Virus record (IMG/VR): IMGVR_UViG_3300049982_000337
Location: 1-64,000 of that record
Direction: 5' to 3' (one strand)
DNA: 64,000 bases
Source: a virus
Taxonomy: Duplodnaviria; Caudoviricetes
Shown here: piece by piece, positions 1-64,000 of the stretch
Numbering within the stretch: position 1 is the stretch's first letter
Layout: every line of letters begins with the position of its first letter
The notes under the pieces: model-generated
The model's input: the letters and a program-made list of their open reading frames with translations, nothing else
Databases searched by the model: none
What the model was told of the DNA's origin: nothing
Made by a program: the position numbers and the translations under genes

Positions 1-1119
1 TCAAACCTGCTTCCGAGGTTTGACAGTGGACGTTCGCTTTTCGCTCTTCTCGACCGCCTTCATGGCCTCGTCGGCGAGTCGTTCCTGATCGACGGCGGCT
101 GTGTAGAGCGTCACCTCGGCAAGGGTCTTGTGGCCAGTGATGGCCTTGATCTGATGGCCTGTGCATCCCGCTTCGGCCAGGCGCCGGGCGCCTGCCTTAC
201 GCAGGCCGTGGGGGGTGGAATTCTCCGGCAGCCCGGCCTCGCTCGCCGCCGCGGTGAACCAATTCGTGAAGCTCGCGGGCTGGAACGGGCCGCCGGTCCT
301 GGTCGTCAGGAACGTCAGGTGGTCGGCCGCCGTCAGCTTGATCGCTTCAGCTAGGCGAGGGTGGAGCGGTATCCAGAGCTTGGTCTGCCCGCCGCCTTTC
401 TGCTGGGCGACGTGGATTTTGCCGCCCCTGATGTGCTGGCGGCCCATCTTGACCACGTCCGAGCGGCGCTGGGCGGTGTAGAGCAGCAGGGCAATGGCGA
501 GGCGTTCGCGCGTGCCGAGCGGCCAGTGCGCCTCGAAGGCCGCGATGTCTTCCTCGGTCCAACTCCTGAAGCCGTCGCTCTTGTTGCGGCTCTTGCGGCG
601 CATCCCCGACATCGGGTTGTCCGGCCGGAAGCCTCGCTCGACCGCGAAGCCCATCAGGATGCGGATCACGCGGCGAAAATTGCCTGCGGTGCCCGGCTTG
701 TCGGAGAACTCGTCGAGGAAGGCCAGGACGTGCTTGGTCTGCATCCCGCCGACGGACTTCTCCCCGAACCGCGCGCGGAATCGCTCGATGGAGTGGCGGT
801 AGACGTAGCGGGTGCTCTCCTCGAGGTTCTTGAACTCGGCGGAGCTGTAATAGGCGACGATCAGGGCGCTCATCGTGCCCGGCTGCGTCCGCTCCAGGCC
901 GATCTGCCGTGCGGGAGCCTGATGCCCATCTAGAGCCGCCTGATAGGCCGCCATGAACTCTGTCGAGCCGGGCAGGCCTGGAAGCGGCGAGCGCTGGGCG
1001 CCGGGCTTGCGGAAATAGTGGCGCGTCTTCCCGTGGCGATCGGTGAACGCCTGGACGTAGCGCAGGCGCAGGATGGTCACGTCAGTCCCAATCATTGGCC
1101 GGCCGGTCTTCGCTGTCAT
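1..1119 (-). CDS. int: Tyrosine recombinase (phage integrase)
   Basis: Catalytic motifs QRRSD (R), HGLRK (H-x-x-R), TGHKT...LYT (H, Y); true start may be slightly downstream of 1119. Confidence 0.95.
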   Translation of the reverse strand: MTAKTGRPMIGTDVTILRLRYVQAFTDRHGKTRHYFRKPGAQRSPLPGLPGSTEFMAAYQAALDGHQAPARQIGLERTQPGTMSALIVAYYSSAEFKNLEESTRYVYRHSIERFRARFGEKSVGGMQTKHVLAFLDEFSDKPGTAGNFRRVIRILMGFAVERGFRPDNPMSGMRRKSRNKSDGFRSWTEEDIAAFEAHWPLGTRERLAIALLLYTAQRRSDVVKMGRQHIRGGKIHVAQQKGGGQTKLWIPLHPRLAEAIKLTAADHLTFLTTRTGGPFQPASFTNWFTAAASEAGLPENSTPHGLRKAGARRLAEAGCTGHQIKAITGHKTLAEVTLYTAAVDQERLADEAMKAVEKSEKRTSTVKPRKQV

Positions 1120-1321
1120 CTGGCAGGGCGTCGAAGGCTCTGTCCAGAGCGTTCCTATCCCAGACCTTGCGCCGATCGATCAGCTTGGCGCGCGGCATCC
1201 GGCCGTCGAGGACCATCTCATCGAACTTGGTGGCGGATATCCCGACATAGCCGGCCGCGGCCTCGCGCTGCAAACCGCGCGGGGCGAGGGTGGGCGGCAA
1301 TGCGAAAGCCGCCCTGCCCAT
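1082..1321 (-). CDS. Excisionase / AlpA-like HTH protein
   Basis: PRGLQREAAAGYVGISATKFDEMVLDGRMP...WDRNALD; next to int; ATG at 1321 overlaps upstream stop (TGATG). Confidence 0.8.
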   Translation of the reverse strand: MGRAAFALPPTLAPRGLQREAAAGYVGISATKFDEMVLDGRMPRAKLIDRRKVWDRNALDRAFDALPDDSEDRPANDWD

Positions 1322-1827
1322 CAGGCGGCTCGCCACTGAACGAGCGGCGTCTCATAGGAGATGCGCAGCGGGTGCTTGGGCTGGCGGCTCTTTGTGGTCC
1401 CCAGGCACATCAGGGCTAGGCCAGCCTCGCGGGCCATGGCGATGACTGCGCGATCGCGGTTCCAGAAAGTCCCGTCGTCGCCCCAGCCCACGACGGCGAT
1501 CCCGCGGCGGGCTTTACATTCGGCCAGGATCCGCCGGATGTGAGCGTCGTTTTCCGGCCCGATCGGGTCGGCCGCGGCCTTCATGTCCTTCGGGTGCTTC
1601 GCCCTGAAGGCGAACGGGTTCCAGTGGATGGTCGAACCGCACCCAAGGAGGCGCGCCCGGCCGACACTGATCTTGACTGTCATGTCGTCGATTTCGGCGT
1701 CGGCTCTCGACGGGTTCAGCCCGCCGAGGACGTAAGGCGGCAAGCTCTCGTCCCAGATGCGGCGCAGCTCGTAGCGCCAGGTCAGGCAGGGCGACAAGAT
1801 CGCGGTCTTGATGATTTCCGGGGTCAT
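1321..1827 (-). CDS. DUF1643 family protein
   Basis: RYELRRIWD...GLNPSRADAEIDD...NPFAFRA...GWG...PKHPL pattern. Confidence 0.85.
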   Translation of the reverse strand: MTPEIIKTAILSPCLTWRYELRRIWDESLPPYVLGGLNPSRADAEIDDMTVKISVGRARLLGCGSTIHWNPFAFRAKHPKDMKAAADPIGPENDAHIRRILAECKARRGIAVVGWGDDGTFWNRDRAVIAMAREAGLALMCLGTTKSRQPKHPLRISYETPLVQWRAA

Positions 1828-2276
1828 TAGCCTGCACCCGGAGCATGGGGCGCAACCACGCCATCAGCAGCGGTGTAATCGGGGGGAGGGGAGGCGGCGA
1901 GCATGGCCTGGGCGGCGATGATCGCCCTATCGTTAGCCCAGACGTGACCCGCCTCGATCTCGAAGGCGTGGACGGTGCTGCACCCGCCAGGCCCTGGCGT
2001 GCGCCGCGGCATGTTCTCCGCGGCGGCCAGGAGCCCATTGAAGATCTCCACCCACCCTTCAGGCACGGATACCGTCTGTTCTCCTGAGCGGGGGAGGGCT
2101 GCTGCAATCGCAACGGCGACCCGCTCCCACGCCTGGCGGTTCAGGTCGTTCGGGTGGTTGATCCAATCCAGGCTGTCGGGCATCTGGTCGGGCCGGACGT
2201 TCACCCACGCAGCGAGGGCGATCCGCGCCAGGTCGCCGCGCGTAAGGTCTTCGATAGCTTCCCGGTCGGCGCTCAT
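1827..2276 (-). CDS. Hypothetical phage protein
   Basis: Start MSADREAIEDL at 2276; TAATG coupling to next gene. Confidence 0.65.
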   Translation of the reverse strand: MSADREAIEDLTRGDLARIALAAWVNVRPDQMPDSLDWINHPNDLNRQAWERVAVAIAAALPRSGEQTVSVPEGWVEIFNGLLAAAENMPRRTPGPGGCSTVHAFEIEAGHVWANDRAIIAAQAMLAASPPPDYTAADGVVAPHAPGAG

Positions 2277-2325
2277 GTTGAGACCTCGAGGGCTTTCCGG
2301 CCGGCTTCGAAGCGATAACCGCCGA

Positions 2326-2550
2326 CTAGTCGACCTTCCTGCGGGCCGCGCGTGCGTCTGAAAGGGCATTGAAGTGCCGCCAAAGCGCGTAGGCGATTAC
2401 CAGTCCAAAATAGACCAGCTGCAGAACGCCTGCGAGGCGTGTGAGCCAGGGCATGTCCGGCCACTTCCCGTGCAATAGATAGACGGTAAGGGCCGCGAAG
2501 AGAGCGGCTGTGACCGCTTGAACAAGCGGATGGCCGAGAACCTTCTTCAT
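2326..2550 (-). CDS. Small two-TM membrane protein (moron)
   Basis: Two hydrophobic helices in 74 aa; lower-GC segment. Confidence 0.6.
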   Translation of the reverse strand: MKKVLGHPLVQAVTAALFAALTVYLLHGKWPDMPWLTRLAGVLQLVYFGLVIAYALWRHFNALSDARAARRKVD

Positions 2551-2644
2551 TTAGTGTTCCCCGTCGGCGAGAGGAGCCGCGCGGTCCAGTGTACCTGGTC
2601 TCGGTCCATGCTGAAGCTCCGGGAATCGTGAGAGCGTCAGCGGC

Positions 2645-3235
2645 ATGAACAGCCTTCAGAACGCCATCGAGGTTTGGCTGGGCTACCCAGTGGAGTGGAG
2701 CGACACGGCGTCCTGGGTGCAGGCAATCGGTTCGATCCTCGCTATCGGGGCATCCAGCTTCTTCGCCATCTGGGTCCCGCTCCGCATGCGGGATCTGGCA
2801 GGTCGCGACGAGGTGCAGCGCGCGATCAACAACTCGATCATCCTCTGCGGCATCTGTCAGAGTGCGTGGACGACCTTCCTCAGCATCCTTCAGGAGAAAG
2901 CTTGGGGGCCGCGAAGCGCGGAGATCATCCGTCAGCACGTCGCGACTGGCCGAACCGTCGCCGCTCAGGTCCCCCACTCGATGATGTTGGGCGAGGCCTA
3001 CTACGCGGTGACCTCGTGCACCTCGTCGATCCATAATTTGGAGATCGCGCTCGATACTCTCGCCGGGAACGAGGCCCTTGGTGATCGTGCGGAGGTTGCG
3101 TTCGGAGACGCAGTTGAGGACCTCAAAAAGGTCGAGGGAATGCTGCGGGTCATGGAGCCGAAAAAGGTCGCTGGGCACTGGATGATGCTCAGCCCGCAAG
3201 ACGAGCTGCCTAAGGGGGCGAAGGTGGCGGACTGA
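2645..3235 (+). CDS. Membrane-anchored helical protein, 'W-x-Q-A-x-G-S' family (moron, antisense to operon)
   Basis: N-terminal TM ASWVQAIGSILAIGASSFFAIW followed by amphipathic helices. Confidence 0.7.
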   Translation: MNSLQNAIEVWLGYPVEWSDTASWVQAIGSILAIGASSFFAIWVPLRMRDLAGRDEVQRAINNSIILCGICQSAWTTFLSILQEKAWGPRSAEIIRQHVATGRTVAAQVPHSMMLGEAYYAVTSCTSSIHNLEIALDTLAGNEALGDRAEVAFGDAVEDLKKVEGMLRVMEPKKVAGHWMMLSPQDELPKGAKVAD

Positions 3236-3309
3236 TGGCATCCGGCCGTTCGCTAGGCCTGATCGACCACGGAGATGCGGGCATGGCCGTTCCTGGGGGA
3301 TCGGGTACG

Positions 3310-3600
3310 TCATGCAGCTACCTGTGTCTGGGAGGCGTCGGCCAGGGCGCGCCGGCATTCCGCCATGCCGACCTCGGTCAGCCGGTAGCCGACGCCGTGT
3401 TCGTTCTTGATCGCGCCGCGGTCCATGGTCTGGCGTAGGTCGCGTGTGCTCAGGTACAGGCCGTTGCGGGTCTGTCCCGTCGACCTGAGCATGTCCTCGA
3501 TCGGGACGAGTTCGCCGGCCGCCTCGTAGAGCACGGCGAGGGCGCGACCGGCCGCGGGCTTCACGGCCAGCCAGTCCTTGAAGACGGCCGCGGGGCTCAT
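3310..3600 (-). CDS. Winged-helix DNA-binding protein
   Basis: RALAVLYEAAGELVPIEDML...IKNEHGVGYRLT, OmpR-C-like wing; ATGA coupled. Confidence 0.65.
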   Translation of the reverse strand: MSPAAVFKDWLAVKPAAGRALAVLYEAAGELVPIEDMLRSTGQTRNGLYLSTRDLRQTMDRGAIKNEHGVGYRLTEVGMAECRRALADASQTQVAA

Positions 3601-4277
3601 GCGACTTCTCCGAACAGACAGGGCTGGTGGGGCGGGCGCCTGGCGATGATGTCGTCCAGGCTTCCCCACTGATCAGCCATGGCCTCGGCAATGCCTGGGA
3701 GGGTTCTGCTGCGATGCCGCCAGCGCTGTGGGCCGGGCCCGACAAAATGCGTCCGCTCGCGGTGCTTGCGGGGGAGCGCCAACATTTCCGCGTGCACATT
3801 GCGGGTCGATTGGAGCGGAGGCAGTCCCGTCAGCCAGAGGCAGGTTTCCTTCACCTCGCAGTGTCCGAACTGCCACGGCTGAATGCGCTGGGCAGGCTCG
3901 GCGTAGTTCAGGATCCGCTGCTTGCCGTGGCGATGCATGGCCGGGTTCTCGACGCACCGCCGCGGGATAGGGGCATTCCAGAACGCCGAGAACAGGTCCG
4001 CCGCCTCATCGAGATCAGTCCACATCTCTTCCAGCGTCCGCCCCTTCGGCGGCACGTGCAGCCATCGGACGCCGCTCTTGCAGAGGCGGGTACATGGCGG
4101 ATGGAAGACGGCCAGCAAGTCCCAGCCATCGCCTAGGTAGTTCCGTGCATCGCCAACCAGGTGCTGGTTGCTGCCGTCCTCGGCCGGAAGCACATCGACG
4201 CTCCATGCGTCATGGCCCCTGGCCGCAAAGGCCCGTCGGACAACGCCGCTGGCCTCGCAGGCGATGAGCACTCTCAT
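3597..4277 (-). CDS. Phage C5 cytosine DNA methyltransferase-like protein
   Basis: VLIACEASG (variant motif I), HPPC catalytic motif, VENP motif VI. Confidence 0.75.
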   Translation of the reverse strand: MRVLIACEASGVVRRAFAARGHDAWSVDVLPAEDGSNQHLVGDARNYLGDGWDLLAVFHPPCTRLCKSGVRWLHVPPKGRTLEEMWTDLDEAADLFSAFWNAPIPRRCVENPAMHRHGKQRILNYAEPAQRIQPWQFGHCEVKETCLWLTGLPPLQSTRNVHAEMLALPRKHRERTHFVGPGPQRWRHRSRTLPGIAEAMADQWGSLDDIIARRPPHQPCLFGEVA

Positions 4278-4729
4278 ACGTCGCCGTCCGAATTCGCCAG
4301 GAGCGTGAGCCGCATGTTGACTGTGTGAGGGGAGCGGCGGTGTCCGAACCGCTCTGTCAGTGCCGCGGCGATTTTGGTGGTCGTTGCGCCGCCGACGCGC
4401 ATTGCCTCGATGATTTCGTCCTCCTCGCGCGAGAAGGACTTCACCAGAACGCCGTTTCGGACGTAGGCGAACTCGCGATGCTGGGTCACCTTGAGGCCAA
4501 GCCGATGCATCGCCCAGCCGACGGTCGCTTGGTGCCGGTTGAGGCGTCGGGCGATCTGACCAGACTTAAGTCCCGCCTCGGCCAACTCTTCGACACGGGT
4601 CATTTCCTCGCTCGACATGCGCCCGCGAACCATGCCGTCGCCGACCACGACGCATGCCCTGGCTCCAGCGCGCGGAGCTTCGGAAGCGCGCGCGATTTGC
4701 TGCTCTGTCATTGCGGCACCCCGGCTCAT
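4274..4729 (-). CDS. Tandem HTH protein
   Basis: GLKSGQIARRLNRH and GATTTKIAAALTERFG...SPHTVNMRL; ATGA coupled. Confidence 0.6.
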   Translation of the reverse strand: MSRGAAMTEQQIARASEAPRAGARACVVVGDGMVRGRMSSEEMTRVEELAEAGLKSGQIARRLNRHQATVGWAMHRLGLKVTQHREFAYVRNGVLVKSFSREEDEIIEAMRVGGATTTKIAAALTERFGHRRSPHTVNMRLTLLANSDGDV

Positions 4730-5139
4730 GGTTTCGCTTTCTCGATGGAGCCGTTCATTCGGCGGCGATGGGCGGTGTTGAAGCCCCGGCCGGGGATCGG
4801 GCGCTTGGGACCCTTCGGGAACGGCCGCGGCGGCAGGCTGCCCTTGGGCTTCTTGGTGGCCATCTTCTGCTGCCGCTTCGTCTTCGCGATGCGGGTCTGA
4901 TCGGCCGGGGTCTTGATCGCGTCGCACGGCCGGCAGAGCGGACCGGCGCTGTCGTCGGTGTCGGGCCGCCGGCCGAACCAGATCGGGATGTCGTGGTCGT
5001 AGATCACGCCCGGGCCGGAGATGGGCACCGGAGTGCGACACGCGGCGCAGCGGCCGTCGTAGACCTCCCAAATCCGACGCTTGCGTGCCGGGGTCATTGG
5101 CTTGCGTTCAGTGGCGGGGACGGGGGCTCGCTGGAGCAT
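4726..5139 (-). CDS. HNH endonuclease
   Basis: CAAC...YDHDIP...LCRPCDAIKT; start at 5139 (TGATG) or 5097. Confidence 0.8.
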   Translation of the reverse strand: MLQRAPVPATERKPMTPARKRRIWEVYDGRCAACRTPVPISGPGVIYDHDIPIWFGRRPDTDDSAGPLCRPCDAIKTPADQTRIAKTKRQQKMATKKPKGSLPPRPFPKGPKRPIPGRGFNTAHRRRMNGSIEKAKP

Positions 5140-5912
5140 CAGGCGGCCGTTGCCTTGATGAAGGCATCGACGTTCTGCCGGTGGACCTCGAAGGAGACTG
5201 CCCAGGTCCAGGGGTTCGCATCGGTCGATTCCTGGCCGTTGATCACTGTCCAGACCGCGAGGTACGCACGCGCCGCTGTCGGCTCGTCGATGTCGAGGCC
5301 GGTGACACCCAAGTGGCGCATGCCGTCGGCGTCGGCCGGCCGGGTTTGCACGATCCCCTCGGCCAGCGCATCGGCATCGCTGATGGCCTGCAGCCGCTCC
5401 ACCCGGACCGCGGTGATCGCCAGGGTCAGGCGCGAGGCCCAGCGGGGCATGTGGATTGAGGGGATGGCGGACCCCGGGGCGCGCCGTTTCTGATCGTAGT
5501 TGTAGAGCGACAGCCAAAGATCGGCCGCCGCTGCCGTGTTCTCGATCACCACGAAGGCGTCGTCGGCCAGGTAGCGGACGCCATCTCGGCCATCTTCCGG
5601 CCGCTCCCAGGCACGACACGTCTCGCGCACCCACAGCAGGTCGCCCGGCGCGCCATAGAGACAGTTGACCGAGTGATGGCCGCAGAGGTGACCATCTGGC
5701 CGACCCTCGAAGAGGGCACCGCCCCAGGCCTCCCAGCTGTGTCGGAGAGGCTTGCGCTCCTCGACCGGCAACCAACTCTCGTTGCCCAACATGTAATGGA
5801 TGCCGCATTCGGAGGGCGGTTGCGGCTTCACGATACGCCGGGTCTGCGTCTTCGAGCCGGCCAGCAGCGCCTGGACCATGGCGGCCGAGAAGAGGATGGG
5901 GCGGGCTTTCAT
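5139..5912 (-). CDS. ASCH/PUA-like phage protein
   Basis: MKARPILFSAAMVQALLAGSKTQTRR...GDLLWVRET...PSIHMPRWASRLTLAITAVRVERLQAIS...NPWTWAVSF. Confidence 0.8.
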   Translation of the reverse strand: MKARPILFSAAMVQALLAGSKTQTRRIVKPQPPSECGIHYMLGNESWLPVEERKPLRHSWEAWGGALFEGRPDGHLCGHHSVNCLYGAPGDLLWVRETCRAWERPEDGRDGVRYLADDAFVVIENTAAAADLWLSLYNYDQKRRAPGSAIPSIHMPRWASRLTLAITAVRVERLQAISDADALAEGIVQTRPADADGMRHLGVTGLDIDEPTAARAYLAVWTVINGQESTDANPWTWAVSFEVHRQNVDAFIKATAA

Positions 5913-5947
5913 GTGGCCTCGCAGGGAATCGGACCAAGCTGGGCCGC

Positions 5948-6490
5948 ATGGATTGGTGGTGGCAGCTTCTCGACGCGATGGACGCGCATGACGGCCAGGC
6001 CGCATGGGCGCAGTTCGCCGGTGCGGTCATCGCGCTGGTGATCGCGCTTGGGCTCGGCGTCGCGCAGCTGACGTCTGCACGCCGCGCCGAGCGCCTTGCC
6101 CGCCGCGCCTACATCACCGGCGCTGTCGCCGCTGTCGAACATGCCGAAGTCGCTATGGATGAGGTTCAGACGCGCCTCGGTGGCTTTGTCGATGTGGCTC
6201 GCGACCAAGTGGCGATGTCGCCCGCCATCCATATGCTGGACGCGGCGGAGGCGGCTCTGGCGTCCTTGCCGCTCGCGGCGGCGCCGAGCGAGAAGGTCGC
6301 GAGAGCGCTCGTAACGGCCCAGTTTCAGGTAAGGCGAGTGAGCGGCGGTCTGCGCGCCTTCCTCGCCGACGCGAAGAACGCCGGAATGCGGATGACCTAC
6401 GACGAAGAGGTCCGCGAACTGCTGAAGGCCGCGGTCGCACTGCGCGCGGAACAGCAGAGGTTTACGGGGAACCGCAGCCTGCACAGGTAG
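5948..6490 (+). CDS. Membrane-anchored helical protein, W-x-Q family paralogue
   Basis: AAWAQFAGAVIALVIALGL TM followed by helical/coiled-coil region. Confidence 0.7.
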   Translation: MDWWWQLLDAMDAHDGQAAWAQFAGAVIALVIALGLGVAQLTSARRAERLARRAYITGAVAAVEHAEVAMDEVQTRLGGFVDVARDQVAMSPAIHMLDAAEAALASLPLAAAPSEKVARALVTAQFQVRRVSGGLRAFLADAKNAGMRMTYDEEVRELLKAAVALRAEQQRFTGNRSLHR

Positions 6491-6547
6491 CGCCTTCATG
6501 CCGCCCCCCGCTGAGGCCTGCACCTCGGGCCGGGCTACCGACGCGCT

Positions 6548-7114
6548 GTGGACCTTGGGAATCGCTCTAGCGTCCAGGGCATGGAGCCATGCCTTTTCGC
6601 CCTCGGGTCGATCTGCCAGTTCGACTCGGCCGCCACGGCGTCGTGGGTTCAGGCGGTTGGATCGGTCGGAGCGATCCTCTTCGCCTGGGCGATTGGTCAG
6701 CGTGACGGACGGCTCCGGCGCGCTCGCGAGGTCACTGAAGACCGCCGCGCCGCTGAAGCGAGGTACGGCTGGCTGAGCTACGCTCGTGCCTCGATTACTC
6801 AGGCCCAGGGCGCGGTGAGGCGCGCTGAGCTGAATGCGGCCGATCCCGTCATAGGGGCGGCTCAAGCGGACAGAGAATTGGCTGTTATCGCGACGGAACT
6901 CGCGGCGATCCCCCCGGATAAACTTGGCCATGCCCGCGCGATCACGATGGTCGTCGAAACCCGTGGCGCGGTCGCCATGGCGAGGACACAGCTTGAGGCT
7001 CGCAGGCGGTCTATGGAGGGGGAGATGTGGGCAATCGTTAAGAGCACGACGAGCGCGAGCCAGGCCGAAATTGTGAGGATCTGCGTCGAGGAGGGGCAGA
7101 AGCTCGGGTATTGA
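6548..7114 (+). CDS. Membrane-anchored helical protein, W-x-Q family paralogue (start may be ATG 6581)
   Basis: ASWVQAVGSVGAILFAWAIG TM followed by helical region. Confidence 0.7.
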   Translation: MDLGNRSSVQGMEPCLFALGSICQFDSAATASWVQAVGSVGAILFAWAIGQRDGRLRRAREVTEDRRAAEARYGWLSYARASITQAQGAVRRAELNAADPVIGAAQADRELAVIATELAAIPPDKLGHARAITMVVETRGAVAMARTQLEARRRSMEGEMWAIVKSTTSASQAEIVRICVEEGQKLGY

Positions 7115-7134
7115 TGACTTCAATGCGGACTTGA

Positions 7135-7776
7135 TCATGCAGAAACGCTCCGCATGGCGGTGTGCTCAACGCCGTCGAGAAGGCGGCGCGCCCGCCGGCG
7201 ATCATTGACCGCCTTCCAATATCCAGGTGGGCGGGTACGGCTGCGGTCGTAGCCGCGGCGGCATTCACGGCAGGCCCTGCCGCCCTGCTTCGGGCGGAAG
7301 GTGTTCTCTGGCGTGAATTCGTGCCCCTTGGCGCACGTCGTCTGGCCGGCCTTGGGATTGTCCCGCCGACTGTGGCAGCGGGTGCAAACGGCCTCGACGT
7401 CGAGATGATGCTCGGCCGCATAGTCCAGGTGGTGGTCGTATTCGTGCCTCCGCTCACCCTCGGTCCAGACATGTCCGCAGTCGGCGCATGGGAGCTCGTT
7501 GGGATGCGGTCGACGGCCTGAGCGGACCTCGACATTGATGCGATGGCGCGCCTGGACCTTGTCACCGTCGCGAGCCGGGAGTGGAGCCGGGCCAGACCGG
7601 ACCGGCCGGCCTTTCGGCTGGTAACGACCTCGCGCATTCGCGTTCCGGCAATCGCCGCAGATCGACGTCAGGCCGTCGCTGTGCGTCGGATCCTTGGCGA
7701 AAGCGGTTGTCACCTTCGTCGCTCCGCAGAAGTTGCAGGCCTTCTCGGCGCCGGAGTTGTGCGTGTTCTCAGCCAC
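7135..7776 (-). CDS. Zn-finger / HNH-like endonuclease
   Basis: Multiple CxxC pairs, HEYDHH...VCTRCH, C-terminal CAKGHEFTPENT...CRECRR. Confidence 0.7.
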   Translation of the reverse strand: MAENTHNSGAEKACNFCGATKVTTAFAKDPTHSDGLTSICGDCRNANARGRYQPKGRPVRSGPAPLPARDGDKVQARHRINVEVRSGRRPHPNELPCADCGHVWTEGERRHEYDHHLDYAAEHHLDVEAVCTRCHSRRDNPKAGQTTCAKGHEFTPENTFRPKQGGRACRECRRGYDRSRTRPPGYWKAVNDRRRARRLLDGVEHTAMRSVSA

Positions 7777-8072
7777 TACGCAGCCCTCCGCTCGAAGATG
7801 CGGACGCTGGTCTTGGGCGGAACTACCTCCTCGAGCGCGCCTAGCCGGTCATATGCGCGCCGGCCCGCCTCGGTGATCGTCAGGACCTCATCGACCCTGT
7901 AGATGAGGCCGTCGTGGCGGAGTTGGATGGAGAAACTGCGAGCGCGTGCGCTTGCCCCTGCCATGCACTGGTTAGGTCCCTGGATCAGCCGCGCGATATC
8001 GCGGCGGGTGGCCGGGCCCTGAACGAGGCGATGCAGGATGCGGTGCGCCTTGCCGCCGGGAGAATAGCCCAT
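7776..8072 (-). CDS. Winged-helix protein
   Basis: RILHRLVQGPATRRDIA...LRHDGLI...LTITEAGRRA. Confidence 0.55.
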   Translation of the reverse strand: MGYSPGGKAHRILHRLVQGPATRRDIARLIQGPNQCMAGASARARSFSIQLRHDGLIYRVDEVLTITEAGRRAYDRLGALEEVVPPKTSVRIFERRAA

Positions 8073-8566
8073 CAGACGCCGCCGTTCGCTTCGAGGAACG
8101 CCACGGCCACCGCGACCTTCGCGAGAACCTGTTCCTCGGTGAACAGCACGGGCTCAGCGAAGGCGATCAGGTAGCCGGGATAGGTCTCCCCCTCTTGGAG
8201 ATCGACCGCTTCGGCCTCCATGGGGATGTGGTCGCCGGCTTTGATCCCGTGCCGTCCGGTGCAGTCGGCATGCCAGGGCTCATCTGACGGAATGCAGATG
8301 TCGCCGGGGTAGACCTGCTGCGCACAGGCGACGCAGTTCCCGAAATAGTCGCCGGTGATCGCCGTAGCGAGGTTGGAGACCGTCTCCTGCAATTCCCGCA
8401 GGAGAGCAGACCTTGGGGCGGCGGGACGGCGGTGCATCCGCCGGTCCCCCTCAATGGCCCTGATAAGGTCGCCCGCGTGGCAGACGGCGTTGTCGCGCCA
8501 GTGCTGGCGCTCCCAGTACAGCGCGCCGGCGATCAGCGGCATGACGTCGAAGGAAATTCCCGACAT
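8072..8566 (-). CDS. Hypothetical phage protein
   Basis: Start MSGISF at 8566 (TGATG coupling); CxxC...H..C motif. Confidence 0.6.
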   Translation of the reverse strand: MSGISFDVMPLIAGALYWERQHWRDNAVCHAGDLIRAIEGDRRMHRRPAAPRSALLRELQETVSNLATAITGDYFGNCVACAQQVYPGDICIPSDEPWHADCTGRHGIKAGDHIPMEAEAVDLQEGETYPGYLIAFAEPVLFTEEQVLAKVAVAVAFLEANGGV

Positions 8567-8787
8567 CAGTTGAACCCCACGACCCAGTTGCGGAGATCGG
8601 CCGGCGAGGTGCGGAACTGGAGCAGGTCCTGCGTCATCAGCGCCATCGTGTCGCGGCCGACGATGGGCTCGCCTTCGAACTTGCCGATATCGGAGACGAA
8701 GGACGCAAGGGTCTGCCCCTTGTCGCCTCTGTCGGCGAATTCGAGGGCGCGCTCCTTGGCCCACGAGAGATGTTCGGCTCTGGTCAT
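8566..8787 (-). CDS. Hypothetical phage protein
   Basis: 73-aa ORF packed in the operon. Confidence 0.6.
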   Translation of the reverse strand: MTRAEHLSWAKERALEFADRGDKGQTLASFVSDIGKFEGEPIVGRDTMALMTQDLLQFRTSPADLRNWVVGFN

Positions 8788-8788
8788 T

Positions 8789-9178
8789 TCAAGCTGCCTC
8801 CGCCAGGTCGTGTGCGATTTTCAGGACGGCGCGCTGCAGATTGTCCGGCAGGCGCGCGACCGCCTGGGCCAGGGGCCAGGCCTCCGGGCTTGTGATCCAC
8901 GCCATGGCCGCGGAGGCGTCGGGACCGAGCCCAAGCCGCTCAACCTCGCCGAGGCCTTCGAAGTAGAAGGACGGTGCGACGCCCTGGGCGGCCGAGGCGT
9001 GATGCATCATCGACGCCGAGATCCGGTTGGCGCCTCGCTCGTACTTCTGGACCTGCTGGAAGCTGACGCCGAGCTTCAACGCCAGTGCCGTCTGCGACTG
9101 GCCGATCTGCTTGCGGCGCAGGCGGATGCGGTCGCCGACGTGGACGTCGACGGGATCGGGGGTGGAGGCGGCTTTCAT
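8789..9178 (-). CDS. XRE-family (HTH_3) transcriptional regulator
   Basis: DVHVGDRIRLRRKQIGQSQTALALKLGVSFQQVQKYERGANRISAS. Confidence 0.9.
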   Translation of the reverse strand: MKAASTPDPVDVHVGDRIRLRRKQIGQSQTALALKLGVSFQQVQKYERGANRISASMMHHASAAQGVAPSFYFEGLGEVERLGLGPDASAAMAWITSPEAWPLAQAVARLPDNLQRAVLKIAHDLAEAA

Positions 9179-10449
9179 TCAGCACCGCCTTCCGCCGCTT
9201 CGATCTCTGAGCAGCGTGCCCTCACGTAGGATTCGAGCTCGAATGGCGTGCCCACCTCGTCGGGGTCACCGGCGTCGACGTCGGCCCAGAGTTGGGTGTT
9301 GTCAGCCTTCAGACGGAGGGCCTGCACTGTGGTCTCGGCGCCGTCGACCTGCGCCTTGAACGATGCGACGCGTTCGATGAGTGGCGGTTTGCGCGCGCGC
9401 TCGGCGGCTTCGAACTGACCGATCCGCGCCTCATAGGCGGCGTCCATGCCGGCCAGCAGCTCTGGAGCGTCCTTCTCGACGGTGGCCCGAAGGATTGCCG
9501 ACGCCGCCTTCAGCGCCTGGAGCTTCGTGAGGTTCGGCGCGTCGCCGACCCGTTTGACGTAGGCCGCCACGCGGTCGGTCAGCGGCAGATCCTGCGTTGA
9601 GGCCTGGGTGCGCGCGCGGCTCTGGTCGCCGCCGGCCTGGCCGGAAGTTGCCGCCGTGCTGTCTCCACGGGCCCAGCGCGCCAGATCGGCGCCCATCTGT
9701 TCGTCGAAGGCGCGGGGGCTCGTGGCCAGGCTGCGGAACTGCTCGGGCAGCTTCGACATCAGCTTTTCGCCGACGTGCTCCGGCCGCCAAGTCGGGACGC
9801 CCTCGGCGCCCGGCAGGAGCAGGGCGGCCAAGGTCATCTCGAAGACGAACTCTTCGCCCGCGATGGGCATGAACCCCTGGGCGACAACTTCGGTCTTCAA
9901 CGACCCATTGTCCTGCCGGACCTTGACCGGCTTGGCCGTGTTCTTGGCCCGGAAGCAGAAAATGAAGTTGCACTCCATCTGGAGCAGGGCGTTGATCAAC
10001 TTGCGCCGGGCCGCCTTGGGCTTGCCCCAGGCGAGCATCTTCATCGCCTCGCGCTTGGAGTAGTTGTCGCCCGCCATGCGGGTCAGCTCGGCCTCGTGGA
10101 AGTCGAGCAGGCCGCCGACGCCCTCGTGTTCGTGCGACATGCTGTCGATCACGATGGTCTTGGCGCCGGACGCGATGCAGAACCGGATGGCCTCGAGGTA
10201 ATCCTCTGATCCGAAGGGCTCGCCGAAGGGAACGTGCTGGAACGTGAACCGGTCGGCGTAGTGCTTCATCCGCTTCGCCTCGGTGTCGATCCCGAAGATT
10301 TCGCCCCCGACGATGCTCTGGATGCCGGTCGCAAGGCGGAGGGCGGAATAGGTCTTGCCGCCACCGCTAGGACCCATGAGGCCGATGAGCAGGGGCACCT
10401 GCTCGCGGACCGCCAAGGCGGCAGTGAACCTGCGCGCGTGCGCGTTCAT
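9175..10449 (-). CDS. AAA_24 / Sak4-like recombination ATPase
   Basis: Walker A GPSGGGKT, Walker B IVIDS; adjacent to exonuclease; start at 10449. Confidence 0.8.
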   Translation of the reverse strand: MNAHARRFTAALAVREQVPLLIGLMGPSGGGKTYSALRLATGIQSIVGGEIFGIDTEAKRMKHYADRFTFQHVPFGEPFGSEDYLEAIRFCIASGAKTIVIDSMSHEHEGVGGLLDFHEAELTRMAGDNYSKREAMKMLAWGKPKAARRKLINALLQMECNFIFCFRAKNTAKPVKVRQDNGSLKTEVVAQGFMPIAGEEFVFEMTLAALLLPGAEGVPTWRPEHVGEKLMSKLPEQFRSLATSPRAFDEQMGADLARWARGDSTAATSGQAGGDQSRARTQASTQDLPLTDRVAAYVKRVGDAPNLTKLQALKAASAILRATVEKDAPELLAGMDAAYEARIGQFEAAERARKPPLIERVASFKAQVDGAETTVQALRLKADNTQLWADVDAGDPDEVGTPFELESYVRARCSEIEAAEGGAE

Positions 10450-11438
10450 GAGAGCTCCATGTGTTGGGATTGACGGGCAGCCGCGTCGCGCAGGGCGTCT
10501 TCGTATGGGTCGTGGAAGGGGTTGAGGGTCTCGTCGGTCTCGGCCCGCTTGACCCAGGCGTTGATCATCCAGTCCGGCGGGCTGGCGACGTGCGGCCCGA
10601 GCGGATGGCCTGGCCACTCCTTGGTGACGACGCCGCGCTTCCAGACGTTGATCGCAAGTTCAACCTGCTCGTCGGCGAGGCTGCGGCCGGCCTCGCTCGC
10701 CTCGACCAAGCAAGGCGTGTGGGGTTTGCGCTGCTCCTGGTAGAGGAACAGGAACCGACGGCGGCCGGCGCCGCCTGGGTCCAGGATGTCCAGGCCCCGT
10801 CGGTAGAAGCCCTCCTGGAAGTAGGCGCCGCTGGTGTAGACGAGCTTCTTGGCCGCTTCCGGCGCCACGCTCAGCTCGGTCGTCTTGTAGTCGATGATGA
10901 CCCGGGCGTCGGCCCGCATCCGGTCGATCAGGCTGCGGTACCAGTACCCCTCGGGGTCCTGCCAGACGATCATCGCCTCGGCGACCAGCGAGCCGGCCAG
11001 CAGGTCCTGAATGATCGGGCCGGAGATAGCGGCCATGGCCTTGGCCCGGCGCAGCTCCTTCGGCAGGAGCGGGATCTCGCCAGCCTCGTACGCCGCCTTC
11101 TTGGCTTTCTGGTCGGCCTTCTTCTTCCAGTTCGGCGCGTGGATCAGGCTGATGTCCGACCCGACGCCGAACGAGAGGACATGGGCGGCGGAGCCGATGT
11201 CCATCGCTCGCGTCGGCGCCTTCTTGGTCTCCTCGTCTTCCTCGTCTTCGTCCGGCTCTTCCACGGTGAGCTTGGGGTGGGCCGAGGCGGCGTGGGCCAA
11301 GCTCTCGTTGAGACAGAGCTTCGCCACGCTGGCGTTCAGCGAGGGCTCCGGGCAGGGATCGTCCCGATATGCCTCCACCGGCACGCCCAGATAGAGGCCG
11401 GGTCCGTCGATCTTCCCGGTCCAGAGACGCGCCTCCAT
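10446..11438 (-). CDS. PD-(D/E)xK exonuclease (ExoVIII/DUF3799-like)
   Basis: GSAAHVL...RSLIDRM...IIDYKTT...YFQEGFYRRG. Confidence 0.85.
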   Translation of the reverse strand: MEARLWTGKIDGPGLYLGVPVEAYRDDPCPEPSLNASVAKLCLNESLAHAASAHPKLTVEEPDEDEEDEETKKAPTRAMDIGSAAHVLSFGVGSDISLIHAPNWKKKADQKAKKAAYEAGEIPLLPKELRRAKAMAAISGPIIQDLLAGSLVAEAMIVWQDPEGYWYRSLIDRMRADARVIIDYKTTELSVAPEAAKKLVYTSGAYFQEGFYRRGLDILDPGGAGRRRFLFLYQEQRKPHTPCLVEASEAGRSLADEQVELAINVWKRGVVTKEWPGHPLGPHVASPPDWMINAWVKRAETDETLNPFHDPYEDALRDAAARQSQHMELS

Positions 11439-12664
11439 CAGGCGGCCTCGGCGGTTTTGGCCGCGATCTGCTGGCCGAAGTCGATGCTCGTGTAGGGGAT
11501 CAGCTTGGCCGAGATCGCGCGGACGACGTCCTTTGCGACCGCCTCGTCGAGCGTGCATTGCTCGATCAGCGCCTCCTTGACGGCGCGCATGATGGTGGAG
11601 CGATGGGGGATGTCGGCCTCGCGCGCAGCTTGGACCTCGCGCTGGCGCTGGGCGGCGGCTTCCTGGTCACGTCGCTCAGCCACGATCCGGTCAGCTTCTT
11701 GCTTCCTGGCCGCCTCTGCCTCGTCGGCCCGACGGCGCTCGGCCGCGAGTTCCGCCTCGTGCTCCTGGTCGCGCCGGCGCTGCTCTCCTGCCGCCCGTTC
11801 CTCAGCGTCCCGAGCGGCGGTCGCGGCCGCCTGCTGGCGAGCTTCCTCGGCACGGACCTCGGCAAGACGGCTCTCTTCGGCGGCGCGTTCCTGTGCCGCG
11901 ATGCGGTCCCGCTCGGCCTGATCTTCACGCTCGCGCTCTAGGCGGGCGGTTTCCTCCTCCTCGAGCCGGGTGGCTTCACGCGCTTCGGCCTCGGCCTTTT
12001 CGGCCGCCTCGCGGGCCTCGCGCTCCGCCACCTCGGCGCGCAGGCGCTCCAGCTCGGCGCGGTCGAGTTCCTCCTTGCGGAGCCGTTCGAGCGCTGCGGC
12101 CAGGACCGTCAGGGCGTTGTCGCGGCGCTGAGAGGCGAGGTCGAATTCGATTCCGAACAGAGTGGGGTCGAGATTGCGGCCCCTGACCTCTTCCAGGCGA
12201 GCCTCGACCGTTGCGGCCGTGTCTTCGATGGTGACGACGGCGGCGGACGTGAGCCCGGCGAGCTGATCCTTCGCCTGCGCGATTCGCGTCTCTTCGGCGG
12301 CTTCCCAGTCGCTCAGCGGTTTGCGAACCAGATCGCGGAGCACATCGAGCTTGTCTCGGATGGCCTTGCGAGAGGCGTCGACCTTAGCGGTCTGACTGCG
12401 CCATTCCTCAGTTAAACCTTTGCCCGCGGCGTCGATCGCGGTCTTCGTCTTGGTGACCTTGAACGCCAGGGCGGCGATTGCTTTGCGCCCCTTGTCCGTC
12501 GTCACGTCCGGCACGTGGGCGTCGGTCTCTGCCTTCACCTTGGCGTAGAAGGCATCGAACTGCTCGGGGTCCGTCAGGACGGTCAGGGCGGTCTCGCGCT
12601 CGATCACCACGGCGACCTCAGTGGTGCGCTCGATGATCTGCGGTTCTTTGACGGCGACGTTCAT
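11438..12664 (-). CDS. Coiled-coil phage protein (often mis-annotated TolA-like)
   Basis: VPDVTTDKGRKAIAALAFKVTKTKTAIDAAGK N-domain; long E/A/R-rich coil. Confidence 0.75.
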   Translation of the reverse strand: MNVAVKEPQIIERTTEVAVVIERETALTVLTDPEQFDAFYAKVKAETDAHVPDVTTDKGRKAIAALAFKVTKTKTAIDAAGKGLTEEWRSQTAKVDASRKAIRDKLDVLRDLVRKPLSDWEAAEETRIAQAKDQLAGLTSAAVVTIEDTAATVEARLEEVRGRNLDPTLFGIEFDLASQRRDNALTVLAAALERLRKEELDRAELERLRAEVAEREAREAAEKAEAEAREATRLEEEETARLEREREDQAERDRIAAQERAAEESRLAEVRAEEARQQAAATAARDAEERAAGEQRRRDQEHEAELAAERRRADEAEAARKQEADRIVAERRDQEAAAQRQREVQAAREADIPHRSTIMRAVKEALIEQCTLDEAVAKDVVRAISAKLIPYTSIDFGQQIAAKTAEAA

Positions 12665-12873
12665 AGTGCGCTCCGATGGAAGAAGGCCTGGCCGGCGCCG
12701 GTGGCGCGAGCGGTGCAGGGGTGGGTGTGGACGACGTCGGCGAGACCGAGGTCTTCGAGACGGACGGCGGCCGAGAGGGGAATTTTGCGGCCGAGGGGCG
12801 CACCGGCGCTGCCGGCGGCGACCAGGATCCGCAGCGCGTCGTGCTCGGCGGGTTGGAGGTGCAGGACACCCAT
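12661..12873 (-). CDS. Small hypothetical protein
   Basis: 70-aa ORF coupled on both sides. Confidence 0.55.
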   Translation of the reverse strand: MGVLHLQPAEHDALRILVAAGSAGAPLGRKIPLSAAVRLEDLGLADVVHTHPCTARATGAGQAFFHRSAL

Positions 12874-13097
12874 CAGCGAGCCGCCTGCAGTTGGCCGACC
12901 TTCAGGCCGTCGATGCCGCGCTTACCGGCGCCATCGAGCCAGCTCTGAAGCTCCTCTTCCGAGAGGCCGTACTTCGCGACCGCCAGGCCGAAGCTGATGC
13001 GCCCGCACTGGACGTCGTTGACCACGTCGAGCTTCCGTCCCGGCGTCCAGCGCAGGTCCACTGTCGTCGCGTGATGAGCGGGCCAGGCGCTCGCCAT
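12873..13097 (-). CDS. sciP: DUF1153 / SciP (CtrA inhibitor) homologue
   Basis: RWTPGRKLDVVNDVQCGRISFGLAVAKYGLSEEELQSW...GIDGLKVGQLQ matches the SciP pattern RW..RRKAEVVAAVRGGLLS..EAC.RY.L..EEF..W....RHG..GLR.T.LQ (recalled, not aligned by tool). Confidence 0.8.
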   Translation of the reverse strand: MASAWPAHHATTVDLRWTPGRKLDVVNDVQCGRISFGLAVAKYGLSEEELQSWLDGAGKRGIDGLKVGQLQAAR

Positions 13098-13098
13098 C

Positions 13099-13341
13099 TC
13101 AGTGACCGCCCTCGATCAGCTCTTCGACGGACAGCCAGGCATAGACGTCACGGGGCGCGGGCAGGGGCGCCGAGGCCGGCGGGTAGACCTGAGGCGCGGG
13201 GACTGCGGGCTTGCCCGTCCAGGCCATCAGGCGCGCGCCGATGCTGCCCTTGTGACGGAAGGTCCGGCCATGGGGCTCGACGTCGTCCAGCCGGAACGCG
13301 GCGAGGTCCATGGTCTGCACGGTGGCGCGACCGAGGCTCAC
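13099..13341 (-). CDS. Hypothetical phage protein
   Basis: 80-aa ORF, GTGA coupled. Confidence 0.5.
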   Translation of the reverse strand: MSLGRATVQTMDLAAFRLDDVEPHGRTFRHKGSIGARLMAWTGKPAVPAPQVYPPASAPLPAPRDVYAWLSVEELIEGGH

Positions 13342-13604
13342 GACGCTGGCCCCGTGATCCGCACGGTCGCGCCCTTAAGCAGACCCTTGCAGACCGCGCC
13401 CTTGACGCGGGTGCCGTTGGCGCCAGTTGCCTCGAAGGTCCGCGTCCAGCCCTCCTTGTCGGAACAGCCGAACCACGAGTTGCCGCCGAGTTCGACCTGG
13501 GTGAAGCCCATGGCGTGGGTCGCCTGCAGGGCGGTGCTCTTTCGCACCTCGCAGCCGCCGAGGGCGACGGCAGCGATGGCAATGATCGCCAGCCGTTGCA
13601 TCAC
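13338..13604 (-). CDS. Small phage lipoprotein
   Basis: Signal peptide with lipobox ALGG-C; GFTQVELGGNSWFGCS...GAVCKGLLKGATVR. Confidence 0.75.
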   Translation of the reverse strand: MMQRLAIIAIAAVALGGCEVRKSTALQATHAMGFTQVELGGNSWFGCSDKEGWTRTFEATGANGTRVKGAVCKGLLKGATVRITGPAS

Positions 13605-13807
13605 CGCGTACCCTCGGCGACGACCGGCCGGCCACCGCCGCGCGAGTTCTGGCCACCGGTCTTCCCGGCCGCGGCGGCGAGGTCGCGGTCCTTGGCGAAG
13701 CTGCGTTTCTCACCGGGCACGCTAGCCCCGCCCTTACGGGCGATCTCGGTGCGACGCTCGACGGTCATGCCGGCGAATCCGCGCTTGGACTTCGTGGTGG
13801 TGCTCAT
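13601..13807 (-). CDS. KGG-repeat general stress protein
   Basis: RGFAGM...EIARKGG...RSFAKDRDLAAAAGKTGG. Confidence 0.85.
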   Translation of the reverse strand: MSTTTKSKRGFAGMTVERRTEIARKGGASVPGEKRSFAKDRDLAAAAGKTGGQNSRGGGRPVVAEGTR

Positions 13808-14034
13808 AGCGGTAGGGTCTCCTGGGCTGTCTCGAAGGAGAGGCGCATGGCCTCGGTGAGCTGATCGACCTTGTGCTTGGCCTGGGCGCGGGCGCGCTCG
13901 GTGGCCTGCGGGTCCTTGGATGCGGCGAGGTGCTGGGCCAGGGCCGAGGTGCATTGCCCCTTGGTCAGCCGCTGGCCGCTCGAATGGGTGACCCAGCCCG
14001 AACCCATTCCGTAGAAGAACGGGCCCTTGCTCAT
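13804..14034 (-). CDS. Hypothetical phage protein
   Basis: Start MSKGPFFY at 14034, ATGA coupled. Confidence 0.55.
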   Translation of the reverse strand: MSKGPFFYGMGSGWVTHSSGQRLTKGQCTSALAQHLAASKDPQATERARAQAKHKVDQLTEAMRLSFETAQETLPL

Positions 14035-14162
14035 CCCGGCAGTCCCGCGAGACCGCCCATCCACATGACGATCTGATAGAGGCCGGCGGCGATCACGAGC
14101 GCGCTGACGGCGTTGTAGGTGATGCGCTCCAGGCGCGTGGGTGCGGGTTCGCGGCGGCGCAT
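14031..14162 (-). CDS. 43-aa single-TM protein (not in ORF track)
   Basis: MRRREPAPTRLERITYNAVSALVIAAGLYQIVMWMGGLAGLPG; TGATG at start and ATGA at end. Confidence 0.6.
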   Translation of the reverse strand: MRRREPAPTRLERITYNAVSALVIAAGLYQIVMWMGGLAGLPG

Positions 14163-14350
14163 CAGGCGCGCCCCTGCAGCGCTAGCGCCGCTTCGATTTT
14201 GACCCTCTCGGTATTGGCAATCGCGCCGACGCCGACGATCAGCAGAATGGCCATGGCGGCGGCGTAGATCGCAGCCCGCCCCCTGGCCTTTTCGCAGAAT
14301 GCGTTGATTGCCCGGCAGAACGCGTAGCCGGCGAAGAACAGCGAGAACAT
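14162..14350 (-). CDS. Small membrane protein
   Basis: 62 aa, two hydrophobic stretches, coupled. Confidence 0.55.
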   Translation of the reverse strand: MFSLFFAGYAFCRAINAFCEKARGRAAIYAAAMAILLIVGVGAIANTERVKIEAALALQGRA

Positions 14351-14574
14351 CAGGACTGGCCCTCCGCTTCGACCGGCGCGTAGTCGAGCGCCGTCGGGTG
14401 GCTGGGCGAGGCGAAGTTCTGCCCGTCGAACCGCACCATGACGTGGTGGCCCTGGGACGGGTTCTCGCGGGCGATGGTCCCGAAGGAGCGCGGCCCTTTC
14501 ATCTCCGGGTGGCGCACACGGGCGCCGACAACCGGGTTCACGCCGTAGGTGCGCTTGACGTAGTCGTAGGCCAT
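14350..14574 (-). CDS. Hypothetical phage protein
   Basis: YDYVKRTYGVNPVVGARV...VMVRFDG...HPTALDY, SH3-like pattern. Confidence 0.65.
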   Translation of the reverse strand: MAYDYVKRTYGVNPVVGARVRHPEMKGPRSFGTIARENPSQGHHVMVRFDGQNFASPSHPTALDYAPVEAEGQS

Positions 14575-14963
14575 CAGGCGTGTTCCTTCTGGCCGAGCGC
14601 CGCTTCGAGCTTGGCGATCACAGGGTCGATGTCGGTGGCGAGGAAGGCCGCGGTCTCGGCGTCTAGGGTTTCGAGGACGGGCTCGAACGTCGCCGGGTCG
14701 AGGACGCGCGCGCTCGAGATCAGCTCCGACCGATCGGCCTTGATGATCGCTAGGGCCAGGGTTGCAGCGTCGACCAGCGCGGTGTTCTCAGCCACCACGT
14801 GGTGGAGATCGCTCGCAAGAACCGTTGACCCGCCCGGCCCGTAGGACCGAACCAGCGCCTCCATGTACGAAGAGCGAGGCGAAGAGAGAGCCGCTTGCAG
14901 CTTCTTGACGCGCGCAAGCCTGTTCCGCGGAACGTCCAGCTTGCTGTTGAAGGTGGAGGACAT
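14574..14963 (-). CDS. Hypothetical phage protein
   Basis: 129-aa ORF, TGATG coupled. Confidence 0.55.
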   Translation of the reverse strand: MSSTFNSKLDVPRNRLARVKKLQAALSSPRSSYMEALVRSYGPGGSTVLASDLHHVVAENTALVDAATLALAIIKADRSELISSARVLDPATFEPVLETLDAETAAFLATDIDPVIAKLEAALGQKEHA

Positions 14964-15724
14964 CAGGCGGCCCTCTGAACGTCGAAGGAGATAAGGACGG
15001 TGTTGACCCCGGTTCCGGCCTCGCGGAACGATCCTTCAGGCAGGTGCTCGCAGGTGCCTCGATTGCCGTCGACGAGGTCGCGGACCGCCCGATAGTGCGC
15101 AGTCTCGCGGAAGGTCACGGCAGCGCTCATAATGGCGACCAACCGCCCGCCCGGCCTCAGCATCTTCACCGCGTGCAGGACGTGAAGGGCGTCCTGCTGC
15201 TTCGCGAATGGCGGGTTCATGATGACGCGGTCGAAGCGGTCGGTGGGCCCCATCGTCATGAAGTCTTGTTCGTGGACACGACACTCGAGGGCGAACTCCG
15301 CCCTAAGCTTCTCCGCGGCTGTGCTGTCGAGCTCGCACGCCTCGACCAGTGCGCCCGTGGCCAGCGCAGGGCGGATTAGCGCTCCACCGCCAGCGCTGGG
15401 CTCCAGGACAAGATCGTCCGCACAGATCTCCGCCGTTGCCACGACGCGCGCAGCCAGCTCGGCGGGGGTGAAGAAGGCTTGAAAGTCCTGCTTCCGGTTC
15501 GTGATCTCGCCGGTCAGCAGGATGGGATCGATGGCGTCGGCTGCATTGATCGCAAAGACGTGGGCACCAGCCTTCCGGTCCCACTTGCCGCCGGCCAGCT
15601 CCAGCGCCTTGTTGGTGGCGACGTAGAGCTTCCGGTCGAGGGACGCTGGCAGGTGTAGAGCCGTCCCGTCTGTGATGGAGAGATCGAGGACCTCAAGGAC
15701 CTCGTGGGAAAGTCGCAGGGCCAT
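14963..15724 (-). CDS. N6-adenine DNA methyltransferase
   Basis: FFTP motif X, VLEPSAGGG motif I, FDRVIMNPPF motif IV; start at 15724. Confidence 0.88.
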   Translation of the reverse strand: MALRLSHEVLEVLDLSITDGTALHLPASLDRKLYVATNKALELAGGKWDRKAGAHVFAINAADAIDPILLTGEITNRKQDFQAFFTPAELAARVVATAEICADDLVLEPSAGGGALIRPALATGALVEACELDSTAAEKLRAEFALECRVHEQDFMTMGPTDRFDRVIMNPPFAKQQDALHVLHAVKMLRPGGRLVAIMSAAVTFRETAHYRAVRDLVDGNRGTCEHLPEGSFREAGTGVNTVLISFDVQRAA

Positions 15725-16083
15725 CAGCGCGCACCCGGCAGGCTGTAGGACGCGAGGTCCGCGGCCAGCAGGCTGAAGTCGACGCGGTGCTCCAGCAGCG
15801 TGGCCTGGACGTCGAGATTGAAGGCGCGGGTTTCGAGGTCGAGGCAGCAGGCGAGGGCCTGGGCCTGCAGGTCGTCGAAGTGGGCGGCTCGCTCTGTTTC
15901 GCCGCGGCGCCGGGCGCCAGCGGCCTTGCCCGCATACTCGGCCTCGGCCTCCATCACCTTCTCGGCCCGATGGTTCAGATCGGCGGCTTCGAGGCGGTAG
16001 AGCGCGGCGATCTCGGCGCGGTTGCTGACAGCAGCCGGCGAGGTGCGGGCGCGGAAGCGGGCGAGTTCTATGACGGCCCCCAT
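15724..16083 (-). CDS. Hypothetical helical protein
   Basis: Coupled ORF, A/E/R-rich. Confidence 0.55.
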   Translation of the reverse strand: MGAVIELARFRARTSPAAVSNRAEIAALYRLEAADLNHRAEKVMEAEAEYAGKAAGARRRGETERAAHFDDLQAQALACCLDLETRAFNLDVQATLLEHRVDFSLLAADLASYSLPGAR

Positions 16084-16403
16084 CACGCCGCCGCCCGAAC
16101 TTGCCGAGCGCCGGTGTACGCGCCGGAGAGAGAGGGGCGAGCCGCGCGTTCATTGCAGACCAGATCACCGACCGTGACGGTGAGGGCGTCCAGGGGCATC
16201 CGGCGTTGCCGGTTCATCCAGGCGCCCCAAAGCTTCGACACTTCAGCGTCCGACAGATCGGAGAGCGTGGCCGGAGCCGCTTCCACTGCCAGATCGGCGA
16301 GGTGGGCGTTCAGCAGGTCCGAGTTGAAGACCGAGACCTTACCGGCGATCAGGCGTTCGCCTGGGCGGCAGATCGAAGCGGTTGGGGTGGTGTCGCTGGG
16401 CAC
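16083..16403 (-). CDS. First gene of the leftward operon, hypothetical
   Basis: GTG at 16403 preceded by GGAGAG RBS, just downstream of the left operators. Confidence 0.55.
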   Translation of the reverse strand: MPSDTTPTASICRPGERLIAGKVSVFNSDLLNAHLADLAVEAAPATLSDLSDAEVSKLWGAWMNRQRRMPLDALTVTVGDLVCNERAARPSLSGAYTGARQVRAAA

Positions 16404-16432
16404 GTTGTCTCTCCGGTGTTGGAGAGAGAATA

Positions 16433-16477
16433 TACGGAGTTTCGTAGATCGCAATTGGGAAAATACGAAACATCGTA
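16433..16477. promoter_or_regulatory. Left operators OL (two TACG-N6-CGTA sites) overlapping putative PL
   Basis: TACGGAGTTTCGTA 16433-16446 and TACGAAACATCGTA 16464-16477; minus-strand TTGCGA-N16-TATTCT spans the first site. Confidence 0.85.
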
Positions 16478-16582
16478 GATTTCAAAGTGCTCGGCGCAAA
16501 GCGTAGCTGCGACAGGAGCGGACGCAGGCCATACACGTCAGCGTTGACTTGGCGCACGCGGACGGGAATCAGTCGTTAACAC

Positions 16583-16861
16583 TTGAGGGAGGGGATGCCC
16601 GATATGACGCGTCGCACCGTCTACTGCGTTCAGACCTACAGCCACCGGGCCTGCGTCCTCGTGGCAAGCCAGATAGAGCGGTTCCGCAGTGAGACCGAGG
16701 CGACCAGGCAGGCAAATTATCTAAGGCCACGAGTGTCTGGCGGCGTCATCTTCAGTCAGGAGGTCGATCCCGAGTTCGACGTCCTCGGCGAGCCGTGCCT
16801 GCTTGCTGCATATGGGGAGTTGCCCGAAGGTGCCCGACTAGGCGTGGGGACGGCGGGGTAA
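16583..16861 (+). CDS. Small hypothetical protein between OL and cI (start probably ATG 16604)
   Basis: MTRRTVYCVQTY...GGVIFSQEVDPEFD...P.LLAAYGELP; GAGGGAGG RBS-like sequence upstream. Confidence 0.6.
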   Translation: MREGMPDMTRRTVYCVQTYSHRACVLVASQIERFRSETEATRQANYLRPRVSGGVIFSQEVDPEFDVLGEPCLLAAYGELPEGARLGVGTAG

Positions 16862-16908
16862 GCAGGCCGGTACAATCAGAGCGCACAAATGGCGAACGAG
16901 GAAGCCGG

Positions 16909-17433
16909 CTAGCCGTCAGTGCCAGTGAAGGTCCTCAGAACCTTGATGGCTTGCTGCTGGTTTTCGGCAGGCACGGTGCTGGCGAGCGCCACGATGTCCG
17001 ATTTGGCGAGTGCCGGCGACTTGAAGAGGTTGCCCTCGTTGGTCCCAAAGAGTGGCGCTAAACGCCGCATCCATTTTCCAGTGAGATCGATTTCGCCGGC
17101 CTCGAGTTGCAAAACCACCTGGACAGAAGTCTTCAAAGCGGCGGCTACGTCCTCGACAGTAAGCCCGGCTTCCGCTCGCCATTCGCCGATATGGTTGGGC
17201 TCAAGCTCGGCATCGACGACGGGTGCCGCACCGAAGATGGCTTCGACGGACACCCCATAGGCGCTGGCAATGCGCGCCTCCAGGTCACCCTTCATGCTCG
17301 CTGTTGGCTTCGCGGCGTAGGAGTTGATCGTCGACGGTGTGACGCCAACCCGCGTCGCGATCCGATTTGGGTTCAGGCCGTTGGCGGCCATCCAGGCCAA
17401 AAAGTTCGCGTGGCGACGGGCGGCAAGATCCAT
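16909..17433 (-). CDS. cI: CI-like repressor with two tandem XRE HTH domains and no S24 peptidase
   Basis: HTH1 GLNPNRIATRVGVTPSTINSY; HTH2 HIGEWRAEAGLTVEDVAAALKTSVQVVLQLEAGE; divergent from cro; start at 17433, downstream of the operators. Confidence 0.8.
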   Translation of the reverse strand: MDLAARRHANFLAWMAANGLNPNRIATRVGVTPSTINSYAAKPTASMKGDLEARIASAYGVSVEAIFGAAPVVDAELEPNHIGEWRAEAGLTVEDVAAALKTSVQVVLQLEAGEIDLTGKWMRRLAPLFGTNEGNLFKSPALAKSDIVALASTVPAENQQQAIKVLRTFTGTDG

Positions 17434-17453
17434 CGCTATTATCTGCCCCAAAA

Positions 17454-17515
17454 TACGAAACTCCGTAATGACGATGTTTCGTAGTTTGAGCTTGCGGGTT
17501 CTACGAAACATCGTA
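17454..17515. promoter_or_regulatory. Right operators OR (three TACG-N6-CGTA sites) with putative PR/PRM
   Basis: TACGAAACTCCGTA 17454-17467, GACGATGTTTCGTA 17470-17483, TACGAAACATCGTA 17502-17515; TTGCGG-N16-TAGATT brackets the last site. Confidence 0.88.
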
Positions 17516-17526
17516 GATTGCGGCTC

Positions 17527-17748
17527 ATGTCAGACGTCGCCCGCGCCATTCAGAACATCGAAGCCGTTGCCGAAGAGCTAGGGCTCGCGGAATTCGCCCG
17601 CGAGGCGGACGTCCCGTACACGACCGCAGCCGATTGGAAGTCGCGCGGTTGGCGTCCGAAGTGGGTGGTGACGCTGGAGAAATTCGCAGCGGCTGCCGAT
17701 CGCCGACGCGCGCCTGAAGCATCACCAACCCAGGATGCCGCAGCGTGA
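17527..17748 (+). CDS. cro: Cro-like repressor
   Basis: LGLAEFAREADVPYTTAADWKSRGWRP HTH; first rightward gene. Confidence 0.75.
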   Translation: MSDVARAIQNIEAVAEELGLAEFAREADVPYTTAADWKSRGWRPKWVVTLEKFAAAADRRRAPEASPTQDAAA

Positions 17749-17933
17749 GCGAGCTCCAGGCAATCGCGCTGTGCATCGCGTTCGGGTCGCTCGGTCACGC
17801 CATCGGATCGATAATCCTGATCCGCGAGATCAGAGCTTTGGCGGAGGCCCTGTCTCTCACGGTCACCATCAGCACCGCTGACTTGAAAGGCGCCTTCGAC
17901 CAGACGTGTACCGACGCGAAGAGCCGGCCATGA
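17745..17933 (+). CDS. Small hypothetical protein (overlaps antisense moron)
   Basis: GTGA coupled to cro; hydrophobic N-terminus. Confidence 0.35.
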   Translation: MSELQAIALCIAFGSLGHAIGSIILIREIRALAEALSLTVTISTADLKGAFDQTCTDAKSRP

Positions 17934-18274
17934 TTGTCCTTGCCCATTCGGCACGTCACCGCCCGCATGGAGAGCCAATCTCCGTCGATGGACTTCGTCC
18001 CATTCGGGAGGGTCTTCGTCGCGCCGCCGCCGGGCAGCAAGAACAGTTTCTTTGGCCAAAGGCCTGTGACGATCAGCTGACCCTCGAGGATCTGGCCTTG
18101 CGCGTCGTAGATGACCTCTATGCCGCACATCTTCTCGTTGAGGCGGGAGCCGAGCAGCGAGAGCTGTCGCGAGTGCCGTCGATAGGCGCCAAGCGCCAAG
18201 CGACCGACCTGGATCGCGATGGTCACCACGGCCGCAATTCCGGCTACGCCCGTCCAGTCGAGGTTCATGCTCAA
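17795..18274 (-). CDS. Membrane-anchored protein (antisense moron)
   Basis: N-terminal TM WTGVAGIAAVVTIAIQVG then beta-rich soluble domain. Confidence 0.55.
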   Translation of the reverse strand: MSMNLDWTGVAGIAAVVTIAIQVGRLALGAYRRHSRQLSLLGSRLNEKMCGIEVIYDAQGQILEGQLIVTGLWPKKLFLLPGGGATKTLPNGTKSIDGDWLSMRAVTCRMGKDNHGRLFASVHVWSKAPFKSAVLMVTVRDRASAKALISRIRIIDPMA

Positions 18275-18759
18275 GCATCAGTCATGGCCTCGCTCATGTC
18301 GAGCACGGCCTGACCGATGCCGCGGGGGGCCTTCACCGACATTCGAGATCACGCGCGGAGGGTCCTGACAGCGCCCCCCGCCCAGCCTGCCGCGCGTGTG
18401 GCCCTCGGCCGTGTATTGGCCGGGGGTCTTCCATTCCTGAGATCGTGGCTTCCGGCGTCGAGCCCGGCTGGCTGCGTTTCACGGCCGGCCAGCCATGCCC
18501 GGACGTGTGTGAGGCAGGCCCGCAGCGCTCGCCGCGGGCCTGCTGAACTTCTCCAGGGTTCCCGCCCTGAAGCATGGCCGGCGCATTCCCAGCGCCTTCC
18601 AAAAAAACCGCGTGCCCTGGCGTTCTCGCGCCTTGCACGTCGTCTCGTCTCGGTCCTGACCGCTATCCCAGCACGTCAGGGCCGCATCAAACATCTCCGT
18701 ATCGAACTCCCTATCCATGACGCGTCCCCCCGGGGCGCCGCCCTTCGTCGTGCTGAAAC

Positions 18760-19203
18760 ATGACGGACCTGATGATGGAAATCTTCGATGGAGTTGGGGG
18801 AAGACGCCCCCTTCCTCGCCTCCCGCGTGAGCTGCGGAAGGCCATCGCCACCTATGTGGCGATCCACGCTCCGAGAGGCCGCCGCAAGTGGGCGGAGGAG
18901 CGCTGGGGCCTCACCTCTGACCAGGCGCGAAGCGTCTGCGACGGCACCGCCTCGCTGAGCACGCTCCAGGTCATCTTCAAACACCCGAATGGCGGCTGGG
19001 CCCTGCTGATCCCGGTCATGGGCGCCGTCATCGGCCAGGAACTCGACGACTTCATCCAAGACGAACGGAAACGCCATGTCGAAGACGCCCTTCGCTCCGA
19101 TGCGCTGGGCCGCGATCTGCGCGCTCTGGCTCCTGGTGGCCCTGGTGCTGCCTCCGAGCTGGCTTCTGCGCCAGACCGGTCGTGGAGGGCTCGCAGTGGC
19201 TGA
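18760..19203 (+). CDS. CII-position regulator-like protein
   Basis: Position after cro; KWAEERWGLTSDQARSV HTH-like; GWALLIPVMGAVIG. Confidence 0.55.
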   Translation: MTDLMMEIFDGVGGRRPLPRLPRELRKAIATYVAIHAPRGRRKWAEERWGLTSDQARSVCDGTASLSTLQVIFKHPNGGWALLIPVMGAVIGQELDDFIQDERKRHVEDALRSDALGRDLRALAPGGPGAASELASAPDRSWRARSG

Positions 19204-19270
19204 AATCGCCCGCGACGGCATCCGGCGCCTTCGGGGGCCTCCTGCTCAGAGAACATACCGGGATCGGTGA
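19076..19270 (+). CDS. Possible small membrane protein overlapping the previous gene
   Basis: Hydrophobic stretch WAAICALWLLVALVLPP. Confidence 0.3.
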   Translation: MSKTPFAPMRWAAICALWLLVALVLPPSWLLRQTGRGGLAVAEIARDGIRRLRGPPAQRTYRDR

Positions 19271-19347
19271 TCGCTCAGCGAGCGACCCGCCCACACCTTA
19301 AACCCCACCGGCCGCGGGGATGAGCGGTCTGAAGAGAGGAGGGCGGC

Positions 19348-20040
19348 ATGCCCCGCTCCAAGACGGCGAACGACGACCGACCAGCGACGATCCCGAATAA
19401 GCAAGAGCGTGCTGACCTGCTGAGCCACCACATGGTTCTCCTGCGCGCCCAGGAAGTCCGCCTGGCCAGCAAGAAGGCCGAGCTCGACGAGCTGCGGGCC
19501 GAATACTCCGAGGAGCAGCAAACCCTCACCGACCTCTTCCTTCAGGCCAAGTCCGACACCCGCATCGAGCGCCAGATGCTCGAGCGCGCCCTGAAGGTCG
19601 AGAAGTCCGGCGTCCGTGCGGCGCATAAGGAGGCCGCGGATTGGAACTTCGTCTGCGAAGCCCTGGGCTATCCCTACCAGCCGGATATGTTCGGCACCGA
19701 CGCCACGCCCGAACCGGCGAAGGACCTCCTTTTCTGGGAGGCTGAGGGCTACCTCAACGGTCGTCGCGCCGGCGATCCCGCGGCGCCCAAGGGCTGCACC
19801 GGCGAAGCGCTCCAAGCGTTCCTGAAGGGCCGAGACAAGGGCCAAGCAGAGAACGGCCTGGCTCTCGGCCGCGCCAAGAACGTCATCGAGGCGAGGGCCA
19901 CGCCCTCCGTCGAGCCGCCCGTCGACCTCAACTCTGAGGAAGGCCAGGAGGCCATCGACGACGCGGCGAAGAAGCTCAAGAAGAGCGACTTCATGAAGAC
20001 CGGCGGTGACGACGCCGGCGCCCAGGCGAGCGCCGCCTGA
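19348..20040 (+). CDS. GapR/DUF2312-like nucleoid protein with C-terminal RMF-like motif
   Basis: LTDLFLQAKSDTRIERQMLERALKVEK...EAADWNFVCEALG resembles GapR; EAEGYLNG...AFLKGRDKGQ resembles RMF-like motif; strong RBS. Confidence 0.55.
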   Translation: MPRSKTANDDRPATIPNKQERADLLSHHMVLLRAQEVRLASKKAELDELRAEYSEEQQTLTDLFLQAKSDTRIERQMLERALKVEKSGVRAAHKEAADWNFVCEALGYPYQPDMFGTDATPEPAKDLLFWEAEGYLNGRRAGDPAAPKGCTGEALQAFLKGRDKGQAENGLALGRAKNVIEARATPSVEPPVDLNSEEGQEAIDDAAKKLKKSDFMKTGGDDAGAQASAA

Positions 20041-20459
20041 TGCGCGCTCCGGCCATGCGCGGTTTCAAGGCCGCCCCGATTAAGGAGGTCAGCCTCCACA
20101 TGACGGTCGCGGCGCTGATCCGGCGCGCATGGCCGGAGCATCTGCCCTGGTGGCACACGCCGAACGGTGAGCAGCGGGACAAGCGCGTCGCCGGCAAGCT
20201 GAAGGGCATGGGCGTCCTGGCGGGCGTGCCCGACCTCATCTTCATCATGCCCAACGGGCAGGCGTCGTTCATTGAGCTGAAGCGGAAAGGAGAGGGCCTC
20301 TCAGCAGACCAGCTGGTGGTTCACGACAAGCTGCGCGCGCTGGGCTGCGCCTACGAGACCTGCCGGACGCCCGAGGAGGTCGAGGACGTCTTGGAGCGCT
20401 GGCTTGGAGCCTTTGGCCTGACCCTGCGCTGCCGCATCATACGCCCGAGGGCGGCATGA
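20040..20459 (+). CDS. VRR-NUC nuclease / resolvase
   Basis: HTPNG...GVLAGVPDL...FIELK...LSADQ. Confidence 0.88.
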   Translation: MRAPAMRGFKAAPIKEVSLHMTVAALIRRAWPEHLPWWHTPNGEQRDKRVAGKLKGMGVLAGVPDLIFIMPNGQASFIELKRKGEGLSADQLVVHDKLRALGCAYETCRTPEEVEDVLERWLGAFGLTLRCRIIRPRAA

Positions 20460-21043
20460 GCGCCCCGGCCGCCACGAGCAACTCACCAGGCTCCACTTCG
20501 CCAGCCCGCCTGAACGCCCATCGCGCCATGGCACAATCCGCCGGCTGGAACGATGAACGGATTGAGCATCTCAAGAAAGAGTGGGCAGCAGGTCGGTCTG
20601 CGAACCAGATCGCCGCGGATCTCAAGCTCACGCGCAATGCCGTGATCGGAAAGGTTCACCGCCTTGGCCTCAACAGGCGCAGCGGATCGCCGGAGCCTCG
20701 CCGGATGCACATGGCCGCGCCGCGCCCCAAGGTGGCGAAGGCGCCCCAGCCGAGACCGCAGCTCATGATCGCGAGCAATGGGTGTGTCGTCGAGAAGGCC
20801 GAGCCCAGACCGCCGCGTGTCCAGATCCCGGCTCGTGTCGAGGGACCGGGTTCCGCGACTCTGCTGACCGTCGGCGCCCACATGTGCAAGTGGCCGATCG
20901 GCGATCCGATGGACAAGGAATTCACCCTCTGCGGCCGCGGCCGCGAGCGCGGGTCCTACTGCGCTTCCCATGCCGCCCTGGCCTATGCACCGGCGTCGAG
21001 CACACCCAAGGAGCTGATGCGCGGCCTGCGGAGGTACGTATGA
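20456..21043 (+). CDS. gcrA: GcrA cell-cycle regulator homologue
   Basis: WNDERIEHLKKEWAAGRSANQIAADL...TRNAVIGKVHRLGL and MCKWPIGDP...FTLCG...SYCASHAALAY. Confidence 0.92.
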   Translation: MSAPAATSNSPGSTSPARLNAHRAMAQSAGWNDERIEHLKKEWAAGRSANQIAADLKLTRNAVIGKVHRLGLNRRSGSPEPRRMHMAAPRPKVAKAPQPRPQLMIASNGCVVEKAEPRPPRVQIPARVEGPGSATLLTVGAHMCKWPIGDPMDKEFTLCGRGRERGSYCASHAALAYAPASSTPKELMRGLRRYV

Positions 21044-22518
21044 GCGGCCGCGCCCAGGGCGGAGGTTGCGTCACCGCCCTCTCCGCCGAGAACATCGCTG
21101 CGGCCCTCGTCATCTCGGCCAAGGTATATGGCGACGCGACGTTAAAGGCGGTCGCCGCCAAGAGCGGGATCCTGAGACGATCCCTGCCACCGGCTTGCGT
21201 TGGCCTGCATCTGGCCACCGGCGCGCCGATCGCGCGGGTGGCCGCGCTGATCGGCCTCAGCCATCGCAACGTCATTACCGCTCGCACCAACGCGGACGGC
21301 CGTTTCACGACGGCGGTTGAGCAGGTGATGGCCGCGCTCGGCGCAACAGAGACCGAAAAGCCGTCCAGACCGCGACCTTGCCCGCCCGTCGAAACCGTGG
21401 CGCCTGTTACGGCGCCTTCGCCGAAGCCGGTGACGCCGAAGGATCGACCGCAGATCGCGGCGCAGTTCGCCGACCTTCGCCGCGTCCAGGACGACCTGGT
21501 CATCAAGGCAATCTCGGTCGCTTCGACCGCCAGTGCAGATGGCTACGCCTACCTAACCCTTGGCGCTCTCGCGGTAGCCACGGACGTGCCCAAGGGCAGC
21601 ATCCTCTTCGTGGTTCGGCGGCTGGTCGAGGCCGGCCGGCTTGAAGTCCGCAAGGTGGACACGGCCAAGGGCGAGGTCAGGCAGCCCAATGGTTACCGCG
21701 TGGCCGACATGGGCCGTGCGGATCCGATTCAACAGCCTTCATCTCAGGTCGCCGCTTGTGCGCCCCCATCGTCTCCCCGGGCAGCGCCTGAGGAACGGGC
21801 ACCCGCGATCCTCGATGGCAAGGTCTCGTCGGTCGACCGCCTTCTCGCCGCGATGCGCGCCGTGGCGACGCCGGATGGCCGGGCCTTCGTGGTTCCATTG
21901 GAGATCTGCGCGGTTGCCCAGGTCCTGTGGACGAGCTGGGACACCCTGAAAGGCAAGCTGATAGCTCGAGGCGACCTCAAGCTCATCCTTGCGGGGAAGG
22001 TCGATCAGCCCTGGACGTTCTGGGTCTCGACCGGCGAGCGGGGACGGGCGCTGGCGGCTGCCGAGCCAGCCGCGGCCCCTAAAGCTGCACCTCCGCCGCC
22101 GGCCCCGGCCGCGCCGGCGCCGGCCCGCACGGTGGCGACGCGACCGGTCCCGGCTGTTCGGCCCCCGGGCCCGAAGGCGGAGCCCTGGCTTGAGCAGCGA
22201 TCGGTTGTGCCGGCCCGCGCACGTCAACACGAGCCGGAGACCCCGACGCTGCCGGTCCCGCCGCGTGCTGACGCCGCGCTTGGGCTGGACGAGTGGGACG
22301 ATGGCAAGCCCGGGCCCAAGGCGCTGCGCCACCTGAAGGCTCACGCCTGCCGGTGGCCGATCGGAACGCCGAAGCCGGGCTATGCCGATGAGCAGCTCTT
22401 CTGCGCCGCTCGCGCGCCGCTCGACGAACCGTACTGCGCCCAGCACCAGCCGATGTCCCGCCAGCGCGGGACGTCGCTCACCAAGCCGAAGGCGGCGCCA
22501 ACCCGGACCATGCAGTGA
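21040..22518 (+). CDS. Multidomain DNA-binding protein with winged helix and C-terminal GcrA-like Cys domain
   Basis: LTLGALAVATDVPKGSILFVVRRLVEAGRL; LKAHACRWPIGTP...LFCAA...PYCAQH. Confidence 0.7.
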   Translation: MSGRAQGGGCVTALSAENIAAALVISAKVYGDATLKAVAAKSGILRRSLPPACVGLHLATGAPIARVAALIGLSHRNVITARTNADGRFTTAVEQVMAALGATETEKPSRPRPCPPVETVAPVTAPSPKPVTPKDRPQIAAQFADLRRVQDDLVIKAISVASTASADGYAYLTLGALAVATDVPKGSILFVVRRLVEAGRLEVRKVDTAKGEVRQPNGYRVADMGRADPIQQPSSQVAACAPPSSPRAAPEERAPAILDGKVSSVDRLLAAMRAVATPDGRAFVVPLEICAVAQVLWTSWDTLKGKLIARGDLKLILAGKVDQPWTFWVSTGERGRALAAAEPAAAPKAAPPPPAPAAPAPARTVATRPVPAVRPPGPKAEPWLEQRSVVPARARQHEPETPTLPVPPRADAALGLDEWDDGKPGPKALRHLKAHACRWPIGTPKPGYADEQLFCAARAPLDEPYCAQHQPMSRQRGTSLTKPKAAPTRTMQ

Positions 22519-22724
22519 GCGACGAGATCAACGATGAAGCCGCCGCGATCGTCGGTAAGGCCTGCTCCGAGGCGAGAAGCCCCCCCGCTATGGCGGCGGC
22601 TTTGGCACGGATCGCCGGCAATGCCTTCGCCCGCTTCACGAGCCATGACGACGCCTTCTTGCTGCACACCAAGCGGGCTCGGGAGCACCAGCTGCGCATG
22701 GGCCAGAAGAGGCACCTGCGATGA
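22515..22724 (+). CDS. Hypothetical protein
   Basis: 69 aa, coupled. Confidence 0.5.
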   Translation: MSDEINDEAAAIVGKACSEARSPPAMAAALARIAGNAFARFTSHDDAFLLHTKRAREHQLRMGQKRHLR

Positions 22725-22966
22725 AAGCCTGGGTCGTCCCAATCGAGGCCGTCAGGGCCAGCGCCACGCTGATGGGGGCCCGGGTTCTGGCCCGGCTCGC
22801 GGGGGAGGGCGCAACGCTCCACCCGAACGCCACCGTCCAGCTCCTGCCGACGCAGGGCTACATGGCCACCGTCACCTATGTCGCCCAGCCGCGTGCGGAG
22901 CGCCAGTTCGCCGCCACCATCCCGCTGGAATGGGCGCCGCGCGAGAACCAGGCGGCGACCGCATGA
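22721..22966 (+). CDS. Hypothetical protein
   Basis: 81 aa, coupled. Confidence 0.5.
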   Translation: MKAWVVPIEAVRASATLMGARVLARLAGEGATLHPNATVQLLPTQGYMATVTYVAQPRAERQFAATIPLEWAPRENQAATA

Positions 22967-25464
22967 CCGACACCTATCAACAGCTCTTGGAAGACAAGGC
23001 CTGCCCGGCGCCGTCGACTGGCTTCCATGTTGAGCTCGACGAGCTGCATCCCTGGCTGAAGCCGCATGTCCGCGCCATCGCGCAATGGGGGATCGCCGGC
23101 GGCAGCCGCGCCTTCTTCCTCGCCTACGGGCTCCACAAGACGTCGCTGCAGCTGGCGGTGACCAGCACGATCGTCGAGCGCAAGGGTGGCGCCGGGCTGA
23201 TCGTGGCGCCTCTCGGGGTCCGCGACGAGTTCTTCGGCGACGCCGCGACGATGGGCATCGACTTGCCGTTCATCCGCTCGAACGCCGAGATTCGCGACGG
23301 CCAGGTCAACCTCGCCAACTATGAGAGCGTCCGGGACGGCAAGATCGACCCGCGGCTCTTCACGGCGACGTCGCTGGATGAGGCCGAGGTCCTGAGGAGC
23401 TTCGGGTCGAAGACCTATCAGGAATTCCTCCCGGCCTTCGCCGAGGTGCCCCACAAGTTCGTCGCGACCGCCATGCCTTCGCCGAACCGCTACAAGGAGC
23501 TGATCCACTACGCAGCGCATCTGGGCGTCATGGACAGCGGCCAAGCCCTGACGCGCTTCTTCGGGCGCAATAGTGAGAAGGCCAACGACCTCACCCTCTA
23601 CCCGCACAAGGAGGAGGAGTTCTGGCTCTGGGTCGCGTCCTGGGCAATCTTCCTGCAGAAGCCCTCCGACCTCGGCTTCAGCGACGAGGGCTATATCCTG
23701 CCGCCTATGGAGGTGCGCTGGCACGAGGTGCCGGCTGACCTGCGCGACAACACCCCGGAGAGCAACGGCCAGCTTCGCCTGATCCGCGACGCCGCCGTGG
23801 GCGTCCAGGGCGCCGCGCGCGAGAAGCGGGACACCCTGACGACCCGCATCGCCAAGATGAAGGAGCTGCGCGAGGCCGAGCCGGAGAACCACTTCATCCT
23901 CTGGCACGACCTCGAGGATGAGCGCCGGGCTATCGAACAGGCGATTCCGGCGGCCGTCAGCGTCTACGGCTCGCAGGACATCGAAGACCGGGAAAAGGTG
24001 GTCAAGGCCTTCAAGGCCGGCACGATCACCGACCTCGCCGCCAAGCCGGTGATGCTGGGCGCCGGCGGCAATCTCCAGCGGCACTGCCACCGGGCGATCT
24101 TCGCCGGCATCGGCTTCAAGTTCCGGGACGTCGCCCAGGCCTGGCACCGCCTCCAGCGGTTCGGCCAGGAGCACCCGGTCGTCATCGACATGATCTACGC
24201 CGAGACCGAGCAGGAGGTGCGCCGGTCCTTCGAGGAGAAGTGGGAGCGCGACCGCGTCATGCGCGAGCGCATGAGCGAGATCATCCGGACCTATGGGCTC
24301 GGCAAGATCTCGACGGCCGTGGCGATGCGGCGGTCCATCGGAGTCGAGCGCGAGGAGGCCAGCGGCGAGGGGTGGTCGGCGATCAGGAACGACTGCGTCG
24401 ATGAGGCCCGGCGGATGGACGACGACAGCGTCGGCCTTATGGTCACCTCGATCCCATTCGGGACGCAGTACGAATACTGCGAGAGCTACAACGACTTCGG
24501 CCACAACGACGACAACGCCGGCTTCTTCCGCCAGATGGACCATCTGACCCCGGAGCTGCTGCGGATCCTGCAGCCGGGCCGGATTCTGGCCGTCCACGTC
24601 AAGGACCGGATCATCTTCGGCGCCGTGAGCGGCCTGGGCTTCCCCACCGTGGAGCCCTTCCACGCCGACTGCATCGCCCACTACACCAAGCACGGCTTCG
24701 CCCTGATCGCGGTCCGACCCATCGAGACCGACGTAGTTCGGGAAAACAACCAGACCTACCGCCTCGGCTATTCGGAGATGCGGAAGGACGCGACGAAGAT
24801 GGGGGCCGGCTCGCCGGAATATGTCCTCTTCTTCCGGAAGCCGCAGACCGACCAGAGCCGCGGCTATGCCGACATCCCGATCACCAAGGCGGTCGAGGAA
24901 TACAGCCTGGCCCGCTGGCAGATCGACGCCTCGGCCTTCTGGCGCAGCAGCGGCGACCGCATGCTGACGACGCGGGAGCTGGCCGCCATGCCGCCCCAGG
25001 TGCTGGCCAGGACGTTCAAGGCCCACTCGGAGCGGACCGTCTACGACCACGACGCCCACGTCGAGATCGCCGAGGCCCTGGCCGACCGGAAAGCCTTGCC
25101 GAAGACCTTCTCGGCCGTGGCCCTCGGCTCGCCGTCCGGCCAGGTCTGGACCGACATCGTTCGGATGCGGACCCTCAACTCGGAACAGTCGCTCGGCGGC
25201 CGTGAGAAGCACGTCTGCCCGCTCCAGATCGACGTCGTCGACCGGATCATCCGGTTCTATTCGAACAAGGGCGACCTCGTCTTCGACCCCTTCGCCGGCC
25301 TCTTCACGGTGCCGGTCCGAGCCTTGATGCTCGGCCGCCGCGGCGGGGGTAGCGAGCTGCACGACGACTACTGGCGCGATGGCGTTCGCTACCTGCGGAT
25401 CGCCGAGCTCGAGGCCAACGCTCCGACGCTTTTCGACTTCCTGGAAACGGGGGAAGCTGCGTGA
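22963..25464 (+). CDS. SF2/SNF2 helicase-like domain fused to N4/N6 DNA methyltransferase
   Basis: YGLHKT (Walker A variant), LDEAE, ATAMPSPN, QAWHRLQRFGQ; MTase VTSIPF and VFDPFAGLFT; start at 22963. Confidence 0.85.
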   Translation: MTDTYQQLLEDKACPAPSTGFHVELDELHPWLKPHVRAIAQWGIAGGSRAFFLAYGLHKTSLQLAVTSTIVERKGGAGLIVAPLGVRDEFFGDAATMGIDLPFIRSNAEIRDGQVNLANYESVRDGKIDPRLFTATSLDEAEVLRSFGSKTYQEFLPAFAEVPHKFVATAMPSPNRYKELIHYAAHLGVMDSGQALTRFFGRNSEKANDLTLYPHKEEEFWLWVASWAIFLQKPSDLGFSDEGYILPPMEVRWHEVPADLRDNTPESNGQLRLIRDAAVGVQGAAREKRDTLTTRIAKMKELREAEPENHFILWHDLEDERRAIEQAIPAAVSVYGSQDIEDREKVVKAFKAGTITDLAAKPVMLGAGGNLQRHCHRAIFAGIGFKFRDVAQAWHRLQRFGQEHPVVIDMIYAETEQEVRRSFEEKWERDRVMRERMSEIIRTYGLGKISTAVAMRRSIGVEREEASGEGWSAIRNDCVDEARRMDDDSVGLMVTSIPFGTQYEYCESYNDFGHNDDNAGFFRQMDHLTPELLRILQPGRILAVHVKDRIIFGAVSGLGFPTVEPFHADCIAHYTKHGFALIAVRPIETDVVRENNQTYRLGYSEMRKDATKMGAGSPEYVLFFRKPQTDQSRGYADIPITKAVEEYSLARWQIDASAFWRSSGDRMLTTRELAAMPPQVLARTFKAHSERTVYDHDAHVEIAEALADRKALPKTFSAVALGSPSGQVWTDIVRMRTLNSEQSLGGREKHVCPLQIDVVDRIIRFYSNKGDLVFDPFAGLFTVPVRALMLGRRGGGSELHDDYWRDGVRYLRIAELEANAPTLFDFLETGEAA

Positions 25465-26147
25465 AGCCCCGGATCCTCGACCTCTACTGCGGAGCCGGCC
25501 TTGCCGCAGAAGGCTACGTGCGCGCGGGCTTCGAGGTCGTCGGTATCGATATTGAACCGCAGCCGCGCTACCCGGGCGACCAGTTCATCCGCGCCAGCGC
25601 CCTGGAGCAGGACCTCCGATTCCTGCGCTCGTTCCACGCGATCCATGCCAGCCCGCCCTGTCAATTCGGCTCGGCCATGCGCCATGCGCCGAACGCGAAG
25701 ACCCACGCCAACCTGATCCCGGCGACGCGGAAGCTGCTGAAGGCCTCGGGCCTGCCCTACGTCATCGAGAACGTCGAGCAGGTCCGCCCGCACCTCATCG
25801 ATCCGATCATGCTGTGCGGCTCCATGTTCGGACTGTCGGCCGGCGGTCACCAGCTCCGGCGCCACCGGCTGTTCGAGACCAACTTCGCCGTCCCTGAGAG
25901 GACCTGTCGCCACAAGACCCCCGTGATCGGGATCTACGGCGGGCACGTCCGCAACCGCGCGGCCGGCCACGGAGGCCGAGGCACCGCGGACTTCATCGGT
26001 CAGGACAAGAAGGCCCTCGCGCTCGAAGCCATGGGGCTGACCCGCGAGTTGACGATGGACGAGATTTCGCAGGGGCTGCCGCCGGCGTTCACGGCGTACA
26101 TCGGCCAGCACTTGCTCGCCCACCTCCATCAGGCGAGGGCGGCGTGA
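25461..26147 (+). CDS. C5 cytosine DNA methyltransferase
   Basis: LDLYCGAG motif I, ASPPCQ motif IV, VIENV motif VI, LRRHRLF motif VIII. Confidence 0.88.
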   Translation: MKPRILDLYCGAGLAAEGYVRAGFEVVGIDIEPQPRYPGDQFIRASALEQDLRFLRSFHAIHASPPCQFGSAMRHAPNAKTHANLIPATRKLLKASGLPYVIENVEQVRPHLIDPIMLCGSMFGLSAGGHQLRRHRLFETNFAVPERTCRHKTPVIGIYGGHVRNRAAGHGGRGTADFIGQDKKALALEAMGLTRELTMDEISQGLPPAFTAYIGQHLLAHLHQARAA

Positions 26148-26317
26148 CCTGGTCGCTGATCATCCCACACGGCGCCGAGTTGGAGTTCGCCTGCACGGGC
26201 GCGTTGACCATCAGGCATCCGAAGCTGCCGACCGTCCGCGTCCGCTCTCGCGAACCAGGCCGCTTTGTACTGGGCCCGATCACGACCGAAGGCCAGCGGC
26301 TGGAGCTGCGCCGATGA
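26144..26317 (+). CDS. 57-aa hypothetical protein (not in ORF track)
   Basis: GTGA start and ATGA end fill the gap exactly: MTWSLIIPHGAELEFACTG... Confidence 0.5.
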   Translation: MTWSLIIPHGAELEFACTGALTIRHPKLPTVRVRSREPGRFVLGPITTEGQRLELRR

Positions 26318-27012
26318 TCATGATCGCGTACGCCAGCAGGACCGGAACCAAGCGCAACCTCGCCCTCATGAAGGCCGCCAACCTGATGGCCGGGTCGGCG
26401 GTCTGGCGGCTGATGGTCTCGGCGCGGGGGGTGCTTCGTTCCGAGGGCTTCCGCTACGCCCTCGACAACGGTGCCTGGACCGCCTTCCAGGAATGGCTCG
26501 CCGGCAAGCGTTTGGTGAACCTGCTGGACCTAGTCGCCTTCCTCAAGGCGGTCCGCCTGCTGGGCCGGGATGCCGACTTCATCGCCCTGCCTGACATCGT
26601 CATGGGCGGCGAGGCCTCCCTGGACCTGTCGTTGGCTTGGCTGCGGTGGCTTCGCCGCTGGCGATCACTGCGCGGCGTTCGGTTCATGCTCGTGGTGCAG
26701 AACGGGATGGACGAAGGTCCGATGCTGGCGCGCATCAAGCGGGTGGTCGGCCCCAAGGTGGGCGTCTTCGTCGGCGGCGACACTTCCTGGAAGATCGCGA
26801 CCATGAAGTTCTGGGCCGAGTTCGCCCATGAGCGCGCCACGATCTGCCATGTCGGCCGGGTCAACACCCCGCGGCGCATCCGCATCTGCGCCGACGCCGA
26901 TGTGGACAGCTTCGACGGATCGGGCCTGAGCCGGTTCGCTGTCAACATCCCAGCCATCGAAGCCGCCCGTCAGCAGCCCGACATGTTCGGTCACCGGAGA
27001 TTGGCGGCATGA
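26314..27012 (+). CDS. tRNA-guanine transglycosylase (TGT)/DpdA-like protein
   Basis: ALDNGAW (cf. DSG-x-F), LPDIV, LVVQNG, VFVGG, CHVGRVN, VDSFDGSG in TGT barrel motif order. Confidence 0.6.
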   Translation: MIMIAYASRTGTKRNLALMKAANLMAGSAVWRLMVSARGVLRSEGFRYALDNGAWTAFQEWLAGKRLVNLLDLVAFLKAVRLLGRDADFIALPDIVMGGEASLDLSLAWLRWLRRWRSLRGVRFMLVVQNGMDEGPMLARIKRVVGPKVGVFVGGDTSWKIATMKFWAEFAHERATICHVGRVNTPRRIRICADADVDSFDGSGLSRFAVNIPAIEAARQQPDMFGHRRLAA

Positions 27013-28508
27013 GCACCGAAGTCGACCTCCGCCCCAAGCCGCCGGCCGAGAAGCAGCCCCCTGCCAACATCGAGCTCGAGCAGATGGTGCTCGGCTGCGT
27101 GCTCTACGACAACGAGGCCTATCACCGCTGCGACGGCCTGACCGCGGCCCACTTCTACGAGCCCTTCCACGGCCGGCTCTGGGACGCGATCGCCGCGCGC
27201 ATCGGCAAGGGGAATGCGGCCGACCCCGTTCTGCTCGACGAGACGTTCAGGAACGATGCGGCCTACCAGGAGCTAGGCCACATCCGCTATACGGCCGACC
27301 TAGTCGACCGTGCGCCGCCGGCCGTCCACGCCGGTGACTACGCCTCAGAGATCATCGACATTTCCTTGCGCCGGAACCTTATCCGGGTCTGCGGAGAGGG
27401 AGCGGCCCAGGCCGACGAGGACCGTGACCACACCGGCCGGGAGATTGTCGGGGAGATCGAGCAACAGCTCTTCGCCCTGGGCGAGACCACCAACCGCCAG
27501 GGGTTCCGGTCCTTCAGCGACTATCTCACCGGCGCCATCGAAATGGCCGCCGAGGCGCACCAGCGCGACGGTTCGGTCTCGGGGATCTCCACCGGCCTGA
27601 TGGACATCGACCAGAAGATCGGCGGGCTCCACCCCTCCGACCTCATCATCATCGCGGCGCGGCCGTCGATGGGGAAGACGTCGCTGGCCTGCAACATCGC
27701 CTTCGATGTCGCCAAGCACTTCAAGTTCGAGGTCCAGCCGGACGGCTTGAAAAAGACCATCTCCGGGGGTGTGGTCGCCTTCTTCTCGATGGAGATGTCC
27801 GGGGAGCAGCTGGCCATGCGCCTGCTGGCCGAGGCCTCGCGCGTCTCCGGCGACAAGATCCGCAAGGGGCAGATCGAGAAGCACGAGTTCGGGCACATCG
27901 TCGACGCCGCTGAGATGATCCGGTCGATCCCGCTGCACATCGATGCGACGGCCGGCCTGACCATCGGCCGGCTGGCCGCCCGGGCCCGGCGCCTGAAGCG
28001 CACCGGCGGCCTCGACCTGGTGGTCGTGGACTACCTCCAGCTCATGCGCGGCGACCGCACCTACCGGGGCGGGGAGCGCGTCCAGGAGGTCACCGAGATC
28101 ACGGTCGGCCTGAAAGCCCTGGCCAAGGACCTCAATGTCCCGGTGGTCGCCCTGTCGCAGCTATCGCGCCAGGTCGAGAACCGCGAGGACAAGCGGCCCC
28201 AGCTCTCCGACCTGCGGGAATCCGGCTCCATCGAGCAGGACGCCGACATGGTGATGTTCCTCTATCGCGAGGAATACTACCTGAGCCGCACGGAACCGCG
28301 CGACGGCACGCCTGAGCACATGAAGTGGCAGGACGAGATGCAGCGGTGTCGCGGCCAGGCCGACGCGATCATCGCCAAGCAGCGGCACGGGCCCATCGGG
28401 ACGGTCCGGCTGTCGTTTAACGCGGACACGACGAAGTTCGGGAATTCGGCCCGGCCGACCATCGACTTCACGCAAGCCACCTTCAGGAACCTGGGGGGCG
28501 CCGACTGA
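27009..28508 (+). CDS. dnaB: Replicative DNA helicase
   Basis: PPANIELEQMVLG, AARPSMGKT, VVVDYLQLM, LSQLSR, DLRESGSIEQDAD, IAKQRHGP. Confidence 0.97.
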   Translation: MSTEVDLRPKPPAEKQPPANIELEQMVLGCVLYDNEAYHRCDGLTAAHFYEPFHGRLWDAIAARIGKGNAADPVLLDETFRNDAAYQELGHIRYTADLVDRAPPAVHAGDYASEIIDISLRRNLIRVCGEGAAQADEDRDHTGREIVGEIEQQLFALGETTNRQGFRSFSDYLTGAIEMAAEAHQRDGSVSGISTGLMDIDQKIGGLHPSDLIIIAARPSMGKTSLACNIAFDVAKHFKFEVQPDGLKKTISGGVVAFFSMEMSGEQLAMRLLAEASRVSGDKIRKGQIEKHEFGHIVDAAEMIRSIPLHIDATAGLTIGRLAARARRLKRTGGLDLVVVDYLQLMRGDRTYRGGERVQEVTEITVGLKALAKDLNVPVVALSQLSRQVENREDKRPQLSDLRESGSIEQDADMVMFLYREEYYLSRTEPRDGTPEHMKWQDEMQRCRGQADAIIAKQRHGPIGTVRLSFNADTTKFGNSARPTIDFTQATFRNLGGAD

Positions 28509-29458
28509 TGAGCGCGCCTCCGTACATGAAGCTCTATATCGCCGACTACCTGGCCGACACGACCCACCTCAGCCGCGATGAGCATGGAGCATACCTGCTG
28601 CTGCTGATGGCCATGTGGCGCGCTGGCGGGAAGCTGCCGGCCGGCGACGACAAGCTGGCGAAACTCGCCCGCTGCAGCCCGAAAGAGTGGGTCGCCCTGA
28701 AGGATACCGTCCTGGTTTTCTTCAAACGGTCGGGCAGGAGCATCACCCACAAGCGCATCTCGAAGGAGATGGCCCACTATGAAGCTGTTTCGGAGCGCCG
28801 AAAGGAAGCCGGAAAACGAGGTGGATCGGAAACAGCAAGGAAAAACAACGACAAGGCCCAAGCAAATGCTGCAGCAAACGCGCGGCAATTGCCGACAAAA
28901 CCAGAACCAGAACTAGAACCAGAACTAGAACCAGAGAGAAGGGAAAAGAGCCCTTCTCTCTCCGCCGGCAAGCCGTCGAGAGCGAGCGCCCCGAAACGAG
29001 GTCCGGAAGTCCAGATCCCTGACGGGTTCCCCGGCGCTCCGGACCAATCTCTGGCCGAAGGCTGGGTTGCCGCGGCCCGCGTGACCCTCAGCGTCGGCGA
29101 GCACGCCAAGCGCTTCCGGAACCACGCCGCGACCAACGACCGCCGGGTCAGGGACTGGCCGGCGGCCTGGCGCGCCTGGATCGACATCGAGATCGGCAAG
29201 GCGCCGGCGGTCGCCAACTCGGCGGCCGCTGCGCCCATGGCCTGGAACGGCCCGGCGGACGTCTGGGCCGCCGTCGCCGACGCCATGACCGAGCCTAAGG
29301 CCCGCAGCTATCTCGGCATCTGCACCTGGCAAGAGGTCCCGTTCCAGGCGGTGATCGCGCCGCAGGAATTCTGCGCCGAGCAGCTGACCAAGGGCGCTGG
29401 CCAGGCGCTGGCCGGCCGCGGTGTTCGGATCCTGGTCAAGGCGGGGAGGGCGGCTTGA
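28508..29458 (+). CDS. Replication initiator, DUF1376/YdaU family
   Basis: PYMKLYIADYLADTTHLSRDEHGAYLLLLMAMW; low-complexity PEPELEPE linker. Confidence 0.88.
   Translation: MSAPPYMKLYIADYLADTTHLSRDEHGAYLLLLMAMWRAGGKLPAGDDKLAKLARCSPKEWVALKDTVLVFFKRSGRSITHKRISKEMAHYEAVSERRKEAGKRGGSETARKNNDKAQANAAANARQLPTKPEPELEPELEPERREKSPSLSAGKPSRASAPKRGPEVQIPDGFPGAPDQSLAEGWVAAARVTLSVGEHAKRFRNHAATNDRRVRDWPAAWRAWIDIEIGKAPAVANSAAAAPMAWNGPADVWAAVADAMTEPKARSYLGICTWQEVPFQAVIAPQEFCAEQLTKGAGQALAGRGVRILVKAGRAA
28901..28936 (+). repeat. 6 x 6-bp C(C/T)AGAA tandem repeat in an A-rich part of the initiator gene (candidate ori region)
   Basis: CCAGAA CCAGAA CTAGAA CCAGAA CTAGAA CCAGAG. Confidence 0.6.
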
Positions 29459-29844
29459 CCGATCAACCCGCCAACGTCCCGGCCAACCGGAACACCCTCA
29501 TCGCGGAGCTCTACCGTCAGGGGGAGAAGCTGGAAGGCATCGGCGCTCGCTTCGGGATCACGCGCCAGCGCGTCCTGCAGATCGCCAAGGCTGAGGGCCA
29601 AATCCTTCGCGGCCACGCCCCTCCGAAGCCCCAGTTTCAAAGGATGGGCAGGCTTGGAAACGTCGATCTGGAGGCCCGGAACGTGGTGATCCTGAGCCTC
29701 TACGAGTTCGGCTTTCGGCCGTTGCACATCTGCGGGATCACCGGCCTTACCCGGGGCAAGGTCCAGGGTGTGCTCGACCGGTTCGCGCCGCTGCGCTGGC
29801 CGCGCGGGCACTTCGAGGCCGAAGCCGCTGGAGACCGACCATGA
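29455..29844 (+). CDS. Tandem HTH (sigma-r4/Mor-like) protein
   Basis: RNTLIAELYRQGEKLEGIGARFGITRQRVLQI and RNVVILSLYEFG...GLTRGKVQGVL. Confidence 0.7.
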   Translation: MTDQPANVPANRNTLIAELYRQGEKLEGIGARFGITRQRVLQIAKAEGQILRGHAPPKPQFQRMGRLGNVDLEARNVVILSLYEFGFRPLHICGITGLTRGKVQGVLDRFAPLRWPRGHFEAEAAGDRP

Positions 29845-30053
29845 CCCCCAAGCGCGCCTGCCGCACCTGCTGGTTTTCCGGCATGGAGCCGAAGACCGAG
29901 GCCGACGCATGGCGGCAGAACGGCGCCTTCCGCTGGACTTGCGTCCTCGACCGCAGGCCGAAGAAGCCACCCTACGTCTGCAACGGCCATGCGCCGGACC
30001 AGGAGCGGGCGCCGACCTACCGAGAGATCGAAGTTGCGAGGGCTTTCCGATGA
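29841..30053 (+). CDS. Small Cys-rich hypothetical protein
   Basis: CRTC...C...C; ATGA coupled. Confidence 0.5.
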   Translation: MTPKRACRTCWFSGMEPKTEADAWRQNGAFRWTCVLDRRPKKPPYVCNGHAPDQERAPTYREIEVARAFR

Positions 30054-30247
30054 CGCCGGTCCAGATCTCCCGCGACTTCGCCGACGGCACATCCGAGACA
30101 TGGAGTTGGCGGGCCGCGGTGCACTGGCGAGCTTACGTGATGGAGATGCTCCGCGGGGAATGCGTGAAGGGCAGAGCCGTCGCCATCGCGGTGAGGCTGC
30201 GGCTGTATAGCGGCCAACTCCTCGTGATCCGACCGAGGTCAAAATGA
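30050..30247 (+). CDS. Hypothetical protein
   Basis: Start MTPVQIS at 30050, ATGA coupled. Confidence 0.45.
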   Translation: MTPVQISRDFADGTSETWSWRAAVHWRAYVMEMLRGECVKGRAVAIAVRLRLYSGQLLVIRPRSK

Positions 30248-30519
30248 ACCAGCGCCCTCGCTATCCCCGGACCGGCTGCATCGTCCCGTTCTGCCGGAAG
30301 ACGTCGACGCTGTTCCCCGGTGAGTGGGTCTGCGCCGACCATTGGCGCCTGGTCGACCGCGCTCTGAAGCAGATCCGGGCCCGTCTGATTCGTCGGTTCA
30401 AGCGCCGTGGCTGGATCGACGACCGCCGGCGCTGGCCAGCGGTCAACCAAACCCTCGACGGCGTCTGGCGACGCATGAAACGCCAAGCCATCGAACGAGC
30501 AGCAGGAGCGAGCGCATGA
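30244..30519 (+). CDS. Small Zn-binding basic protein
   Basis: CIVPFC...VCADHW. Confidence 0.55.
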   Translation: MNQRPRYPRTGCIVPFCRKTSTLFPGEWVCADHWRLVDRALKQIRARLIRRFKRRGWIDDRRRWPAVNQTLDGVWRRMKRQAIERAAGASA

Positions 30520-30929
30520 TGAGAATCAAAACGCTGCAAGGCGTCGTCTGGACGCTTGTCGGCCTCGTGCTCCTGGGCGTCTGCATCGGCCTCGCGATCT
30601 TCGCGCCGGCCCGCGCCCAGGAAAACCTGATCCTGTGCGCCTCGCCTGGAATCACCGATGGCGACACCTTTCGTTGCGACGGCAACCTCAAGGTCCGGCT
30701 CTGGGGTATCCAGGCGCCCGAGCGCTCCGACCCAGGCGGTCCGGCCTCGACGCGGGCCCTGGCGGACATCACGCACGGCAGGACACTGGTCTGCCGGCGC
30801 CGCGGCAAGTCCTACGACCGCGTGGTCGCTCAATGTTGGATCGGTGACACCGACGTCGCCGGCGAGATGGTCCGCCGCGGCCAGGCCGTCGACTGGCCCG
30901 AGTTCAGCCGGGGCCACTACGCCCGATGA
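30516..30929 (+). CDS. Thermonuclease (SNase-fold) with N-terminal signal/TM
   Basis: ITDGDTF...VRLWGIQAPE...SYDRVVAQC...MVRRGQA; start at 30516. Confidence 0.88.
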   Translation: MMRIKTLQGVVWTLVGLVLLGVCIGLAIFAPARAQENLILCASPGITDGDTFRCDGNLKVRLWGIQAPERSDPGGPASTRALADITHGRTLVCRRRGKSYDRVVAQCWIGDTDVAGEMVRRGQAVDWPEFSRGHYAR

Positions 30930-31171
30930 TTGCCCTCTTCCTCCCGGCCGAAGGAGCCGACCTAGTGACCGAGTCCCGTCCCGATACCTCGCGGCTCGAC
31001 GCCGCGGCCGACGCCTACGCCGAGGCCAAGCGTGATCTCGACGCCATGATGGCCGCTCCGTTCGAGCAATCGGCCTACGAGACGGCCATCACGAACTGGC
31101 GGGCCGCCCTCGTCCGCCTGGAGCGGGCGGCCATGGCGCGTCCGAAACCCGAGCCGGAGATCGTGACGTGA
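30926..31171 (+). CDS. Hypothetical protein
   Basis: 81 aa, coupled. Confidence 0.5.
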   Translation: MIALFLPAEGADLVTESRPDTSRLDAAADAYAEAKRDLDAMMAAPFEQSAYETAITNWRAALVRLERAAMARPKPEPEIVT

Positions 31172-32343
31172 ACGCGACCGCAATGAGCCATCGGCCCTTC
31201 GTGCTCCGTGTCGGCGACCTCACCGTGGTCATGCCGACGGAAGGCCAGAGGCTGACCCGCTCCATGCTGGACGACCTCGCCTGCGCCTCAGTGCTCGACG
31301 CGGACGGCCGCGAGGGCCCGGCCCGCGAACTGATCGCCCAGCTCGAGCAACGCCTGGGCGTCCACCCCGCCCACCGGGAAGCGCTGGCCAAGACGCCCGA
31401 AGGCTTCCACGCCCGCCTTCGCGAGGAGAAGATGCGCCGCCGGCTGGACGAACATCGCCGCGTCGCCCAGATGAGCGCGCCCCTTCGTGACCCCGCCATC
31501 GTCGAAGCGATCGCGGCCAAGGAGCACCAGGCCCACGACAAGCGGGCCGAGGCGGCCTCGCTCCGCATCATCGGGCCGAAGATCCATCGCAAGGCGGCCA
31601 AGGCCCTGGAATCGCAGGCGCGCGCCCTCGACGAGCAGGCGGCCGAGCTGAAGGCGAAGGAGGCCGAGCAGGACCGGCTCTACGGCGAGGCCAAGGACCC
31701 GATCCTCCGCGCCAAGATGCGAGGCGAGGAGATCGCCGCGGCCGACGTGGAGATGGCCGAGATCCTGACAGATGAATACGGCGCCCGGATCATCCAGCGC
31801 CGCGGGCCCGGGAGGGGGCTGCCGGCCATGAAGTACACCCGCGGCACCAGGGCGAAGAAGTTCACGGGCATCGAGCATGCCTATCTCAGCGGCCATCTCA
31901 AGGGCGGGCCCGGGTCTCCGAGCGCCGAGAGCCTGCGGAACTTCGGGCTCAGCTGGGGCGAGGCCTTCGTGATCGTCTGCGGGCAAGCTGGCAAGGGCGA
32001 GGGTGGCGGAGGAGGCGGCTTCGGCCCCAAGGCGCCCCAGCCGCGCATGGTCGAGGCCGGCGAGGCCAGGAGCATCATGGCGGGCACGATCGCTCGGCCG
32101 GGGCTGGACCTTGTCCGCATGACCCAGCGCGAAGTCGACGTCCTGGACAACATCTGCGGCCGGGACATGATCCTGCGCGATCTGGCGCCGACCCGGGGCA
32201 TGGTCCCAGCGCTCCAGCGCCGCCTGCGTCGCGCCCTCCGGATCGCGATGGCGAACATGAAGGCGGCCCAGGAGCGGGGGGAGGTCGGCAAGGCGGCGCG
32301 CCAGGTGATGGTGGCCGTCGAAGAGTTGGCGAAGGTGAGGTAG
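31168..32343 (+). CDS. Putative late-gene regulator (Q-position, DUF6456-like C-terminus)
   Basis: Last gene of the early-right operon; IEHAYLSGHL...; C-terminal HTH-like MTQREVDVLDNICGRDMILRDL. Confidence 0.5.
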   Translation: MNATAMSHRPFVLRVGDLTVVMPTEGQRLTRSMLDDLACASVLDADGREGPARELIAQLEQRLGVHPAHREALAKTPEGFHARLREEKMRRRLDEHRRVAQMSAPLRDPAIVEAIAAKEHQAHDKRAEAASLRIIGPKIHRKAAKALESQARALDEQAAELKAKEAEQDRLYGEAKDPILRAKMRGEEIAAADVEMAEILTDEYGARIIQRRGPGRGLPAMKYTRGTRAKKFTGIEHAYLSGHLKGGPGSPSAESLRNFGLSWGEAFVIVCGQAGKGEGGGGGGFGPKAPQPRMVEAGEARSIMAGTIARPGLDLVRMTQREVDVLDNICGRDMILRDLAPTRGMVPALQRRLRRALRIAMANMKAAQERGEVGKAARQVMVAVEELAKVR

Positions 32344-32458
32344 GCCCGAAGCTACGATCGCAGTGCCCGCGACACCGGGAAAGTCGTCGCGCGGCTCCGA
32401 ATGACTTGCAGGCGCCCAAGTCTGCACGGTTAAGGTGCGCCCTCAAGGGGGACCGCAC

Positions 32459-33631
32459 ATGGCTAAAGCTGCCGCTTGGCTCGTACTGCCCATGGCAGGT
32501 GGGGGCGATCAAACATTTGCTGATCATGCCGCGCTGATCGCATGGATCGCAGAGGTGCGCAGCAGCTGGGCCCCTCTTCTTGGCAATGTGGGTCGGATAC
32601 GCGGTGTTGAGTTAGGACGGGACCGGCTGAATGGGACGCTGACGGCTATGGCTGGAGCAACTGACCCGGAAGCCATTCGAGGGTCGGTGATTTCGCAGTT
32701 TCCAAGTGGGTGCCCCTTTGCACCAAGCGACGCCGTCCGAGAGGCGATCCGCAAGCGATATTCTGCCGCTGGGACCGGGGCGGAAGGAACTGCGCTAGGC
32801 TCAATAATTTGGGCAGCCATGAAGCGGGCCCCAAACGTACCGCTCGACCTGGGCGAGGTGGGGCATCCCATCTGCTTGGAGACCATTGGCTTCGCAGCGG
32901 CAATCCGGGAAGTGGGGGCTCGCAACAACGGCGCGGTTTTGTCCGCTGCCATATCTAGAGCTTCGACCGATATAGCGGAGCTGCTGGCGGCCGGAAAGGA
33001 AGATGCGGCCGCTCAGAGCAAGGCCTTCGATGAGATGATGGATGAGAGCTTAAAAAAAATAGCCGCCGGCATCTCGAATTTGCACCAAACAATCGGTGCT
33101 GCCCGTGACGAACTCAACACCACTGAAGCTCGCTTTGCAGAAATCATGCGGATGAAGGCGCCTGTCGACTACTGGGCCGCCAAATCGGTGGATCATAGGA
33201 AGTCCGTGCGGGTCTACCGATTTTGGCTCACCGGGCTGACCCTGATGTTTCTCCCGGTCCTAGGAGGCGTCTATTGGGGCGGTTGGCATGCGCTCGATCG
33301 CTACACTACGACACATCCGGCCGCAGCAATCGGGATGACGCTCTATGTCGCCGGCTTCGTCGGTGCGGTTACGGCCGTGGGCCTTTGGTTCATCAGGATC
33401 GTTGTCCGCCTGTACATGAGCCAACACCACTTGATGGCTGATGCTGAGGAGCGCGCCTCCTTCCTCAGGACCTACCTCTCGCTTGCGGAGGGCGGGAATG
33501 TCAGCGAGACCGAACGCGCGTTGGTCCTAGCCTCGGTCTTCCGTCCAGTCCCCGACGGCCTTGTTCACGATGATGGAGCTCCGACGTTGTCACTCGCTTC
33601 GGTTTTCGCCGGCATGCTCGACAAGAAATAG
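32459..33631 (+). CDS. DUF6161-like coiled-coil membrane protein (moron)
   Basis: Coiled coil, two C-terminal TMs, HLMADAEERASFLRTYLSL...VFRPVPDGLVHDDGAP; lower GC; AGGGGGA RBS before ATG 32459. Confidence 0.7.
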   Translation: MAKAAAWLVLPMAGGGDQTFADHAALIAWIAEVRSSWAPLLGNVGRIRGVELGRDRLNGTLTAMAGATDPEAIRGSVISQFPSGCPFAPSDAVREAIRKRYSAAGTGAEGTALGSIIWAAMKRAPNVPLDLGEVGHPICLETIGFAAAIREVGARNNGAVLSAAISRASTDIAELLAAGKEDAAAQSKAFDEMMDESLKKIAAGISNLHQTIGAARDELNTTEARFAEIMRMKAPVDYWAAKSVDHRKSVRVYRFWLTGLTLMFLPVLGGVYWGGWHALDRYTTTHPAAAIGMTLYVAGFVGAVTAVGLWFIRIVVRLYMSQHHLMADAEERASFLRTYLSLAEGGNVSETERALVLASVFRPVPDGLVHDDGAPTLSLASVFAGMLDKK

Positions 33632-33635
33632 ATCG

Positions 33636-33923
33636 CTAGGTCGGTATGCCGCCCGGCGGCAGCGACCCCCGCAACATCATCGTCACCGCGCATTCCACGG
33701 ACCAGTGGATCCGCGTCCCGCGTTCATAGCGGCGGATGGTCTCGCCTGGGTCCTTGGCCTTGATCATCAGGGCGCGGCCCAGCTCGGCGCAGCGGAGCGG
33801 CCGGCCCTTGCCCCACATCTCGCCGAGCTTCCGCCGGGAGGCTCGCAGTTCAGCGGCTGTCATCATGATCGACCCCCGATCTCTGTCACGACGATACGAC
33901 CGTTCGCAGAAAATTTGCAGCAC
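33636..33923 (-). CDS. Small XRE-like HTH protein (start 33923 or 33866)
   Basis: MTAAELRASRRKLG...AELGRAL...GETIRRYERG...VECAVTMML. Confidence 0.7.
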   Translation of the reverse strand: MLQIFCERSYRRDRDRGSIMMTAAELRASRRKLGEMWGKGRPLRCAELGRALMIKAKDPGETIRRYERGTRIHWSVECAVTMMLRGSLPPGGIPT

Positions 33924-33927
33924 CCCG

Positions 33928-33950
33928 AAACCAGGACACTGTCCGGGTTT
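33928..33950. promoter_or_regulatory. 23-bp imperfect palindrome upstream of the HTH gene (candidate operator)
   Basis: AAACCAGGACA-C-TGTCCGGGTTT. Confidence 0.45.
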
Positions 33951-33995
33951 TGCTCCCTAGTGCTTCTGACCAGATATTCGGCATATTTCAGCGGC

Positions 33996-34022
33996 TTGGC
34001 ACGAGCGGCTAAGGCTAAAATC
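33996..34022 (+). promoter_or_regulatory. Candidate late promoter (PR'-like)
   Basis: TTGGCAC-N11-GCTAAAATC, close to the Caulobacter sigma70 consensus TTGaCgS-N11-GCtANAWC. Confidence 0.45.
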
Positions 34023-34123
34023 GTGCTTGGCGGAATGATGCTTGCGTGCGTATCAAGCATCCATGGTGCGTGATTCGCGCCCGACCACAGCCTGAAGCGC
34101 CGACAGATCCGAACTATCAGATC

Positions 34124-34150
34124 GCCCCGCCCGAAAGCGCGGGGCTTTTT
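34124..34150 (+). terminator. Intrinsic terminator (tR'-like)
   Basis: GCCCCGC-ccgaaagc-GCGGGGC-TTTTT. Confidence 0.8.
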
Positions 34151-34199
34151 CGTGCCCGGCCGCCCTCGTCGACCGCGCCACAACTTCCGAGGCCTGCCG

Positions 34200-34462
34200 A
34201 TGGCCCGCGCAAGTATCCGCATCCGGGTCGAGATCGAGGCGGTTCAGGACGCGACAGACGATCTGGCGCGGGCGCATCAGAAGCTGGTCCGCCGGCATGG
34301 CGCGGAGTTTCGCCTACTGGAGCGCGACATCAAGGGGGCATGGAGCGGCTCATCAGTTCGAAGCCGATCTGCCACGACCTCGGCGAAGGTTATCTAGTCA
34401 TGACCTGCCCAGAGGAAGCTTCGGCTCTGCTGCTGAGGGCGCGACGCCTGGGCGTGATCTGA
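34200..34462 (+). pseudogene. Possible frameshifted small gene, or two overlapping short ORFs (34200-34397, 34340-34462)
   Basis: Frames switch around the G5 run at 34334-34338. Confidence 0.3.
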
Positions 34463-34527
34463 TCCGCCCGCATCGGGCCGATCTCTCCAGGCCGGAAGGC
34501 GGAGAGCCCTCGCGATAGAGGTCCACC

Positions 34528-34809
34528 ATGCACAGCTCTCGATATTTCGGCTTCCACCTCGGTCTGGCTCTGATCAGCACCTTGGGCCACGCGTTCAACG
34601 CCGCGGTCACCGCCGTCTGCCGAACCCTCGACCTAGCCTTTCCGCCGCAGGCCGCGGCCGAGCGCCTGGCGCCCCAGACCGTCACCAGTTCTGAAGCCGT
34701 AGTCTACGGCGCCGGCAAAGCCCGCACCCGTTCGTTCCTCGGCCGCCTGGCCCAGCGCGACAACGAGCGACAGGCGTTCGGCGCCCTGGGCCTGAACCCG
34801 GCCTTTTGA
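34528..34809 (+). CDS. Hypothetical phage protein
   Basis: 93 aa, GAGG RBS. Confidence 0.55.
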   Translation: MHSSRYFGFHLGLALISTLGHAFNAAVTAVCRTLDLAFPPQAAAERLAPQTVTSSEAVVYGAGKARTRSFLGRLAQRDNERQAFGALGLNPAF

Positions 34810-34838
34810 TCGGCGCCATAGAGCGCTCAGACACCATT

Positions 34839-34865
34839 CGCCCCGGCCTCACCGCCGGGGCGTTT
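34839..34865 (+). terminator. Hairpin / weak intrinsic terminator
   Basis: CGCCCCGGC-ctcacc-GCCGGGGCG-TTT. Confidence 0.55.
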
Positions 34866-34974
34866 CCCCATCGCGCCCAGAGCAGCACTTCACCCGAAGG
34901 ATGGCGAGCGACACCGGTGAACTCGACCGGCCGACCTCAGCTCATGGACAGAGGCCCGCATCTGCGGCGCGACC

Positions 34975-35418
34975 CTAACCGCCCCCCTTAAGTAGCAGGG
35001 CGATGATGGCGACTATGACGCCGCCCAGGCCGGTAACGGCCGAGAGCCACGCGATCTTCGTCTGGCTGGCCTCATGCTGCTCCCGCCTCAGTCGTGAACG
35101 CAAGTGTGCGATGGTCTCACGCGACAGCGCACCCCACCGGCTCTCGCCGTCGTGCCATGTGGCGTCGTCGGCGTAGTCCGGCGGCGGCAACATGAGGCGC
35201 TCGGTCTCCGCCAAGAGCCGGTTGCCCTGTAGCTTAGCGATGCCCACCACGTGGATTTCATCCTCGCTTTGACGCTCCCAACTGAGCGTCTCGACCTTGT
35301 GCGATCGGGGACCGTGCTGCACCTTCGCTGCATCGATCAGCCGGTCGTACATTTCTTCCGTCTTACGCCGCGCGAGCTGCAGCTTCCGCAGGCGCCACCA
35401 GTAGATCAGCGCTTCCAT
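34975..35418 (-). CDS. C-terminal TM membrane protein (antisense moron)
   Basis: Start MEALIYWW at 35418 with GGGAGG RBS; ends IAWLSAVTGLGGVIVAIIALLLK. Confidence 0.65.
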   Translation of the reverse strand: MEALIYWWRLRKLQLARRKTEEMYDRLIDAAKVQHGPRSHKVETLSWERQSEDEIHVVGIAKLQGNRLLAETERLMLPPPDYADDATWHDGESRWGALSRETIAHLRSRLRREQHEASQTKIAWLSAVTGLGGVIVAIIALLLKGGG

Positions 35419-35517
35419 TCGACCCTCCCTGCCGGTTGACGGTTGTTGCCGAGCTTCGTGCGGCGTCGGTCCTGATGCAACGGTCCCCTGGAGCGGGAGC
35501 CCCGGCCCGGAGGCCCT

Positions 35518-36102
35518 ATGAGTGACGGCCCATCGCACGATGCGCGGCTGACGATCCAGCAGGCCCAGCGCCTTAAGGGCCGCTTCGTCTATGGCTTGGC
35601 CGATGGCGATGGCATCTTCTACGTCGGCCAAACACGAAACCCGGCTCGGCGCTTCGAGGCTCATGGCGGGCGGCGCACGAACAACACCGCCCTACGCGAC
35701 CGCCTTGGGGGCGCCGGAGCCGATCTCCGCGTCGTCATCCTTAGGCGCAACCCAGGGGACCTGAACGCTGCAGAGCGGGAGGAAATCCGCGCCCGCTCCG
35801 GCACCCTCGTCAATCTCGTCGGCGGCGATCATTGGTCGTGGGAGCGGCATAGGCGGATCCCGTGGGCGGCTGGCACCGGCATCTTCAGCCCCAGCGCCTA
35901 TGCGATGACCAAGACGCCAAGGGAGCATAGATCGACGGTTCGGGCCGCGCTCGCGCTGTTGACCGACGCGGAGCGCTGCGTCGTCGAGGTCGGGCTGCTT
36001 CGTGATTTCCCGCCGCACCTCGCAAGCCGTTTCGATGGATGGCTCGAAACGACGCGCGAGAAGATGATCGCGTGCATGGAAGCCGCGTATGGGGCGGCCT
36101 AG
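35518..36102 (+). CDS. GIY-YIG endonuclease
   Basis: FVYGL...FYVGQT.NPARRFEAH...AAEREEI...LVN. Confidence 0.8.
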   Translation: MSDGPSHDARLTIQQAQRLKGRFVYGLADGDGIFYVGQTRNPARRFEAHGGRRTNNTALRDRLGGAGADLRVVILRRNPGDLNAAEREEIRARSGTLVNLVGGDHWSWERHRRIPWAAGTGIFSPSAYAMTKTPREHRSTVRAALALLTDAERCVVEVGLLRDFPPHLASRFDGWLETTREKMIACMEAAYGAA

Positions 36103-36550
36103 TAAGTTCACCGCGAAGATCGGCAGGGAGATTTGCGACCGCCTCTCAGAGGGCGAACCGCTTGCCCGCATCTGTCGCGATCCTCACATGCCTGCCGTTA
36201 GGACAGTAGGGGACTGGCGAGAGGTTCATCCCGCGTTTTCCGCTGACTTCGCGCGCGCACGCGACGACGGGTTCGACGCCATCGCGGCCGACTGCCTTCT
36301 GATCGCCGACACGCCCGAACTCGGCGTCGAGACGCTTACGAAGGGGACGGGGAAGAAGAAGGCCAAGGAGTTGCGAGAGGCCGATATGCTCGGTCACCGA
36401 AAGCTCAAGATCGAGACGCGCCTAAAGCTGCTGGCCAGGTGGGACCCGCGTCGATACGGCGAGCGCCGTCAGGAGGAGGGCGGCATCAACGCCGCTGACG
36501 CCGCGGCTCAGATCCGCGAGATCCTGAAGGCGACCGAGGGCGACGGCTGA
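36089..36550 (+). CDS. terS: Terminase small subunit
   Basis: MGRPSKFT...EICDRLSEGEPLARICRD..MP...TV..W...F...ARAR...IETRLKLLARWDPRRYGE. Confidence 0.92.
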   Translation: MGRPSKFTAKIGREICDRLSEGEPLARICRDPHMPAVRTVGDWREVHPAFSADFARARDDGFDAIAADCLLIADTPELGVETLTKGTGKKKAKELREADMLGHRKLKIETRLKLLARWDPRRYGERRQEEGGINAADAAAQIREILKATEGDG

Positions 36551-37893
36551 TGGCTGTCCCCAAGCGCCTCTACCCGCTGCGACCCCACGGGAAGCAGGCG
36601 GCCTGGATGGCCAGCACCGCACGGTTCAATGTCGTGCCGGCCGGACGCCGGAGCGGAAAGACCGAACGGGCGAAGCGCAAGCTCGTGAACCGCGCGATGC
36701 GGGGGACCAGCTTCGATGATCCCCGGTTCTTCGCCGGCGCGCCGACCCGCGATCAGGCCAAGGCCATTTACTGGGCGGACCTGAAGGCGATGATCCCGCG
36801 GGCCCTGATGGCCTCGGCGCCCAGCGAGACCGAGCTCTGCATCCGCCTGATCACGGGCGCCGAGGTCTGGGTTCTCGGCATGGACAAGCCGGAGCGGATC
36901 GAGGGGCGGCCGTGGGACGGCGGCATCCTCGACGAGTTCGGCAACATGAAGCCGACGGCCTGGGGCGCGAACGTCCGGCCGGCGCTCTCGGACCGGCGCG
37001 GCTGGTGCGACCTGATCGGGGTGCCCGAGGGGCGCAACCACTACTACGAGCTCTACAAATACGCCCAGGGCGACGACCCCGAGTGGGACTTCTTCAGCTG
37101 GTTCTCCTCCGACATCCTGCCGGCTGAGGAGATCGCGGCGGCCAAGCGCCAGCTCGACGAGCTTCTGTTCGCCCAGGAGTACGAGGCGAGCTTCATCAAC
37201 TTCACGGGCCGGGCTTACTACCCGTTTCTCGATACAAGCCACACCGCCCCGCTCGCCTACAATCCGGACGCGACGCTGGTCTTCTGTTTCGACTTCAACG
37301 TCGAGCCCGGCGTGGCGGCGATCTGCCAGGAGCAAGTCCTGCCCGGCCAGTACGAGCGCAGCCCCGAGGGCGTGGCGCTGTTGAACAGGCCCATCACCGG
37401 CACCGCCGTCATCGGCGAGGTCTGGATACCGGCCAACAGCAACACCCCGGCAGTCTGCCGCAAGCTGATCGCTGACTGGGGCGCCCACCGGGGCAAGATC
37501 ATCTGCTACGGCGACGCCACCGGCGGCTCGCGCGGCTCGGCCAAGGTCGAGGGCAGCGACTGGGAGCTGATCGCCAAGGAGTTGCGGCCGCACTTCAAGG
37601 ACCGGGTGTCCTTCCGGGTGAAGCCGGCCAACCCGGCCGAACGCGCCAGGCTGAACGCCATGAACAGCCGCCTGAAGACGGCGTCGGGCGAGATCCGCAT
37701 GATGGTCGATCCCGCCAAGGCGCCGCATGTCGTCCGTGACCTCGAGGGCGTCGTCCTGCTGAAGGGCGGGTCTGGCGAGCTGGACAAAAAGGCCACGGAC
37801 CTGACCCACATCACTGACGGCCTCGGCTACTACGTCGAATACGAGTTCCCCGTGACCAACCGGTCGACCTCGATTACCTCCCTCAGGATCTAG
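36550..37893 (+). CDS. terL: Terminase large subunit
   Basis: PAGRRSGKT Walker A, GILDEFG Walker B, FCFDFNV and HITDGLGY nuclease motifs. Confidence 0.95.
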   Translation: MAVPKRLYPLRPHGKQAAWMASTARFNVVPAGRRSGKTERAKRKLVNRAMRGTSFDDPRFFAGAPTRDQAKAIYWADLKAMIPRALMASAPSETELCIRLITGAEVWVLGMDKPERIEGRPWDGGILDEFGNMKPTAWGANVRPALSDRRGWCDLIGVPEGRNHYYELYKYAQGDDPEWDFFSWFSSDILPAEEIAAAKRQLDELLFAQEYEASFINFTGRAYYPFLDTSHTAPLAYNPDATLVFCFDFNVEPGVAAICQEQVLPGQYERSPEGVALLNRPITGTAVIGEVWIPANSNTPAVCRKLIADWGAHRGKIICYGDATGGSRGSAKVEGSDWELIAKELRPHFKDRVSFRVKPANPAERARLNAMNSRLKTASGEIRMMVDPAKAPHVVRDLEGVVLLKGGSGELDKKATDLTHITDGLGYYVEYEFPVTNRSTSITSLRI

Positions 37894-37901
37894 GAGCGCC
37901 G

Positions 37902-39362
37902 ATGACTGCGGCTGTGAACTCGCGCTCAGCCGCGATGGAAGCGCTCGCCTGCGAGTGGCCGCTGCTCGAAGCTCTGATGGGCGGGACACCGGCCATGCGC
38001 GCGGCCAAGGAGAAGTTCCTACCGAAATTCCCGAACGAGGATCTGGACGCCTACAAGGCCCGCCTCGAGACCGCGACCCTGTTCCCCGCCTACCGTCGCA
38101 CAGTCGCGGTCATGGCGGGCAAGCCGTTCGCGAAACCGCTGACATTCTCCGCCGAAACGCCCGTCGAGATCCGTGGCGAGGCCGCCGACGAGAAGGTGCC
38201 CGGGTCGAAGGACGTGGCCGGCTGGGCCGACGATATTGACCGTGAGGGCGTCAACCTTCACACCTTCGCCTCGGAAATGATGGTCGAGGCCCTGGCCTTC
38301 GGCCTCGGCGGGATCCTTGTCGAAGCCCCGAAGCCGATCCAGGGCGCGGCCCTGACCGTCACGCGTGCCGAGCAGGCCGCCGCCGGAGTCAGGCCGTATT
38401 TCGTCAGGGTCCGGCACAACCAGATCCTCGGCGCCCGGCTGGATCGGATCGCGGGCAAGGCAGTGCTGACGCAGCTCCGCCTGCTGGAGCATGTCACCGA
38501 GGCTGACGGCGAGTGGGGCGAGAAGACCGTCGAGCGAGTTCGCGTGCTCGAGCGCGGCAGCTGGAGGCTGTTCGAGAAGAAGGCCGCGACCAAGGGCGAA
38601 GAGTGGATCTCGGTCGAGGAAGGGAGGTCCGGCCTGGCCGAAATCCCGTTCGTGCCGCTTTATGGCAGCCGGCTCGCCTACATGATGGGCGCGTCGCCAC
38701 TGCTGGACCTCGCCTACCTGAACGCAAAGCACTGGCAGAGCCAAAGCGACCAGGACACCATCCTGCACGTCGCCCGGGTTCCGATCCTGTTCGGCAGGGG
38801 CTTCCAGGAAGACGACACGATCGTCGTCGGAGCCGCCACTGCCATCAAGGTCAGCAGCACTGAGGCTGACCTGAAGTTCGTCGAGCACACCGGCGCAGCG
38901 ATCGATGCGGGGAAGGCGTCGCTCGACAGCCTCGAAGACCAGATGATCCAGGCCGGCGCCGAGCTGCTGGTGAAGAAGCCCGGCGCGCGCTCGGCCACGG
39001 AATCGGCGAACGACGCCGAGGCCAACAAGTCGGACCTGCAGCGGATCACCGAAGGGTTCGAGGACAGCCTCGACCAGGCCCTGCAGTTCATGGCCGACTA
39101 CGCCAAGCTCGGCTCCGGCGGCAATGTCACGCTCTACAAGGACTTCGGCGCGGCGCTGCTCAGCGAAGCCAGCGGCCAGCTCATCGTCTCGATGTGGCAG
39201 GCGGGCATGATCTCGAAGCAGACCGCGATCGAGGAGTTGAAGCGCCGTGGCGAGCTGTCGCCCGAGGTCAACGCCCAGCTTGAAGCCGAGCTGATCGACG
39301 AAGAGGGCCCGGCGCTCGGCGCCATCACCGACGACGAGGACGACGCGGGCCTAGCCGCCTAG
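37902..39362 (+). CDS. Portal protein (DUF4055 family)
   Basis: LMGGTPAMRAA.E.FLPKFPNED..AY.ARL..ATLFPAY.RTV; PLLDLAYLNAKHWQSQSD. Confidence 0.9.
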   Translation: MTAAVNSRSAAMEALACEWPLLEALMGGTPAMRAAKEKFLPKFPNEDLDAYKARLETATLFPAYRRTVAVMAGKPFAKPLTFSAETPVEIRGEAADEKVPGSKDVAGWADDIDREGVNLHTFASEMMVEALAFGLGGILVEAPKPIQGAALTVTRAEQAAAGVRPYFVRVRHNQILGARLDRIAGKAVLTQLRLLEHVTEADGEWGEKTVERVRVLERGSWRLFEKKAATKGEEWISVEEGRSGLAEIPFVPLYGSRLAYMMGASPLLDLAYLNAKHWQSQSDQDTILHVARVPILFGRGFQEDDTIVVGAATAIKVSSTEADLKFVEHTGAAIDAGKASLDSLEDQMIQAGAELLVKKPGARSATESANDAEANKSDLQRITEGFEDSLDQALQFMADYAKLGSGGNVTLYKDFGAALLSEASGQLIVSMWQAGMISKQTAIEELKRRGELSPEVNAQLEAELIDEEGPALGAITDDEDDAGLAA

Positions 39363-39366
39363 CCAC

Positions 39367-41049
39367 ATGGCCACGGCAGCGGAGCGGCTTCACGACCAGG
39401 CGGTCATCCACCGCATCGGCCTGAACCGATATTCGAACGCGCTCGTCCGCAAGATGATGGCGCTGCTCAACCGGATCGAGGTCAACGCGGTCCAGAAGCT
39501 CGCCGACGCCGGCGTCGAGGGCGCGGGGCCCAGACGGCTGAACCAGCTGCTCGACGCAATCCGCGAGATCCAAGCCCAGGGGTGGGCGCAGCTCAAGCCG
39601 GAGCTGATGACCAACCTCGACGGCCTGGCCGCCAACGAGATGGACTTCGCCATGAAGTCCGTCGCCTTCGCCGCGGCCGCCGTCGACGTCGAGCTTGGAG
39701 GCGGCGCCCCGGCGCTGGCCCAGGTGGTCGGCGCCGTCCGCGCCAGGCCGTTCCAGGGCCGGCTCCTTCGGGAATGGCTCAACGGTGAGGAGGAGGGGAC
39801 CAAGAAGCGGGTCCGCGAGGTCATCCGCCAGGGCTTTGTTGAAGGCCAGACCACAGACCAGATCGTGCGCACCTTGCGCGGGACCAAGGCCAACCAGTTC
39901 AAGGACGGCGTGCTCGAACGCTCGCGCCGCGGCCTTGAGGCTATGGTGCACACTGCGGTCACCCACACCTCGACCGTCGCCCACCAGGCCGTCTTCGAGC
40001 AGCACGCCGATGTCGTCACAGGCGTGATCTGGACGTCGACGCTGGACGCCAGGACTACGCTGATCTGCATCTCCCGGTCGGAGAAGGTCTTTCCGATCGA
40101 TAAGGGTCCGCGGCCGCCGGCGCACATCCGGTGCAGGTCGACGATGCGACCGCAGGTCCGCGCGATCGAGGGCGTGGCCCCCATGAAGGTCCAGTCCTAT
40201 CCGGAGTGGCTGGCGAGGCAGCCGGCCGCGGTGCAGGACGACATCCTGGGCTCGGCGCGCGGCGCGCTCTACCGATCCGGGGGCGTGAAGGTTGAAGGGT
40301 TTGTCGATCACGCCGGCAAGACGCTTACGCTCGACCAGCTGCGGAAGCGTGACGACGCTGCGTTCAGGCAGGCGGGGCTCGACCATCCGATTAAGCCCCC
40401 GCCAGGGACGCCAAAGGACGAGATCGTTCGGTTCCTCGCCGACAAGCCGGCACAACGGGCGCTACTGACCAGGTTGATGGGCAGCGGAGCCTCCGGGATC
40501 GAGCTTCATGAGATGGTGGTCGAGGGCGCGATAGAGCGAAATGCCTGGAAGGCCGAGGTCAACGATCTCCTGGCGATCCGCCATTACACCGGCCGCGCCT
40601 ACAAGGCGATCAATCAGCGGATGCGCGAGGAAGGGGGGCTGCTCGAGGACCGCCAGTTCACTGCTCTGGCAGGGCGTGGCATCGAGACCCTGCCGCAGCA
40701 CGAAGGGTCGACTTGGCGCGCGCCTGCCACGCGGGCCGACGTCGCAGACCGCATGTGGGAGCGCTCCATCGTCGGCGAAGACTTTGACATGGGCAATCAC
40801 CTGATCTCCACCTCGTCGTCGCGGGCCTTCGCGGTCGATTGGGGCAGTGCCGGGCGCTTGGTGCTCAAGATCCGGAACCCAAAGGGAGCCTCGGTCGACG
40901 AGGTCTCACTCAACCGCGGGGAGGGTGAAGTTCTCTTGCCCGCAGGAATGCGTTATCGTGTGGTGCGCAAGAGCGAAGAAAACCTGCCAGGGCAGTCTGG
41001 CGCGCTTCGGAATGTGCGCCTGGTGGAGCTGGAGATCATCGAGCCGTGA
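39367..41049 (+). CDS. MuF (SPP1 gp7-like) head morphogenesis protein fused to a C-terminal ADP-ribosyltransferase domain
   Basis: MuF: VHTAVTH...WTSTLDARTTLIC...PPAHIRCRS; ART: YTG.AY..IN..MR, TWR, ISTSS, EGEVLLP. Confidence 0.88.
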   Translation: MATAAERLHDQAVIHRIGLNRYSNALVRKMMALLNRIEVNAVQKLADAGVEGAGPRRLNQLLDAIREIQAQGWAQLKPELMTNLDGLAANEMDFAMKSVAFAAAAVDVELGGGAPALAQVVGAVRARPFQGRLLREWLNGEEEGTKKRVREVIRQGFVEGQTTDQIVRTLRGTKANQFKDGVLERSRRGLEAMVHTAVTHTSTVAHQAVFEQHADVVTGVIWTSTLDARTTLICISRSEKVFPIDKGPRPPAHIRCRSTMRPQVRAIEGVAPMKVQSYPEWLARQPAAVQDDILGSARGALYRSGGVKVEGFVDHAGKTLTLDQLRKRDDAAFRQAGLDHPIKPPPGTPKDEIVRFLADKPAQRALLTRLMGSGASGIELHEMVVEGAIERNAWKAEVNDLLAIRHYTGRAYKAINQRMREEGGLLEDRQFTALAGRGIETLPQHEGSTWRAPATRADVADRMWERSIVGEDFDMGNHLISTSSSRAFAVDWGSAGRLVLKIRNPKGASVDEVSLNRGEGEVLLPAGMRYRVVRKSEENLPGQSGALRNVRLVELEIIEP

Positions 41050-41237
41050 CGGCGGAACTGTCCGAAATCCGGATCAGCAGCATGGCGGATTATCCGCCGG
41101 CGAGGCTGTATCTCGCCTCCCACAAATGGACGGATGACGGCTACACGGTCGCCGAGGCCGTGGCGCGCTACATGGAAATGCATCCGGACGCCAACGAGGA
41201 CGATGTTCGGGCCGAAGTCGAGGCCGCCGCGGCGTGA
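41046..41237 (+). CDS. Small acidic protein, candidate immunity protein of the MuF-ART toxin
   Basis: 63 aa, GTGA coupled directly to the toxin stop; function inferred from position only. Confidence 0.5.
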   Translation: MTAELSEIRISSMADYPPARLYLASHKWTDDGYTVAEAVARYMEMHPDANEDDVRAEVEAAAA

Positions 41238-41491
41238 AGGAAAGCGGCAGCCGCCTCCGCCTCATCGAGGGCGGTCAGCCGGACAAGCCGAAGCGGAAGC
41301 GCAAGCCCCGCGAACAAAAGCCGTGGGAATGCCGGGTCTGCGAGACCGACATCGGGACAAGGACGCGCACCCTCGTGAAGGTCCGGCATGGCGCCTTCGA
41401 AGACGGCGAGCTGAAAGTCACCGGCGGCTCCGACCACTGGGCCTGCGCCATGTGCATGGCCCGGGGAAAGCTGACCCTGCAGACCGCATGA
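41234..41491 (+). CDS. Small Zn-ribbon protein
   Basis: CRVC...CAMC; coupled. Confidence 0.6.
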   Translation: MKESGSRLRLIEGGQPDKPKRKRKPREQKPWECRVCETDIGTRTRTLVKVRHGAFEDGELKVTGGSDHWACAMCMARGKLTLQTA

Positions 41492-41745
41492 CCCTCGACG
41501 AACTGATCCGACAGGATCGGGACCTTCCGCACCGCGTTGAGGTCGATGCCGAGCACTACGGGATCATCCTCGACGTCGTGAAGGCTCGGCCCGGCGACTT
41601 CGAGGTCAATTTCTGCGGCTGGCCGGTCTTCCTAGTCGACTGCAGGAACTGGGAGGACGCAGTTTACATCCGCATCCTCGGCGGCGTGATCATCCGAACC
41701 ACGCCCGACAATCTGAGCAAGCCCGGCTACAGCGTCGACATCTGA
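41488..41745 (+). CDS. Hypothetical protein
   Basis: Start MTLDELIRQ at 41488, ATGA coupled. Confidence 0.55.
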   Translation: MTLDELIRQDRDLPHRVEVDAEHYGIILDVVKARPGDFEVNFCGWPVFLVDCRNWEDAVYIRILGGVIIRTTPDNLSKPGYSVDI

Positions 41746-41750
41746 CGCCG

Positions 41751-41899
41751 GCGGGCTGCTCCCCACCAAGGCCTCGACATCTCTCTGGCGGATCACGGGC
41801 GCCGCCACGAAGCCCATCCTGATCGTATCTCCGGCGTGTTGAGGCCTCGGTCCTTCGGGGCATGGCTTAGGAAGTAGCGCTGAAGGGTGGGAAGCCCGC
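41751..41899 (+). ncRNA. Candidate multi-stem structured RNA (unclassified)
   Basis: Outer stem 41751-41767/41886-41899, 11-bp stem 41769-41779/41837-41847, TGGCGG/CCGCCA stem, GUCC-UUCG-GGGC hairpin; G-U pairs favour the + strand. Confidence 0.45.
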
Positions 41900-41904
41900 A
41901 CCAC

Positions 41905-41925
41905 GCCGCCTCCGGGCGGCTTTTT
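41905..41925 (+). terminator. Intrinsic terminator
   Basis: GCCGCC-TCCG-GGCGGC-TTTTT. Confidence 0.8.
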
Positions 41926-41936
41926 CATGCCCAGCA

Positions 41937-41993
41937 CCCGGGATCGGGGAGGGCGCACCGGGCGGGATCGCCCTTTCCGCCGGCGGATGCCGG
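41937..41993 (+). promoter_or_regulatory. Three tandem GGAU-tetraloop hairpins in the scaffold gene leader
   Basis: CCCG-GGAT-CGGG, GGGCG-GGAT-CGCCC, CCGGC-GGAT-GCCGG; the last overlaps the GGAGA RBS. Confidence 0.7.
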
Positions 41994-42007
41994 AGAAAGC
42001 CACCACC

Positions 42008-42820
42008 ATGAAACTGAAGACCACCCTCCTGGATGGCGTGTCCTACGCTGTCCTCGATGCCGCAGGCCTGCCGGTCTACACCCACGACGACGGTAAGGAG
42101 GTCGGGTTCGACGCCGCCGGCGCCGTGGCCACCATCAAGGCCCGCAACGGCGAGGCGCAGAGCCACCGCGAGGCCAAGGAGAGTGCTGAGGCGGCCCTGA
42201 AGGCCTTCGAGGGCATCGAGGATGCCGAGGCGGCCCGCACGGCTCTGGAGACAGTCCGTAACCTGGCCAGCGGCGACCTGAAGACGGCGGCGCAGATCAA
42301 GGAAATCACTGACGCCGCCAAGCGCGCTGCCGAGGAGCAGGTAGCAGCCGCGGTCAAGGCCAAGGACGAGGAGATCAAGCGGGTCGCTGACGAGCGCGAC
42401 AGCGTCACCTCGGCGTTCCATGGCGAACTGATCGGCGGCGGGTTCAGCCGCTCCAAGTTCATCACCGACAAGATCGCCGTGCCGGTGGACCTGATGCAGT
42501 CGCAGTTCGGCCGCAACTTCAAGGTCGAGGACAACAAGCTCGTCGCCTACGGGCCCGACGGCAAGAAGATTTACAGCCGAGCCAACCCGGGAAACGTCGC
42601 CGAGTTCGACGAAGCCCTGGAAGAGCTCGTCAACGCCTACCCCAGCCGGGATCACATCCTGAAGGGCAACATTGGAGGCGGCGGCGGTGCGCCGAACAGC
42701 CCCCACCTGCCGAACGGCGGCAAGTCCATCGCTCGTGCGGACTTCCTGAAGTTGGCTCCCGAAGCTGCTGCGGCCACGGCCAAGGAAGCGCGCGAAGGCA
42801 AGATCGCCATCGTGGACTAA
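42008..42820 (+). CDS. Capsid scaffolding protein (DUF6651-like)
   Basis: MKLKT...GLPVYTHDDGKEVGFDA...EAQSHREAKE...FDEALEELVNAYPSRDHILKG. Confidence 0.85.
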   Translation: MKLKTTLLDGVSYAVLDAAGLPVYTHDDGKEVGFDAAGAVATIKARNGEAQSHREAKESAEAALKAFEGIEDAEAARTALETVRNLASGDLKTAAQIKEITDAAKRAAEEQVAAAVKAKDEEIKRVADERDSVTSAFHGELIGGGFSRSKFITDKIAVPVDLMQSQFGRNFKVEDNKLVAYGPDGKKIYSRANPGNVAEFDEALEELVNAYPSRDHILKGNIGGGGGAPNSPHLPNGGKSIARADFLKLAPEAAAATAKEAREGKIAIVD

Positions 42821-42832
42821 GTCTCTGCCGTG

Positions 42833-42889
42833 CCTCGGGATCGGGGTCGGCGCTCGGGTCGGATGGCCCAAACCACGGCGGGCCATCCG
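42833..42889 (+). promoter_or_regulatory. Two GGAU-tetraloop hairpins plus an alternative 10-bp helix in the capsid gene leader
   Basis: CCTCG-GGAT-CGGGG 42833-42846; GGGTC-GGAT-GGCCC 42856-42869; CGGATGGCCC 42860-42869 also pairs perfectly with GGGCCATCCG 42880-42889. Confidence 0.65.
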
Positions 42890-42933
42890 CCTCCTTCCAC
42901 GTCCCCAAAATCCCAGCCTGAAAGGTCCCACCC

Positions 42934-44103
42934 ATGGGCACGCTTACCCTTACGAACCTCATTGGCCCGATTTACGAGGCCTTCGACGTCGTCTCCCGCG
43001 AGCGCGTCGGGTTCATCCCCGCCGTTTCGCAGGACTTCAGCGCCGAACGCGCCGCTGTCGGCCAGCTGATCACCTCGCCTGTCGTCGGCCAGATGCCGGC
43101 CGAAGACCTCACCCCCGCCGCTGCTTCGGGCGACACCCCGAACCAGACCGTCGGCACTGTGCAGATGACCATCTCCAAGGCTCGCTCGGTGCCGTTCGGG
43201 ATCACCGGCGAAGAGAACAAGGGTCTGAACAGCGGGGGCAACACGGCCACGATCAACCGTGACCGGATCGCCCAGGCACTGCGGACCCTGACCAACGAGG
43301 TCGAGGTCGACATCTACGAGGAGATGCACAAGACCGTCAGCCGCGGTTACGGCACCGCCGGCACCACGCCGTTCGGCACCAAGGACGACTTCTCTGACTT
43401 TGCCTCCTCGCTCGAAATCCTCGACGAGAACGGGGCGCCCGAGACCGACCGCCACATGGTCCTTGGCTCGGCCGGCATCCGCAACCTGCGCGGCAAGCAG
43501 TCGGGCCTTTTCAAAGCCAATGAAGCAGGCACCGACGAACTGCTGCGTCGCGGCGTGCTCTCCGACATCGAAGGCTTCGGCATTCACCAGTCGGCGGCCA
43601 TCCGCAACGCGGTTACGGCCGGCACGGGCGCCTCGGCCACCACGAACACCACCGGCTATGCGGTCGGCTCCACCGTCATCACCCTGGCCTCGGCTGGGAC
43701 TGGCACGATCCTCGCCGGCGACCTGGTCGCTTTCGCGGGCGACACCCGCAAGTACATGGTGGTGTCCGGTGATGCGGATGTTTCCGGCGGCGGGACCTTC
43801 ACCATCGCTGAACCCGGCCTTCTGAAGGCGATCCCGAACTCTGCAACGGCGATCACCGTCACCGCCGCCGCCGTCCGGAACGTCTTCCTCCACCGCTCGG
43901 CCCTCCAGCTCGCCACCCGCGCGCCGGCCATGCCGGACGAGGGGGATGCTGCTGACGACGTCATGGTCATCAGGGATCCGGTCTCGAAGATCGCCTTCGA
44001 GTTCTGCGTCTACAAGCAGAAGCGCCAGGTCCGTTACGAGGTGAACCTGGCCTGGGGCAAGAAGCTGATCGCCCCGCGCCACGCCGGTCTCCTGCTCGGC
44101 TAA
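42934..44103 (+). CDS. Major capsid protein (P22 coat-like)
   Basis: LTNLIGPIYEAFDVVSRERVGFIPAV...; position after scaffold; strong terminator follows. Confidence 0.9.
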   Translation: MGTLTLTNLIGPIYEAFDVVSRERVGFIPAVSQDFSAERAAVGQLITSPVVGQMPAEDLTPAAASGDTPNQTVGTVQMTISKARSVPFGITGEENKGLNSGGNTATINRDRIAQALRTLTNEVEVDIYEEMHKTVSRGYGTAGTTPFGTKDDFSDFASSLEILDENGAPETDRHMVLGSAGIRNLRGKQSGLFKANEAGTDELLRRGVLSDIEGFGIHQSAAIRNAVTAGTGASATTNTTGYAVGSTVITLASAGTGTILAGDLVAFAGDTRKYMVVSGDADVSGGGTFTIAEPGLLKAIPNSATAITVTAAAVRNVFLHRSALQLATRAPAMPDEGDAADDVMVIRDPVSKIAFEFCVYKQKRQVRYEVNLAWGKKLIAPRHAGLLLG

Positions 44104-44126
44104 GCCGCCACGCCCACACGACAGAT

Positions 44127-44156
44127 CAGGGTGGGGCTTCGGCTCCACCCTGTTTT
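44127..44156 (+). terminator. Intrinsic terminator after capsid gene
   Basis: CAGGGTGGGGC-TTCG-GCTCCACCCTG-TTTT. Confidence 0.88.
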
Positions 44157-44206
44157 CTCACAGGCGCCCGGCTTCGGACGTCTCTGCGAAAACAGGGAGC
44201 CATCCT

Positions 44207-44866
44207 ATGCGCACCATCAACGTGAAGCCCTGGGCCGATGGCCAAGGCGAGTTCGTGATCATCGACGTCGCCAGCTTCAACCCCAAGCTCCACGAGCGGC
44301 TCGACGGCGACGACACGCCGCTTCCGGGCCCCTTCGACGACCACAGCCGCGACCAGCTGATTGACTTGGCCGTCGTCAGCTTCCGCGAGGACATGGCAGG
44401 CCTTTCCGACGACGACCTGCGCCGCGGTCTTGAAGCCCTGGACCGTCGTCGCCAGCGCGAGGCGGAGGGGCCGTTCAATGGCGCCGACCCGGACCTGTTC
44501 GACCACGACGGCGACGGCAAGCCCGGCGGCAGCCTCGGCAACGCTCCCGGCGCCCGCGGCGGCGAGGAACTGGATCGGCCTGATGGCGCGCCGGTTGGCG
44601 AGCAGGTCAGCGGAGCAACCACGGACGGGGTGATCTTGGACCCTGTCGCCGCAAAGGGCCTCACCAAGCAGGAGATCATCGCCGACCTGGAGGGCATGGG
44701 TATCGAGTTCGACCCCAGGGCCGCCAAGGCCGACCTGCTGGCCCTGCGCAATGAAGCCCGCGCCGCGCGCGACGCCCAAGCCACCATCGACGCCGCCGCG
44801 GCAGTCGCCACCCAAGCTGAGATCGACCTGGGCGACGACACCCAGGCGTCCGGCGCCGGCGAGTAG
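44207..44866 (+). CDS. Head-associated protein with HeH/LEM-like C-terminus and DxDxDG motif
   Basis: DLFDHDGDGKPGGS; LTKQEIIADLEGMGIEFDPRAAKADLLAL. Confidence 0.6.
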   Translation: MRTINVKPWADGQGEFVIIDVASFNPKLHERLDGDDTPLPGPFDDHSRDQLIDLAVVSFREDMAGLSDDDLRRGLEALDRRRQREAEGPFNGADPDLFDHDGDGKPGGSLGNAPGARGGEELDRPDGAPVGEQVSGATTDGVILDPVAAKGLTKQEIIADLEGMGIEFDPRAAKADLLALRNEARAARDAQATIDAAAAVATQAEIDLGDDTQASGAGE

Positions 44867-44895
44867 AACTTCAGCAGTCAGAAAGGCTTGAGCCC

Positions 44896-45210
44896 ATGAC
44901 CGTCCACGTCCTCTTCATGTCCACCCGCGGGATCGGGTCTGTCGATTCCCCCGGCCTTGGAACCGTCCGCCTACGTGAGGTGGTCACCGTGCCTGGCGTA
45001 ACCGACGGCCAGGCCGAGGAAGGCGAGATCGTCATGGTCGTCAACGAAGAGGCGACCTCCATCCTCGTGGCGCACGGCCTGGATCCTGATGCCTCGACCC
45101 TGGAGCGCACCGAAGCAAGCAGCGCAGGGTTCCCCGTTCCGGCCGCTCGCTACAGCATGCCCATCGTCACCGGCCGCGGCGACAAGGTCAGCATCAAGGC
45201 GATGGCGTAG
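44896..45210 (+). CDS. Hypothetical beta-rich virion-region protein
   Basis: 104 aa between head and neck genes. Confidence 0.6.
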   Translation: MTVHVLFMSTRGIGSVDSPGLGTVRLREVVTVPGVTDGQAEEGEIVMVVNEEATSILVAHGLDPDASTLERTEASSAGFPVPAARYSMPIVTGRGDKVSIKAMA

Positions 45211-45213
45211 GCC

Positions 45214-46509
45214 ATGCTGGAGTTCCTGACCCCGCTGCTGGCCCAGCAGCAGATCGCCATCGGAATGATCGGCGCCACCTTCGTCGGCGCGCTGGTCTAT
45301 TCGCTGAAGGCACTGCCGTCCAACCTCTGGGCGGTGCTGCGCGAGCAGTTCAGCGTCACCCTCGCGGTCGAGGGCCAGGACCTCATCTATGACCACCTGA
45401 ACCTGTGGTTCTCCCGTCACCAGGCGGTCAAGCGCGTCCGTCGGATGATGCTGCAGCAGGAGTTCGACTACGACCGCAGCGACTGGCGCTGGAAGTTCAC
45501 CCTGGGCAGGGGGTGGCACCTGATCTGGACCCACGGCCGTCCGATGCTCGTCCACCGCGACGTCAGCGAGGGCGGCGAGATCGCCAAGCTGCTGGGGAAG
45601 GGGACCAATCAGCGGATGTCGGTGATCACCATCGGCCGCGACCAGGCGCTGCTCCGCCGGATCGTGGAGGAGGCCGAGGAGATCTACAACTCCGACGGCC
45701 ACGTCCGCATCTACTACTGGAACCAGAGCGGCTATGACCTGGCCGACCGCCGGCCGCCGCGGTCCATGGACACCGTCTTCCTGCCGGACGCCCAGAAGCG
45801 CCGCCTCATCGCCGATGTCCGTGCCTTCACCGAGGCCAAGGCCGCCTATCGCGAGCGCGGCACGCCCTATCGTCGCGGCTACCTGTTCGAGGGTCCGCCC
45901 GGCACCGGCAAGACCAGCCTGATCTTCGCCCTGGCCGGCCTGCTCGGCCGCGCCGTGTTCGTGATCAACCTCAGCAACGTCCATGGGGACAACGCCTTGC
46001 TGGCCGCCTTCAACGCGGTCGGCAATGACGGCGTGGTGGTGATCGAGGACATCGACACCGCCGAGATCACCAAGGACCGTGAGGTGGTCGCTGTTCAGCA
46101 GGCCGAACAGCAGTCCAATGGTGGTGGCCCGCCTATGCTCATGGGGGCTCAGTCAGGCCGCGTCACCCTGAGCGGTCTGCTCAACGCCATCGACGGCGTC
46201 GCCGCTCGCGAAGGCCGGATCCTCTTCGTCACCTCGAACCACGCCAGCGAGCTCGACCCTGCGCTGCTACGCAGTGGCCGCATCGACCGCCGCGAGACCA
46301 TCGACCGTCTGGACGCCGATACGGCCTGGGCGATGTTCCAGGCGTTCCGGCCCGACGGCGCGCACGCCGATTTTGAGCGCCTTGTCCTGCCCCGGCTCCC
46401 CATCGCCGCAGCCGACCTGCAGAACCTGTTGCAGGCCGCCGACGACGGCGCAGAGGTCATAACCTTGCACCCTGCCGGCGAAACCCGGCGGGCCGCTCTG
46501 GGAGCCTGA
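45214..46509 (+). CDS. Bcs1-like membrane-anchored AAA+ ATPase
   Basis: N-terminal TM, Bcs1-N-like region, PRSMDTVFL...YRRGYLFEGPPGTGKTS, VVVIEDID, VTLSGLLNAIDGV, VTSNH..ELDPALLRSGRID. Confidence 0.85.
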   Translation: MLEFLTPLLAQQQIAIGMIGATFVGALVYSLKALPSNLWAVLREQFSVTLAVEGQDLIYDHLNLWFSRHQAVKRVRRMMLQQEFDYDRSDWRWKFTLGRGWHLIWTHGRPMLVHRDVSEGGEIAKLLGKGTNQRMSVITIGRDQALLRRIVEEAEEIYNSDGHVRIYYWNQSGYDLADRRPPRSMDTVFLPDAQKRRLIADVRAFTEAKAAYRERGTPYRRGYLFEGPPGTGKTSLIFALAGLLGRAVFVINLSNVHGDNALLAAFNAVGNDGVVVIEDIDTAEITKDREVVAVQQAEQQSNGGGPPMLMGAQSGRVTLSGLLNAIDGVAAREGRILFVTSNHASELDPALLRSGRIDRRETIDRLDADTAWAMFQAFRPDGAHADFERLVLPRLPIAAADLQNLLQAADDGAEVITLHPAGETRRAALGA

Positions 46510-46512
46510 GAC

Positions 46513-47037
46513 ATGGCGCTGATCGTCGAGGACGGCACCGGCCGGCCGGACTCTGAGGCCTACCGCTCTGTCGCCGATCACAGGACCTATTGCGCGGCAC
46601 GCGGCATCGATCTGGGCAGCCTGAGCGATACAGACCTCGAACAGGACGCCCGAGTGGCGACCGACTTCATGGTGCAGAGTTTCCGCTATCGTTGGGCCGG
46701 TGAGCGCGCCACGAATACCCAGGCTCTCGACTTCCCCCGTCACCTGATCCCGATCAAGGACGGGCCCGGATCCTTCGCCTCGACCGTGACCTACTACCCG
46801 CACGACCGGGTGCCGACTGAGGTCGGCAACGCCCAGTCCGAGCTGATGAACCGGGCTCGCGCTGGCGCGCTGGCGCCTGACCAGACCAGGGCGATCATCA
46901 CCGAGACGACCGGCCCGATCACCACGACCTACGACAAGAACTCGCCCGAGGCGCCGCGATACCGCGCCGTCCACATGATGCTCCGGCCTTTCCTGAAGAA
47001 CGGCGGGGCAGGGACAGTCGGCGTGGTGCGCTGTTGA
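46513..47037 (+). CDS. Head-tail adaptor (annotated family 'DnaT-like')
   Basis: MALIVEDGTG...AY.SVAD...RGI...WAG.R...QALDFPR...VP.EV..AQ.EL. Confidence 0.8.
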   Translation: MALIVEDGTGRPDSEAYRSVADHRTYCAARGIDLGSLSDTDLEQDARVATDFMVQSFRYRWAGERATNTQALDFPRHLIPIKDGPGSFASTVTYYPHDRVPTEVGNAQSELMNRARAGALAPDQTRAIITETTGPITTTYDKNSPEAPRYRAVHMMLRPFLKNGGAGTVGVVRC

Positions 47038-47432
47038 GCGACTATGACCTGCGGGCCCAGCAGACCGCGCACCGCAGCCTCAAGCCCAAATCCCAGGGCG
47101 GGAAGGGCCAGGAGGTGACGCTGAAGTCCGGCACGCCCGGAGCGTACATTCCCGCCACGGGGACGAGCGCCCCGTCGACGCCGGCCATCCAGCGGGGGTG
47201 CGGGATCGAGCTTGCCTACAAGGCTAGCGAGATCAACGGCACTCAGATCCTGCGCGGCGATAAGAAGTTCATGCTCTCGGCCCTGGGCGTCGACGGCCTG
47301 CCGATCACGATGCCGAAGGTGGGCAGCCATCTGGTTTACGCCACGGGCGCGCGGTTCCGGGTCGAGGGCGTCGATCCGGACAGCCCGGCCGGAACTCCGG
47401 TCTATGCCTACGTGCAGCTCCGCGACGCCTGA
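47034..47432 (+). CDS. Head closure / stopper protein
   Basis: Position; Y.P.TG...INGTQILRGDKKF. Confidence 0.7.
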   Translation: MSDYDLRAQQTAHRSLKPKSQGGKGQEVTLKSGTPGAYIPATGTSAPSTPAIQRGCGIELAYKASEINGTQILRGDKKFMLSALGVDGLPITMPKVGSHLVYATGARFRVEGVDPDSPAGTPVYAYVQLRDA

Positions 47433-47866
47433 TGGCCGGCCCGTTTGAGCTTCGGCTCCGTGAGATCGCCAATCGCGCAGGTGACAGGGCCGATCAGTTC
47501 GTGCGGGGCGTCATGTTCGAGCTGAGCGCCCGCTTCATCGTGCGCTCGCCGGTCGACACCGGCCGGTTCCGGGGAAACTGGTTCTACAGCTTCGGCGCCA
47601 GGTCGACGCGCACGACTGGCGCAGACGTCGAGGCCGCAGCCCAGATCTACCAGGGCGGCGGCGGCGGTTACTCGGCCGAGGTGAACGGCCTTCGGGAGAT
47701 GCCGACCCAGCATCTCGCCGGCGTCCACTTCATCACCAACAACCTGCCGTACGCCTGGCCGCTCGAACGCGGCCACTCCGGACAGGCCCCCCAAGGCATC
47801 GTGGGGCTCACGGTGCTGGAGTTTGCTTCCATCGCCGACGGCGCAGCGAAGAGGATGACACCATGA
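47432..47866 (+). CDS. Neck protein (HK97 gp10-like)
   Basis: SPVDTGRFRGNW...NNLPYAWPLERGHSGQAPQGIV. Confidence 0.8.
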   Translation: MAGPFELRLREIANRAGDRADQFVRGVMFELSARFIVRSPVDTGRFRGNWFYSFGARSTRTTGADVEAAAQIYQGGGGGYSAEVNGLREMPTQHLAGVHFITNNLPYAWPLERGHSGQAPQGIVGLTVLEFASIADGAAKRMTP

Positions 47867-48294
47867 GCCTCGTCGCGATCCGCTCCGCGCTGGAAGTCGG
47901 CCTTAACGGGGTCTCGCCACCGATGGCGACGGCCTGGCAGCGGAAGGGCTTCGACCCGGCGACCGACGTCCCGGCCGATGAGCCGTATCAACGGGCCGAG
48001 CTGCTTTATGCCGACCCTGAGAACAACGAGAACACCAGCAGCTACACCGATATCGGTTTCCTGCAGATCACCCTCTGCTACCCGGTCGAGAGCGACGTCA
48101 CCGCCGGCGGTTCCGCCGAGGTCGAAGGCCGGATCGACCTCCTGCGCACCATCTTCAAGCGCAAAGCATCATTCAGCGCCGGCGGGGTCACGGTGACCAT
48201 TCACCGGACCCTGAAACTGCTGCCGCCCTACAAGGAAGGCGCCCGCGACTGCCAGCCGGTCCGCGTGCCGTTCTACGCCCACATCAACGCCTGA
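47863..48294 (+). CDS. Tail terminator / completion protein
   Basis: Position; GFLQITLCYP...G. Confidence 0.7.
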   Translation: MSLVAIRSALEVGLNGVSPPMATAWQRKGFDPATDVPADEPYQRAELLYADPENNENTSSYTDIGFLQITLCYPVESDVTAGGSAEVEGRIDLLRTIFKRKASFSAGGVTVTIHRTLKLLPPYKEGARDCQPVRVPFYAHINA

Positions 48295-48366
48295 CGGCGC
48301 TGCTGCGACGGCCGATCTCCGGTCCGTCTTCGTCGACCCATCCTCACAATCTGATCGGAGATCCCC

Positions 48367-49575
48367 ATGACTGTTGCTCAGGGCATCGAACGCTACATCG
48401 TCTTCGCCGAGCAATCGGCTCTCGGCACGCCGGCCACAACCGGCGGCCAGAAGATGCGCCGCCGTACCGGCACCTTCGTCAAGGCCGTCGCGACCTATGA
48501 GAACGACGAGATCGTGTCGCACCAGCAGTCGACGGGTTCGACCGCTGGCCAGCAGAGCACGACCGGCAACCTGGATGCGCTGCTCTCGCCGGGCACCTAT
48601 TCGAAGCTGTTCGCGAACCTCCTGCGCAAGGACTTCGCCGCTACGACCGCCATCACCGGCGCCTCGATCACGGTTGCCGGCTCTGGCCCGACGTACACGG
48701 TCACTAGGGCAGCTGGATCGTTCCTTACCGACGGGATCAAGGCGGGCGACATCGTCCGCCTGACTGCAGGCGCCTTCGCTGCCGGCAACCTCAACAAGAA
48801 CCTGCAGGTCGTGTCCCTCACCGCACTGGTGCTGACTGTCCGAACCCTGAACGGCTCAGCCCTCGCCGCCGAAGGCCCGGTGGCTACCGCGACGGTTACC
48901 GTCCCGGGCAAGAAGTGCTGGGTCCCGATGACCAGCCACACCAACAAGTACTTCACGGTCGAGGACGTCTTCCCCGACCTGACCAAGGCGGAACAGTTCA
49001 ACGACGTGAAGGTCGGCTCGGCCGCCTTCAACCTCCCGGCCACGGGCAACGCCGGCGTCGTATTCGCCTGTCCGGGGCTTAGCCGGACGCGCCTGCCGAT
49101 CACGATCGCTGCCCCGGCCGATGAATCGACCACCACGGTCGTCTCGGCTGTGAACGGCGTGCTGCTGGTGGGCGGGGCTGTCGTCGCGGTGACGGGCATT
49201 CAGTTCACCATCGACGGCGGCATCACCACGGCGGAACCCGAGGCCGGCACGAACGCCGCCAGCGACCACCAGCGCGGCCGCATCAAGGTCTCCGGATCGT
49301 TCACCGCGAAATTCAGCGGTTCCACCCTGCAGGATGCCTATGACGATCAAACGCCGCTCGCGATCTGCATGGCGATCACCGACAGCGGCGCCGCCAACGC
49401 TGATTTCGTCACGGCCGTCATGTCGAAGCTGAAGCTCTTCGGCGACGCCCCGGATGACGGCGAGAAGGAGATCATCCGCACCTATCCGTTCACCGCCGAG
49501 ATCAACGGCTCGGGCGGCGCGGCCCTGGCCAACCTTCAGACCATCTTCTCGATGCAGGACAGCCAGGCCGCCTAA
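48367..49575 (+). CDS. Major tail tube protein
   Basis: EQSALGTP...YENDEIVSHQQ...TTGNLDALLSPG; terminator follows. Confidence 0.85.
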   Translation: MTVAQGIERYIVFAEQSALGTPATTGGQKMRRRTGTFVKAVATYENDEIVSHQQSTGSTAGQQSTTGNLDALLSPGTYSKLFANLLRKDFAATTAITGASITVAGSGPTYTVTRAAGSFLTDGIKAGDIVRLTAGAFAAGNLNKNLQVVSLTALVLTVRTLNGSALAAEGPVATATVTVPGKKCWVPMTSHTNKYFTVEDVFPDLTKAEQFNDVKVGSAAFNLPATGNAGVVFACPGLSRTRLPITIAAPADESTTTVVSAVNGVLLVGGAVVAVTGIQFTIDGGITTAEPEAGTNAASDHQRGRIKVSGSFTAKFSGSTLQDAYDDQTPLAICMAITDSGAANADFVTAVMSKLKLFGDAPDDGEKEIIRTYPFTAEINGSGGAALANLQTIFSMQDSQAA

Positions 49576-49610
49576 GACGGCCCCCTGCGGATCCTTTCCC
49601 CCCAACTTTA

Positions 49611-49637
49611 CGGGCCGGTCGCACCGGCCTGCTTTTT
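49611..49637 (+). terminator. Intrinsic terminator-like hairpin
   Basis: CGGGCCGG-tcgca-CCGGCCTG-c-TTTTT. Confidence 0.6.
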
Positions 49638-49650
49638 CAAGGAAGCAACC

Positions 49651-50115
49651 ATGGACACCAACGACACCGGCGTCGCCGCCGAGCCCACCGTCATGCTCGT
49701 CTCGCTGGACGATCTCGACGCCCGCAAGGCTGGCGAGAAGCCCTTCACCTTCGAATACATCAAGGCCGACGGTTCGCGTTCGGGTCTGACGTTCTCGGTC
49801 CTGGGCACCCACTGCGAGACCGTGACCAACGAGATCAACCGCCTGGTCAACGACCGTCGCCGCGAGGAAGCCGCCGCAGCCGCCGAGGCCGCCGCCAGCC
49901 GCCAGCCCGAGGGCTTCACCCCGGTCGAGAGCGACATCGCCTTCGGTCAGCGCCTGGCCGCAGTGCGTCTCGTCGGCTGGGAGGGCATCAAGGAGAAGTT
50001 CACGCCGGCGCTCGGCCTTCGGCTCTGCCAATCGAACCCTGATATCGCCGCCCAGATCACCGCTCAGTCCAACAAGCTGGCCAATTTTATGTCGGGCTCG
50101 CCGCGGACCTCCTGA
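49651..50115 (+). CDS. Tail assembly chaperone (G)
   Basis: Between tube and tape measure; ends KLANFM. Confidence 0.8.
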   Translation: MDTNDTGVAAEPTVMLVSLDDLDARKAGEKPFTFEYIKADGSRSGLTFSVLGTHCETVTNEINRLVNDRRREEAAAAAEAAASRQPEGFTPVESDIAFGQRLAAVRLVGWEGIKEKFTPALGLRLCQSNPDIAAQITAQSNKLANFMSGSPRTS

Positions 50116-50462
50116 GGTTCGCCCGAGCCCAGTTCCACTACAGCGCCCTCGAAGGGGAGGGCGCTTTAAAGGCCCCGCGCCGGGTCCACCTCGAGAGCCT
50201 GGCGCGGCAGGGCGATCCCAAGGCGGTCGCCGAGCTGGCAGCGATCGCCAAGCTGCCGCGCCACGCCGCCCATCTCTGGCGGTTCTTCGAAGAGCTGCAC
50301 AGCACCAGGTCATTCAACGGGTTTGGGCCATCGCGCCTGACCCGCGCCGAGATCCGGCAGTGGCAGATCGACGAGGGCCAGCACCTCGATCCCTGGGAAC
50401 GCAAGGCGATCATGGACATCGACGCGGCCTGGTTGGCTGCCCAGACGGCAAAGGAGGGATAG
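50085..50462 (+). CDS. Tail assembly chaperone T segment, reached by -1 frameshift (not in ORF track)
   Basis: Start-less -1 frame FYVGLAADLLRF...HLWRFFEELHSTRSFNGFGPSRLTRAEI..W...LDPWE..AIMDIDAAWL; stops at TAG 50460-50462 abutting the tape measure ATG; slip site CCAATTTTA. Confidence 0.75.
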   Translation, partial: FYVGLAADLLRFARAQFHYSALEGEGALKAPRRVHLESLARQGDPKAVAELAAIAKLPRHAAHLWRFFEELHSTRSFNGFGPSRLTRAEIRQWQIDEGQHLDPWERKAIMDIDAAWLAAQTAKEG

Positions 50463-53400
50463 ATGAGCACCGAAGTCGAACTCGCCTCCCTCGGCGTCAA
50501 AGTCGATGCGACCGCCGTAGATCCCGGCATCCAGAAGCTCCACAGCCTCGCGGATGCCGGCGGCGTGGCCGAAGCCGCGACCCTGAAGCTCACCTCCGCG
50601 ACGGAGTTGCTGGCTGCGGAGACACGCAGGGCGTCCGGGGTCACCGCGGCCTCGGTCGACGCCCATGGCGCGGCCGCGGCGGCGGTGCAGGGTGAGGTCC
50701 AGGCGATCCTTGCGGCGGATGCCTCCCAGCGCAAGGCGCTGGCCTCCGCCGGCGGCTATTCCAGCGCGATGCGGGACATGGCCGACGCAGTTCGGCAGGC
50801 CGATCAGGTCGAGCGCGCCGCCTACCAGGCGACAAAGCAGCTCGACGTCGCCAACCTTCAGGCCGTGAAGTCGACGGCGGCGCTCGGCGTGGCCTATCGG
50901 CAACTCGACGACCACGTCATGACCTACCACGTCAACGCCATGAAGGCGGGGGCTGCGGCCCAGTTCCTCGGCGCCGGGCATGTTGCGGCCGGCAAGGGGG
51001 CCAGACTTCAGGCCGCCGAGGTTCTGAACCTCACCCGCCAGCTGGCCGATGTCGGCGTCACCGCGGCGATGGGCATGAACCCGCTGATGATCGCCATCCA
51101 GCAGGGCCCGCAGATCGCCGACATCTTCCAGACGGCCGCGGCGCGAGGCGTGAAGGCGTCCAGCGTCTTCGGCGAGCTGGGCTCCATCGTCGGCAATGTT
51201 CTGGGCAAGGCCGGGCCGTTCGCCGTCGGCGCCGCAGTTGTCGGCACGCTCGGCGCCGCCTTCCTGGCTGGCGAGAAGGACGCAAACCGTTTCGCCAATG
51301 CCATCGCCATCACCGGCGGCGCGGCCGGGATCACCGGGTCCCAGTACGAGGCGATGGTCCGCCGCATCGAGGGGAGCACGGACGCGGGTTACGGCAAGGC
51401 CCGCGAGGCGATCCTGACCCTGGTCGATAGCGGCAGGGTGTCCGGCATTGCGCTGGAGAACTTCGCGTCCAGCGCCGTGACGCTGTCGCAGTTCACGGGC
51501 AAGGCCGCCAGCGACTTCGCGAAGGACTTCGCAGGGATGGGTGACGACGTCACCGCCTTCGCCATCAAGTTCAACAGCCAATACCATTTGCTCACCGGCG
51601 CCCAGATCGAACACATCCGCCTTCTCCAGGAGCAGGGCCGTGTGACCGAGGCGATGACCGCGCTATCGATCAGCATGCACGAGCGCCTGGGCGAGGTCGG
51701 CCCGGAGAACCTTGGCCACCTGGAACGTGGCTGGCGGTCGGTCGAGCACGCCATCTCGGCGGCCTGGGAGGCCCTGAAGGGCTTCGGCAACGAAACCGCC
51801 GGCCGGGATCGCGAGATCGCGCGTCTGGAAGCCGGCATCCAGAACATGAGCACGCCGTACAATCGGGAGCTGCCGAACCACGACAAGATCGTGGCCAACA
51901 TGCAGGCCGAGCTCGACGCGCTGAAGAAGGTGCGCGACGCCCAAGGCGCCGCCGCCACGGGCGAACAGGCGGTGACCGACGCTGTCCAGCGCCACGCGAC
52001 GACCTATGCGACGCTCGGGGACAACATCAATCGGGCAGCGGCCGAGCAGAAGAAATATCTCGCCGATCAAAAGGCGATTGCCGACGCCGCCAAGAAGGAT
52101 CCGGCCCTCGCATCGGCGGTGGACAGCGCCGCCCGTCAGAAGGTGGTCCTCGAGGCGATCGAGAAGAAGTATGCCCCGGCTGCGGCCGCTGCATCGAATA
52201 AGGCCGAGACCGCAGCTGAGAGCGCCGCCAAGGCTGCGGCGCGTCATGCTGAGCAGCTTGCGCGCGAGGCGAGCGCCATGGACGCCACGACCGCCGGGGC
52301 GCTGGCCACTGCTCGCGCCTACGGTGTCAGCGACGCGGCCGCCCTGCGTTCTATCGCGACCGCCGACGCCACAGCCAAAGCGATCACCAAGCGCGGCGAT
52401 GTTGAAGCCTTCGTCCAGCGCCAGCTCGACCTCAACGCCGCCAAGGCCGCCGAGAACGCCGCCAAGACCGTTGCTGGCGTCGAGGCGCAAATCGCAGCGC
52501 GGACGAAGGCGAATGCCTCCGTCGCATCGGGAAGCGCCACAAGCGCCGAAGCGAACGAGCGCCTGAGGCTAGAGGCGGAACTGCGCCCGCTAATCGCCCA
52601 GGCCGATGCGGCAAGCGGTGAGGCAAAGAGGATCCTGACAGAACAGATCATCCGGCTCGCCTTCGCGCGTAAGGCGGACAACGCCGAGGCGAAGACCGAA
52701 CTCCTCCTGGCTCAGCGAGCATCACAGTCCGATCAGCTCGCTTACATGGAAAAGGAACTCAGCCTGATCGGCGCTACCAACCGTGAGCGCGCAGTTGAAC
52801 TGGCCATGTTCGCCAAGCGCCAGGAGATCCAACGCACCGGCATCGGAACTGAGGTCGACGTCGCGAAGGCCGGCGAGGTTGCAGGTAAGGACTTCGACGT
52901 CCGCCGATCCACGGACAATCTCAATGCCAGCCTGAGCTACACCCTCGAACTGCTCGATCAGGTCGACGCCCATGCGCGCGATGCTGCGGGCGGCCTGGCC
53001 AGCGCCTTTGACGGCGCGGGCGCCGGTATCGAGCGGATGGTGCAGGCTATCGGCGGCCTGACGACGGTCATGACCAGCCTGGCGGCCCAGGAGGAGGCCA
53101 TCCGCGTTCGCCGCGATGCCGACCAGAAGAACCAGATCAAGGGCTCGGCCGCTTGGCAGCACGCCGAGATCCTGGCCAGCCGCGAGACCACCAAGGCCCG
53201 GGTGGGCGCCTATGGCTCGATGGCCGGCGCTGCGCGGGACTTCTTCAAGGAAGGCTCGAACGGCTACGAACTTCTCGCCGGTGCCGAGAAAGCCTTCCGC
53301 ATCATCGAGTTCGGGCTGGCTCTTCAGTCGATTGCCATGAAGGGCGCTGAGGCGACGGCCGCAGTAGCCGCAGAGACCACCATCACCGGCGCCACTGTGG

Positions 53401-55661
53401 CCGGGACCGCGATCCGCACGCCGCTCAAGGCCGCCGAGGGCATCGCCGGCATCTTCGCCGCACTGGGCCCGTTCGGCTTCCCGGTTGCGGCCGCAGCGAC
53501 CGCGGTCATGGTCGCCGCCGGCGTGAAGGCATTTGGCGGCGGCGGCGGAACGCCTGGCGTCACGGACATGGAAGACCGCCAGAAGGCGCAGGGCGCCGGC
53601 TCGGTGCTGGGCGACGCCTCGGCGAAATCCGACAGCCTGGCGAGGGCCATGGAGGCTGTGGCCTCGAACACCAATCGCGACCTCGAATATTCCAACTCCA
53701 TGCTGAAGAGCCTGCGCGCCATCGAGGGTGGCATCGGCGCAGTGGCCGCGGCCCTGGCCCGAACGCTCGGCGCCAGTGGCGCGCTCAGCACCGATGGTCT
53801 CGACCTCGGCAAGACCACGGAAGGCCCGGGCATCGCGGCGCGGATCCTGGCGCCGATCTCCAACCTGCTGCCGGGCCTGTTCGGCGGCTCCAAGACCCGG
53901 ACCCTCCAGGACCAGGGCCTGCAGTTCGGCTCCCAGAGCCTGTCCGACATCCTCGGCGGCGGCATCGACGGCCAGACCTACCAGCAGGTGCTTGAGCAGA
54001 CGAAAAAGAAGGCCTTCGGCGTCACCTATTCGAACAAGACCAAGTCGCTCACCGAAACCGGCGATATCGACGCGGACCTGTCCGGCCAGATCACGCAGCT
54101 GATCGGCTCGCTGAAGACCGGCGTGCTGTCAGCCGCCGAGGTCCTGGGCGTGACCGGCGCCGAAGCGGTGCTCGACAGCTTCCAGGTCAACCTCGGCAAG
54201 CTGTCGTTCAAGGACATGTCCGGTGAGGAAATCACCGCCGCGCTGAACGCCATCTTCGGCAAGCTGGGCGACGATCTGGCCTCCGCGGCCGTGCCGGTGC
54301 TCACCGAACTGCAGAAGGTGGGGGAGGGCGCGTTCGAGACCCTGGCCCGGGTCGCGCGGAACTATCAGGTGCTGGACGTTACCCTGTCCTCGATCGGCAT
54401 GGTGTTCGACGGCGTAGGGGTTTCGTCCCTGACCGCGCGCGAACGGCTGATCGACCTGGCCGGCGGCATCGACGCCCTGGTGGAGCAAACCCAGTTCTTC
54501 GGCGAGACCTTCCTGACCGAAGCCGAGCGCCTGGCTCCGATCCAGGCGGCAGTGACGAAGGAGATGGCGCGCCTTGGCCTGGCGGGCGTCGACACGCGGG
54601 ACGAGTTCAAGCGCCTGGTCCTAAGCCTCGATGTCTCCACGGCGGCCGGCGCCGATCTCTATGCCGCGCTGATGGCCGTGGCCCCTGCCTTCGCCAAGGT
54701 GACCGAGGAGAGCGATGCCGCGGCCCAGACACTGGCGGACGCGGGGGACGCCCTCAGTGCTGCGCTTGAGCGCCAGGCGAGCGCAGCGGAAACTGCACGC
54801 GACAAGTTCCAGGGCTTGGCCGACACCCTGAAGAAGTTCAACGAGGGCCTCTATTCCGGCCCGGCGGCGAAGCTGTCGCCCGAGGAGCAGTATCTCGCCT
54901 CGAAGGATCTGTTCGAGAAGACCTATGCGGCGGCCCAACGGCACGACGAGAAGGCCATCGCCGAACTGCCGTCGATCATGCAGTCGTTCCTGGACGCGTC
55001 GGAGGACTACAACGCCTCGTCGGTCGGCTACTTCGACGACCTCGACGCGGTCAAACAGGCGACCGCCGCCACCCAGGGCTATGCCCAGACCCAGGCCAAT
55101 ATTGCCGACCAGCAGCTCAGCGAAACCCGCCGGCAGTCCGATGCGATCTTCGGCGTCAAGAGCGCGGTCGAGAGCGTTGAGCAGCTCCTGGCCGCCTATC
55201 TCGCGGCGGGAGGCACGATGGGCGGGGCGGCTGGCGGGGCGACCGGCGGGGCAGGGACGCCTTCGCGGGCATTCGACGGCTCCGACTACCTCGACGCCAA
55301 TGCCGACATCGCCGCGGCCTTCCAGAAGTACCTCGCCGGCGATCCGGCCTTCATGGCGCAGTCGGGCTACGCCTCGGGGATGGACGCCGACCAGTTCGGC
55401 CAGAAGCACTGGGACAACGGCGGCAAGAACGAGAACCGCCCGACCTTCGTCATGACCCCGGCGCCGGCTGCGACCATGGCCGCGCCCGTCAGCAACGACA
55501 ACACCAGGGTGGAAGCAAAGCTCGACGCCGTCGTCAGGGAAATGCAAGCGCTCGTTCGCCAGGGCGGCGCGGCGTCGCCTGCCATGATCCAGCAGCTTGA
55601 GCGGCTCCGCGAGGACGTAGCCGCCAATAGCCGCGCCCTGCACACCTTTGCGTCGAATTAG
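50463..55661 (+). CDS. Tape measure protein
   Basis: 1732 aa, Ala-rich; QLADVGVT..MG.NPLMIAIQQGPQIAD lambda-type N motif. Confidence 0.93.
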   Translation: MSTEVELASLGVKVDATAVDPGIQKLHSLADAGGVAEAATLKLTSATELLAAETRRASGVTAASVDAHGAAAAAVQGEVQAILAADASQRKALASAGGYSSAMRDMADAVRQADQVERAAYQATKQLDVANLQAVKSTAALGVAYRQLDDHVMTYHVNAMKAGAAAQFLGAGHVAAGKGARLQAAEVLNLTRQLADVGVTAAMGMNPLMIAIQQGPQIADIFQTAAARGVKASSVFGELGSIVGNVLGKAGPFAVGAAVVGTLGAAFLAGEKDANRFANAIAITGGAAGITGSQYEAMVRRIEGSTDAGYGKAREAILTLVDSGRVSGIALENFASSAVTLSQFTGKAASDFAKDFAGMGDDVTAFAIKFNSQYHLLTGAQIEHIRLLQEQGRVTEAMTALSISMHERLGEVGPENLGHLERGWRSVEHAISAAWEALKGFGNETAGRDREIARLEAGIQNMSTPYNRELPNHDKIVANMQAELDALKKVRDAQGAAATGEQAVTDAVQRHATTYATLGDNINRAAAEQKKYLADQKAIADAAKKDPALASAVDSAARQKVVLEAIEKKYAPAAAAASNKAETAAESAAKAAARHAEQLAREASAMDATTAGALATARAYGVSDAAALRSIATADATAKAITKRGDVEAFVQRQLDLNAAKAAENAAKTVAGVEAQIAARTKANASVASGSATSAEANERLRLEAELRPLIAQADAASGEAKRILTEQIIRLAFARKADNAEAKTELLLAQRASQSDQLAYMEKELSLIGATNRERAVELAMFAKRQEIQRTGIGTEVDVAKAGEVAGKDFDVRRSTDNLNASLSYTLELLDQVDAHARDAAGGLASAFDGAGAGIERMVQAIGGLTTVMTSLAAQEEAIRVRRDADQKNQIKGSAAWQHAEILASRETTKARVGAYGSMAGAARDFFKEGSNGYELLAGAEKAFRIIEFGLALQSIAMKGAEATAAVAAETTITGATVAGTAIRTPLKAAEGIAGIFAALGPFGFPVAAAATAVMVAAGVKAFGGGGGTPGVTDMEDRQKAQGAGSVLGDASAKSDSLARAMEAVASNTNRDLEYSNSMLKSLRAIEGGIGAVAAALARTLGASGALSTDGLDLGKTTEGPGIAARILAPISNLLPGLFGGSKTRTLQDQGLQFGSQSLSDILGGGIDGQTYQQVLEQTKKKAFGVTYSNKTKSLTETGDIDADLSGQITQLIGSLKTGVLSAAEVLGVTGAEAVLDSFQVNLGKLSFKDMSGEEITAALNAIFGKLGDDLASAAVPVLTELQKVGEGAFETLARVARNYQVLDVTLSSIGMVFDGVGVSSLTARERLIDLAGGIDALVEQTQFFGETFLTEAERLAPIQAAVTKEMARLGLAGVDTRDEFKRLVLSLDVSTAAGADLYAALMAVAPAFAKVTEESDAAAQTLADAGDALSAALERQASAAETARDKFQGLADTLKKFNEGLYSGPAAKLSPEEQYLASKDLFEKTYAAAQRHDEKAIAELPSIMQSFLDASEDYNASSVGYFDDLDAVKQATAATQGYAQTQANIADQQLSETRRQSDAIFGVKSAVESVEQLLAAYLAAGGTMGGAAGGATGGAGTPSRAFDGSDYLDANADIAAAFQKYLAGDPAFMAQSGYASGMDADQFGQKHWDNGGKNENRPTFVMTPAPAATMAAPVSNDNTRVEAKLDAVVREMQALVRQGGAASPAMIQQLERLREDVAANSRALHTFASN

Positions 55662-55664
55662 GCC

Positions 55665-57185
55665 ATGATCCTCATCGAGGTGACGGCGGCGGTCGATGCT
55701 GCCGGCGCGCTGCAAACCCTCTATCTCAGCGACGCCGACTTCATCACCGAGCCGTCGGACACGCCCGCCAACACCGCCTTCCTTTCCCGGCTGAAGAACT
55801 CCGGGACGATCGGTCTGCACGTCTATTCCGATGGTAAGACGGGCGGGGCTTCCAAGCTCGAAACCGGGACGATCACGGTCGCGAACATCGACGGCGAGTT
55901 CGACCACTGGAAGGACTTCAGCTTCGACGGTCGCCCGCTGGTGATCCGGTCGGGAACCGGCGGCGCCTATCCCTCAGCCTTCGGGGTCGTCTTCACCGGC
56001 ACCGTCGAAAGCGTCGAGGTGACCTGGGACCTGCTGATCATTCGGCTGCGCGACAAGCAGTTCATCTTCGACAGGCCGGTGGCCGCCACGCGCTATGCAG
56101 GGACCAACGTCGGCCCGCTCGGTCTTGAAGGCACCTCAGCCGATCTGAAGGACAAGCCGAAGCCGTGGACGCGCGGCGCGCCGCCGAACATCCCGGCACC
56201 TTGCGTCAACACATCGAAGCTCGCCTATCAGGTCAACAACGGAGTGGTGACGAGCATCGTGGTCTTTGATCGCGGGCTCGAGCTCGTCGCGGGGACGGAC
56301 CACGCCGACAGCGCCGCGCTCGTGGCGGCGACCGTAACTGCGGGCGAGTACGACACCTGCCTTGCCGAGGGCTACTTCCGCCTCGGGTCAGCCCCCTCCG
56401 GCCAGGTCACCGCCGATGTCGTGCAAGGCGCCACCGAGGTGGACCGCACCGTCGCCCAAACCCTGCAAGCCCTGGCGCTCGCCGCGGGCCTGACGCCTGC
56501 CGAGATCAGCGCCGAGGACGTGGCCGCGCTCGACGCCCTGAACCCCGCGGTCATCGGGCTCTACGTCGCCGACGACGAGACCTTCCGCAGCGCCATGGAC
56601 CGGGTGGCGGCCAGCATCGGCGCCTACTTCATCTTCGACCCGCTCGGTGTTCTGCGCATGGGCGTGCTCACGGCGCCGGAAGGTTCGCCGCTGCTGACGC
56701 TCTACGACTACGACATCGGGGACGACGTCCAGATCAAGCCTGCCCGCGACAAGAACATCCCGGTGTGGTCGGTGACGGTCCGGCATACGAAGCTGGGCTT
56801 GGTGCAGGCCACTGACCTGGCTGGATCGGTGGACGCCGAGCGTCGAGCCTATCTCGCCCAGGAATATCGCTCGGCCAAGTACGAAGACGCGGCGATCAAG
56901 GACCAATATCTGCTGGCGACCGAGATGCAGGTCGACACCCTGCTGACGGGCGAAGACGCCGCTGATGCCGAGGCCGAGCGCCGGTTCCGACTGCACAGCG
57001 TCGGGCGCCTCCGGTTCGACGTCTCGGCTCCCATCGACCTGCTGACCGCGAACGGCGTGTGGCTGGCCCGGGTGATCGCCCTCGATCTCAATCGCTTTGG
57101 CCTCGCGGGCGGCAGGTCGTTCCGGGTGCTCGACATCGCGCTCGACCTTTCGAAGCAACGCGCATTCCTGAACATCTGGGGCTGA
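55665..57185 (+). CDS. Tail tip / hub protein
   Basis: Follows tape measure; YAGTN....GLEG...DLKDKPKP. Confidence 0.7.
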   Translation: MILIEVTAAVDAAGALQTLYLSDADFITEPSDTPANTAFLSRLKNSGTIGLHVYSDGKTGGASKLETGTITVANIDGEFDHWKDFSFDGRPLVIRSGTGGAYPSAFGVVFTGTVESVEVTWDLLIIRLRDKQFIFDRPVAATRYAGTNVGPLGLEGTSADLKDKPKPWTRGAPPNIPAPCVNTSKLAYQVNNGVVTSIVVFDRGLELVAGTDHADSAALVAATVTAGEYDTCLAEGYFRLGSAPSGQVTADVVQGATEVDRTVAQTLQALALAAGLTPAEISAEDVAALDALNPAVIGLYVADDETFRSAMDRVAASIGAYFIFDPLGVLRMGVLTAPEGSPLLTLYDYDIGDDVQIKPARDKNIPVWSVTVRHTKLGLVQATDLAGSVDAERRAYLAQEYRSAKYEDAAIKDQYLLATEMQVDTLLTGEDAADAEAERRFRLHSVGRLRFDVSAPIDLLTANGVWLARVIALDLNRFGLAGGRSFRVLDIALDLSKQRAFLNIWG

Positions 57186-57188
57186 TCC

Positions 57189-58049
57189 GTGGGCAACAGC
57201 ATTCTCTCCTACGGCAACCTGGCTGACATCGGCACGCTGACCGGCGGCGCCTGCTTTCCAACCCTGCCGCTGACCAACCTGCAGAACCGCACGCTCGGCC
57301 GGAAGGCGCGCTTCATCAACACCGACCCGGCGAACACTTGGCTCCAAGGGGACCTGATCAAGGATCGCCTGATCCGCGTGGTCTCGCTGATCGGCCATAA
57401 CTTCGGGCTTTCAGCGACTTATCGCGTCACCTTCAGCCGGTCGTCGGACTTCGCCGTGCTGGTCGGCGACAGCGGCTGGCGCGAAGCCTGGCCGCGCGAG
57501 TACTCGACCAAATCACTGGCCTGGGAATCGCCGAACGTCTGGTCTGGCAAGCCGCTGGACGAGGAGCGCCAGGGCGATACCTGGAAGGCGGCCTACATTC
57601 TGCCGACGCCGATCCGCGCCCGGTTCGTTCGGGTCGAGATCATCGATAACGGCGCGGGCAATGCCTACGTCCAGGCCGGGCGGCTGTTCATTGCGGGCGG
57701 CTGGCAGCCGATCCGCAACATCTCGCGGGACGGGTTCGCCATCGGTTGGGAAACCGGGACCCAGGCGCAAGAGACCCTGGCCGGCGGCATGGTGTTCGAC
57801 CGTAAGACGCCGCGCCGCGTGGTTCAGTTCGTCACCGCCAGCATGACCGACGACGAGGCCTTCGGGCAGGCGTTCGAGATCATGCGGCGGATGGGCACCG
57901 ATGGAGAGGTCTTCTGGATCTTCGATCCTGACGACACCCGCCACGCCCGGCGCCGCCAAATCTACGGTCACCTGCGCAAGCTCGACCGCATCGCCTACCC
58001 CTACATCGATGGTCACACCGTCCCCTGGGAAGTGGGCGAGCTGATCTAA
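57189..58049 (+). CDS. Tail tip protein (distal-tail-like)
   Basis: LTNLQNRTL...VSLIGHN...YVQAGRLF. Confidence 0.65.
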   Translation: MGNSILSYGNLADIGTLTGGACFPTLPLTNLQNRTLGRKARFINTDPANTWLQGDLIKDRLIRVVSLIGHNFGLSATYRVTFSRSSDFAVLVGDSGWREAWPREYSTKSLAWESPNVWSGKPLDEERQGDTWKAAYILPTPIRARFVRVEIIDNGAGNAYVQAGRLFIAGGWQPIRNISRDGFAIGWETGTQAQETLAGGMVFDRKTPRRVVQFVTASMTDDEAFGQAFEIMRRMGTDGEVFWIFDPDDTRHARRRQIYGHLRKLDRIAYPYIDGHTVPWEVGELI

Positions 58050-58105
58050 GCCCGGGCGCCCCGCCCGACCCCCGACATCGCTGAAGACGAGATGGAGCTG
58101 GCCCG

Positions 58106-59050
58106 ATGGTCAACGCTTTCTATGCCGATCCTGCCGTCGGCGGGAGCGGTGCGCACTATTCCGACGGTGACGACCCGCTCACCGGGATGGGTGATGACGG
58201 TCACGCCCTCCGCTTCATTCCGGCATGCGGCGAAGTCGTCGCCATCGGCGGGTTCATTCTCGGGAAGGCAGAGGAGGTTGCAGCGGCGGCCGCGAGCGCC
58301 CTGGGCGCGCCCGGCACGAACTCCACCAGCATTACCTCCTTGGCCATCGGGACGGGCGACAAGACCTTTGTCACCCAGACCAACAAGCTCTGGTCGACCT
58401 CGCAGACCATGGTGGCTGGCTCGGCGGCGAACGCGGCCAACTACATGGTCGGCCTCTGCAAGTCCTACGACCCAGCGACAGGCATCCTGGTCATCACCGT
58501 GGCGACGGTGGGCGGATCAGGGACGTTCGCTGACTGGAAGATCAGCCTCACGGCGACCGGCGGTGTTCCAATCACGCGGAGCATTACGGGCGGCGGCCTG
58601 GTGACCGGCGGCGGAGACTTCGCGGCCAACCGGGTCCTGACCGTCACCCCGGCGACAGCGAGCAATGTTCGCGCCGGCACATCTAACGCCGTCGCCGTCA
58701 CGCCCTTGGGCATCATCGACGGGGCCAGGCCCCTGGTCCTACCCGACAATGGCGTGACCTGGACCTGGGACATGGCGATCCAGCCGGCCGCCGAAGGCAC
58801 GCTCACGGGCGGCAATCGGGCCTTGGCGACACCAACCGGGATGAAGAAGGGGCAGGTCTATCCGCTGGCCGTGACCCAGGGGGATTCCGGTGGCCGGCAA
58901 CTAACCCTGCCTGGCGCGGTGAGCGTCGGCCGCGCCGGGACGCCGAGTTGGAGCGTCGGCGCCGGCAAGATCGACTGCCTCTACCTCCACTGCCTCGACG
59001 ACACCGCAGGCGCACCCAAGTTCCGCCTCGGCTTCAACGGTGACGAATAG
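58106..59050 (+). CDS. Tail fibre proximal protein
   Basis: G/T/S-rich; C-terminal LTGGNRALATPT..K.GQ.Y.LAVTQG..GGRQLT motif. Confidence 0.65.
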   Translation: MVNAFYADPAVGGSGAHYSDGDDPLTGMGDDGHALRFIPACGEVVAIGGFILGKAEEVAAAAASALGAPGTNSTSITSLAIGTGDKTFVTQTNKLWSTSQTMVAGSAANAANYMVGLCKSYDPATGILVITVATVGGSGTFADWKISLTATGGVPITRSITGGGLVTGGGDFAANRVLTVTPATASNVRAGTSNAVAVTPLGIIDGARPLVLPDNGVTWTWDMAIQPAAEGTLTGGNRALATPTGMKKGQVYPLAVTQGDSGGRQLTLPGAVSVGRAGTPSWSVGAGKIDCLYLHCLDDTAGAPKFRLGFNGDE

Positions 59051-62000
59051 ATGTTCGGCGCCATGGGGATGCTCGTCGGCGGCGGGGCGCCGAAGATCCA
59101 GTATACCGCGTCCGGCGTGATCGCGCCGAGCGTCGGCAACACCAGCCTGACCCTGCCCGACGGCGTGCGAGTGGACGATGTCCTGATTGCGTTTAACCCC
59201 TTCGACGATCGCAGCACCACGCCCGAGATCGCGATGATCCAGAAGGGATGGATGACGCTCGGTCGCTTCAACTGGATGTACGATTCCAGCCTCGTGATGT
59301 GGCGGGCAGTGAAGGACCCGCTGGAACGGCCAAGTTTCCGGCTTTCCCAGTACGGCTGGACCTGGGTGATCTATCGCAACGCTCTGTCGGTGATCGACGT
59401 CGTCAATGCCTACCAGTCCCCGATGGGGGCGGACTTCATCGACATCGCATGGCCGGCGAAGGGGCAGGGTGTCCGCGGCCTAGTGGCGCTCATGGCCGAC
59501 CGTGACCCCGAAGCCGCGTTGGTCGACAACGCGGCGTACAAAGTGCGCCATCGCTCATCCACGGGGGCGTTCGCAACGACGATCGCTGATCGGCTCGAAG
59601 TCCCGGCCGGCGAGCACACCGACCGCTTCGCCACCTTCTTCGCCTATTATGGACAGGCGGCCCGTGGACTTGAGCTGCGCGGTCGCAGTGCTGTGCCCTA
59701 CGACGTCACCACGCCTCCGGCGATGGACTTCTACTCGACTGCCGCCGGCTACCAGGCGCTCGCCAGTACGGAGACTGGCCTCGGTAACGGGGCGCCCTGG
59801 AGGGCTTTCGACGGCAGCACAGGTACCTGGATGACTGCGACCGATGTCGCGTGGCTCCAGATCAGGTTCCCGACCGAGCGCAAGGTCCTCACCTACAAGA
59901 TCAAAGTCCAGGCCGCGAACTTCGGGCCCACGACCTTCTCCTTGCAGGGGTCTGTGGACGGTCGGAACTTCACCACGCTCGACGTTCAAATCTCGGAGCC
60001 GACCTGGACCGCGCACGAAGAGCGCGAATACACGATCGCGGTCCCGGCGCCGTTTTTCTACCTGCGCCTCGATGTCACCGACAACTCAGCGTTTCCCGTC
60101 GCCGGGTCCGAGATGGCTCTGCAGATCGAAGAGCTGTCCTTCACCTATGACGACGGGACCACGATCCCGTTCCCGGTGGATATCCAGCCCGCGGCGTTCA
60201 GCTTCACCGATGTCAGCGGCGCGGCGGTCTCGACCCCCTACACCTCCAACAGCATCACCGTTTCGGAGATCGAGGCGCCGTCACCGATCACCGTGTCCGG
60301 CGGCGAGTACAGCATCAACGGCGGCCCCTTCACCTCGGACGCCGGCACGGTCGTCAACCTGGACACCGTCCGGGCGCGCGGGACGTCATCGGCCAGCTTC
60401 GCTGAAGGCGTCGGCGTCACCGTCAGCATCGGCGGCATGTCGGACACCTTCACTATCACCACGGCTGCGGCCGAGGACGCGCCCGACGCTTTCAGCTTCA
60501 CGGACGTAACCGGCGCGGCGCTCTCCACCGACTACGAGAGCAACACGATCACCGTCGAGGGGATCACGACCTCGGTCGCGGTGACCATCACCGGCGGCGA
60601 GTATTCCAAGAACGGCGCTGCCTACACCTCGGCCGCCGGAACAGCCGCGAGCGGCGATACATTCAAGGTAAAAGGCATGTCCTCAGGTTCGTTCAGCACT
60701 GCGCTGAACATTGCGCTCACAATTGGCGGAGTCAGCGACACCTATTCCGTGACGACCGGAGCGTCTGACACCGCGCCGAGCGCCTTCACTTTCGTGGACA
60801 AGACCCTTGCTGCTCTCTCGACCTCCTATGAGAGCAACGAAATTACCGTGGCCGGCATCAACGCACCGGCAACCATGACGATCACGGGCGGCCAGTACCG
60901 CAAGAACGGCGGCGCCTGGGCCTCGACGTCCACTACCGTCGTCGCTGATGACGTGGTGCAGGTGCGGGGCACGTCCTCGGCTTCGAACGCCACAGATGTC
61001 GATGTTGTCCTGACCATCGGCGGTGTCTCCGACACCTATTCGATCACCACCATCTCCGCGAGCGTCGTGGCCAAGGACGCGCAGTCGGTCACGATCCGCG
61101 ACAGCGCGCCGCTGAACAGCGTCGACGGCAACGGCTGGGTTGCCGACGTCAACTTCAAAGGCATGGTGGTTGGCGGGACCGGCGACGTATCAGGCGCGAA
61201 GGCGCTGACGATCGAGGTCGACTCGCCTGGTTACGACGCGACGGGCGCTTCAACTACGGTTTCGCGCACGATCTACGGCACGATCCCTCTTCGCAAGCCG
61301 ACGCCTGATCACACTGAGCACGCCCAGGAGACGAGCGGCTCCGACGCCGTGATCAGTTTCGCGCTCGACTCACGCATCTACGGCTCGTGCTCGGTCACGT
61401 CGGCGAGCATCGGTGCAGGCGCCTACGTCCAGGGCGCCAATTCCTCCAACGCAGTCTCCGTCATCGCGACACTGCTCAACTCCAGCTCGCTTGGCTATCC
61501 GCTGGCCGTCTGCGCCTGGGCGCAGCCCCACCGGATGCGGGCGACGGGCTCCACCTTCCATGTCGAATATGCTGTCACCCATCCGTTTGGCATGAACCTG
61601 CGCATGGCGGCCTGTGTCGAGTTCCGCGTCGAGACCTTGGCCGGGGTCGATCAGGGCATCTCGGTCAAGGTCGACGAGATGACGGCGTCCACCTATCTGA
61701 CCGGCGGCAATCCGGTGCCGGTGTTCGCGGCCGACATCGACCTGACCGGCCTTTCACAAGGGGTCGAGTACAAGGTTCGCGCCAAAACATATCCGTGGAT
61801 CGGCAATGTGGTTCACGACACCGGCCTGCTCCCAGATCCGTTGACGGTGGCGACTCTCACCAGCCTCCACTTCCTCTGCGACAAAGCCGGAACCTATGGC
61901 AGTTCGGCGTGGGTGAAGGTGGGAGCTGTCGGCGGCATGGTCGGAAGCAACGCCACGCCCTACTCGACCATAGCCGCCGCAGCCGCCGCCCTCCGCGTGG

Positions 62001-63289
62001 CGCACAACGCCAAGGCGTCGCCTAACCAGCACGACAACTCCGGCGGAGGCGTGATCTATCTGATGGAGACGACGCCAGGCGGCGGGGCCGACCACGCGGG
62101 TATGGGCTTGGGAACCATGGGCACGTCCTCCGCTGGTTCCGTGACCTTCCTCGACATCCGGCCTGATCCTGATGCTACGGGCGTTGTGCGGGTCGTAACG
62201 GGAGCCCAGAAGAACCCCGGAGCCAATGCCAAATTCCACGGCATCAGGTTCATGAACGCAGTCGTCGCAGGCAACTCCAACGACCTGATCATGCTCAATG
62301 CTTTGGGCAACACGACGAACTTCATCAGCCTCTGGCTGGACGGTTGCTCCTATGCACCGTCCAGCACAGCAAGCGTCACCTCGTTCGCTCAGGCCGGCAT
62401 GACGAGTATCACCAACTGCGAGTTCAACACCGTCAGCCGGTTGTTCGCGCCGACAGGGAACGTGAAGTCGCAATACACGCTGATCGGCGGCAACAAGGTC
62501 TACGGCAGCACTTCCGCAACGCCGTTCACGATGCTCGGGAACATCTTCTACGACGGCTGCGGCGTCTCTGACACGAGCGCAGCCACCGTCCTAGATGCCA
62601 ACGATGGCAAGGTCATCGTGGCCAACAGCTTCTTCAAGCAAGGCAGCGCCATCGCCTTCGGCAGCGCGCGCGTGCACACAACCGGCGCGGGCATCGCTCA
62701 GAACCTGATCGAGTATCTGACCGGACTAAATCAGGCTGAGAACTACTCGGCCGACAGTTGCAGCAACAACGTCGATAATGTCGTGGATGCCTTCAACACC
62801 GCAGTCGGAGCCCGCTCGAATAAATTCTATTCGGCTTCCGGCGTGACGGCTGGAACGAGGAAGCGCGGCATCTCGCGCTTCAATCTGATGTGGCACCTCA
62901 ACATCAAGAGCGACGCGTTCGCGACTGAGAACGAAGGCGCGGCGAGCGGCGCCGACAGGACCGGCAACTGGGAATATCGACACGCCGTCGACAACTTCGG
63001 AAACGTGAATACCGACGGCGATGACAACGGCGGTCTCGGCCCGAACTATGCCTCATGGGACGGCGAGCAACTGGGCCGGGGCGGCGCGACGGGCCAATTT
63101 GGCGTCACGTTCGCTGATCCGCAGGACCTGTCGGTCGCAGGCGTCGGTGGCGGCGACTACCACCTGACCGGCGGATCGAACCCGGCCTATGACCGCGTCC
63201 CAGCCGGCATGGCGATGTTCCCATTCGGCCTCGACGGCGCGCCCTGGCTTAACGATGGGTCCGACCCCTGCGGCTGTTATCCGAGGTAA
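59051..63289 (+). CDS. Large tail spike / receptor-binding protein: discoidin-like domain, three Ig-like repeats, beta-helix-like C-terminus
   Basis: WRAFDG....W......WLQIRFP...F.LQGSVDG.NFT.LD; 3x P.AF.F.D...A.ST...SN.ITV repeats; N/G/S-rich C-terminus. Confidence 0.75.
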   Translation: MFGAMGMLVGGGAPKIQYTASGVIAPSVGNTSLTLPDGVRVDDVLIAFNPFDDRSTTPEIAMIQKGWMTLGRFNWMYDSSLVMWRAVKDPLERPSFRLSQYGWTWVIYRNALSVIDVVNAYQSPMGADFIDIAWPAKGQGVRGLVALMADRDPEAALVDNAAYKVRHRSSTGAFATTIADRLEVPAGEHTDRFATFFAYYGQAARGLELRGRSAVPYDVTTPPAMDFYSTAAGYQALASTETGLGNGAPWRAFDGSTGTWMTATDVAWLQIRFPTERKVLTYKIKVQAANFGPTTFSLQGSVDGRNFTTLDVQISEPTWTAHEEREYTIAVPAPFFYLRLDVTDNSAFPVAGSEMALQIEELSFTYDDGTTIPFPVDIQPAAFSFTDVSGAAVSTPYTSNSITVSEIEAPSPITVSGGEYSINGGPFTSDAGTVVNLDTVRARGTSSASFAEGVGVTVSIGGMSDTFTITTAAAEDAPDAFSFTDVTGAALSTDYESNTITVEGITTSVAVTITGGEYSKNGAAYTSAAGTAASGDTFKVKGMSSGSFSTALNIALTIGGVSDTYSVTTGASDTAPSAFTFVDKTLAALSTSYESNEITVAGINAPATMTITGGQYRKNGGAWASTSTTVVADDVVQVRGTSSASNATDVDVVLTIGGVSDTYSITTISASVVAKDAQSVTIRDSAPLNSVDGNGWVADVNFKGMVVGGTGDVSGAKALTIEVDSPGYDATGASTTVSRTIYGTIPLRKPTPDHTEHAQETSGSDAVISFALDSRIYGSCSVTSASIGAGAYVQGANSSNAVSVIATLLNSSSLGYPLAVCAWAQPHRMRATGSTFHVEYAVTHPFGMNLRMAACVEFRVETLAGVDQGISVKVDEMTASTYLTGGNPVPVFAADIDLTGLSQGVEYKVRAKTYPWIGNVVHDTGLLPDPLTVATLTSLHFLCDKAGTYGSSAWVKVGAVGGMVGSNATPYSTIAAAAAALRVAHNAKASPNQHDNSGGGVIYLMETTPGGGADHAGMGLGTMGTSSAGSVTFLDIRPDPDATGVVRVVTGAQKNPGANAKFHGIRFMNAVVAGNSNDLIMLNALGNTTNFISLWLDGCSYAPSSTASVTSFAQAGMTSITNCEFNTVSRLFAPTGNVKSQYTLIGGNKVYGSTSATPFTMLGNIFYDGCGVSDTSAATVLDANDGKVIVANSFFKQGSAIAFGSARVHTTGAGIAQNLIEYLTGLNQAENYSADSCSNNVDNVVDAFNTAVGARSNKFYSASGVTAGTRKRGISRFNLMWHLNIKSDAFATENEGAASGADRTGNWEYRHAVDNFGNVNTDGDDNGGLGPNYASWDGEQLGRGGATGQFGVTFADPQDLSVAGVGGGDYHLTGGSNPAYDRVPAGMAMFPFGLDGAPWLNDGSDPCGCYPR
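60170..61050 (+). repeat. Three ~97-aa tandem Ig/cadherin-like repeats inside the tail protein
   Basis: PAAFSFTDVSGAAVSTPYTSNSITV / PDAFSFTDVTGAALSTDYESNTITV / PSAFTFVDKTLAALSTSYESNEITV, each ending IGG(M/V)SDT(F/Y).(I/V)TT. Confidence 0.8.
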
Positions 63290-63358
63290 CCGCCTCACGG
63301 CGACGCGCTGCGACCTGATCGCAACCTGGCGATTACCGCCTTCTCAAGGAATACCCTC

Positions 63359-64000
63359 ATGAAACTGCTCAAGATGGCGGCCGCCTGGTCGCTCGCGCTC
63401 TCCTGCCTGGTCGGATCGCCGGCCGCGGCTCAAACCGGCGCCCCGCTGACACCTTCCAGCACCGCCCGGGAACTTGCCGGCGCCGTGATCGCCGCTCCGG
63501 ATCTCTTGGTGGCCAAGGCCTATGCGGGCCAGGTACTCGGCCCGCAGGTCAATTCGGCGTCCGGCCTCGTCGCCACGCTGAAGACGGCGCAGGGCGGGGA
63601 CCGCGTCCGGCTTGCGCCGGGCCCCTATGGCGGGGTGTCGCTGGCCGGCTTCACCTTCTCGCCGCCCGTGACCTTGGAGGCCGCAGGGGCGGTGTTCACG
63701 GCGCTGAAGCTGGATCGGGTGGACGGCCTGGTCATGGAGGGTGGAACGGTCGCTCTCGACCCGGCCAGCAGCGCATCGTCCGCCTCGGTCACCGACAGCG
63801 CCAACGTCGCCATCCGCGGGCTCGAGGTCTACGGCAAGGCGGTCTCCGGCCTGACGATCACGCGAGGGACGAAGGTCGAGGTCAGCGGCGGGTACTTCCA
63901 TGACCTGCGCAACGCCGTGCTGATCACTGCCGGCGAGAACGTGCTGGTGACCAAGAACAAGGTCCGCCGGATGCTGTCGGACGGGATGGTCGGCTCAGGC
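63359..64000 (+). CDS. Signal-peptide-bearing right-handed parallel beta-helix protein (pectate-lyase-like), 3' truncated
   Basis: AAGGA RBS, ATG 63359; MKLLKMAAAWSLALSCLVGSPAAA-Q; TAQGGDRVRLAPGPY; no stop before the window end. Confidence 0.7.
   Translation, partial: MKLLKMAAAWSLALSCLVGSPAAAQTGAPLTPSSTARELAGAVIAAPDLLVAKAYAGQVLGPQVNSASGLVATLKTAQGGDRVRLAPGPYGGVSLAGFTFSPPVTLEAAGAVFTALKLDRVDGLVMEGGTVALDPASSASSASVTDSANVAIRGLEVYGKAVSGLTITRGTKVEVSGGYFHDLRNAVLITAGENVLVTKNKVRRMLSDGMVGSG

Follow-up and report, generated by a model that had tools for sequence, protein, structure and literature searches.

Gene Content of the Locus

We analyzed a stretch of 64,000 nucleotides (hereafter, the window), which corresponds to bases 1-64000 of a 75,096-base provirus record of IMG/VR. 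This record is about 90% complete according to CheckV, and the window presents a G+C content of 66.7%. A tyrosine integrase is encoded at 85-534 on the minus strand and no tRNA was detected in the window. The gene of interest, a fusion of a MuF head protein with an ADP-ribosyltransferase (ART), is set in the terS-terL-portal-MuF-scaffold-coat module of this integrase-bearing provirus. The features of the region are the following:

36089-36550, + strand: terminase small subunit (PHROG 1482, 1.4e-30)
36550-37893, + strand: terminase large subunit (PHROG 2, 5.7e-31)
37902-39362, + strand: portal protein (Pfam DUF4055, 1.9e-43; PHROG 145 portal, 4e-122)
39367-41049, + strand: MuF-ART fusion gene (560 aa, 61.6 kDa)
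39367-40386, + strand: MuF / SPP1 gp7-like head-morphogenesis core, aa 1-340 (PHROG 241)
40387-40452, + strand: junction and linker, aa 341-362 (HPIKPPPGTPKDEIVRFLADKPAQ), with the crossover of ancestry and the start of the cassette
40453-41046, + strand: predicted ADP-ribosyltransferase domain of the R-S-E clade, aa 363-560
41046-41237, + strand: small gene for a 63-aa acidic protein, predicted to form four helices; candidate immunity protein or inhibitor of the ART
41234-41491, + strand: Zn-ribbon-like basic 85-aa protein (CxxC...CxxC), companion of the MuF backbone
41488-41745, + strand: ATGA-coupled 85-aa ORF, not conserved
41905-41930, + strand: terminator-like hairpin with T-run, ending the coupled block ahead of the scaffold gene
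41927-42820, + strand: scaffolding protein (Pfam DUF6651; PHROG 206/784)
42934-44103, + strand: major capsid protein, P22-coat-like (Pfam PF11651; PHROG 283)

The fusion gene, the small ORF, the Zn-ribbon ORF and the non-conserved 85-aa ORF constitute a block chained by 4-nt overlaps. The small ORF starts with a GTG at 41046 that overlaps the TGA stop of the fusion gene (41047-41049); further downstream, the ORF at 41234-41491 is coupled by a GTGA overlap and the ORF at 41488-41745 by an ATGA overlap. We did not find any sigma-70-like promoter inside the coupled block, and expression of the small gene in a lysogen, or protection of the lysogen by it, is therefore unsupported. The third coupled ORF (41488-41745) matched nothing in PHROG or PADLOC. 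We considered it as a member of the cassette described below and rejected it because it has no relative in the related loci.

The nearest relatives of the MuF protein were found in Phenylobacterium, Caulobacteraceae and Brevundimonas, from which we infer a host belonging to the Caulobacterales.

A MuF Head Protein with a Long C-Terminal Extension

The N-terminal part of the fusion protein was matched by the Pfam domain Phage_Mu_F (PF04233) at aa 148-260 (30.3 bits; cut-off 29.6) and by PHROG 241 ("head morphogenesis"), which covers aa 1-340 (3e-110). The related model TIGR01641 scored 34 bits, under its cut-off of 39.65. The original prediction, made from the letters alone, had recognized a MuF/gp7 domain by its motif PPAHIRCRS (aa 250-258), and the Pfam and PHROG matches bear this out. 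It had also estimated the extension beyond this domain at about 170 aa, which proved too short: we measured about 220 aa (341-560), composed of a Pro-rich linker, a helical sub-domain and the ART core.

Among 50,697 records of cultured phages, the matches to the fusion protein mostly end near aa 338 and none reaches a coverage of 80%; only five records resemble the C-terminal part, and weakly. The sliding identity along the protein presents a switch of ancestry at aa ~340-360. In an alignment of 27 proteins, seven residues of the junction were invariant (P341, P345, G347, D351, F356, L357 and Q363).

The C-Terminal Domain Is Related to Tre1

The C-terminal region harbors the motifs HYTGRAYKAIN (aa 406-416), TWRAP (449-453), STS (481-483) and EGEVLLP (519-525). 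All the ART motifs quoted in the original prediction are present at aa 406-525, in the R-S-E order that it had claimed. A comparison with the ADPrib_exo_Tox model and a structure prediction had been put forward as checks of this claim, and both agreed with it. The Pfam model (PF03496) matched aa 480-538 with 28.1 bits (cut-off 23.4), and its score for the ART domain was 32.6 bits in a genome scan. The AlphaFold2 model, built from six sequences, presented a moderate pLDDT overall (66.6) and higher values in the catalytic core (76-94), with poorly predicted N-terminal helices. Searching with this model, Foldseek returned 100 matches at E <= 0.001. The best 50 of these 100 matches are almost all R-S-E ARTs; C3larvin, Tre1, VahC, XopAI, SpvB, C2-I, ExoS/T and CDTa are among the matches listed.

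The best solved relative by sequence was chain B of 6DRE/6DRH, the toxin Tre1 of Serratia proteamaculans (E 3e-7, aa 403-539). In this alignment R451 falls on the arginine of "YRG", S481-T-S483 on "STS" and E519-G-E521 on "EAE". The candidate catalytic residues are R451 (40717-40719), S481 and S483 (40807-40815), E519 (40921-40923) and E521 (40927-40929). Across 27 related proteins, no substitution was seen at R451, S481 or E521 and hardly any at S483 and E519; the ART domains in which the catalytic residues are kept are 37-70% identical to that of the window. The dN/dS of the ART domain ranged from 0.20 to 0.84. Judged by sequence, modeled fold and conservation of the catalytic residues together, the C-terminal domain is a Tre1-like R-S-E ADP-ribosyltransferase. 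Its subtype is carried by a MuF fusion in 27 of 28 relatives, and the carriers, where named, are assigned to Alphaproteobacteria (Hoeflea, Mesobaculum).

The same data bear on the notion that the ART is a catalytically dead decoration of the head and the small ORF an unrelated phage gene. Nothing speaks directly for this notion, for which only the moderate quality of the model leaves room, and it appears extremely improbable given the invariant catalytic residues, the dN/dS of the domain and the fact that the small ORF tracks the ART across different backbones (see below).

The E-x-E motif is a signature of arginine-specific ARTs (PMC8120803) and arginine is therefore the predicted acceptor residue. 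An enzyme of this fold could instead act on nucleic acid or on NAD+ itself (as an NADase), and would then arrest translation, damage DNA or deplete NAD: among polymorphic toxins with the ART fold, some attack 23S rRNA and others are NADases (PMC8661411, PMC13285283). We consider such a substrate very unlikely here, since an R / S-x-S / E-x-E arrangement with both glutamates conserved is the signature of arginine-specific protein ARTs (PMC8120803) and the nearest relatives, Tre1 and Bxa, modify arginine.

A Conserved Family of Small Acidic Proteins

At the stop of the fusion gene, a 63-aa acidic ORF with a GTGA overlap had been predicted, and we found it there with its GTG start. It presents a net charge of -8, a pI of 4.35 and a GC3 of 0.80, as expected of a coding sequence. 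The encoded protein is acidic in every locus (pI 4.1-4.9), and the NTGA overlap between start and stop is kept in five loci: the window, L001, L003, L004 and L013. The dN/dS of the ORF (0.16-0.65) indicates purifying selection. The 63-aa ORF is a real, conserved gene.

The small protein was predicted to form four short helices (pLDDT 80.9). It had no match in Pfam, PHROG, NCBIfam or PADLOC, and no match better than E 0.09 among the PDB sequences, including the Tri1 chains of 6DRE/6DRH. Its predicted fold matched no solved structure at E <= 0.001 with Foldseek and nothing usable was obtained from the ESM Atlas; no relative was detectable among the known immunity families. When 1.84 billion cluster representatives were scanned in full with HMMER, 18 matches were obtained, about 14 of which look genuine. 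The members of this family are 45-176 aa long, contain one to three copies of a domain of ~45 aa and present the motif Y-x-P-x-x-L-Y ... Y-M-x-L-H-P-D-A-D-x-x-x-V-R-A-E-I-E. Four long proteins (879-1579 aa) that seemed to bear repeats of the domain were rejected as compositional artefacts: their scores against the family HMM were at noise level and their Pfam "hits" contained no significant stretch. The family of the small protein appears to be undescribed.

The Small Gene Travels with the ART

We then compared 160 loci encoding relatives of the window's MuF protein, 80 of them on viral and 80 on genome contigs, by means of HMMs for four components (MuF core, ART, small domain and Zn ORF). Short MuF proteins were found in 128 of them and extensions of at least 100 aa in 27. 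The small domain lies directly downstream of the ART in all 16 evaluable loci with the ART subtype of the window, a seventeenth locus being cut by the end of its contig and hence not evaluable. It was found in none of the other 143 MuF loci within the flank that was fetched. Other MuF extensions include a second ART subtype and HExxH-type domains, each followed by different small ORFs. One locus, in a Phenylobacterium metagenome-assembled genome (MAG), reflects a deletion or insertion that arose in nature: its MuF homologue (57% identical) ends in "...AFQRAGLTP*" exactly at the equivalent of window aa ~341 and is followed directly by the Zn-ribbon homologue, the ART and the small gene being both absent (L030).

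The related loci differ in which of their genes resemble the window most. In L013, identity to the window is 70% for the portal, 67% for the MuF core and 66% for the Zn ORF, relative to 51% for the ART domain and 53% for the small ORF. In L001 and L003, the identities are, respectively, 70% and 67% for the ART domain and 66% and 65% for the small ORF, relative to 53% and 53% for the MuF core and 39% and 33% for the Zn ORF. The portal of L003 is 28% identical to that of the window; in L001, the portal and capsid are of an altogether different type. These results show a mosaic: within the window, a single ancestry accounts for both the ART and the small gene, and a different one for the portal, the MuF core and the Zn-ribbon gene.

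Pairwise distances across 15 non-redundant loci point in the same direction. The best correlation was obtained between the ART and the small ORF (r = 0.73; partial correlation given the MuF core, 0.54), and the distances of the Zn ORF correlate with those of the MuF core (0.56) and not with those of the ART (-0.06); because the loci are related to one another, the permutation p-values of these correlations are indicative only. One locus departs from the trend, with a small ORF 65% identical to that of the window and an ART only 41% identical (L112).

The pair is also found on another carrier. A 737-aa protein (P0046) bears the ART subtype of the window on 560 N-terminal residues in which no MuF domain is detectable; the phage concerned (L192) has a portal of the Head-tail_con type and a coat of the Phage_capsid_2 type. 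The protein is followed, with a 4-nt overlap, by a 68-aa member of the small family (E 1.6e-16), and its junction shares the motif FLAD-x-PAQ-x-x-LL with the junction of the window. Downstream of more distant ART copies, in L008/L009 (frameshifted) and in L022, the small domain occurs as two or three repeats.

On this comparative evidence, the ART and the small gene behave as a putative toxin-immunity cassette. A role of the Zn-ribbon ORF as a second immunity gene was discarded, since this ORF is found beside MuF in 106 of the 160 loci, irrespective of the presence of an ART, and has the ancestry of the backbone. The Zn protein of the window presents a pI of 9.8.

We further searched 401 genomes of the order to which the Phenylobacterium relative belongs. 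The ART subtype of the window was detected in only one of these genomes, and weakly, and the small domain only in the genome from which the search started. Both are rare in this order.

Copies of the Small Domain away from the ART

Roughly half of the clusters of the small family sit away from any ART. One copy follows an SRAP gene beside DpnI in a Caulobacteraceae MAG, another follows an MmeI C-terminal domain, and a protein with two repeats adjoins an integrase. A head-to-head pair is found among housekeeping-type genes of a Phenylobacterium chromosome, and a second Phenylobacterium genome contains a copy near the same PI-PLC gene. We did not find an ART of the window's subtype in either of these two Phenylobacterium genomes.

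Orphan immunity genes are common in polymorphic toxin systems (PMC11699363), and the ART-less copies fit such genes. They fit a broader function of the domain equally well: with about half of the clusters away from an ART, the small domain may have a wider or different role. The meaning of these copies is the main uncertainty of the immunity reading. We tentatively propose that the 63-aa protein founds a family, so far undescribed, whose members would confer immunity to Tre1-like ARTs purely by binding, and that its toxin-less copies are captured antidotes. If true, bacteria and rival mobile elements would keep antidotes to survive an ART injected as phage cargo. The candidates for such capture are the pairs on Phenylobacterium chromosomes, the tandem repeats beside integrases and the copies next to restriction genes, and these orphan copies make it possible to examine concretely whether bacteria turn captured immunity genes against enzymes that phages inject.

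The ART-less copies also matter for a different view of the partner, namely that the 63-aa protein is a chaperone or loading adaptor that maintains the fold of the ART or directs it to the procapsid. Any obligate partner would co-occur strictly with the ART and have its ancestry in common with it, and a chaperone-dependent ART toxin is known (TreX and TrxA, PMC11606950). A chaperone would, however, be of doubtful use without its client, and copies without one are present in ART-free genomes and elements, sometimes as two or three tandem repeats; in addition, polymorphic toxin systems as a rule encode a small inhibitor downstream of the toxin (PMC5576092, PMC11699363). We regard a chaperone or adaptor as unlikely and the small protein as probably the antidote of the ART.

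Proposed Mechanism

We consider it fairly probable that the window harbors a polymorphic toxin-immunity cassette of the MuF type, located among the head genes of a temperate phage whose host probably belongs to the Caulobacterales. Shown directly are the domain identities, the fold, the conserved catalytic residues and the inheritance of the ART together with the small gene in the manner of a cassette. Each SPP1 capsid contains one or two copies of gp7, bound to the portal (PMC5576092). The MuF core of the window (aa 1-340) would likewise attach to the portal and become part of the capsid, with the Pro-rich linker presumably tying the Tre1-like R-S-E mono-ADP-ribosyltransferase to it. The ART would probably enter the next cell along with the DNA, where it is expected to use NAD+ to ADP-ribosylate arginines of one or more cytoplasmic host proteins. 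In the producing cell, the 63-aa acidic protein would be made by translational coupling from the same late mRNA and would most likely bind and block the ART, with no enzymatic reversal. The enzyme would in this way be silenced until assembly and the cell spared. ADP-ribosylhydrolase (PF03747) had no match in the 75-kb provirus, with control genomes being positive, and protection would therefore rest on binding alone. This sets the provirus apart from Tre1/Tri1 and Bxa/BAH, the closest ART toxin systems characterized in bacteria, and speaks to some extent against the reading.

The purpose of the enzyme may differ from that of a toxin. It is possible, although we hold this view with some reserve, that the ART serves host takeover or anti-defence in the manner of T4 Alt, being injected to reprogram proteins of the host or to switch off a defence system for the benefit of the infecting phage, and that the small protein is only a safety catch in late infection. 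Alt, an R-S-E ART packaged by T4, modifies RNA polymerase and MazF (PMC8120803), a takeover role has been proposed by Jamet et al. for weakly toxic MuF cargo (PMC5576092), and the small gene is coupled to the late head operon, with no promoter-like site of its own found. On the other hand, Tre1, the closest relative, is an antibacterial toxin, and the dedicated partner together with the orphan copies suggests that the ART harms cells that lack this partner. The two roles are not exclusive.

Comparison with Known Systems

The class to which the cassette belongs is already known, and the window constitutes a further example of a MuF-ART phage toxin. Fusions of this type were described by Jamet et al. 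2017 (PMC5576092), with EFV as a tested example, and by Iyer/Aravind (PMC5512222, PMC9503650), and at the functional level for Bxa together with Bsi and BAH (PMC11699363). ARTs represent 14% of 191 MuF toxins (PMC5576092). The original prediction had assigned the locus to the MuF polymorphic toxins, and the MuF domain, head module, C-terminal domain and co-varying small ORF that we found place it there. As in the MuF toxins of Jamet et al., including EFV of Enterococcus faecalis V583, the MuF N-terminus is encoded in the packaging/head module of a prophage, variable C-termini are attached to one MuF core, the toxin domain is common to other delivery systems (the T6SS PAAR toxin Tre1) and a small ORF (<150 aa) that co-varies with the toxin domain lies directly downstream. 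In contrast, those toxins were, in the survey of Jamet et al., vastly over-represented in Firmicutes prophages, and the extensions in Proteobacteria were mostly without known domains, whereas the window presents an alphaproteobacterial-type provirus, a Tre1-like ART and an undescribed partner family.

Bxa, from the Bacteroides stercoris prophage PhiBxa (Alexei et al. 2024; PMC11699363), is also a MuF-ART fusion in a head-morphogenesis region with an arginine-type ART. Its adjacent small protein Bsi binds and blocks the enzyme, and the 63-aa protein of the window may be likened to it by function. Bsi is longer (at least 92 residues relative to 63) and the Bxa system adds an ARH1-type hydrolase immunity protein, BAH, which the window's provirus lacks. 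Tre1 of Serratia proteamaculans (PDB 6DRE, 6DRH; PMC8120803) is delivered by the T6SS on a PAAR protein, whereas the ART of the window is attached to a MuF N-terminus. The immunity protein of Tre1, Tri1, belongs to the DraG-like hydrolases and bears a plug at its N-terminus (PMC8120803); the small protein of the window contains no hydrolase domain and shares no sequence similarity with Tri1.

Three details appear to be new: the undescribed partner family, with unusually clean comparative support, the Tre1-like subtype, found almost only on MuF in carriers assigned, where named, to Alphaproteobacteria, and the absence of a hydrolase from the provirus. Given this clean comparative support, the pair is ready for a toxicity/rescue test. 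Toxins carried on MuF are widespread; to our knowledge, however, Apk2 and Bxa are the only ones to have been studied in bacteria, EFV having been tested in yeast. The window offers a compact, two-gene and hydrolase-free case.

A more distant parallel is Alt of phage T4, an R-S-E ART that resides in the phage head, is injected with the DNA and modifies many host proteins on arginine. Alt is a stand-alone protein of a virulent phage and we know of no partner inhibitor gene for it. Tre1, to which the enzyme of the window is related, targets FtsZ, and the Caulobacterales, the putative host lineage, are the classic model for studies of the cell cycle and cell division.

The Zn-ribbon-like companion of MuF and neighboring ORFs

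Directly around the MuF and coat genes, the window and two related loci carry the following ORFs:

41234-41491 of the window, Zn-ribbon-like ORF with a four-cysteine motif
3474-3773 of L030 (a Phenylobacterium MAG with a short MuF and neither ART nor small gene), Zn-ribbon-like ORF with the same type of motif
4144-4395 of L013 (a related MuF-ART locus), Zn-ribbon-like ORF with the same type of motif
41488-41745 of the window, 85-aa ORF, in ATGA overlap with the Zn-ribbon gene
44207-44866 of the window, gene of a 219-aa protein, directly past the coat gene

The Zn-ribbon-like product is a basic protein of about 80 aa (pI 9.4-11.1), and its ORF was found 3' of the MuF gene in 106 of the 160 related loci, with or without a toxin domain. 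Its ancestry is that of the MuF core. The Zn-ribbon-like protein appears to be an uncharacterized constant partner of the window's MuF lineage.

The 85-aa ORF presents a coding-type GC3 of 0.84; it matched no family, and the related loci contained no relatives of it. The C-terminus of the 219-aa protein matches an Arc-like repressor (ribbon-helix-helix; PHROG 1539; 3.6e-7), and the position of this regulator-type match adjoining a coat gene is unusual.

Small-domain genes in other neighborhoods

Genes of the small domain, the family of the candidate immunity protein, were also observed beside SRAP/DpnI or MmeI genes (loci L005:935-1815 and L007:1-541). One lies directly 3' of a SRAP (YedK-like) gene, which it overlaps by 4 nt, and is adjoined by a DpnI-type restriction gene; another lies directly 3' of a gene whose end is an MmeI C-terminal domain. 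The chromosome of Phenylobacterium sp. LjRoot97 carries two such genes, head-to-head (L010:3699-4186). In another Phenylobacterium genome, one or more copies lie close to the same PI-PLC gene (L011:2703-3153). Their neighbors are housekeeping-type genes (hydrolases, TonB receptor, methyltransferase, NUDIX), and no ART of the window's subtype was found in these two genomes.

Distant and unfused ARTs

A more distant ART copy (L008:2-1864 and L009) is broken by frameshifts that differ between the two assemblies, and is followed 3' by a 176-aa protein with three small domains. The frameshifts may reflect sequencing error or a decaying toxin whose immunity was kept. One genome of the 401-genome order-level sample (L027:2-2116) encodes a different, ExE-type ART protein that runs off the contig end, its length being 384 aa or more, with no small-domain gene 3' of it; the ART gene and a 262-aa MuF-like gene converge as separate, unfused genes.

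Portal of related loci

The portal gene 5' of the related MuF-ART in two loci (L001:1950-4004 and L002:889-2943) encodes 684 aa with precomputed matches to Phage_portal_3 and Acb1 (PF23474), which suggests a putative fusion of a portal to an anti-CBASS-type phosphodiesterase domain.

What the first reader, a model, noticed from the sequence alone, without database searches (positions are those of the whole stretch)
45214..46509. Mitochondrial Bcs1-like AAA+ translocase embedded in the head-neck module
Seen: one N-terminal TM, a ~170-aa linker domain and a single AAA module with Bcs1-type signatures (PRSMDTV.L, YRRGYL..GPPGTGKTS, EDID, VTLSGLLNAIDGV, T.NH...LDPALLR.GRID). It sits between head genes and the head-tail adaptor with phage-like codon usage. 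Known: mitochondrial Bcs1 is a membrane AAA ring that translocates the folded Rieske protein, a job bacteria give to Tat. Inference: a late-expressed phage membrane ATPase that moves or extracts a folded substrate across the inner membrane (morphogenesis, superinfection exclusion, or host respiratory remodelling); the upstream 104-aa ORF could be a partner or substrate. This is not a standard lambdoid gene.
Basis: partly seen in the sequence, partly recalled or inferred. Interest (0 to 1): 0.75.

Follow-up and report, generated by a model that had tools for sequence, protein, structure and literature searches.

The report
Phage-borne Bcs1-type membrane AAA ATPase
A prophage of a Caulobacter-like bacterium carries a genuine relative of the mitochondrial Bcs1 folded-protein translocase in its late operon, but this family was already known in phages, the gene is a movable accessory gene and not a head-assembly part, and its cargo is probably not the Rieske protein.

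Summary
ORF 45214-46509 (+, 431 aa) has a conserved N-terminal membrane helix, a full-length BCS1_N domain and one intact AAA module. It matches mouse Bcs1 over residues 26-385 (E 1.7e-44). Its AlphaFold model superposes on solved Bcs1 (TM 0.72).

It lies between the major capsid gene and the head-tail adaptor, tightly coupled to both neighbours.

The family is not new in phages. It is PHROG 7485, is annotated in 181 phage records (mostly jumbo phages, including phiKZ gp286), and was discussed by Iyer et al. 2021.

In 17 phage contexts examined, the gene sits in a head module in only 4, at three different sites. No neighbouring gene is conserved. Caulobacter phage DMCA has a collinear head module (capsid protein 76% identical) and no Bcs1 at all. 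The gene is therefore a dispensable, mobile accessory gene.

The charged residues that yeast Bcs1 uses to grip the Rieske protein are absent from all 40 aligned relatives, so the cargo is probably different.

The 104-aa upstream ORF is not a conserved partner.

Most likely it is an ATP-driven inner-membrane translocase or insertase for an unknown folded cargo. This mechanism is inferred, not shown.

The scan had noted this same stretch once before.

The parts
45214..46509 (+). Bcs1-family AAA ATPase gene (431 aa, P0001)
   Evidence: Pfam BCS1_N plus AAA. phrog_7485 at 1.9e-83. Mouse Bcs1 6uko at E 1.7e-44. Foldseek 8tp1_A at E 1.3e-33, TM 0.72/0.74.
45250..45306 (+). N-terminal membrane helix (residues 13-31), with predicted N-terminus outside and C-terminus inside the cell
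   Evidence: Gly/Ala-rich hydrophobic window with an equivalent in 40 of 40 homologues. There are 0-1 K/R before it and mostly 2-4 after it. It is part of a long helix, residues 13-46, in the model.
45286..45777 (+). Bcs1-specific middle domain (BCS1_N, residues 25-188)
   Evidence: 63.3 bits, covering the whole profile. This part alone finds 432 cluster representatives at E<=0.001 in 1.84 billion proteins, most of them 390-460 aa with the domain at the N-terminus.
45883..46305 (+). AAA cassette (residues 224-364): Walker A GPPGTGKT 227-234, Walker B E278/D279, sensor-1 N342, arginines R353 and R356
   Evidence: All of these residues are invariant in the 40-sequence alignment A1. There is no aromatic pore-loop motif between Walker A and Walker B.
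44896..45210 (+). 104-aa ORF upstream; its stop codon lies 3 nt before the Bcs1 start
   Evidence: No Pfam or PHROG hit. It is 45% identical to the ORF at the same place in L004 and has no match in the parts held of the other Bcs1 loci compared (L002-L007). Atlas look-alikes are widespread phage families of about 100 aa, and its structural look-alikes with a family name are beta-rich domains. Probably an ordinary head-module gene.
44207..44866 (+). 219-aa ORF after the capsid gene
   Evidence: The N-terminal half is conserved in L004, L003 and phage DMCA. The C-terminus gives weak PHROG hits labelled Arc-like repressor.
44127..44152 (+). Terminator-like hairpin just after the capsid gene
   Evidence: 11-bp stem with 8 G-C pairs followed by TTTTCT. 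Genes downstream, including Bcs1, would be read by read-through at a lower level (inferred).
42934..44103 (+). Major capsid protein (P22-coat-like)
   Evidence: phrog_283 at 1.7e-95; Pfam P22_CoatProtein.
46513..47037 (+). Head-tail adaptor Ad1; its start lies 3 nt after the Bcs1 stop
   Evidence: phrog_477 at 1.8e-41; Pfam DnaT_2.

Best explanation
The gene encodes a real Bcs1-family ATPase. It has a short N-terminus facing the periplasm, one membrane helix, a cytoplasmic Bcs1-specific middle domain and one AAA cassette.

It is a non-essential, mobile accessory gene of phages. Here it has landed in the late operon between the capsid gene and the adaptor, and it is co-transcribed with them during lytic growth.

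By analogy with mitochondrial Bcs1, it most likely forms a ring in the host inner membrane. ATP binding would then squeeze a folded protein domain from a cytoplasmic vestibule through a gated seal into or across the membrane, without unfolding it and without needing the proton-motive force.

The cargo is unknown. It is probably not the Rieske protein and probably not the neighbouring 104-aa protein.

Shown: family membership, anchor, intact ATPase motifs, fold, mobility, and dispensability for this head type. Inferred: ring assembly, translocase activity, direction of transport and the nature of the cargo.
For: - Identity: Pfam BCS1_N plus AAA. Full-length match to mouse Bcs1, residues 26-385, E 1.7e-44. 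The model has pLDDT 88.7. The top 13 Foldseek hits are all Bcs1 structures, the best at TM 0.72/0.74 over 414 columns.
- Anchor and topology: a hydrophobic helix in 40 of 40 homologues, with K/R mostly on its C-terminal side.
- Active ATPase: K233, E278, D279, N342, R353 and R356 are invariant.
- Not a threading unfoldase: there is no aromatic pore-loop motif, as in Bcs1.
- Accessory and mobile: head module in 4 of 17 contexts, at three sites; early or replication regions in the rest. The window's protein groups with L003 and L004 (support 93/98), and its nearest row is L003, which has the gene at a different site. No conserved neighbour.
- Dispensable: phage DMCA has a collinear head-tail module (capsid protein 76%, portal 54%, tube 51% identical) and no Bcs1.
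- A phage gene rather than a cellular one: BCS1_N was found in 2 of 401 alphaproteobacterial genomes, one of them the seed genome that already held it and the other a weak, interrupted match, and in 0 of 14 control genomes.
- Different cargo: the yeast EWR and DDR contacts are not kept.
- Operon embedding: 3-nt gaps to both neighbours.
Against: - No experiment shows translocation by any phage Bcs1.
- The heptamer could not be modelled because of the size limit.
- No candidate cargo emerged from gene neighbourhoods.
- The only experimental datum found for a phage homologue is for phiKZ gp286, which is 22.6% identical. It places that protein with the 70S ribosome stalk in co-fractionation and cross-linking (PMC10449902), which a translocase model does not predict.
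- The membrane helix is only moderately hydrophobic (1.69).
- B. subtilis YjoB (deposited as an uncharacterized ATPase) is the next-best fold match.
Confidence: 0.5

Rival explanations
1. Head-morphogenesis factor. A membrane-proximal assembly chaperone would bind folded proteins and load them into the procapsid, or tether portal and procapsid assembly to the membrane. This is the proposal of Iyer et al. 2021 for jumbo phages, and one option named by the first reader.
For: The gene lies inside head modules in the window, L004, L003 and L005. These cover three insertion sites and two unrelated head types (P22-coat/MuF and HK97/S78 protease). It is co-transcribed with head genes. The proposal is published (PMC7824862).
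Against: In 13 of 17 contexts the gene lies in early, replication or uncharacterised non-structural regions. Phage DMCA has the same head module and no Bcs1. The gene does not track the MuF-toxin fusion: L003 has a plain MuF and still has Bcs1. The Bcs1 topology moves cargo away from the cytoplasm, where heads are built (inference from the mitochondrial mechanism).
Confidence: 0.12
2. A cytoplasm-facing remodeller and not a translocase. A membrane-tethered AAA chaperone would act on host complexes. Examples are ribosomes (as reported for phiKZ gp286), extraction of host membrane proteins for host takeover or counter-defence, or superinfection exclusion.
For: phiKZ gp286 is a true family member (BCS1_N 43.7 bits plus AAA). 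It co-fractionated with the 70S ribosome and cross-linked to the proteins rplL, rplK and rplJ, which that paper calls the L1 stalk (PMC10449902). The second-best structural family is B. subtilis YjoB. The gene often lies among early genes next to methylases and ParB-like genes.
Against: A large ring would co-elute with megadalton complexes anyway, and gp286 is very distant (22.6% identity, with a large insert in its AAA domain). The membrane helix and the whole Bcs1 middle domain, which forms the seal in Bcs1, are conserved across the family. That conservation is hard to explain without a membrane-gating role.
Confidence: 0.22
3. A translocase for the host Rieske iron-sulfur protein. As an auxiliary respiratory gene, the phage enzyme would replace or boost Tat-dependent assembly of the host cytochrome bc1 complex.
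For: This is the only known Bcs1 function. The likely host is a Caulobacter-type alphaproteobacterium (closest phage relatives infect Caulobacter and Brevundimonas). Such hosts have bc1 and export the Rieske protein by Tat (established knowledge).
Against: The Rieske-contact residues of yeast Bcs1 are not conserved. Across 40 sequences the E212 equivalent is hydrophobic (E in 0 of 40), the R214 equivalent is R in 2 of 40, and the R302 equivalent is G/A/D/E or another residue (R in 0 of 40). E212A and R302A are lethal in yeast under respiratory conditions. The matching acidic patch is absent from prokaryotic Rieske proteins (PMC12219900). Full-length homologues occur in phages of Erwinia, Klebsiella, Cronobacter and Salmonella, whose hosts lack a bc1 complex (established knowledge).
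Confidence: 0.06
4. A prophage-encoded defence or abortive-infection gene, expressed in the lysogen to protect it from other phages.
For: It behaves like a moron, with variable position and patchy distribution. In some relatives it has its own intergenic spacers or lies next to the integrase.
Against: There is no PADLOC family match, only weak P-loop-region hits to TRIP13 and IetA. Here it lies inside the late operon with 3-nt gaps and no sigma-70-type promoter-like site. The family is commonest in large, mostly jumbo, phages isolated on cultured hosts.
Confidence: 0.07

Closest known systems
Mitochondrial Bcs1 / BCS1L (yeast and mouse; PDB 6sh3, 6uko, 8tp1, 9gs2)
   Same: Same domain order: N-terminal membrane helix, Bcs1-specific middle domain and a single AAA cassette. 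About 27-29% identity over nearly the full length. Same fold (TM 0.72). Intact ATPase motifs. No aromatic pore loop. Same predicted topology.
   Different: It is encoded by a bacteriophage and would sit in a bacterial inner membrane. It lacks the E and R residues of the EWR and DDR motifs that bind the Rieske protein. The heptameric state and translocase activity are untested.
Phage Bcs1 homologues: PHROG 7485; Caulobacter phage CcrColossus gp235; Brevundimonas jumbo phages; phiKZ gp286; discussed in Iyer et al. 2021 (PMC7824862)
   Same: Same family and architecture: phrog_7485 at 1.9e-83, 36-41% identity to the Caulobacter and Brevundimonas jumbo-phage proteins, and BCS1_N plus AAA in the homologues of CcrColossus, R26L, KASIA and phiKZ.
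   Different: This copy is in a temperate siphovirus-type prophage (integrase at the left end, lysis genes near 66-67 kb of the 75-kb record), not a jumbo phage. It sits inside the head-neck operon, whereas in the cultured phages examined it lies among non-structural genes.
Bacillus subtilis YjoB (PDB 7w42, 7w46)
   Same: An AAA ATPase with an N-terminal domain that superposes on the model (TM about 0.52-0.56).
   Different: Only 16-17% identity, and Foldseek ranks it below every Bcs1 structure.
FtsH and other classical AAA proteins (Cdc48/p97, proteasomal ATPases)
   Same: They share the classical AAA core.
   Different: The similarity is limited to the AAA cassette. NCBIfam scores are far below the cut-offs (54 against 600 bits for FtsH). 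There is no protease domain.

Membership tests
Bcs1 family (PF08740 BCS1_N + PF00004 AAA) | Bcs1-specific middle domain scoring above the Pfam gathering threshold | tested here: met
   63.3 bits against a cut-off of 28.1; covers profile positions 2-182 of 182.
Bcs1 family (PF08740 BCS1_N + PF00004 AAA) | Single N-terminal membrane helix, with the bulk of the protein on the side where ATP is available | tested here: met
   Hydrophobic window at residues 13-31, with an equivalent in 40 of 40 homologues and K/R mostly after it. Helix 13-46 in the model. This is prediction only.
Bcs1 family (PF08740 BCS1_N + PF00004 AAA) | One classical AAA cassette with Walker A, Walker B, sensor 1 and arginine fingers | tested here: met
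   K233, E278, D279, N342, R353 and R356 are invariant in alignment A1.
Bcs1 family (PF08740 BCS1_N + PF00004 AAA) | Full-length structural match to solved Bcs1 | tested here: met
   8tp1_A at E 1.3e-33, TM 0.72/0.74, 414 columns; ranks 1-13 are all Bcs1.
Bcs1 family (PF08740 BCS1_N + PF00004 AAA) | No canonical aromatic pore-loop-1 motif (cargo is not threaded) | tested here: met
   The segment between Walker A and Walker B has no aromatic-hydrophobic-Gly motif. It aligns with the Bcs1 pore-loop-1/DDR region.
Bcs1 family (PF08740 BCS1_N + PF00004 AAA) | Homo-heptameric ring with two vestibules | not testable with these tools
   Seven copies (3017 residues) exceed the 1000-residue limit of the complex predictor; no job was sent.
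Bcs1 as Rieske-protein translocase (functional orthology) | Conserved EWR (yeast E212-R214) and DDR (D300-R302) substrate-contact motifs | tested here: not met
   Only the W (34 of 40) and the first D (40 of 40) are kept. E is present in 0 of 40, the R214 equivalent is R in 2 of 40, and the R302 equivalent is R in 0 of 40.
Bcs1 as Rieske-protein translocase (functional orthology) | Requirement for cytochrome bc1 assembly | not testable with these tools
   This needs genetics or biochemistry. Homologues in phages of hosts that lack bc1 argue against it.
PHROG 7485 (phage protein family of unknown function) | Full-length profile match | tested here: met
   E 1.9e-83; residues 3-406 against profile positions 10-398 of 430.
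Core head-morphogenesis gene of this phage type | Conserved presence and position in related head modules | tested here: not met
   Absent from phage DMCA, which has a collinear head module. At a different site in L003. Outside structural modules in 13 of 17 contexts.
Known anti-phage defence ATPases (PADLOC: TRIP13, IetA) | Full-length match to a defence-system profile | tested here: not met
   Only partial hits of E about 1e-6 to residues about 172-253, the P-loop region.

The most novel reading that the evidence does not exclude
Phage Bcs1 proteins are working ATP-driven exporters of folded proteins in bacterial inner membranes. That would be a route independent of Tat and of the proton-motive force, used by phages for their own cargo. 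The mitochondrial Bcs1 would then descend from such a gene carried by a phage or prophage of the alphaproteobacterial ancestor. BCS1_N is nearly absent from the cellular alphaproteobacterial genomes sampled yet widespread in their phages.
Probability: 0.15. Interest if true: 0.85.

Novelty: new member of a known kind. Interest (0 to 1): 0.38.

Why it matters
No phage Bcs1 has a demonstrated function, although the family is spread across jumbo phages, temperate phages and giant viruses.

A copy in a mid-sized temperate prophage of a Caulobacter-type host would be far easier to study than one in a jumbo phage. The host group is genetically tractable, and a Bcs1-free sister phage (DMCA) is available for comparison.

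Such work could show whether bacteria can host an ATP-driven translocase for folded proteins. It could also bear on where the mitochondrial enzyme came from.

As a sequence finding it is a solid annotation, not a surprise.

Tried and rejected
- The genome-contig scan with alignment A1 was swamped by FtsH-type AAA genes, because the tool picked generic AAA motifs. Only L012 was a true homologue. The two viral-contig scans were limited in the same way. No systematic census of contexts was therefore possible, and contexts were sampled one at a time instead.
- I sought named eukaryotic Bcs1 sequences by querying with a giant-virus relative. This returned only unnamed giant-virus AAA proteins without BCS1_N. 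No tree against eukaryotic Bcs1 could be built.
- A conserved partner gene was sought among the ORFs immediately upstream and downstream and among all ORFs within 8 kb in 12 loci. None was found.
- A link to the MuF-ADP-ribosyltransferase head protein was rejected. L003 has Bcs1 and a plain MuF.
- A role in lysis was considered unlikely. The record has a small membrane-protein ORF overlapping the start of a GH108 endolysin gene near 65.8-66.7 kb, which looks like an ordinary holin-endolysin pair.
- No complex-prediction job was sent. A heptamer is too large, and a 1:1 test with the 104-aa ORF would not mimic binding inside a ring.
- Literature searches for CcrColossus with BCS1, and for Bcs1-like proteins in conflict systems, found nothing relevant.

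Full report
**Observation.** The ORF at 45214-46509 (+) is open and encodes 431 aa. Pfam finds a complete BCS1_N domain (E 3.7e-17, 63.3 bits against a cut-off of 28.1, residues 25-188) followed by one AAA domain (E 1.2e-15, residues 224-364). The protein matches mouse Bcs1 over residues 26-385 at E 1.7e-44, well ahead of Cdc48/p97 at about 1e-19. An AlphaFold model built on 40 homologues has mean pLDDT 88.7. Its 13 best Foldseek matches in the PDB are all Bcs1 structures, led by 8tp1_A (E 1.3e-33, TM 0.72/0.74, 414 columns). B. subtilis YjoB is the next family.

**Anchor and ATPase.** Residues 13-31 form a Gly/Ala-rich hydrophobic stretch. An equivalent stretch occurs in all 40 aligned homologues, with 0-1 K/R before it and mostly 2-4 after it. 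This predicts the N-terminus outside and the rest inside the cell, as in mitochondrial Bcs1. Walker A K233, Walker B E278/D279, sensor-1 N342 and arginines R353 and R356 are invariant. There is no aromatic pore-loop motif.

**Setting.** The window is prophage from its first base:
- an integrase at 1-1119 (-);
- recombination, methylase and DnaB genes;
- the late operon, with small and large terminase, portal, a MuF protein with an ADP-ribosyltransferase tail, scaffold, capsid protein, the 219-aa and 104-aa ORFs, Bcs1, adaptor, head closure, neck, tail terminator, tube, chaperone and tape measure.

The source is an IMG/VR provirus record of 75 kb. A terminator-like hairpin follows the capsid gene (44127-44152). 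Bcs1 starts 3 nt after the stop of the 104-aa ORF and ends 3 nt before the adaptor start. Its codon-position GC matches its neighbours. It is therefore a settled, co-transcribed late gene in this phage.

**Is the family new in phages? No.** The protein matches PHROG 7485 at 1.9e-83. tblastn finds relatives in 181 phage records, mostly jumbo phages of Pseudomonas, Erwinia, Serratia, Klebsiella, Brevundimonas, Ralstonia and Caulobacter. CcrColossus gp235 is annotated as an AAA+ ATPase and BCS1 domain protein. phiKZ gp286 is also a member (BCS1_N 43.7 bits). Iyer et al. 2021 noted BCS1 orthologues in all three major jumbo-phage groups. They proposed that these act in membrane-proximal assembly, translocating folded proteins packaged into the head (PMC7824862). 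The N-terminal part alone retrieves 432 cluster representatives from 1.84 billion proteins, most of them 390-460 aa. In contrast, BCS1_N was found in only 2 of 401 sampled alphaproteobacterial genomes (one is the seed genome, the other a weak, interrupted match) and in none of 14 control genomes. In bacteria this looks like essentially a phage gene.

**Is it part of the head machinery?** I looked at 17 contexts.
- Head modules, 4 contexts at three sites: capsid-adaptor in the window and L004; portal-MuF in L003; portal-S78 protease in L005, which has an unrelated HK97-type head.
- Early, replication-modification or early-late junction regions, 8 metagenomic temperate-type contigs.
- Non-structural regions, 5 cultured phages: R26L, RXM, KASIA, CcrColossus and Bajun.

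In a maximum-likelihood tree the window groups with L003 and L004 (support 93/98). Its nearest relative is L003, where the gene sits at a different site. The next nearest rows are early-region copies. Caulobacter phage DMCA infects C. vibrioides CB15 and has a collinear head-tail module (capsid protein 76%, portal 54%, adaptor 46%, tube 51% identical). It has no Bcs1 anywhere in its 51.8 kb. The gene is thus mobile and dispensable for this head type.

**Partners.** The 104-aa ORF is shared only with L004. Its Atlas look-alikes are common phage families of about 100 aa, and its structural look-alikes that carry a family name are beta-rich domains (a lead only). Immediate neighbours elsewhere are unrelated. 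No family other than Bcs1 itself is shared by more than 3 of 12 loci within 8 kb. Bcs1 does not track the MuF-toxin fusion.

**Cargo.** Yeast Bcs1 holds the folded Rieske domain through the EWR (E212-R214) and DDR (D300-R302) motifs. E212A, D300A and R302A are lethal under respiratory conditions. The matching acidic patch is absent from prokaryotic Rieske proteins (PMC12219900). In the 40 phage and prophage sequences:
- the tryptophan is kept in 34 of 40 and the first aspartate in 40 of 40;
- the glutamate position is hydrophobic (E in 0 of 40);
- the R214 position is H, S or N (R in 2 of 40);
- the R302 position is G, A, D or E (R in 0 of 40).

Full-length homologues also occur in phages of enterobacteria, which lack a bc1 complex (established knowledge). 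A Rieske-directed role is therefore unlikely. The record carries what looks like an ordinary holin-endolysin pair, so a lysis role is not needed either.

**Experimental lead.** The only data found for any phage homologue concern phiKZ gp286. It was detected during infection, co-fractionated with the 70S ribosome, and cross-linked to ribosomal stalk proteins (PMC10449902). gp286 is distant (22.6% identity over residues 30-289) and carries a large insert. A large ring would co-elute with big complexes in any case. I keep this as a rival reading.

**Verdict.** This is a confirmed, well-formed Bcs1-family ATPase and a new member of a phage family that is already known.
- Best reading, about 50%: an accessory, ATP-driven inner-membrane translocase or insertase for an unknown folded cargo.
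- Rivals: a cytoplasm-facing remodeller (about 22%), a head-assembly factor (about 12%), a defence gene (about 7%), and a Rieske translocase (about 6%).

A phylogeny against eukaryotic Bcs1 could not be made with the sequences available.

Noticed in passing
window 39367-41049 (+): The MuF head-morphogenesis protein carries a C-terminal ADP-ribosyltransferase domain (Pfam Phage_Mu_F plus ADPrib_exo_Tox). The same fusion is present in L004. It is absent from L003 and from phage DMCA, whose MuF proteins are shorter.
   Followed up: partly
L163 2890-4416 (phiKZ gp286): phiKZ gp286 is a Bcs1-family protein with an insert of roughly 110 aa inside its AAA domain. A published proteomics study links it to the ribosomal stalk (PMC10449902). 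The Bcs1 relationship is not mentioned in the passages of that paper that I read.
   Followed up: partly
L162 (Caulobacter phage DMCA, PQ480021): A cultured phage of C. vibrioides CB15 has a head-tail module collinear with the prophage in the window, but only one 138-aa gene between the capsid gene and the adaptor. It would be a natural Bcs1-free comparison.
   Followed up: yes
L159 5076-5462: In a related contig, a 128-aa ORF with Pfam Ion_trans_2 (potassium-channel-like) lies about 700 nt upstream of the Bcs1 gene.
   Followed up: no
provirus record 63359-65613 (L161 8359-10613): A beta-helix protein (probably a tail spike) is followed on the opposite strand by an Acyl_transf_3 membrane acyltransferase. 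This could be a surface-polysaccharide modification gene, that is, a lysogenic conversion gene.
   Followed up: no
window 44207-44866 (+): The 219-aa ORF after the capsid gene has a conserved N-terminal half (also in L003, L004 and DMCA). Its C-terminus gives weak PHROG hits labelled Arc-like repressor. It looks to me like a short helix-extension-helix motif.
   Followed up: partly
L154 6693-10247 (CcrColossus gp237-gp242): Downstream of the CcrColossus Bcs1 gene lie several envelope-related genes: a UPF0114 membrane protein, a lipoprotein and a CsgG-like protein.
   Followed up: no
L097, L100, L102, L124 (giant-virus MAG contigs): Giant-virus contigs encode proteins of 480-530 aa related to the AAA part of the query. 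Pfam does not detect BCS1_N in them.
   Followed up: partly
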